The notes under the pieces: generated by a model | Databases searched by the model: none | Told to the model about the DNA's origin: nothing | Seen by the model: the letters and a program-made list of their open reading frames with translations, nothing else | Translations under genes and position numbers: made by a program | Source of the DNA: a virus | Taxonomy: Duplodnaviria > Heunggongvirae > Uroviricota > Caudoviricetes | Reading direction: 5' to 3' (one strand) | IMG/VR virus record: IMGVR_UViG_2681813267_000008 | Coordinates: 1 to 9,875 of that record | DNA length: 9,875 bases | Part shown: one piece after another, positions 1 through 9,875 of the stretch | How positions within the stretch are numbered: the stretch's first letter is position 1 | Layout: each line of letters starts with the position of its first letter

Positions 1-33
1 ACTGGTTGTCTGGAGATTCAGGGGGCCAGTCTA
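1..33 (-). mobile_element. Terminal ~33 bp of an IS2-like element (left inverted repeat on the minus strand; element body lies outside the window to the left)
   Basis: Reverse complement of 1-33 is TAGACTGGCCCCCTGAATCTCCAGACAACCAGT, which matches the IS2 left terminus as I recall it (TAGACTGGCCCCCTGAATCTCCAGACAACC...) over about 30 nt. Identification is by recall, not search. Confidence 0.5.
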
Positions 34-153
34 CGGACATTTTCTGCCTGTGGACCAGGAAAGTGCACGGGTGCTTTCCACTCCCATGAAGCCCGGCAAT
101 CCGCGCAGATACAGTAATAAACGAACTGACAGCAGTAAGATGGAGCGTTTCTT

Positions 154-411
154 TTGAACAACCAGACAATGACTTTTACCCCTGAACAATTGCGTAAACA
201 CGCGCAGGAAATGCTGCGTCATGCTGAACAACTCGAAAAAACGGGCATAACAAAAGACGCTATCCGTAAAGATATGGTACCCGCGCTTCGGGAACTGATG
301 CAGGCGAAGCATCGCGCACAGAAAGCAGTAGATGAGCTGGTGGACTGTGTGGCAGAGCTGGAAACCAGAGTCGGAAAGTTTGAAAAACTGGTGCAGGAGG
401 TGCTGCGCTGA
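154..411 (+). CDS. Hypothetical small prophage protein (85 aa from TTG 154; 80 aa if ATG 169 is the start)
   Basis: Open frame ending at TGA 409-411, which overlaps the rusA ATG (TGATG coupling). GGAG at 142-145 sits 8 nt upstream of TTG 154; ATG 169 has no obvious SD. Composition is protein-like and charged. I recognise no family. Confidence 0.5.
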   Translation: MNNQTMTFTPEQLRKHAQEMLRHAEQLEKTGITKDAIRKDMVPALRELMQAKHRAQKAVDELVDCVAELETRVGKFEKLVQEVLR

Positions 412-785
412 TGCGCCATGAGTTTATTTTACCTTATCCGCCGACGGTGAATACTTACTGGCGACGTCGTGACAACACATATTTTGTATCAAAAGCCGGT
501 GAGCGTTATCGCCGGGATGTGGCGCTTATTGTCCGTCAGCAGCGACTGAAATTAAGCCTGTCCGGAAGACTGGCGATAAAGATTATTGCAGAGCCACCGG
601 ATAAGCGCCGTCGTGACCTGGACAATATCCTGAAAGCACCACTGGATGCACTGACACATGCGGGAGTGTTAATGGACGATGAGCAGTTTGATGAAATCAA
701 TATCGTTCGTGGTCAGCCAGTATCTGGTGGACGTCTGGGGGTGAAGATTTACCCCATAATGCATGAAGAGCAGGTCAAAAAATGA
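411..785 (+). CDS. rusA: RusA-family Holliday junction resolvase (124 aa)
   Basis: ATG 411 is preceded by GCAGGAGG at 392-399. The protein has the RRRDLDN acidic catalytic motif and resembles E. coli RusA as I recall it in length and motif placement. Stop overlaps the next ATG (ATGA at 782-785). Confidence 0.85.
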   Translation: MRHEFILPYPPTVNTYWRRRDNTYFVSKAGERYRRDVALIVRQQRLKLSLSGRLAIKIIAEPPDKRRRDLDNILKAPLDALTHAGVLMDDEQFDEINIVRGQPVSGGRLGVKIYPIMHEEQVKK

Positions 786-1636
786 AACTGGAAGATTTAC
801 CGAAATACTACTCCCCAAAATCCCCTTGCCTGACCGATGCATCGGCCTCAACGTCAAAAGATGCGCTGAGTATCACTGATGTGATGGCCGCGCAGGGCAT
901 GACACAGAATCGGGCTGAGATGGGGTTTTCTGCGTTCCTGGGGAAAATGGGCATCAGTATGAATGACAGGGCGCGGGCAACAGAATTACTGGCAGATTAT
1001 GCACTCAGTCGGTGCGATCGTGTGGCGGCGTTGAGAAAACTTCCGGCAGAAATAAAACCGGTAGTGATGCGCATTATGGCTTCGTACGCTTTTGAGGATT
1101 ATGCCCGCAGCGCAGCGAGTAAAAAGCAGTGCCCTTGTTGCTATGGGGAAAAATTTATTGAAAGCGTAGTTTTTACAAACAAGGTCCAGTATCCGGATGG
1201 TAAGCCGCCGGTATGGGCAAAGTGTACGAAAGGTGTGTATCCGTCTTACTGGGAAGAATGGAAAAAAGTCAGGGAGGTGGTAAAAGTTGCCTGTCCGGAG
1301 TGTGGCGGAAAGGGTGAGGTTTCCACCGCCTGTAAGGATTGCCGTGGGCGTGGTGTCGCCATTCATCGTGAAGAGTCGGTAAAACGTGGTATGCCTGTTA
1401 TCAGAGACTGCCAGCGTTGTGGTGGTCGTGGCTATGAAAGACTACCATCAACGGAGGCATTTAATGCTATATGCGAGGTGACAAACCAGATAACACGCGC
1501 GTCATGGGAAAAAACAGTTAAGAAATTCTATGATGCGCTGGTGACTCGGTTTGATATTGAAGAAGCATGGGCTGAGCGGCAGTTAAAAAAGGTAACTAGG
1601 TTGATTTTTCCGGAATCTGTGGTAAATTCGTCATAA
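782..1636 (+). CDS. Late-gene antiterminator Q-like protein (284 aa) with four CxxCxGxG zinc-finger repeats
   Basis: Translationally coupled to rusA and followed immediately by a pR'-like promoter and intrinsic terminator, the canonical lambdoid Q position. Repeats CPCCYGEK, CPECGGKG, CKDCRGRG, CQRCGGRG are visible. Assignment as Q is positional plus motif inference. Confidence 0.55.
   Translation: MKLEDLPKYYSPKSPCLTDASASTSKDALSITDVMAAQGMTQNRAEMGFSAFLGKMGISMNDRARATELLADYALSRCDRVAALRKLPAEIKPVVMRIMASYAFEDYARSAASKKQCPCCYGEKFIESVVFTNKVQYPDGKPPVWAKCTKGVYPSYWEEWKKVREVVKVACPECGGKGEVSTACKDCRGRGVAIHREESVKRGMPVIRDCQRCGGRGYERLPSTEAFNAICEVTNQITRASWEKTVKKFYDALVTRFDIEEAWAERQLKKVTRLIFPESVVNSS
1601..1628 (+). 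promoter_or_regulatory. pR'-like late promoter candidate (TTGATT, 16-bp spacer, TAAATT)
   Basis: TTGATT at 1601-1606 and TAAATT at 1623-1628, overlapping the 3' end of the Q-like ORF and about 50 nt upstream of an intrinsic terminator. This parallels lambda pR'/tR'. Confidence 0.4.
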
Positions 1637-1677
1637 CTATGGGCGTTTTATGCCTGACGTTAGAAGAGTTTCTACAA

Positions 1678-1699
1678 CCCGCCGCCGAGCGGGTTTTTT
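1678..1699 (+). terminator. tR'-like rho-independent terminator
   Basis: Stem CCCGC (1678-1682) / GCGGG (1689-1693), 6-nt loop, then TTTTTT at 1694-1699. Confidence 0.6.
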
Positions 1700-1738
1700 A
1701 TTGCGGAATTAATTACGGACCGTTATTATTCTGCTCCC

Positions 1739-1814
1739 GGCCCTTTAGCTCAGTGGTGAGAGCGAGCGACTCATAATCGCCAGGTCGCTGGTTCAAATCC
1801 AGCAAGGGCCACCA
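1739..1814 (+). tRNA. ileZ: tRNA-Ile2-like, anticodon CAU (ileX-like; could formally be elongator tRNA-Met)
   Basis: Hand-folded cloverleaf: acceptor GGCCCTT/AAGGGCC, D-arm GCTC..GAGC, anticodon loop CTCATAA, T-loop TTCAAAT, discriminator A, encoded CCA. Resembles E. coli ileX as I recall it. Confidence 0.8.
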
Positions 1815-1821
1815 TCACAAA

Positions 1822-1901
1822 CCGCCATTAGCTTATCAGGAAGAGCAGACGACACGATAACAGGGTTGTTGGTGCGGGGGCGGGTCCCCGATGGCGGTCC
1901 A
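1822..1901 (+). pseudogene. Degenerate tRNA-like remnant (argN-like acceptor arm, disrupted anticodon arm and T-loop)
   Basis: Shares acceptor halves CCGCCAT/ATGGCGG and CCA with the intact tRNA-Arg(UCG) at 4943-5019, but the interior does not fold into an anticodon stem-loop and the T-loop lacks TTCAAGT. Length is 80 nt versus 77. Confidence 0.5.
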
Positions 1902-1914
1902 TTATCGGTATTCA

Positions 1915-1991
1915 GCGTTGTTAGCTCAGCCGGACAGAGCAATTGCCTTCTAAGCAATCGGTCACTGGTTCGAATCCAGTACAGCGCGCCA
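1915..1991 (+). tRNA. argO: tRNA-Arg, anticodon UCU (reads AGA/AGG)
   Basis: Acceptor GCGTTGT/ACAGCGC (one G-U pair), D-arm GCTC..GAGC, anticodon stem ATTGC/GCAAT with loop CTTCTAA, T-loop TTCGAAT, encoded CCA. Confidence 0.8.
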
Positions 1992-2101
1992 TATTCATTC
2001 TTCCAGATTCCTTCCGGCAGAGCCTTATACTGAAATATACCTGGCTCAGGATATTGTTGAAAATATTTTATGTTTGTCAAAAATAAAAGTTCTGTTAAGT
2101 A

Positions 2102-2455
2102 TTGATTGAGTGTTTGTTATACGGTCTAATGGTTTTTTCAGCATTAAATATTTATCATTCATATGGTGTGGGTAGAGTGAATATTGATGAGGCGTCGGGG
2201 TGTTTCATCCTTAGGCAGCGTATTGATATAGTCAATGCAGCACGAGCAAAGGCCTTCAGCCGTTTGACAGTTTTGTTCTGTACTCCTGATCGTCTTTCGG
2301 GAAGAGACGTTATTATTCTGAATAGTGATGCTATACAGAGGGTTTGCGATGAGTTCATGGTTGCTAATTCAGAATTATTTGCTCTTGTTCAGGAGTACAA
2401 CAGAATAGCCAGGACCTGTGGTATGGATGAACTTCGGATTACTCATCTGGGGTAG
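2102..2455 (+). CDS. Hypothetical protein (117 aa from TTG 2102; 108 aa from ATG 2129), function unknown
   Basis: The plus-frame product has balanced, protein-like composition, while the antisense ORF 2155-2358 is Ser/Thr/Arg-rich. No convincing SD at either start. The same ORF recurs at 5220-5573. Confidence 0.35.
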   Translation: MIECLLYGLMVFSALNIYHSYGVGRVNIDEASGCFILRQRIDIVNAARAKAFSRLTVLFCTPDRLSGRDVIILNSDAIQRVCDEFMVANSELFALVQEYNRIARTCGMDELRITHLG

Positions 2456-2769
2456 ATACATATCTGGATTATCACCTGTTACGGTAAAAAGTGATTGCTT
2501 ACTGTTTTTGTGAATGGCATTGCAGCAGCCGGATAATGTCAGTGCTGGCTGACGGTGTGCTGGTGGCGGGTGTGGTGGTTGTTGCTTTCCCGTTGCTGAA
2601 AAAGAAAACGCCAGACTGTTAGCCGGGTATCAGTTAGCGGGAGAAATTTTTAAATACTTCACAATTCAGGCGGTTGACTGTTGTCTGGTTTGCGGGGAGT
2701 TTGTTAAAAGAAACTGGCATGGTGAATCCCCCTGTGCGGAGGGGCAATCAGCGAGTAGGTATATGGGAN

Positions 2770-3188
2770 TCCAGTATCCGGATGGTAAGCCGCCGGTATG
2801 GGCAAAGTGTACGAAAGGTGTGTATCCGTCTTACTGGGAAGAATGGAAAAAAGTCAGGGAGGTGGTAAAAGTTGCCTGTCCGGAGTGTGGCGGAAAGGGT
2901 GAGGTTTCCACCGCCTGTAAGGATTGCCGTGGGCGTGGTGTCGCCATTCATCGTGAAGAGTCGGTAAAACGTGGTATGCCTGTTATCAGAGACTGCCAGC
3001 GTTGTGGTGGTCGTGGCTATGAAAGACTACCATCAACGGAGGCATTTAATGCTATATGCGAGGTGACAAACCAGATAACACGCGCGTCATGGGAAAAAAC
3101 AGTTAAGAAATTTTATGATGCGCTGGTGACCCGGTTTGATATTGAAGAAGCATGGGCTGAGCGGCAGTTAAAAAAGGTAACTAGGTAA
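2770..3188 (+). pseudogene. 3' fragment of a paralogous Q-like gene (C-terminal ~139 codons), beginning at the ambiguous base 2769
   Basis: 2770-3188 aligns to 1185-1600 of the full Q-like gene with a few substitutions. A 7-nt insertion (TAACAAG) relative to copy 1 creates a stop at 3186-3188, giving a ...KKVTR C-terminus. No start codon or N-terminal half. Confidence 0.5.
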
Positions 3189-3193
3189 CAAGG

Positions 3194-3221
3194 TTGATTT
3201 TTCCGGAATCTGTGGTAAATT
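3194..3221 (+). promoter_or_regulatory. pR'-like late promoter candidate (copy 2)
   Basis: TTGATT at 3194-3199, 16-bp spacer, TAAATT at 3216-3221. Same elements as 1601-1628 but here located after the Q stop codon. Confidence 0.35.
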
Positions 3222-3270
3222 CGTCATAACGATGGGCGTTTTATGCCTGACGTTAGAAGAGTTTCTACAA

Positions 3271-3292
3271 CCCGCCGCCGAGCGGGTTTTTT
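3271..3292 (+). terminator. tR'-like rho-independent terminator (copy 2)
   Basis: CCCGC / GCGGG stem followed by TTTTTT; identical to 1678-1699. Confidence 0.6.
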
Positions 3293-3412
3293 ATGACTGA
3301 AATCGCGTCAGTACAGTAAACGCGCTGGTGGCGGTGAATACCTGTCTTTCAGCTTGCTGGCTTTTTCGACAAGAGTTATTGGTGTGTCACGTTAACCGGA
3401 AAAGGAAAAGAC

Positions 3413-3610
3413 ATGCTAAAACAGCAGGATATGACAGAAACCGCCAGAGTGGTGTTTAATGAATTAAGCGTTACCGAACCGGCGACAGTCGGGGAGATAG
3501 CGCAGAATACTTACCTTTCACGCGAACGCTGCCAGTTAATACTGACCCAGCTGGTTATGGCGGGTCTGGCAGACTATCAGTTCGGTTGTTACAGACGCCT
3601 TCCGCAGTGA
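3413..3610 (+). CDS. Small winged-helix/HTH protein, PapI/FaeA-like (65 aa)
   Basis: ATG 3413 is preceded by AAGGAAAAG. Residues TVGEIAQNTYLSRERCQLILTQLVMAGL form a helix-turn-helix pattern resembling PapI/FaeA regulators (EIA ... AGM/L); the family call is pattern-based from memory. An intrinsic terminator follows directly. Confidence 0.5.
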   Translation: MLKQQDMTETARVVFNELSVTEPATVGEIAQNTYLSRERCQLILTQLVMAGLADYQFGCYRRLPQ

Positions 3611-3620
3611 AGGCTTTTTT
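3597..3620 (+). terminator. Rho-independent terminator after the small HTH ORF
   Basis: Stem GCCTTC (3597-3602) / GAAGGC (3609-3614), loop CGCAGT, then TTTTTT at 3615-3620. Confidence 0.6.
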
Positions 3621-3637
3621 ATTTGTGGTAAATGGGC

Positions 3638-3668
3638 GGCTGGTGGGTGTTAGGGGCACCCACCAGCC
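3638..3668. repeat. Perfect 12-bp inverted repeat with 7-nt spacer (GGCTGGTGGGTG ttagggg CACCCACCAGCC)
   Basis: Exact reverse-complement arms read directly from the sequence. Lies between the HTH ORF terminator and the methyltransferase gene. No U-tract on either strand, so it is more likely an operator or processing site than a terminator. Confidence 0.5.
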
Positions 3669-3760
3669 ATCTGCTCATGCGTTGGGTTCACAAGCAAACC
3701 TCAGGCCCACTGCTTTGCGCAAAAGCAGAATGAGCCTATCAGAGACAGGCTTAATGATCC

Positions 3761-4819
3761 ATGCTTAATACTGTAAAAATATCCAGTTGTGAGTTAATCA
3801 ACGCCGACTGCCTGGAATTTATCCGGTCGTTACCCGAAAATTCTGTTGACCTGATAGTCACGGACCCGCCGTACTTTAAAGTGAAGCCTGAGGGCTGGGA
3901 TAACCAGTGGAAGGGCGACGATGATTACCTGAAGTGGCTGGACCAGTGTCTGGCGCAGTTCTGGCGGGTGCTGAAACCTGCCGGAAGTCTTTACCTGTTC
4001 TGTGGTCATCGCCTGGCATCTGATATCGAAATCATGATGCGTGAACGCTTCAGTGTGCTGAACCATATTATCTGGGCGAAGCCGTCCGGACGCTGGAACG
4101 GATGCAACAAGGAAAGCCTGCGGGCGTATTTCCCCGCCACAGAGCGCATTCTGTTCGCGGAACATTATCAGGGGCCGTATCGTCCGAAAGATGCCGGGTA
4201 TGCGGCGAAGGGCAGTGCACTGAAACAGCATGTGATGGCCCCGCTGATTTCTTACTTTCGTGATGCGCGAGCTGCCCTGGGGATAACGGCAAAACAGATT
4301 GCAGATGCCACAGGAAAGAAAAACATGGTGTCGCACTGGTTCAGTGCCGGTCAGTGGCAGTTGCCGAATGAAAGCGATTATCTGAAATTACAGGCGCTGT
4401 TTGCCCGGGTGGCAGAAGAGAAGCATCGGCGTGGTGAACTGGAAAAGCTCCACCACCAGCTGGTGGATACGTATACCTCACTGAACCGGCAGTATGCGGA
4501 GCTGCTGAGTGAATATAAACATCTGCGGCGGTATTTTGGCGTGACGGTGCAGGTGCCGTATACCGATGTGTGGACGCATAAACCGGTGCAGTTCTATCCC
4601 GGGAAACATCCGTGCGAAAAACCGGCAGAAATGCTGCAGCAGATAATCAGCGCTAGCAGTCGTCCGGGTGACCTGATTGCAGATTTTTTCATGGGGTTGG
4701 GTTCGACAGTGAAAGCGGCACTGGCGCTCGGGCGTCGTGCAATTGGCGTTGAGCTGGAGACTGAACGTTTTGAGCAGACGGTTCGGGAAGTACAGGATTT
4801 AGTCAGCCAGAACGGATGA
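3761..4819 (+). CDS. DNA methyltransferase, beta-class amino-MTase (N6-adenine or N4-cytosine), 352 aa, with a central insertion
   Basis: Motif order is IV then I: DPPY at residues 35-38, VLKPAGSLYLF, NHIIWAKP, then HPCEKP and DFFMGLGST near the C-terminus. A ~170-aa insertion contains an HTH-like stretch (ITAKQIADATGKK). No partner restriction-endonuclease ORF is present. Confidence 0.85.
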   Translation: MLNTVKISSCELINADCLEFIRSLPENSVDLIVTDPPYFKVKPEGWDNQWKGDDDYLKWLDQCLAQFWRVLKPAGSLYLFCGHRLASDIEIMMRERFSVLNHIIWAKPSGRWNGCNKESLRAYFPATERILFAEHYQGPYRPKDAGYAAKGSALKQHVMAPLISYFRDARAALGITAKQIADATGKKNMVSHWFSAGQWQLPNESDYLKLQALFARVAEEKHRRGELEKLHHQLVDTYTSLNRQYAELLSEYKHLRRYFGVTVQVPYTDVWTHKPVQFYPGKHPCEKPAEMLQQIISASSRPGDLIADFFMGLGSTVKAALALGRRAIGVELETERFEQTVREVQDLVSQNG

Positions 4820-4859
4820 TATTGAAGAATTAATTACGCGTCGTTATTATGCGGCTCCC

Positions 4860-4935
4860 GGCCCTTTAGCTCAGTGGTGAGAGCGAGCGACTCATAATCG
4901 CCAGGTCGCTGGTTCAAATCCAGCAAGGGCCACCA
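4860..4935 (+). tRNA. ileZ: tRNA-Ile2-like, anticodon CAU (copy 2)
   Basis: Identical to 1739-1814. Confidence 0.8.
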
Positions 4936-4942
4936 TCACATA

Positions 4943-5019
4943 CCGCCATTAGCTCATCAGGAAAGAGCGCCAGCCTTCGAAGCTGGCTGCGCGGGGTTCA
5001 AGTCCCCGATGGCGGTCCA
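4943..5019 (+). tRNA. argN: tRNA-Arg, anticodon UCG (reads CGA)
   Basis: Acceptor CCGCCAT/ATGGCGG, D-arm GCTC..GAGC, anticodon stem CCAGC/GCTGG with loop CTTCGAA, T-arm CGGGG-TTCAAGT-CCCCG, encoded CCA. The 5' C start is unusual but the fold is complete. Confidence 0.75.
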
Positions 5020-5032
5020 TTATCTGCATCAT

Positions 5033-5109
5033 GCGTTGTTAGCTCAGCCGGACAGAGCAATTGCCTTCTAAGCAATCGGTCACTGGTTCGAATCCAGTAC
5101 AGCGCGCCA
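5033..5109 (+). tRNA. argO: tRNA-Arg, anticodon UCU (copy 2)
   Basis: Identical to 1915-1991. Confidence 0.8.
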
Positions 5110-5219
5110 TATTCATTCTTCCAGATTCCTTCCGGCAGAGCCTTATACTGAAATATACCTGGCTCAGGATATTGTTGAAAATATTTTATGTTTGTCAAAA
5201 ATAAAAGTTCTGTTAAGTA

Positions 5220-5573
5220 TTGATTGAGTGTTTGTTATACGGTCTAATGGTTTTTTCAGCATTAAATATTTATCATTCATATGGTGTGGGTAGAGTGAAT
5301 ATTGATGAGGCGTCGGGGTGTTTCATCCTTAGGCAGCGTATTGATATAGTCAATGCAGCACGAGCAAAGGCCTTCAGCCGTTTGACAGTTTTGTTCTGTA
5401 CTCCTGATCGTCTTTCGGGAAGAGACGTTATTATTCTGAATAGTGATGCTATACAGAGGGTTTGCGATGAGTTCATGGTTGCTAATTCAGAATTATTTGC
5501 TCTTGTTCAGGAGTACAACAGAATAGCCAGGACCTGTGGTATGGATGAACTTCGGATTACTCATCTGGGGTAG
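5220..5573 (+). CDS. Hypothetical protein (second copy of the 117-aa ORF)
   Basis: Translation identical to 2102-2455. Confidence 0.35.
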   Translation: MIECLLYGLMVFSALNIYHSYGVGRVNIDEASGCFILRQRIDIVNAARAKAFSRLTVLFCTPDRLSGRDVIILNSDAIQRVCDEFMVANSELFALVQEYNRIARTCGMDELRITHLG

Positions 5574-5966
5574 ATACATATCTGGATTATCACCTGTTAC
5601 GGTAAAAAGTGATTGCTTACTGTTTTTGTGAATGGCATTGCAGCAGCCGGATAATGTCAGTGCTGGCTGACGGTGTGCTGGTGGCGGGTGTGGTGGTTGT
5701 TGCTTTCCCGTTGCTGAAAAAGAAAACGCCAGACTGTTAGCCGGGTATCAGTTAGCGGGAGAAATTTTTAAATACTTCACAATTCAGGCGGTTGACTGTT
5801 GTCTGGTTTGCGGGGAGTTTGTTAAAAGAAACTGGCATGGTGAATCCCCCTGTGCGGAGGGGCAATCAGCGAGTAGGTATATGGGATAATCGCGGATTCA
5901 GGTGCTGGTACTGAATTCACCGGGAGGCACCCGGCACCATGCAATGGCACATAGCGCCACTCTCCA

Positions 5967-6000
5967 GCCCCTCTCCGGAGGGGCTGTTTATATTGATTTT
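5967..6000 (+). terminator. GC-rich hairpin with U-rich tail (terminator-like)
   Basis: Stem CCCCTC (5967-5972) / GAGGGG (5977-5982), tetraloop TCCG, then CTGTTTATATTGATTTTG. Recurs at about 7716-7740 and, partly, after the gap at 9074-9110. Confidence 0.4.
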
Positions 6001-6131
6001 GTCAGATGTGANGGTGGGTGTTAGGGGCACCCACCAGCCATCTGCTCATGCGTTGGGTTCACAAGCAAACCTCAGGCCCACTGCTTTGCGCAAAAGCAGA
6101 ATGAGCCTATCAGAGACAGGCTTAATGATCC

Positions 6132-7190
6132 ATGCTTAATACTGTAAAAATATCCAGTTGTGAGTTAATCAACGCCGACTGCCTGGAATTTATCCGGTCG
6201 TTACCCGAAAATTCTGTTGACCTGATAGTCACGGACCCGCCGTACTTTAAAGTGAAGCCTGAGGGCTGGGATAACCAGTGGAAGGGCGACGATGATTACC
6301 TGAAGTGGCTGGACCAGTGTCTGGCGCAGTTCTGGCGGGTGCTGAAACCTGCCGGAAGTCTTTACCTGTTCTGTGGTCATCGCCTGGCATCTGATATCGA
6401 AATCATGATGCGTGAACGCTTCAGTGTGCTGAACCATATTATCTGGGCGAAGCCGTCCGGACGCTGGAACGGATGCAACAAGGAAAGCCTGCGGGCGTAT
6501 TTCCCCGCCACAGAGCGCATTCTGTTCGCGGAACATTATCAGGGGCCGTATCGTCCGAAAGATGCCGGGTATGCGGCGAAGGGCAGTGCACTGAAACAGC
6601 ATGTGATGGCCCCGCTGATTTCTTACTTTCGTGATGCGCGAGCTGCCCTGGGGATAACGGCAAAACAGATTGCAGATGCCACAGGAAAGAAAAACATGGT
6701 GTCGCACTGGTTCAGTGCCGGTCAGTGGCAGTTGCCGAATGAAAGCGATTATCTGAAATTACAGGCGCTGTTTGCCCGGGTGGCAGAAGAGAAGCATCGG
6801 CGTGGTGAACTGGAAAAGCTCCACCACCAGCTGGTGGATACGTATACCTCACTGAACCGGCAGTATGCGGAGCTGCTGAGTGAATATAAACATCTGCGGC
6901 GGTATTTTGGCGTGACGGTGCAGGTGCCGTATACCGATGTGTGGACGCATAAACCGGTGCAGTTCTATCCCGGGAAACATCCGTGCGAAAAACCGGCAGA
7001 AATGCTGCAGCAGATAATCAGCGCTAGCAGTCGTCCGGGTGACCTGATTGCAGATTTTTTCATGGGGTTGGGTTCGACAGTGAAAGCGGCACTGGCGCTC
7101 GGGCGTCGTGCAATTGGCGTTGAGCTGGAGACTGAACGTTTTGAGCAGACGGTTCGGGAAGTACAGGATTTAGTCAGCCAGAACGGATGA
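6132..7190 (+). CDS. DNA methyltransferase, beta-class amino-MTase (second identical copy)
   Basis: 352-aa translation identical to 3761-4819. Upstream homology begins exactly at the ambiguous base 6012, inside the left arm of the 12-bp inverted repeat. Confidence 0.85.
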   Translation: MLNTVKISSCELINADCLEFIRSLPENSVDLIVTDPPYFKVKPEGWDNQWKGDDDYLKWLDQCLAQFWRVLKPAGSLYLFCGHRLASDIEIMMRERFSVLNHIIWAKPSGRWNGCNKESLRAYFPATERILFAEHYQGPYRPKDAGYAAKGSALKQHVMAPLISYFRDARAALGITAKQIADATGKKNMVSHWFSAGQWQLPNESDYLKLQALFARVAEEKHRRGELEKLHHQLVDTYTSLNRQYAELLSEYKHLRRYFGVTVQVPYTDVWTHKPVQFYPGKHPCEKPAEMLQQIISASSRPGDLIADFFMGLGSTVKAALALGRRAIGVELETERFEQTVREVQDLVSQNG

Positions 7191-7230
7191 TATTGAAGAA
7201 TTAATTACGCGTCGTTATTATGCGGCTCCC

Positions 7231-7306
7231 GGCCCTTTAGCTCAGTGGTGAGAGCGAGCGACTCATAATCGCCAGGTCGCTGGTTCAAATCCAGCAAGGG
7301 CCACCA
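7231..7306 (+). tRNA. ileZ: tRNA-Ile2-like, anticodon CAU (copy 3)
   Basis: Identical to 4860-4935. Confidence 0.8.
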
Positions 7307-7313
7307 TCACATA

Positions 7314-7390
7314 CCGCCATTAGCTCATCAGGAAAGAGCGCCAGCCTTCGAAGCTGGCTGCGCGGGGTTCAAGTCCCCGATGGCGGTCCA
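7314..7390 (+). tRNA. argN: tRNA-Arg, anticodon UCG (copy 3)
   Basis: Identical to 4943-5019. Confidence 0.75.
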
Positions 7391-7403
7391 TTATCTGCAT
7401 CAT

Positions 7404-7480
7404 GCGTTGTTAGCTCAGCCGGACAGAGCAATTGCCTTCTAAGCAATCGGTCACTGGTTCGAATCCAGTACAACGCGCCA
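7404..7480 (+). tRNA. argO: tRNA-Arg, anticodon UCU (copy 3; acceptor stem fully Watson-Crick)
   Basis: Same fold as the other copies, but the 3' acceptor strand is ACAACGC instead of ACAGCGC, which converts the G-U pair to A-U. Confidence 0.8.
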
Positions 7481-7494
7481 CACTTATTTTCCCT

Positions 7495-7520
7495 GGCTCG
7501 CTTTTGCGGGCCTTTTTTTT
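7495..7520 (+). terminator. Rho-independent terminator immediately after the tRNA array
   Basis: Stem GGCTCGC / GCGGGCC (one G-U pair), loop TTTT, then TTTTTTTT at 7513-7520. Confidence 0.55.
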
Positions 7521-7967
7521 AAATGTCTCACAATTCAGACGGTTGACAGTTGTCTGTTTTGCGGGGAGTTTGTTAAAAGAAACTGGCATGGTGAATCCCC
7601 CTGTGCGGAGGGGCAATCAGCGAGTAGGTATATGGGATAATCGCGGATTCAGGTGCTGGTACTGAATTCACCGGGAGGCACCCGGCATCATGCAATGGCA
7701 CATAGCGCCACTCTCCAGCCCTCTCCGGAGGGGCTTTTCTGTGCCGGATACATCACAGTTTCTGGAACCTTAGGTACTACAGTATCAGTCAGGGTGCTAT
7801 ATTTTCAGATGTGATGAAAGCCTGTCAGCAGGCAGGGCGTATCGGAAATGACCCAGTAGAGAAAACGTTGACTCAGATACCGGTGCTGAGTTACCGGGAA
7901 ACCGGCATCACATGACCGCTATCCTGAGGTGTACTGGCAATAGCGGACACTACCATTTGTTCTTTTT

Positions 7968-8786
7968 TTAAGCAGCCATCTGATGATATTTTTCCCTGAA
8001 GGCTGCCGGGGAGATATTCCCCAGACGAGAGTGACGACGCTGACGATTGTAGAAAATCTCAATGTATTCCCGTATTACTGAGATGGCTTCATCCCGGTTA
8101 TTAAAACGATAGTGGCTCAGGCTCTCATTTTTCAGCGTTCCCCAGAAGCTTTCCATCGGAGCGTTGTCGTAACAGTTACCTTTACGCGACATTGATGTTT
8201 TCAGACCAGACTGCTCCTGTATGACCCGGTAATCGTATGCGCAGTACTGTGAACCTCGATCAGAGTGGTGGATTAGCCCGGCAGGTGGGCGCTGGCTCCT
8301 GAGCGCCATAAACAGGGCTTTACCTGTCAGCTCTTTTGTCATGCGCTCTCCCATGGCGTAGCCGACAATTTCGCACGTATAAACATCTTTGATGCCAGCG
8401 AGGTACAACCATCCCTCCTGTGTGGCAACATACGTCAGGTCCGCCACCCAGACCTGATTTGGTGCTGTAGGAGCGAACGTCTGGTTCAGCAGATTTGGCG
8501 CAACTGGCAGATTGTGGTTCGAGTTCGTAGTCGCTCTGAACTTGCGTTTCTGCTTACAGCGTAGCCTTAGCTCCTTACGAAGACGTGCCAGTCGGTCACG
8601 ACCAACGATGATGCCATTCTCTGCCAGCTCCGTCTGGAGCCGCCGGGTTCCATATGTTTCGCGAGTGCGGATATGTGCCACCTTAATCTCCAGTTTTAGC
8701 CGCTCATCACTTTGTTTTCTGTCTGAGGGTTCATGCTGTACCCAGTTGTAATAACCGCTCCTGGATACACCAAATACCTGACACAT
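7968..8786 (-). CDS. IS3-family transposase OrfB (DDE integrase core), 272 aa from the annotated ATG; naturally expressed as an OrfAB frameshift fusion
   Basis: Catalytic residues in VWVADLTY, HHSDRGSQY and YDNAPMESF. The frame stays open upstream into the orfA overlap. Confidence 0.9.
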   Translation of the reverse strand: MCQVFGVSRSGYYNWVQHEPSDRKQSDERLKLEIKVAHIRTRETYGTRRLQTELAENGIIVGRDRLARLRKELRLRCKQKRKFRATTNSNHNLPVAPNLLNQTFAPTAPNQVWVADLTYVATQEGWLYLAGIKDVYTCEIVGYAMGERMTKELTGKALFMALRSQRPPAGLIHHSDRGSQYCAYDYRVIQEQSGLKTSMSRKGNCYDNAPMESFWGTLKNESLSHYRFNNRDEAISVIREYIEIFYNRQRRHSRLGNISPAAFREKYHQMAA

Positions 8787-8821
8787 CGCTTCAATGGGAA
8801 ATTGTTGTCGCCATTGTTCGA

Positions 8822-9062
8822 TTAACGCGTATTTTTCAGCGACTCCTGTGCAAAATACGCTGTTGCTTTTTTTAATATATCTCGCTCAAGGCGAGCTTCA
8901 TTTAACGCCTTACGCAGTTGCAGAATTTCAGATTCCAGTTCAGCCACCGTGCGGGAACCAGGAGTACCGAGCCCTTTTCTGGCGGCGGTAACCCATTGTC
9001 CTAAAGTGCCTTCAGGAAGAGATAATCGGGAAGCGCCTTCACTGATCGAAAGTTGATTTTCA
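8822..9062 (-). CDS. IS3-family transposase OrfA, 3' portion only (5' end lost in the N gap)
   Basis: Minus-strand translation reads ...GQWVTAARKGLGTPGSRTVAELESEILQLRKALNEARLERDILKKATAYFAQESLKNTR then stop (plus 8822-8824). Leucine-zipper-like heptads and an A AAA AAA slippery site are present. Confidence 0.75.
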
Positions 9063-9073
9063 NNNNNNNNNNN
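9063..9073. other. Assembly gap (11 N)
   Basis: Run of N. Sequence on the left is IS interior; sequence on the right resumes in the terminator-like hairpin repeat. Confidence 0.95.
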
Positions 9074-9121
9074 CTCCGGAGGGGCTGTTTATATTGATTT
9101 TGTCAGATGTGAGTAAACTCC

Positions 9122-9457
9122 TTATGGACTTTGTTGTTTTAGTCCATAAGGACATATTTGCAGAGTGCAACGGTTATTAAAGCATTCATTCAATACGTTA
9201 TCTGTATTTGTAGGGCATTCCTGGCTATTTTTGATTGAATTCCAGAATGTTTTATTGAATGGTACTACGTTGTAAATGGTTACAGGTAGCACTTTGTTAT
9301 TGAGCATGATGCCTGTGTGAGTCAGTGTAAATATACTTTCAGGAGGTAAGAAAGCATCCGATTGATACCAGATTATTAATTTTATTTTACTCCATATGAC
9401 TGAAAAAGATATTCCGCATGATGGCTGGATAACTGTATCAATCACAATCCACTTCAT
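9122..9457 (-). CDS. Hypothetical Cys-containing protein (111 aa) in an AT-rich cargo block
   Basis: True ATG with SD AAGGAA 5 nt upstream on the minus strand. The ORF ends inside a perfect 11-bp-stem hairpin (9120-9151). The surrounding ~600 bp is visibly AT-rich. I recognise no family. Confidence 0.45.
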
Positions 9458-9717
9458 TTAGTTTCCTTGTTTATGCCTTGCTGGTGATGTTCTGAAAAGT
9501 ATAAATGATATTTTTGAATGTAAACCATAGAGCAGAATTATTTTTCTGATGTTGTTTATTGTTTATTTAAATGCAGGGTGGTTTATATCTCGTCTTGTAG
9601 TTTATCCATGCATATCTGCTTGATAATCAGGTTTTTATTTAAGGTATGGTTTTGTGTTTTTTCTGTATTACATGTCAGGTATTTTAAAGAATTATTTTTC
9701 AGATGGTGGAAAGAACC

Positions 9718-9844
9718 ATGGCATTTAAACACTATGATGTTGTCAGGGCGGCGCCGCCGTCAGATCTTGCGGAAAAGCTGACACATAAACTGAAAGAGGG
9801 CTGGCAGCCGTTTGGTAGTCCGGTGGCCATAACCCCTTATACCC
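9718..9844 (+). CDS. Small hypothetical prophage protein, interrupted after codon 42 by the IS3-family element
   Basis: ATG 9718 is preceded by GGTGGA. Translation MAFKHYDVVRAAPPSDLAEKLTHKLKEGWQPFGSPVAITPYT runs in frame straight into the IS terminus at 9845. Confidence 0.35.
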
Positions 9845-9875
9845 TGAGGTGTACTGGCAATAGCGGACACTACCA
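9845..9875 (-). mobile_element. Terminus of a second copy of the same IS3-family element (continues beyond the window)
   Basis: 9845-9875 (TGAGGTGTACTGGCAATAGCGGACACTACCA) is identical to 7925-7955; the flanking DNA differs, so this is an independent insertion. Confidence 0.65.

Follow-up and report, generated by a model that had tools for sequence, protein, structure and literature searches.

In 933W-type lambdoid (Stx-phage-like) phages, the late region runs from the Q antiterminator through a terminator and the tRNA genes ileZ-argN-argO to a cargo site and the lysis genes. Prophage-borne DNA of this sort has reportedly been seen in tandem in Shigella: McDonough and Butterton (1999, cited in PMC7819885) are said to have described a spontaneous tandem amplification of the stx operon of S. 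dysenteriae 1. Flanking IS copies are reported to mediate that event. An apparent duplication can also be produced by repeat-induced scaffolding joins in short-read bacterial drafts, where contigs of paralogous prophages or IS are linked via multi-mapping read pairs and separated by placeholder Ns.

Read as it stands, the stretch of DNA analysed here (the window, 9,875 nt) appears to contain a tandem array with three tRNA clusters and with the Q tail and the methyltransferase gene each present twice. This picture is almost certainly false. Sequence comparison indicates that the window is a short-read draft scaffold of S. sonnei and neither a continuous piece of genome nor a real tandem module. 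The first-pass annotation had taken the tandem layout for a probable assembly artefact, and this is supported by the decomposition of the window onto two separate loci, called X and Z below, by the absence of its junctions elsewhere and by the agreement of overlap-collapsed paths with closed genomes.

The only non-ACGT characters in the window are those of the three junctions J1 to J3, and they delimit four segments, A to D, which share one strand and one module order (Table 1). The Ns had been said to coincide with homology breakpoints. Five of the six N-flanking positions (2768, 2770, 6011, 6013 and 9074) are exact edges of homologous blocks, and the sixth, 9062, lies inside IS600 orfA without a second copy in the window. 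The binomial probability of such a coincidence by chance is ~1e-12, and none of 200,000 random placements reached five coincident flanks. The homology diagonal changes at each N and the same diagonal is never picked up again beyond it; the breaks are thus genuine switches, not HSPs that an N interrupts. The descriptions given of the three sites were accurate as well: for the passage from the post-tRNA region to mid-Q, 2770 aligns at A 1185, halfway into Q; for the entry into a 12-bp inverted-repeat arm, 6013 is the fifth base of the left arm of 3638-3649/3657-3668; and for the switch to a hairpin tail, 9074 ends the left arm of the terminator-like hairpin. The overlaps, however, had been put at tens of bases, which is correct only for B/D (39 nt) and D/IS600 (33 nt). 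Most measure 343-1460 nt, with exact overlaps of 854 nt at the end of A, 343 nt at the start of B and 1460 nt at the start of C. The offsets between homologous blocks (1585, 3121, 2371, 1751 and 3101) are all different, and there is thus no repeat unit or constant period.

Table 1. Segments, junctions, annotated features and internally repeated blocks of the window
Feature	Position	Strand	Context
Segment A	1-2768	+	left part of prophage-remnant locus X
Terminal ~33 nt of multi-copy IS3-family element	1..33	-	scaffold left end stops inside repeat
85-aa ORF	154-411	+	segment A
RusA	411-785	+	segment A; PF05866, closed-genome gene calls
Q antiterminator, 284 aa	782-1636	+	segment A; PF03589 Antiterm
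tRNA-Ile2(CAT)	1739-1814	+	segment A
Decayed argN	between tRNA-Ile2(CAT) and tRNA-Arg(TCT)		segment A
tRNA-Arg(TCT)	1915-1991	+	segment A
92/117-aa ORF	ends 2455	+	segment A
DUF3927	2491-2622	+	segment A; Pfam, closed-genome gene calls
Junction J1	2769 (n)		locus X (post-tRNA region) to locus Z (mid-Q' gene)
Segment B	2770-6011	+	locus Z part, then locus X part
3' part of Q'	to 3188	+	segment B, locus Z part
65-aa ORF	3413-3610	+	segment B, locus Z part
12-nt inverted repeat	3638-3668		segment B, locus Z part
N6/N4 DNA methyltransferase	3761-4819	+	segment B, locus Z part; PF01555
tRNA-Ile2	4860-4935	+	segment B, locus Z part
tRNA-Arg(TCG)	4943-5019	+	segment B, locus Z part
tRNA-Arg(TCT)	from 5033	+	segment B
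69-nt exact repeat in tRNA-Arg(TCT)	5033..5101	+	common to loci X and Z
Segment B, right part	5033..6011	+	locus X; repeats A 1915-2768, plus 125-nt tail
Terminator-like hairpin	5965-5986		in 125-nt tail of segment B
Junction J2	6012 (n)		locus X (hairpin tail) to locus Z (inverted repeat upstream of methyltransferase)
Segment C	6013-9062	+	locus Z
Methyltransferase	6132-7190	+	segment C; same DNA as 3761-4819
Three tRNAs	7231-7480	+	segment C; distal spacer downstream
IS600	7923-9062	-	segment C; ends 124 nt short of other end; RefSeq annotation
Junction J3	9063..9073 (11 N)		IS600 interior to locus X hairpin tail
Segment D	9074-9875	+	right part of locus X
Hairpin tail	from 9074	+	segment D
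IraM/PmrD-like gene	9122-9457	-	segment D
DUF1737 gene, 5' part	9718-9847		segment D
First 28 nt of IS600	9848-9875		segment D; scaffold right end stops inside repeat
Repeated block A/B	1185-1701 and 2770-3294		self-BLAST, 97.9%
Repeated block A/B	1699-2768 and 4820-5886		self-BLAST, 96.9%
Repeated block B/C	3642-5122 and 6013-7492		self-BLAST, 99.66%
Repeated block B/C	5765-5989 and 7516-7738		self-BLAST, 96%
Repeated block B/D	5973-6011 and 9074-9112		self-BLAST, 39/39
Repeated block C/D	7920-7955 and 9840-9875		self-BLAST, IS600 end

All non-N bases of the window match either locus X or locus Z, which are both single-copy and separated by 663-781 kb on complete chromosomes of S. sonnei. The order at locus X is RusA, Q, tRNAs, 92-aa ORF, DUF3927, IraM-like gene, DUF1737' and IS600, without a methyltransferase and with a decayed argN; at locus Z it is RusA', Q', 65-aa ORF, DNA methyltransferase, tRNAs, IS600, nanS-like esterase gene and holin. 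Both are defective remnants broken by IS600, IS1, IS21 and an IS2-like element. The exact Q protein of segment A and the exact methyltransferase are found at 2.534 and 1.865 Mb in CP104423.1, at 2.491 and 1.828 Mb in CBDDMI010000001.1, and at 1.322 and 2.102 Mb in HE616528.1 (S. sonnei 53G); strain identities of the closed chromosomes follow PMC5447701. By origin, the segments of the window are X for A, Z followed by X for B, Z for C and X for D, each N being a jump between loci. The comparison with closed genomes that the first-pass annotation had called for thus recovered the segments at 100% or near-100% identity, as two distant single-copy loci.

Exact-substring tests were carried out on 10 closed X loci and 10 closed Z loci of S. 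sonnei. Segment A is exact over 2768/2768 nt in four closed chromosomes (L210, which is CP019689.1 of strain 75/02, L211, L213 and L214), and segment D is exact in 10/10 closed X loci. Segment C is an exact 3050-nt substring of L223 (LR213449.1), and its part 6013-7922 is exact in 9/10 closed Z loci. The left part of segment B (2770-5101, 2332 nt) is an exact substring of 8/10 closed Z loci and of 0/10 X loci, and the right part (5033-6011, 979 nt) is exact in 9/10 closed X loci and 0/10 Z loci.

The junctions themselves were not found. None of J1, J2 and J3 occurs among 5,426 complete E. coli genomes, and both halves of J2 occur together in 0/5,426. All three are absent at the 20 closed S. 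sonnei loci, even with a spacer of 0-200 nt allowed, and at 200 fetched loci with 0-15 nt allowed. J1 and J2 had no match in IMG/VR viral contigs or metagenome contigs, and J1 had none in GTDB species-representative genomes. The ordinary continuations of the junction flanks are frequent (181, 39, 46 and 121 of 200 loci), and as positive controls they were found in at least 119 and at least 120 viral contigs. In closed genomes, the end of A continues as 'taatcgcgg...' (181/200 loci); the tail of B continues into D in 121/200 loci (at 100% in L123); and sequence like B 3295-3641 stands upstream of C in L203, L204 and the closed Z loci. At J3, the missing part of IS600 (full length ~1264 bp, from L002) is 124 nt, so the 11 N are too short to hold it; sister contig L014 continues beyond the equivalent of 9062 into the remainder of IS600 orfA, and in locus X the start of D lies ~1.9 kb upstream of the IS600 position equivalent to 9062. 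Across each N, the mapping changes between locus X and locus Z, or goes to a backward position.

When the overlaps are collapsed, sequence of the closed chromosomes is restored. A joined to B 5887-6011 and D gives a 3656/3656 match in the four chromosomes that carry segment A exactly, and B 2770-3641 joined to C gives 3922 nt at 99.975%, gap-free, in five closed chromosomes. The overlap-collapsed path p1 matches L203, an N-free sister contig, over 4040 nt at 99.975%. As L203 carries A 1-1184, B 2770-3641 and C continuously, the 'n' seems to stand for overlapping contigs put end to end and not for random joins; the links underlying J1 and J2 are partly real.

Several of the contig edges look like those of graph nodes: the last SNP to distinguish the two Q alleles lies at A 1184 and B begins with the next base, the last 39 nt of B are exactly the first 39 nt of D, and both outer scaffold ends stop ~30 nt inside multi-copy IS elements. 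The left-end element, which we take to be the left end of IS2, runs further in the sister contigs L014 and L068. The upstream sequence of L068 matches 25,779 places that carry an IS3-family transposase annotation, spread over 4,925 E. coli genomes, with the match stopping near position 33 of the window; the closed S. sonnei chromosomes have this remnant next to IS21 istA/istB. At the right end, D continues into IS600 in L123, L030, L205 and the closed X loci. Simple graph logic leaves the end of A at 2768 and the start of C at 6013 unexplained, no branch point being present at either among the sequences fetched; the start of C and the join in L068 both fall at the same 31-nt hairpin. Sister drafts with 100%-identical segments have other orders and their own single Ns at other places: A-tail-D (to 9758)-N-C (from 6035) in L068, A followed by a C-type distal part in L014, and B followed by D in L123.

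Adjacency within each segment had been regarded as trustworthy. This stands for A, C and D, which are exact substrings of closed chromosomes, and it does not stand for B. Segment B is not one substring of these closed chromosomes but a Z part followed by an X part, and is therefore probably a chimera, with the crossover in the last tRNA gene, at the 69-nt repeat that is exact in 10/10 X loci and 10/10 Z loci. Contig B could instead be real, either as a third late region of hybrid type or as the product of an X/Z exchange at the shared tRNA-Arg gene, in the order methyltransferase and tRNAs, 92-aa ORF, DUF3927, IraM-like gene and DUF1737'; the Ns would still be scaffold joins. We consider this improbable. 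E. coli prophages have this gene order naturally, as in the closed strain 300709, with which B shows 96% colinear identity, and an independent draft contig, L123, has the identical join at 100% over 3995 nt. However, the join (5000-5140) is exact in 0/20 closed S. sonnei loci; of all the loci fetched, L123 is the one exact case, and there the same pipeline acting on the same repeat structure could have made the same error. The exact methyltransferase is seen only in Z-type surroundings in 10 long contexts, and in the 10 contexts of the 92-aa ORF this ORF stands directly after Q, never after the methyltransferase. Two halves that are 100% identical to Z and to X with 69 nt in common also have the look of a mis-threaded repeat, and a chimera is thus probably a better description of B than a third locus. 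The recurrence of the join in an independent draft is in itself unexpected under purely random misassembly.

Other readings of the Ns concern the layout as a whole. A true local mosaic amplification of the Q/methyltransferase/tRNA module, with the Ns as low-quality calls at novel joints, is highly implausible. Shigella does have a reported case of amplified prophage-borne DNA, the stx operon of S. dysenteriae 1, and the four segments do lie on the same strand in module order, but a constant period is missing, the three junctions are of three kinds with none at an IS end (J3 is 124 nt inside IS600), no junction recurs in assemblies, closed genomes or any collection searched, and sister assemblies permute the same pieces. 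The copies also differ by at most 3% where unlike and, where alike, are 100% identical to two distant single-copy loci. The chance that the single n are ordinary ambiguous base calls in truly continuous sequence is negligible. Such calls exist: of the eight single Ns in L159, six have flanks that run on without a break in other loci, and for four of the six this is so in 8-55 loci. The same flank-continuity test tells true ambiguous bases, such as Ns of L159 that are continuous in 40-55 other loci, from join Ns, as the flanks of the Ns in the window and in L068 are continuous in none; for the window this means 0/200 loci, though each flank alone is common. The shifts of the homology diagonal at each N, this flank continuity and the closed loci rule out the base-call reading. 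A less unlikely, though still doubtful, possibility is that the joins came from reference-guided tiling and not from read pairs, with paralogous contigs mapped on one reference prophage copy, sorted by start and laid end to end. Placed on one canonical copy, L001, the four segments have their starts at 3001, 3778, 4650 and 6984; this order matches that of the window, with all of them on the same strand, and the default behaviour of Scaffold_builder, in which overlapping contigs with non-aligning ends are joined end to end (PMC4177539), would fit. However, X and Z lie apart in any S. sonnei reference, where the mapping positions of A and D would be distant from that of C, and the sister scaffold L068 has D ahead of C, an order that start-sorting would not yield. 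Tiling would change which tool made the artefact, not the verdict.

We favour scaffolding by read pairs as the probable software step. The two IS-riddled lambdoid prophage remnants of S. sonnei share long identical stretches in their late-regulatory regions, and the assembler would have made four contigs, each stopping within a shared stretch. Scaffolding would then have linked the four, probably by read pairs mapping ambiguously within these stretches, and as the contig ends could not be merged the scaffolder would have placed the contigs in series. An 'n' may have been set where the gap was zero or negative, and 11 N where it was estimated to be small; this reading of a single 'n' is our assumption about scaffolder output, for which the literature searched gave no confirmation. 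As a result, the window repeats 854 nt that come from X and 1460 nt that come from Z.

The underlying loci resemble the Stx-phage-like late region in gene order, the closed loci having RusA, Q, methyltransferase, tRNA-Ile2/Arg/Arg, DUF1737 or nanS-like esterase, and holin. Q adjoins RusA and is followed by the tRNA cluster and a cargo/lysis region, as in a lambdoid late-regulatory module, and holin and lysozyme lie downstream in closed loci. The S. sonnei loci differ in being without stx, defective and IS-interrupted. With the stx amplification of S. dysenteriae type 1, the window has in common the genus, the context of a defective lambdoid prophage and a nearby IS600; a real amplification of that type would repeat a single unit at a constant period, with the same junctions coming back at IS copies and with almost identical copies of the unit, and the window shows none of this. 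Compared with repeat-induced scaffolding joins, the window is unusual in that most overlaps are long (343-1460 nt exact), the same DNA being written twice, and in that the N-free contig B also looks chimeric across the 69-nt tRNA repeat. It resembles them in its Ns at switch points, the 39-nt overlap of node type and the outer ends inside IS; here too, collapsed overlaps restore closed-genome sequence and sister assemblies give other linearisations.

The layout of the window is no real genomic feature but an artefact of the assembly of a Shigella sonnei draft. Non-ACGT characters occur in three runs only, the n at 2769 (junction J1), the n at 6012 (J2) and the 11 N at 9063-9073 (J3), which delimit segments A (1-2768), B (2770-6011), C (6013-9062) and D (9074-9875). 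Self-comparison of the window (see table) placed exact homology edges at five of the six N-flanking positions, the sixth, 9062, lying inside IS600 orfA. The chance of such a coincidence is ~1e-12, and five coincident flanks were obtained in 0 of 200,000 random placements. The first-pass annotation had thus correctly placed the Ns at homology breakpoints, and the switches it described were recovered as well: position 2770 is equivalent to a mid-Q position, 6013 is base 5 of the left arm of a 12-nt inverted repeat (3638-3649 / 3657-3668), and J3 leads from the orfA interior to 9074, the base with which the left arm of a terminator-like hairpin (5965-5986) ends. Its statement that the segments overlap by tens of bases stood for B/D (39 nt) and D/IS600 (33 nt) and failed for the A end, the B start and the C start, where 854, 343 and 1460 exact bases are shared.

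Coordinates of repeated stretches, side features and chromosomal loci (window positions unless an accession is given)
Feature	Position	Counterpart	Remark
A and B, self-comparison	1185-1701	2770-3294	97.9% identity
A and B, self-comparison	1699-2768	4820-5886	96.9% identity
B and C, self-comparison	3642-5122	6013-7492	99.66% identity
B and C, self-comparison	5765-5989	7516-7738	96% identity
B and D, self-comparison	5973-6011	9074-9112	39/39 identical
C and D, self-comparison	7920-7955	9840-9875	
8 nt around 'taacaagg' in Q	1598	3186-3193	missing from A, found in B and locus Z
Middle tRNA (argN, TCG anticodon)	1815-1914	4936-5032	decayed in locus X; many substitutions and indels
92-aa ORF	2177-2455	5295-5573	117 aa from an upstream TTG; no Pfam match
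IraM/PmrD-like gene	9122-9457		minus strand; between hairpin tail and DUF1737 (PF11183; RefSeq: anti-adapter protein IraM)
IS600 insertion, locus Z	7922/7923		lineage marker
IS600 insertion, locus X	9847/9848		lineage marker; in the DUF1737 gene
CP104423.1	Q ~2,533,866	methyltransferase ~1,865,199	~669 kb apart
CBDDMI010000001.1	Q ~2,491,001	methyltransferase ~1,827,736	~663 kb apart
HE616528.1	Q ~1,321,807	methyltransferase ~2,102,449	~781 kb apart

The sequence itself represents the late-regulatory region of lambdoid prophages and lacks stx. In complete E. coli genomes this module is single-copy and ~4.75 kb long, with the order RusA, Q antiterminator, 65-aa ORF, DNA methyltransferase, tRNAs, DUF3927, IraM, DUF1737 and lysis genes, and the entire 9.9-kb window collapses onto that copy. 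ARAGORN found tRNA-Ile2(CAT), tRNA-Arg(TCG) and tRNA-Arg(TCT) in both B and C and two tRNAs only in A. RefSeq annotation names the insertion sequence in C and at the D end as IS600. Lacking 8 nt (see table), the Q allele of A loses the stop codon and encodes 284 instead of 273 aa; the exact protein is kept in many complete S. sonnei chromosomes, so the difference is not an error but marks a real allele. In many prophages of E. coli and Shigella the 92-aa ORF is conserved immediately 3' of the tRNAs, and the IraM/PmrD-like gene is possibly a host-regulation cargo gene of this lambdoid prophage family.

The collection of 5,426 complete E. coli genomes excludes Shigella and yielded no closed genome of the same lineage: identity was only 96-98% in the best matches, and both lineage-specific IS600 insertions were missing from all 5,426. 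Complete S. sonnei chromosomes were therefore reached via exact-protein look-ups; HE616528.1 is S. sonnei 53G and CP019689.1 is strain 75/02 (PMC5447701). A look-up of DUF3927 for the number of loci per chromosome was uninformative, as this protein is too widespread across E. coli. The 284-aa Q allele of A and the 352-aa methyltransferase were found in the same chromosomes at separate loci, the prophage remnants X and Z. Locus X carries an IS21 / IS2-like remnant, an 85-aa ORF, RusA, Q (284 aa), tRNAs, the 92-aa ORF, DUF3927, the PmrD/IraM-like gene, a truncated DUF1737 and IS600, and locus Z carries DUF968, RusA', Q' (273 aa), the 65-aa ORF, the methyltransferase, tRNAs, IS600, a nanS-like SASA esterase and a holin.

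Segments were assigned by exact-substring tests against 10 closed X loci and 10 closed Z loci. A was exact in four X loci and D in all 10, B[5033-6011] in nine of the 10 X loci and no Z locus, and B[2770-5101] in eight of the 10 Z loci and no X locus; C was exact in one closed locus (L223) and C[6013-7922] in nine of the 10 Z loci. All non-N bases thus come from X or Z: along the window, A is from X, B first from Z and then from X, C from Z and D from X. When the overlaps were collapsed, A + B[5887-6011] + D matched four chromosomes at 3656/3656 positions and B[2770-3641] + C (3922 nt) matched five chromosomes gap-free at 99.975%; these collapsed paths are real sequence. None of J1-J3 was found in the 20 closed loci, even with a spacer of 0-200 nt allowed. 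The comparison with closed genomes of the same lineage, which the first-pass annotation had proposed as a check, thereby bears out its suspicion of an artefactual tandem layout, together with the absence of the junctions and the collapsed paths. As to the surroundings, in closed S. sonnei (L206-L215) the neighbours of locus X, ~7-9 kb upstream of window position 1, are an IpaH-type effector gene (LRR_TTSS + NEL domains), DinI and nested IS21, IS1 and IS3-family elements, and in 53G an IS1 is nested within the IS600 copy of locus X. The IS600 insertion of locus Z is missing from 53G, from loci L224 and L225 and from the sister contig L068, and that of locus X from the sister contig L067.

The junctions were also searched for more widely. 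With queries of 301-311 bp centered on each N, both halves of J2 and of J3 occurred together in none of the 5,426 complete E. coli genomes, and the sole candidate for J1 (record H71) proved on local alignment to be normally ordered, with mid-Q ahead of the post-tRNA region, and to carry a deletion. Exact patterns with a wildcard at the N gave no match for either J1 or J2 in IMG/VR and metagenome contigs, nor for J1 in GTDB representative genomes, while the positive controls were found in at least 120 (A end into downstream sequence) and at least 119 (B tail into D) viral contigs. Across 200 fetched loci, the ordinary continuations were seen in 181, 39, 46 and 121, and the window junctions in none, with a spacer of 0-15 nt allowed. 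The homology switch at the Ns and flanks that are never continuous in the 200 loci rule out a reading of the Ns as plain ambiguous bases. This flank-continuity test does discriminate, since it recognized the true ambiguous Ns of L159 (IMGVR_UViG_2609460218_000008), whose flanks are continuous in 40-55 loci. L159 has eight single Ns, six with flanks continuous in other loci (four of these in 8-55 loci); these six are true ambiguous bases, so single Ns are not always joins, and the N at 5226 behaves as a join.

Several IMG/VR draft contigs contain the segments at 100% identity in other arrangements. L123 runs from B into D without a break and onward into IS600; L067 has A, the tail and D, with the DUF1737 gene intact; L068 has A, the tail, D (up to 9758), an N and then C (starting at 6035); L014 and L202 have A, a C-type distal part and IS600; and L203 and L204, free of Ns, have the Q region, the 65-aa ORF and C. 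The single Ns of each sister assembly fall at that assembly's own switch points, and the same pieces in varying order with Ns at the seams point to an ambiguous assembly graph, not to biology. L014 is identical to the window over 7638-8890 and then shows 13 mismatches in 91 nt (8891-8981, IS600 orfA region), which suggests that this stretch was assembled from different IS600 copies or variants, or is mosaic.

These data show that long stretches are identical between two paralogous prophage remnants, that contigs overlap there, and that the Ns join contigs of different loci. Position 1184 of A, one base ahead of the homologue of B's first base, is the last base separating A's Q allele from the divergent allele upstream of B/C-type sequence (as in L204), so that B begins exactly where the two paths converge. 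The B end and D start share a node-type overlap, the left end of the window lies ~33 nt inside a multi-copy IS3-family element, which we take to be IS2, and the right end lies 28 nt inside IS600. A uniform k-mer graph with 39-nt overlaps fits the B start and the B/D overlap but not the A end or the C start, for which no branch points (2768, 6013) were found in the fetched sequences; one 31-nt hairpin is the site of both the C start and the corresponding join of L068. A scaffolder may have linked contigs via read pairs mapping ambiguously in the shared stretches, which would explain the links from A[1-1184] to B and from B[2770-3641] to C as genuine continuations in L203, and contig ends that could not be merged would have been written in series with placeholder Ns. 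A lone 'n' in scaffolder output may represent a negative gap. In the literature no support for this meaning of a single 'n' was found, only the default of Scaffold_builder, which joins such contigs end to end (PMC4177539). Reference-guided tiling of this kind fits the segment order, which equals the start order on one canonical copy (3001, 3778, 4650 and 6984 in L001), but the different order in the sister scaffold L068 speaks for read-pair scaffolding and rejects tiling as the sole mechanism.

The two halves of B join within a 69-nt stretch of tRNA-Arg(TCT) (5033-5101), a sequence without any difference among the X and Z loci, and B is probably a chimera threaded through this shared tRNA. The first-pass annotation had trusted adjacency inside every segment, which holds for A, C and D, exact in closed loci, but not for B across this stretch. 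B could instead be real, as a hybrid third locus or as a product of recombination between X and Z at the tRNA-Arg gene they share; E. coli prophages naturally have this gene order, and the draft L123, alone among all fetched loci, repeats its join. This is unlikely, as all 20 closed loci lack the join (5000-5140), the 92-aa ORF 3' of it directly follows Q in all 10 long contexts, and the exact methyltransferase has a Z-type context only, among the 10 contexts shown.

Read literally, the window would be a small provirus-like contig with the methyltransferase gene in duplicate, a Q gene truncated at its 5' end, an incomplete IS600 and three tRNA clusters; none of these is real. The significance is one of data hygiene, with no new biology. 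When draft or provirus collections are scanned, a lone N may be a contig join rather than an ambiguous base, and testing flank continuity against related contigs quickly separates the two. Contigs free of Ns may themselves be chimeric across repeats as short as the 69-nt tRNA segment common to paralogous prophages.

An isolate carrying a local mosaic amplification or rearrangement that brings X and Z pieces into series, with Ns as hard-to-call bases at the new joints, is very improbable: the repeat period is not constant, the three junctions are unlike each other and none lies at an IS end, each copy has an identical counterpart at a distant single-copy locus, and the junctions are absent everywhere searched. 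The relevant real comparison is the amplification of stx in S. dysenteriae 1, documented in work cited in PMC7819885, and the layout of the window is unlike it.

Follow-up and report, generated by a model that had tools for sequence, protein, structure and literature searches.

The best described relative of the methyltransferase discussed here is M.EcoGII, which methylates adenine in any sequence context and blocks many restriction enzymes, is fully active alone, is silent in the lysogen, and causes slower growth and unstable clones when expressed constitutively (PMC5778455, Murray et al. 2018). The same work names phage 1720a-02 as the bearer of a very similar enzyme (PMC5778455). Activity of homologues that are 92-93% similar went undetected in STEC methylomes, and homologues in this 92-93% band have been assigned as 'nonspecific' by REBASE-based studies (PMC6602927). 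A further methyltransferase, M.ECPA8_3172P of Stx phage PA8, is non-specific alone and gains a preference for 16S rRNA with a small subunit, PNB-2, the pair being reported as constitutively expressed (bioRxiv 10.1101/2023.09.20.558713). Here, a phage locus carrying an M.EcoGII-type gene and a small upstream ORF is compared with these systems. The initial annotation of this DNA, made from the sequence alone, had described the two genes as cargo inserted between the late terminator tR' and a tRNA array, and had proposed that a PapI/FaeA-like protein and an orphan beta-class amino-methyltransferase might together form an epigenetic or anti-restriction module.

Layout and distribution of the block

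The window, meaning the whole stretch of 9,875 nucleotides that was analysed, is a draft scaffold whose pieces are joined by Ns (one each at 2769 and 6012, eleven at 9063-9073), and every 'copy' within it begins at an N. The copies are therefore separate contigs, and they probably represent different prophages or repeat paths rather than a demonstrated tandem array. Comparison of the window with itself aligned 1185-1701 with 2770-3294 (97.9% identical), 1699-2768 with 4820-5886, and 3642-5122 with 6013-7492 (99.7% identical). The 1.5 kb at 3295-4819 separates tR' from the tRNA array in one copy, whereas another, copy 1, lacks precisely this segment, its joints showing TAT/AT microhomology only; this confirms the presence of the block in copy 2 and the direct junction of tR' and tRNAs in copy 1 that had been described at the outset. 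The elements named in the initial annotation (ORFs, Shine-Dalgarno sequence, terminators, 12-bp repeat, palindrome and tRNAs) were all located where it had placed them. The features to which the text refers are as follows.

2770..3188, plus strand: antiterminator Q, C-terminal part, truncated by the N at 2769 (full copy at 782-1636)
3194..3221, plus strand: putative late promoter pR', read from the sequence (TTGATT, 16 nt, TAAATT)
3269..3295, plus strand: tR'-like intrinsic terminator, with a 7-bp GC-rich stem (3269-3288) and a T run
3353..3379, plus strand: untranslated motif CTTGCTG-N13-GAGTTAT upstream of the small ORF, conserved in the alignment of upstream regions
3413..3610, plus strand: acidic protein of 65 aa with a predicted winged-helix fold (PHROG 331), ribosome-binding site AAGGA at 3402-3406
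3597..3620, plus strand: intrinsic terminator past the small ORF, with a 6-bp stem (3597-3614) and TTTTTT
3632..3678, plus strand: predicted leader hairpin 1, with basal helix 3632-3637/3673-3678, a 4-nt bulge and upper stem 3638-3649/3657-3668
3685..3760, plus strand: predicted leader domain 2 (RNAalifold), with a long-range helix of 3685-3695 (GGUUCA/AAGC) with 3749-3760 (GCUU/UGAUCC), abutting the AUG
3761..4819, plus strand: predicted M.EcoGII-family beta-class N6-adenine methyltransferase, 352 aa (Pfam match and identity to M.EcoGII)
4860..5109, plus strand: tRNA array, CAU, Arg-UCG and Arg-UCU (ARAGORN and the Rfam tRNA model)
6013..7190, plus strand: second copy, comprising the 3' two-thirds of the leader and a protein-identical methyltransferase at 6132-7190; the contig begins within hairpin 1

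The full copy of Q at 782-1636 matches Pfam Antiterm (PF03589) with an e-value of 7e-55. The element at 3194..3221 scores 8/12, which is under the threshold of the promoter scanner, and is presumably pR', which we take it to be from its placement between Q and tR' and its resemblance to lambda pR'. A terminator is annotated at the equivalent of the tR'-like site in SfV, and the tRNA genes are annotated as ileZ/argN/argO in Stx phages, the CAU tRNA being ileZ there. The promoter scan identified no sigma-70-like site on the plus strand within 3296-4819. There is no nuclease gene beside the methyltransferase, which has Q and tR' upstream and the tRNAs downstream, in agreement with the orphan status first assigned to it. 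The upstream context of the second methyltransferase copy (6132-7190) is cut within the inverted repeat.

Of 5,426 complete E. coli genomes, 2,007, which is more than a third, carry at least 80% of the block, and it also occurs in phages phiP27, SfV, mEp460 and 1720a-02, the last being the phage already named as carrying a very similar enzyme. In these four phages the order is Q, terminator, small ORF and methyltransferase, followed by tRNAs and stx or by the lysis genes S-R-Rz. The block is thus a very common prophage module and ordinary in itself, and because it always lies downstream of Q and tR', its expression only after Q antitermination is probable. Its description as an inserted cargo holds for presence and absence but not for the direction of the event. 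A 3' remnant of the methyltransferase gene (111-153 nt) precedes the tRNAs in the related Stx phages 933W and PA8, that of PA8, which sits after Q and before the tRNAs, measuring 153 nt and deriving from an M.EcoGII-like gene; as these retained remnants show, some lineages have lost the block by deletion.

The methyltransferase and its small neighbour

The 352-aa protein matches Pfam PF01555 (N6_N4_Mtase) over residues 29-340 with an e-value of 7.9e-42 and a score of 144.1 bits against a cut-off of 26.7. The catalytic motif IV, DPPY, occupies residues 35-38 (nt 3863-3874) and the SAM-binding motif I, FxGxG, residues 310-314 (nt 4688-4702), with the target-recognition region between them, an N-terminal to C-terminal order that defines the beta class and bears out the family first proposed for the protein. 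Residues D35-P36-P37-Y38 and F310-x-G312-x-G314 are invariant in eight relatives, down to 48% identity, and alignment with relatives of solved structure (M.RsrI, CcrM and MboIIA) gives two blocks flanking a middle region. Against M.EcoGII, 324 of 349 residues are identical (~93%), a count in which a few differences may be reading errors, since the reference sequence was machine-read from the supplement of the SUPREM paper. The ~25 substitutions include Ser to Leu at an x position of FxGxG (FMGLG here), with the glycines retained, and the enzyme of the window has three additional C-terminal residues. Like M.EcoGII and M.EcoGI, which belong to prophages of E. coli O104:H4 C227-11, it is a prophage-borne orphan of about equal length and with beta-class motif order, and it is predicted to be an M.EcoGII-type, non-specific adenine methyltransferase. 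The match to a well-characterised orphan prophage enzyme is, to a large extent, the outcome that the initial annotation had named as speaking against its own proposal.

The small ORF encodes a protein identical to phiP27 L23, matching phrog_331 with an e-value of 1.4e-37, a PHROG of unassigned function. Its 334 homologues are all enterobacterial, and the protein is found in prophages of Escherichia, Shigella, Salmonella, Klebsiella, Citrobacter, Proteus, Providencia and Xenorhabdus. An AF2 model (mean pLDDT 78.8) consists of three helices and a beta wing, so that a winged-helix fold is predicted and the original description as a small HTH protein stands in this respect. Its assignment to PapI/FaeA does not. 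The FaeA profile (PF04703) gave no match to the small protein even at E<=10, whereas PapI scored 110.3 bits in the same run; hhalign against PapI returned a probability of 1.4%; and PapI was not among the top matches of a structural search, so that membership is ruled out by Pfam, hhalign and two structural comparisons. PapI and FaeA, which act with Dam and Lrp in the phase variation of pili, are likewise small single-domain winged helices (~65-77 aa), but they differ from the small protein in net charge (pI 9.25 for PapI, 5.1 here, with acidity kept in most lineages), share no profile similarity with it, and belong to a fimbrial context, whereas the block lies in a late operon without fimbrial genes. 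NCBI names the protein 'TrmB family', a name that appears to reflect weak winged-helix similarity only: TrmB (PF01978) scores 18.0 bits, below its cut-off of 25.6 (E 0.0026), and none of the NCBIfam models match. Upstream of the ORF, the conservation of CTTGCTG-N13-GAGTTAT extends from E. coli as far as Xenorhabdus and Proteus; the motif does not fit a sigma-70 promoter, and could be an unconventional promoter permitting expression in the lysogen. The terminator past the ORF is not conserved in mEp460, in L162 or in the Citrobacter locus L169.

Among close relatives, the methyltransferase lies downstream in 73 of 74 small-ORF loci and the small ORF upstream in 78 of 79 methyltransferase loci. 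The pairing persists, with the two genes co-oriented and 96-156 nt apart, where the small protein is only 50-66% identical, and the two are thus a conserved pair. It is not obligate: among the matches listed, about half of the species-level methyltransferase orthologues, in genera other than Escherichia, Salmonella and Klebsiella, are without the small ORF. The IMG/VR contig L085, a candidate case of a methyltransferase without the small ORF, was discounted, as it has an N join within hairpin 1.

These figures bear on two explanations of the pair. In our assessment the small ORF is rather unlikely to be a 'moron' of the late operon whose function is separate (counter-defence or host manipulation, for example) and which merely shares with the methyltransferase a recombination-tolerant slot after tR'. 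The methyltransferase and its leader do occur without it in many genera, the IMG/VR contig L013 lacks the methyltransferase while retaining hairpin 1 and the small ORF, and the slot accepts other cargo; L162, for instance, has a toxin-antitoxin pair there and phiP27 a GIY-YIG nuclease. Where present, however, the small ORF is always immediately upstream, co-oriented and at a near-constant distance, and no examined locus with visible surroundings lies outside the slot, the single one of the 74 without a methyltransferase, L013, still keeping hairpin 1. The family is also narrow (61 clusters at 50% identity among 1.84 billion representatives) and confined to this context. A second explanation, that the winged-helix protein binds the methyltransferase or the leader RNA and so alters translation or target choice (directing the enzyme, for instance, towards phage DNA or one particular RNA, or keeping it off host RNA), is supported by the same conserved, co-oriented arrangement, by an acidic surface that suits a protein partner better than DNA, and by the precedent of M.ECPA8_3172P, also a Stx-phage methyltransferase with a small accessory protein that alters its target. 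We nevertheless regard it as unlikely, given that M.EcoGII is fully active alone, that about half of the orthologues in other genera dispense with the small ORF, and that the precedent is an unrelated gene pair. M.ECPA8_3172P and PNB-2, a 208-aa enzyme and a 143-aa partner, are encoded in the early-left region of PA8 on the other strand, away from its M.EcoGII-like remnant, and were ruled out as the same system.

The leader between the two genes

The spacer between the two genes was ruled out as a coding region by single-base indels between close copies (lengths 152-156 nt). The perfect 12-bp inverted repeat within it (3638-3649 / 3657-3668) forms the upper stem of hairpin 1, an architecture recovered by per-sequence folding in 21 of 21 diverse relatives whose stem sequences differ, with G-U variants and compensatory changes among them. 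Per-sequence folding was used since MAFFT and model-fitted alignments mis-handle the variable-length upper stem, so that pair counts obtained from them understate covariation. Domain 2 encloses stems 3704-3708/3732-3736 and 3710-3716/3722-3728, the palindrome CTGCTTT..AAAGCAG at 3710-3728 being the inner of these, and its pair counts give 97.3% paired against 26-45% when the pairing is slid. Covariation and G-U pairs are seen on the plus strand only, and a model of the leader scores 180 bits on this strand and ~18 on the minus strand; the covariation support is moderate, as one slid control equals the number of doubly changed cells. The distance from GAGCYTA to the ATG is fixed at 22 nt, and 115 of 117 matches to this pattern in IMG/VR have the ATG of a methyltransferase ORF after exactly 22 nt. 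From E. coli to phiKO2 the methyltransferase genes have this leader in front of them, whether or not the small ORF is present, and a weaker match occurs in Vibrio phages (Vibrio phage MAR). A search of Rfam 15 at permissive thresholds with the window and six divergent loci gave no match to the leader at or near threshold. As judged from these comparisons, the ~130-nt spacer is a conserved, covarying and structured plus-strand RNA leader. The AUG of the methyltransferase has no Shine-Dalgarno sequence, and the last helix pairs the 12 nt that precede it. On the simplest reading, the leader would throttle translation or serve as a site of RNA processing.

The variation within the repeat also bears on whether the winged-helix protein could act as a controller that, like a C protein, binds the 12-bp repeat as an operator and times or represses transcription of the methyltransferase. 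The position of a small DNA-binding-type fold directly 5' of a harmful enzyme, the perfect palindrome between the genes and the conserved synteny would all suit such a role. The repeat, however, shows transitions compatible with G-U pairing on one arm, together with double changes that compensate each other, and its sequence is wholly different between genera. Because of this pattern it is better explained as an RNA stem than as DNA contacted by a protein, and the pattern, together with the presence of the repeat where the small ORF is missing, rules it out as a protein operator. With the hairpin and leader also found without the small ORF, no promoter-like site near the repeat, and a protein that is acidic in most lineages, we consider control of this kind improbable. 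C proteins, moreover, are Xre-type helix-turn-helix proteins and not winged helices. Their circuits likewise place a small regulator-like gene just upstream of a methyltransferase that is harmful when mistimed, but they need a palindromic C-box and an endonuclease gene, whereas no endonuclease gene accompanies this methyltransferase and the palindrome covaries as an RNA stem.

The epigenetic switch proposed initially, in which a PapI-like protein and a Dam-like methylase acting at specific GATC sites set heritable on and off states, can draw on the PapI-like winged-helix fold and on a GATC adjoining the methyltransferase start codon that is retained in most relatives, but it is highly improbable and close to refuted, because the ~93% identical M.EcoGII is non-specific and silent in lysogens (PMC5778455; PMC6602927), and also in view of the profile, structural and charge differences from PapI given above, the late phage operon context in place of a fimbrial regulatory region, and the absence of the GATC in Acerihabitans and phiKO2.

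Role of the block and comparison with known systems

The reading that we favour, and consider likely, is that of a Q-dependent, late-operon cargo of M.EcoGII type that shields progeny DNA, with the leader and the small protein as added layers of control. The block would be the first cargo of the late operon of a lambdoid prophage, and its methyltransferase would add N6-methyl groups to adenines in any context. Lying downstream of pR', tR' and the second terminator (two terminators precede it), the gene would, to judge by its position, the lack of a promoter-like site in the block and the published methylomes of relatives, be silent in the lysogen and expressed upon Q read-through. Late in the lytic cycle, replicated phage DNA would then be heavily methylated before packaging, and in the next host the virion DNA would be shielded against many restriction systems that are sensitive to adenine methylation, as the published properties of the enzyme suggest. 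The structured leader over the AUG may gate translation or processing, and in many Enterobacterales prophages the co-transcribed 65-aa protein, predicted to be dispensable for catalysis, would most likely have an accessory role in modulating the enzyme or its expression. Shielding of progeny DNA from restriction is thus probably the role of the block, and of the two roles first suggested the anti-restriction module is the likeliest.

We also put forward, tentatively and as a proposal that may well prove wrong, that the leader is an undescribed, widely conserved cis-regulatory RNA gating a sequence-blind methylase, with a range from Enterobacterales prophages to N15-like phages and, more weakly, to Vibrio phages, and with the PHROG 331 protein as a dedicated partner acting on the RNA or on the enzyme. 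If true, this would amount to three-part control of an enzyme that is used as a chromatin-mapping reagent. Enzymes of this family have been characterised before and are commercially available as reagents, the M.EcoGII type being widely used for such mapping. The present check is mostly corrective: a PapI-like nature of the small protein, an epigenetic switch and an operator function of the repeat are all rejected. The leader offers a concrete, testable handle on how a phage may prevent a methylase that ignores sequence and damages the host from being made before the final minutes of an infection. As a companion that is strongly conserved and of narrow distribution, the small winged-helix protein would, if it modulates substrate choice, have a bearing on phage counter-defence and on the engineering of M.EcoGII-type tools.

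RNase III processing hairpins and structured leaders occur in phage polycistronic mRNAs, as in the T7 early sites and the lambda N leader. The leader described here resembles these in its predicted near-perfect long hairpin with an asymmetric bulge, its intergenic location within what would be one transcript, and the pairing of the downstream start; it has no sequence relationship to them. The comparison is closer with the gene pairs phiP27 L23-L24, SfV orf47-orf48 and mEp460 gp52-gp53, for which no functional study was found in the literature searched. They share with the window the gene pair, its order, the ~150-nt spacer and the site after Q and tR', without any substantive difference, and are the same module as the block of the window.

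Make-up of the window and distribution of the block

The window consists of four scaffolded pieces rather than of one continuous stretch of genome, since self-comparison located one N at each of 2769 and 6012 and a run of eleven at 9063-9073, every internal repeat starting immediately 3' of an N. In an IMG/VR contig (L085), pieces A, D and C follow a different order, and an N again occupies the corresponding point. The segment 5973-6011 is an exact repeat of 9074-9112.

Pieces of the window and features outside the block
1-2768: piece A, with rusA, Q, tR', tRNAs and a 117-aa ORF
2770-6011: piece B, with the end of Q, tR', the block, tRNAs and the 117-aa ORF
6013-9062: piece C, with the second half of the spacer, a methyltransferase identical in protein to that of the block, tRNAs and an IS3-family element
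9074-9875: piece D
2102-2455 and 5220-5573, + strand: 117-aa ORF, PHROG 2873 (3.8e-70)
5806-5995 and 7557-7746, + strand: STnc100 sRNA (RF02076), Rfam, 132 and 124 bits (gathering score 47)
7968-8786, - strand: IS3-family transposase, NCBIfam, 332 bits
9122-9457, - strand: 111-aa ORF of piece D, PHROG 4407 (2.9e-71)

Both full STnc100 matches lie downstream of tRNA arrays, and the N at 2769 probably truncates a third. The 117-aa ORF, for which no family match was found in Pfam, is located some 110 nt past the tRNAs, in about the position that stxA/stxB occupy in Stx phages. The end of the IS3-family element, which may resemble IS600 of Shigella, is at 7920-7955, with a second copy at 9840-9875, the end of the window. 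The tRNA array of copy 1, in piece A (1739-1991, versus 4860-5109 in copy 2), consists of two tRNAs 100 nt apart, as in phiP27; a middle tRNA-Arg(UCG) was called in copies 2 and 3, not in copy 1.

All the elements that the initial annotation listed for the block were recovered where it had placed them. Piece A lacks exactly 3295-4819, and the joints share just TAT/AT microhomology. The block does lie between tR' and the tRNAs and is absent from copy 1, as had been proposed; its description as inserted is not supported, because 933W- and PA8-type Stx phages retain, ahead of the tRNAs, a 3' remnant of 111-153 nt of the methyltransferase gene (M.EcoGII-like, between Q and the tRNAs; NC_000924, 933W, 20969-21079; KP682374, PA8, 25626-25778), and the short form therefore arose by deletion in at least some lineages. 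This remnant is annotated as a 50-aa 'putative DNA methylase' in some 933W-type Stx2a phage records. At least 80% of the block is present in 2,007 of 5,426 complete E. coli genomes, and in 21 phage records. As the block matches the best of these E. coli genomes at only 97.5%, it may come from Shigella.

An M.EcoGII-like methyltransferase in late-operon position

The 352-aa protein matches Pfam N6_N4_Mtase (144 bits) and carries DPPY (residues 35-38) and FxGxG (residues 310-314) in beta-class order; the nearest relatives with a solved structure belong to the beta class as well, M.RsrI, CcrM and MboIIA among them. When aligned with M.EcoGII, using the sequence in the supplement of PMC11551740, it is identical at 324 of 349 residues, and the variant would share the non-specificity of that enzyme. 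M.EcoGII acts on adenine whatever the sequence around it, in dsDNA, ssDNA and RNA, and blocks many restriction enzymes; its constitutive expression slowed growth, its lysogenic host does not express it, and its authors proposed that it is turned on when the prophage launches infection (PMC5778455). Homologues from O111 STEC, 92-93% similar, are listed as non-specific, with no activity detected in lysogen methylomes (PMC6602927).

The gene order in phiP27, SfV, mEp460 and 1720a-02 is Q, terminator, small ORF and methyltransferase, then tRNAs and stx or lysis genes.

Genes and transcription signals in and ahead of the block
3194-3221, + strand: pR'-like TTGATT-16-TAAATT, read from sequence, under the scanner threshold
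3269-3295, + strand: tR'
3413-3610, + strand: small ORF, 65 aa
3597-3620, + strand: second terminator, between small ORF and methyltransferase
3761-4819, + strand: methyltransferase, 352 aa

No sigma-70-like site was found by promoter scan on the + strand within the block, and we infer that both genes are expressed only via Q-dependent read-through, in agreement with the published silence of the relatives in lysogens. The single sigma-70-like site in 3100-4900 (TTGAAG-17-TATTAT, 9/12), at 4822-4850, directly follows the methyltransferase stop, 10 nt ahead of the first tRNA, and may be the promoter of the tRNA array. A methyltransferase made late would promiscuously methylate the DNA of progeny phage and so act against restriction. 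Such anti-restriction methylation is the best account of the block, and a probable one given the strong identity to a characterised enzyme and the consistent late-operon position.

Linkage of the small ORF to the methyltransferase

Among close relatives, the methyltransferase lies downstream of the small ORF at 73 of 74 loci, and the reverse is true at 78 of 79; in two metagenomic contigs with small proteins 50% and 66% identical, both genes are again adjacent, separated by 146 and 150 nt. The synteny check was positive in these sets, and the pairing is missing at many species-representative loci. Among the matches listed in genera outside Escherichia, Salmonella and Klebsiella (methyltransferase identity of at least 54%; about forty species-representative loci), carriers include Scandinavium, Citrobacter, Xenorhabdus, Photorhabdus, Proteus and Providencia, and loci without the small ORF include Kosakonia, Rosenbergiella, Enterobacter, Yersinia, Ewingella, Tatumella and Vibrio. 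Since just nearly half of these listed loci carry one, the small ORF is a frequent yet dispensable companion of the methyltransferase; where present, it is always directly upstream on the same strand. At loci without it, other small ORFs of 75-83 aa precede the methyltransferase by a few hundred nt (phiKO2 locus L164, 1997-2224; Pseudocitrobacter locus L189, about 2520-2733; Vibrio locus L192, 2226-2477). These are winged-helix-like by the look of their sequence, with a weak family-profile match in L189 (E 0.016), and may be very distant counterparts of the 65-aa ORF.

Such a companion might be an unrelated neighbour of the methyltransferase, which we find doubtful. That it instead works with the enzyme or with the enzyme's RNA is about as doubtful. 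A useful precedent is the enzyme of Stx phage PA8, non-specific by itself, to which a small subunit gives a target (preprint, bioRxiv 10.1101/2023.09.20.558713); that gene pair is unrelated.

The structured leader and the family of the small protein

The spacer between the two genes keeps its length (145-156 nt, long form), and its sequence is conserved better than the flanking proteins. Its 12-bp repeat varies both by one-arm transitions from G-C to G-U and by full compensatory replacement, with arms GGCTGGTGGGTG/CACCCACCAGCC in E. coli, GACTGTAAAAGTG/CACCTTTACAGTC in Proteus and GGCAGAAGAGTG/CACTGCTTCTGCC in Yersinia. Folding returned the same hairpin in 21 of 21 diverse sequences (basal AUGGGC helix, 4-nt bulge, long upper stem), and RNAalifold predicted a long-range helix of 3685-3695 with 3749-3760, directly 5' of the AUG, surrounding the palindrome noted initially and one further inner stem. 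Over 49 sequences, pairing cells amounted to 97.3%, versus 26-45% with partners slid, and seven pairs had double changes, versus 1-3 in slid controls and 1.6 in shuffles; 21 more diverse sequences gave the same, noisier picture. The covariance model scored 180 bits on the + strand versus about 18 on the opposite strand, which makes the structure + strand-specific. That the 12-bp repeat serves as operator in a circuit like that of C proteins is unlikely. The model places the leader directly upstream of orthologues without the small ORF, and also finds it in phiKO2 and, more weakly, in Vibrio phage MAR. A DNA pattern for the leader has 119 sites in IMG/VR; of the 117 whose surroundings can be judged, 115 are followed, after exactly 22 nt, by an ATG opening a methyltransferase ORF. 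The leader has no match in Rfam, and no Shine-Dalgarno sequence precedes the methyltransferase AUG; it would throttle the translation of a harmful enzyme or be a site at which its RNA is processed. The spacer is no coding region, as close relatives differ in it by single-base indels. Ahead of the second methyltransferase copy, the leader hairpin is interrupted by the break between pieces.

The block is an ordinary module, sequenced before and characterised in part, and was described correctly except for the family of the small protein; what deserves attention beyond this is the leader RNA and what is done by PHROG 331, the profile to which the small ORF is assigned. This ORF is a real gene, with 334 homologues in Escherichia, Shigella, Salmonella, Klebsiella, Citrobacter and Buttiauxella, 27 invariant columns in the family alignment, and a narrow distribution (61 clusters among 1.84 billion representatives). 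Upstream of it, at 3353-3379, lies a conserved non-coding motif, CTTGCTG-N13-GAGTTAT then TGTRTGT, which does not fit a sigma-70 promoter and is retained from E. coli to Xenorhabdus and Proteus, where the proteins are far more diverged. The AlphaFold model is a minimal winged helix (mean pLDDT 78.8), for which structure comparison gave generic hits: Z-alpha domains, regulators of the IclR, MarR and ArsR types, SelB, and N-terminal domains through which SAM-dependent O-methyltransferases dimerise. The protein is acidic (pI 5.1, net charge -1.5; the Xenorhabdus and Proteus versions are acidic too), and PapI has a pI of 9.25. The PapI/FaeA-like assignment was wrong, and an epigenetic switch of the PapI and Dam type is nearly excluded.

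What the first reader, a model, noticed from the sequence alone, without database searches (positions are those of the whole stretch)
9110..9720. AT-rich cargo island with a well-initiated 111-aa Cys-containing orphan ORF on the minus strand
GC content drops sharply across about 600 bp. The minus-strand ORF 9122-9457 has a true ATG with an ideally spaced AAGGAA SD and ends inside a perfect 11-bp-stem hairpin (CCTTATGGACT ... AGTCCATAAGG, 9120-9151). The product has five cysteines and no family I can recognise. Its position between late-region regulatory DNA and an IS is typical of horizontally acquired cargo such as virulence, exclusion or defence genes.
Basis: partly seen in the sequence, partly recalled or inferred. 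Interest (0 to 1): 0.5.

Follow-up and report, generated by a model that had tools for sequence, protein, structure and literature searches.

The report
Known iraL anti-adaptor gene, prophage-borne
The 'orphan' ORF is iraL, an already characterised prophage-carried gene whose small protein blocks the adaptor RssB so that the stress sigma factor RpoS escapes degradation; it occurs in about a quarter of complete E. coli genomes and is ordinary.

Summary
These are the GC drop, the 111-aa minus-strand ORF 9122-9457 with an ATG and a well-spaced AAGGAA, five cysteines, and a perfect hairpin over the stop codon. The ORF is not an orphan. It is iraL, the IraM paralogue that Hryckowian et al. (2014) characterised in uropathogenic E. 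coli CFT073. It is 110/111 aa identical to CFT073 IraL and scores 162 bits against NCBIfam 'anti-adapter protein IraM' (cutoff 121). It is 61% identical to K-12 IraM with dN/dS 0.15. An AlphaFold2 model superposes on IraM in its crystal complex with RssB (8TWD, rmsd 1.1 A). The published 5'-RACE transcript start and promoter are present (141/143 nt identical to CFT073), which puts the start at 9490. IraL binds the RssB receiver domain, blocks delivery of sigma-S to ClpXP and raises RpoS in log phase. In complete genomes the gene is a single-gene insert in lambdoid prophages, lying opposite to late transcription between Q-tRNAs-STnc100 sRNA and the DUF1737-lysis genes. The IS on its left is joined only through an 11-N gap. 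A real IS600 end lies on its right, inside the DUF1737 gene. The only mildly new point is that the four C-terminal cysteines are the most conserved residues of the family. No crystal structure covers that region.

The parts
9122..9457 (-). iraL coding sequence, 111 aa including the stop codon at 9122-9124. It encodes an RssB anti-adaptor of the IraM family.
   Evidence: ORF list. NCBIfam NF007393 scores 162 bits against a cutoff of 121. 110/111 aa identical to CFT073 IraL, WP_000871291.1. 61% identical to K-12 IraM, with dN/dS 0.146. PDB 8twd IraM matches at E = 6e-31. The AlphaFold2 model matches 8twd_A with target-normalised TM 0.92 and rmsd 1.1 A.
9463..9468 (-). Shine-Dalgarno sequence AAGGAA, 5 nt upstream of the ATG
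   Evidence: Coordinates. It lies inside the published 5' UTR (PMC4045071).
9490..9490 (-). iraL transcription start, inferred by identity to the 5'-RACE-mapped CFT073 mRNA 5' end ACATCACCAGCAAGGCATAAACAAGGAAAC. The 5' UTR is 33 nt.
   Evidence: The 30-nt published sequence is found exactly at 9461-9490 on the minus strand. The 143 nt upstream of the ATG are 141/143 identical to CFT073 and 143/143 identical to E. coli 042.
9498..9524 (-). Candidate sigma-70 promoter: -10 TATACT (9498-9503) and -35-like TTTACA (9519-9524), separated by a 15-nt spacer
   Evidence: Positions. The paper assigns a sigma-70 promoter here but I could not see which hexamers it marked. The consensus scan missed this site, which is expected because the scan accepts only 16-18-nt spacers. 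The -10 is conserved as TATAAT in the Stx2c-phage paralogue.
9119..9152 (-). 12-bp perfect stem with a 10-nt loop spanning the last codons (PYGLKQQSP) and the stop codon. It is followed by AGUUUACUCAC, so there is no U-tract. It is probably a 3' stabilising hairpin or a weak terminator.
   Evidence: Fold results. No intrinsic-terminator-like site was called. The hairpin is absent from K-12 iraM, which has a canonical terminator about 60 nt downstream, and absent from the Stx2c-phage paralogue.
9458..9717 (.). AT-rich (29.6% GC) divergent intergenic region that holds the iraL promoter and the leader of the DUF1737 gene
   Evidence: It contains a PhoP-box-like TGTTTAttgttTATTTA at 9553-9569 that is not significant, since 42 of 200 shuffles of the window had at least one match.
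9074..9095 (+). Remnant 3' half of the terminator hairpin and T-run of the prophage sRNA STnc100, which converges on the iraL 3' end. The rest is lost in the N gap.
   Evidence: 9074-9112 is identical to 5973-6011. Rfam STnc100 hits end at 5995 and 7746. The full hairpin is seen in CFT073 and 042.
9718..9844 (+). 5' part (about 42 codons) of the DUF1737-domain late gene, cut short by the IS600 end
   Evidence: Annotated as DUF1737 in the matching genomes. Homology to CFT073 and 042 stops after ...ACCCTGA. Translation.
9845..9875 (+). Terminal bases of an IS600 copy. The junction is ambiguous by about 3 bp because TGA is shared with the target.
   Evidence: 9840-9875 matches 7920-7955 at 97%. 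7928-9062 is annotated 'IS3-like element IS600' at 99.9% identity.
9063..9073 (.). An 11-N gap that joins an unrelated assembly piece (truncated IS600) to the iraL piece

Best explanation
The ORF is iraL, a prophage-borne paralogue of the K-12 anti-adaptor gene iraM. It is transcribed from its own sigma-70 promoter (start at 9490, 33-nt leader, AAGGAA Shine-Dalgarno sequence) in the direction opposite to the phage late operon, so it can be expressed in the lysogen. The 111-aa product folds into the PmrD-like beta-barrel-plus-helix core of IraM, followed by a Cys4 tail. It binds the N-terminal receiver domain of RssB, the adaptor that hands sigma-S (RpoS) to ClpXP. With RssB blocked, sigma-S is stabilised and the general stress regulon is raised during exponential growth. 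Shown here: gene identity, family membership, fold, conserved contact residues, promoter identity and prophage context. Taken from the literature on the 110/111-identical CFT073 protein: RssB binding, the change in sigma-S half-life, and log-phase expression. Inferred: that this copy, with Ser74 instead of Leu74 and an IS600 nearby, is active; that the 3' hairpin ends or stabilises the mRNA; and that Q-antiterminated late transcription runs antisense through it on induction.
For: NCBIfam 'anti-adapter protein IraM' scores 162 bits against a cutoff of 121 over 1-110. The product is 110/111 aa and 334/336 nt identical to CFT073 iraL. Window 9074-9847 aligns to the CFT073 and 042 loci with only 3-6 mismatches. 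The exact 30-nt 5'-RACE sequence of iraL mRNA is at 9461-9490, and the upstream 143 nt are 141/143 identical to CFT073. Against K-12 iraM, aa identity is 61% and nt identity 68.8%, close to the published 58.9% and 67% for iraL versus iraM. dN/dS is 0.146, and third codon positions are 49% identical against 83% for second positions. PDB 8twd IraM matches at E = 6e-31. The AlphaFold2 model has mean pLDDT 87 and superposes on 8twd_A with target-normalised TM 0.92 and rmsd 1.1 A, with PmrD next. All five IraM cluster-I residues that contact the RssB receiver domain are identical (I4, I6, W22, K26, I42). Clusters II and III, which contact the RssB C-terminal domain and linker, are partly changed (T13S, L75I, H63N, I64V). 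This fits the published finding that IraL binds only the RssB N-terminal domain. The context is the same as in CFT073, 042 and four phage records: Q, tRNAs, DUF3927, [iraL reversed], DUF1737, holin, lysozyme. Functional data for IraL are in PMC4045071: the sigma-S half-life falls from about 5 min to about 2.5 min in the iraL deletion mutant, IraL co-purifies with RssB, and the two interact in a two-hybrid assay.
Against: No experiment was done on this copy. Its one substitution, Ser74 for Leu74, lies next to interface residue 75 in the helix. None of 1323 complete E. coli genomes that carry iraL has it, so an effect on activity cannot be excluded. The locus sits on an 802-nt assembly piece bounded by a gap and an IS600 end, so its true neighbours in this genome are unknown. 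The -35 element has an unusual 15-nt spacer, and the 3' hairpin has no U-tract.
Confidence: 0.95

Rival explanations
1. The region is an AT-rich non-coding spacer and the ORF arose by chance. This is the refutation the first reader proposed.
For: The region is AT-rich. Pfam has no model for the ORF; the only hit is spurious, at E = 0.056.
Against: The frame is conserved at 24-74% identity across 36 family members with invariant W72, C81, C97 and C102. dN/dS against iraM is 0.146. There is a curated NCBIfam hit and a crystal structure of the paralogue. The CFT073 gene has a published transcript start and a deletion phenotype.
Confidence: 0.01
2. It is the iraM orthologue itself, as RefSeq labels it: induced by Mg2+ starvation through PhoPQ and binding both RssB domains, and so not the log-phase IraL.
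For: RefSeq and NCBIfam name it 'IraM'. A PhoP-box-like direct repeat, TGTTTAttgttTATTTA, lies 63-79 bp upstream of the transcript start.
Against: It is only 61% aa and 68.8% nt identical to K-12 iraM, against 99% to iraL. The paper finds the iraL and iraM match sets do not overlap, each being at least 95% identical within itself. The upstream regions of iraL and iraM do not align. The PhoP-like match is not significant, as 42 of 200 shuffles had at least one. The residues that contact the RssB C-terminal domain are partly changed.
Confidence: 0.03
3. It is a decaying, non-functional copy, inactivated by the L74S change or by disruption of its prophage through IS600 insertion and rearrangement.
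For: The S74 variant is absent from all complete E. coli genomes searched. An IS600 interrupts the adjacent DUF1737 gene. Family pseudogenes do exist, for example the frameshifted iraM in L010.
Against: The ORF is intact. The promoter and leader are 143/143 identical to 042. All RssB N-terminal-domain contact residues and all four conserved Cys are kept. Position 74 varies across the family. iraL has its own promoter, so it does not depend on phage integrity.
Confidence: 0.05
4. It is a phage-encoded defence, superinfection-exclusion or virulence effector unrelated to RpoS control.
For: It occupies the slot between Q and the lysis genes that holds stx in Stx phages. PHROG 4407 is labelled 'unknown function'.
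Against: There is no PADLOC match. The sequence, fold and contact residues tie it to IraM/IraL. Published biochemistry shows RssB binding.
Confidence: 0.01

Closest known systems
IraL of uropathogenic E. coli CFT073 (Hryckowian et al. 2014, mBio, PMC4045071; WP_000871291.1)
   Same: 110/111 aa and 334/336 nt are identical. It has the same promoter, the same mapped transcript start, the same leader and the same 3' hairpin. It occupies the same slot in a lambdoid prophage, between the tRNAs/DUF3927/STnc100 and the DUF1737 gene, reversed relative to late genes.
   Different: It has Ser74 instead of Leu74 and one synonymous change. There are two single-base differences in the leader and at -2. The DUF1737 neighbour is interrupted by IS600, and the left flank is lost in an assembly gap.
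IraM (YcgW) of E. coli K-12, next to the e14 prophage; crystal structure with RssB is 8TWD
   Same: Same family and same fold (rmsd 1.1 A to 8twd_A). The RssB receiver-domain contact residues are identical, and all five Cys are at the same positions.
   Different: Identity is 61%. IraL carries four extra C-terminal residues that the hairpin encodes. The promoter is unrelated. iraM is induced by Mg2+ starvation and, according to the literature, contacts both RssB domains. Contact clusters II and III differ in IraL.
Unannotated IraL-like ORF of Stx2c/Stx2a phages (e.g. phage 2851, NC_049943.1 24233-24562)
   Same: It is 72.7% identical, with the same orientation and the same position directly upstream of the DUF1737 gene. 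The promoter region is alignable, with a TATAAT -10.
   Different: It is 107 aa and lacks the 3' hairpin extension. Its left neighbour is stx2B rather than STnc100. I found no functional study of it in the library searched.
PmrD (connector protein that protects phospho-PmrA)
   Same: It shares the beta-barrel-plus-helix fold (target-normalised TM 0.73 to 4hn7). Both are small proteins that bind a response-regulator receiver domain.
   Different: Identity is only 16%. PmrD has no Cys4 tail, a different target and a different outcome.

Membership tests
IraM/IraL anti-adaptor family (NCBIfam NF007393 / PRK09919) | Full-length sequence match above the curated cutoff | tested here: met
   162 bits against a cutoff of 121, covering residues 1-110 of 111 and profile positions 1-113 of 114.
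IraM/IraL anti-adaptor family (NCBIfam NF007393 / PRK09919) | [quoted passage not shown] | tested here: met
   The AlphaFold2 model has pLDDT 87. Foldseek places 8twd_A first (E = 1e-8, target-normalised TM 0.92, rmsd 1.1 A over 78 columns) and the PmrD structures next.
IraM/IraL anti-adaptor family (NCBIfam NF007393 / PRK09919) | Residues that contact the alpha4-beta5-alpha5 face of the RssB receiver domain (IraM cluster I: I4, I6, W22, K26, I42) | tested here: met
   5 of 5 are identical.
IraM/IraL anti-adaptor family (NCBIfam NF007393 / PRK09919) | Family-invariant W72 and the C-terminal C81/C92/C97/C102 motif | tested here: met
   All are present. They are invariant, or at least 90% conserved for C92, in 36 members at 24-74% identity.
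IraM/IraL anti-adaptor family (NCBIfam NF007393 / PRK09919) | Physical binding to RssB and stabilisation of sigma-S | not testable with these tools
   This was shown for the CFT073 protein that differs at one residue.
iraL subtype (CFT073 type) | At least 95% nt identity over the whole coding region, the criterion used in PMC4045071 | tested here: met
   334/336 nt are identical.
iraL subtype (CFT073 type) | Conserved promoter and regulatory region (at least 96% identity) with the mapped transcript start | tested here: met
   141/143 nt are identical to CFT073 and 143/143 to 042. The RACE sequence is found exactly at 9461-9490.
iraL subtype (CFT073 type) | Expression and sigma-S stabilisation in log phase without added stress | not testable with these tools
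   This rests on the literature only.
iraM proper (K-12 type, PhoP-regulated) | At least 95% nt identity to K-12 iraM and the iraM promoter | tested here: not met
   Identity is 68.8% nt and 61% aa. The upstream regions do not align.
Anti-phage defence systems (PADLOC-DB) | Match to any defence-protein model | tested here: not met
   No family matched at E <= 0.1.

The most novel reading that the evidence does not exclude
The C-terminal tail is not a dispensable flexible appendage. Its four cysteines (C81, C92, C97, C102, in the pattern CPxN-x8-C-x4-C-x4-CPYG) are, together with W72, the only invariant or near-invariant side chains across the whole IraM/IraL family down to 24% identity. AlphaFold2 models the tail at pLDDT 74-79. 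The tail could be a Cys4 zinc-binding or redox-sensing module that controls the stability or activity of these anti-adaptors. That could explain why full-length IraM is insoluble and prone to proteolysis. The only crystal structure (8TWD) lacks the tail, and its authors describe it as less conserved.
Probability: 0.35. Interest if true: 0.35.

Novelty: already known. Interest (0 to 1): 0.1.

Why it matters
For this finding it matters little. The gene, its product, its target and its promoter were published in 2014, and RefSeq annotates the gene routinely. Recognising it removes a false 'orphan cargo' lead. It also tells an annotator that this strain probably has raised RpoS in exponential phase, a trait linked to uropathogenic E. 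coli and Shigella. Two by-products may interest RpoS and RssB specialists. One is the strict conservation of a Cys4 motif in the part of the protein missing from the crystal structure. The other is an intact but unannotated third paralogue directly beside stx2 in Stx2c/Stx2a phages.

Tried and rejected
- **Pfam:** only a spurious Nairovirus NSm hit (E = 0.056, below cutoff), because Pfam has no IraM model.
- **PADLOC:** no match.
- **PHROGs:** phrog_4407, 'unknown function', which is uninformative.
- **Terminator scan:** the consensus scan called nothing at the hairpin, since it has no U-tract and a 10-nt loop. It also called nothing over the partly masked STnc100 terminator.
- **Promoter scan:** it missed the published promoter, which is expected given the 15-nt spacer. 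The two sites it did call (9565-9537 and 9406-9379) number fewer than the shuffle expectation, and I disregard them.
- **Fur box:** iraL is up in a CFT073 fur mutant, but there is no match within 3 mismatches, so that effect is probably indirect.
- **PhoP box:** one match with one mismatch, not significant.
- **Genome-contig scan:** it returned only 7 loci because the back-translated patterns were very strict, and it did not reach Salmonella RssC.
- **Cysteine geometry:** model coordinates are not exposed to scripts, so I could not measure Cys-Cys distances in the AlphaFold2 model.
- **Weak Foldseek hits:** about 28 residues match leucyl-tRNA synthetase structures at E of about 4-7. These are not significant and I did not use them.
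- **The search for homologous proteins:** not run, because the identification did not need it.

Full report
**Observation.**
- GC falls to 32.6% over 9110-9720 (34.5% in the ORF, 29.6% in the intergenic stretch 9458-9717), against 49.7% for 1-9063.
- The minus-strand ORF 9122-9457 begins with ATG and encodes 111 aa.
- AAGGAA lies at 9463-9468, 5 nt before the ATG.
- The product has cysteines at residues 14, 81, 92, 97 and 102.
- The inverted repeat 9120-9130/9141-9151 is perfect and extends to 12 bp (9119-9152) with a 10-nt loop. The stop codon lies in its 3' arm.
- Perfect stems of 11 bp or more average 0.04 per window in block shuffles, so the hairpin is not a chance feature.

**Identity.** The ORF is not an orphan.
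- A megablast of 9075-9875 against complete E. coli genomes hit 2530 of 5426 genomes (1381 of them over at least 80% of the query). The feature under the match is annotated 'anti-adapter protein IraM'.
- The coding part alone is present in 1323 genomes.
- NCBIfam NF007393 (anti-adapter protein IraM) matches end to end at 162 bits, against a curated cutoff of 121.
- The PDB holds IraM residues 1-78 in complex with RssB (8twd), which matches at E = 6e-31.
- The product is 61% identical to K-12 IraM but 110/111 identical to the protein at CFT073 1343465-1343800. That gene is iraL, described by Hryckowian et al. 2014 (PMC4045071).
- The paper gives 58.9% aa and 67% nt identity between iraL and iraM. 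I measure 61% and 68.8%.
- The paper's 5'-RACE sequence for the iraL mRNA 5' end occurs exactly at 9461-9490 on the minus strand.
- The 143 nt upstream of the ATG are 141/143 identical to CFT073 and 143/143 identical to E. coli 042.
- The frame is under purifying selection. dN/dS against iraM is 0.146, and third codon positions are 49% identical against 83% for second positions.

**Anatomy (mRNA sense, minus strand).**
- The promoter has a -35-like TTTACA (9524-9519), a 15-nt spacer and a -10 TATACT (9503-9498).
- The transcript starts at 9490 with a 33-nt leader that carries AAGGAA, and the ATG is at 9457.
- The 111 codons end ...[10 protein letters not shown], with the stop at 9124-9122 inside the hairpin.
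- The hairpin is followed by AGUUUACUCAC, so it has no U-tract and the consensus scan does not call it a terminator.
- K-12 iraM ends at ...PYGLK and has a canonical terminator about 60 nt downstream. The four extra IraL residues are encoded by the hairpin loop and its 3' arm. I infer a role in 3' stabilisation or weak termination. This is not shown.
- About 26 nt beyond the hairpin lies the G+C-rich hairpin and T-run that terminates the plus-strand prophage sRNA STnc100. Rfam hits at 5806-5995 and 7557-7746 end in the same sequence, and only its 3' half survives at 9074-9095. iraL and STnc100 therefore converge.

**Context and state of the window.** The window is four assembly pieces joined by N: 1-2768, 2770-6011, 6013-9062 and 9074-9875.
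- The pieces repeat each other. 2770-3069 equals 1185-1484, 6013-6312 equals 3642-3941, and there are repeated tRNA and methylase blocks.
- The first 39 nt of the iraL piece equal the last 39 nt of piece 2.
- The IS to the left of iraL (7925-9062, IS600 at 99.9% identity) is therefore joined to it only through the 11-N gap.
- On the right, homology to CFT073 and 042 stops at about 9844-9847, inside the DUF1737 gene. The last 31 nt are the IS600 end seen at 7925-7955. This is a real IS junction.
- In complete genomes and four phage records the order is RusA, Q antiterminator, tRNAs, DUF3927 ORF, (STnc100), iraL reversed, DUF1737, holin, lysozyme, Rz.
- iraL with its AT-rich promoter is thus a roughly 600-bp single-gene insert in the late region.

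**Mechanism.** I take these steps from the literature on the near-identical CFT073 protein.
- IraL co-purifies with RssB and interacts with its N-terminal domain in two-hybrid assays.
- Deleting iraL halves the sigma-S half-life in log phase, from about 5 to about 2.5 min.
- iraL on its native promoter raises sigma-S in K-12.

The IraM-RssB structure paper (PMC10844676) defines three contact clusters.
- In the window protein, cluster I, which contacts the RssB receiver domain, is 5/5 identical.
- Cluster II, which contacts the RssB C-terminal domain, carries T13S and L75I.
- Cluster III, which contacts the linker, carries H63N and I64V.
- This pattern fits IraL binding only the receiver domain.

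An AlphaFold2 model built from 35 family members (pLDDT 87) superposes on 8twd_A at rmsd 1.1 A and target-normalised TM 0.92, with the PmrD structures next. The single difference from CFT073 IraL, Ser74 for Leu74, lies beside interface residue 75. No complete E. coli genome has it. Position 74 is variable in the family, so I expect the protein to be active, but this is untested.

**Family.** A profile-free scan of 1.84 billion representatives found only 71 relatives at E <= 1e-3.
- In an alignment of 36 full-length members (24-74% identity), the invariant columns are W72, C81, C97 and C102.
- C92 and P103 are at least 90% conserved, whereas C14 is not conserved.
- AlphaFold2 models the tail at pLDDT 74-79.
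- The structure paper removed residues 79-107 and called the tail less conserved and flexible.
- A Cys4 metal or redox site is therefore a reasonable hypothesis that I found untested in the papers I read. It is the only mildly new point here.

**Verdict.** The interpretation as an orphan or defence cargo gene is not supported, although the horizontally acquired insert part is. The feature is an already known, widespread gene, so interest is low.

Noticed in passing
window 1-9875 (N at 2769, 6012, 9063-9073): The window is four assembly pieces joined by N. The pieces duplicate each other: 2770-3069 equals 1185-1484, 6013-6312 equals 3642-3941, the 352-aa DNA methylase ORF occurs twice at 3761-4819 and 6132-7190, and the tRNA blocks are repeated. 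Adjacency across the N runs should not be trusted.
   Followed up: partly
window 5806-5995 and 7557-7746 (+); remnant at 9074-9095: There are two full copies of the prophage sRNA STnc100 (Rfam RF02076, 132 and 124 bits) downstream of the tRNA clusters. Its terminator converges on the 3' end of iraL. A 2026 preprint relates STnc100 to the PasD sRNAs.
   Followed up: partly
L012:5001-5324 (+) = phage 2851 NC_049943.1 24233-24562: An intact 107-aa third IraM/IraL-type paralogue (72.7% identical to IraL) sits directly between stx2cB and the DUF1737/NanS-p gene in 41 Stx2c/Stx2a phage records. It carries no annotation in most of the listed records, including the RefSeq phage 2851 record. A search for papers on iraM, stx2 and prophage found no study of it.
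   Followed up: partly
window 9122-9214 (codons 81-111 of iraL); alignment A3: The four C-terminal cysteines are invariant or at least 90% conserved across the family down to 24% identity, while C14 is not. This tail is missing from the only crystal structure.
   Followed up: partly
window 9237 and 9227: The window's iraL has TCA (Ser74) instead of TTA (Leu74), plus a synonymous AAT at codon 77. None of the 1323 complete E. coli genomes carrying iraL has this pair (best match 74/76 nt). Together with the IS600 copies, this suggests a source outside the RefSeq E. coli set, perhaps Shigella. That is an inference and was not tested.
   Followed up: partly
window 7925-9062 and 9845-9875: One IS600 (IS3 family) copy is truncated by the gap, and a second IS600 end interrupts the DUF1737 late gene after about codon 42.
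   Followed up: yes
window 9553-9569 (+): A PhoP-box-like direct repeat, TGTTTAttgttTATTTA, lies 63-79 bp upstream of the iraL transcript start. It is not significant in this AT-rich setting, since 42 of 200 shuffles had a match.
   Followed up: yes
L010:4001-4318 (E. coli ECGI0523, CP178306.1): This is a frameshifted iraM-type pseudogene with several stop codons in frame, which shows that family members do decay in some strains.
   Followed up: no
window 782-1636 (+), partial copy at 2763-3188: A 284-aa ORF follows a RusA-like ORF (411-785), which is the position of the Q-type antiterminator. It carries four CxxCxGxG repeats of the DnaJ zinc-finger type. I read this from the translation only and did not test it.
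   Followed up: no
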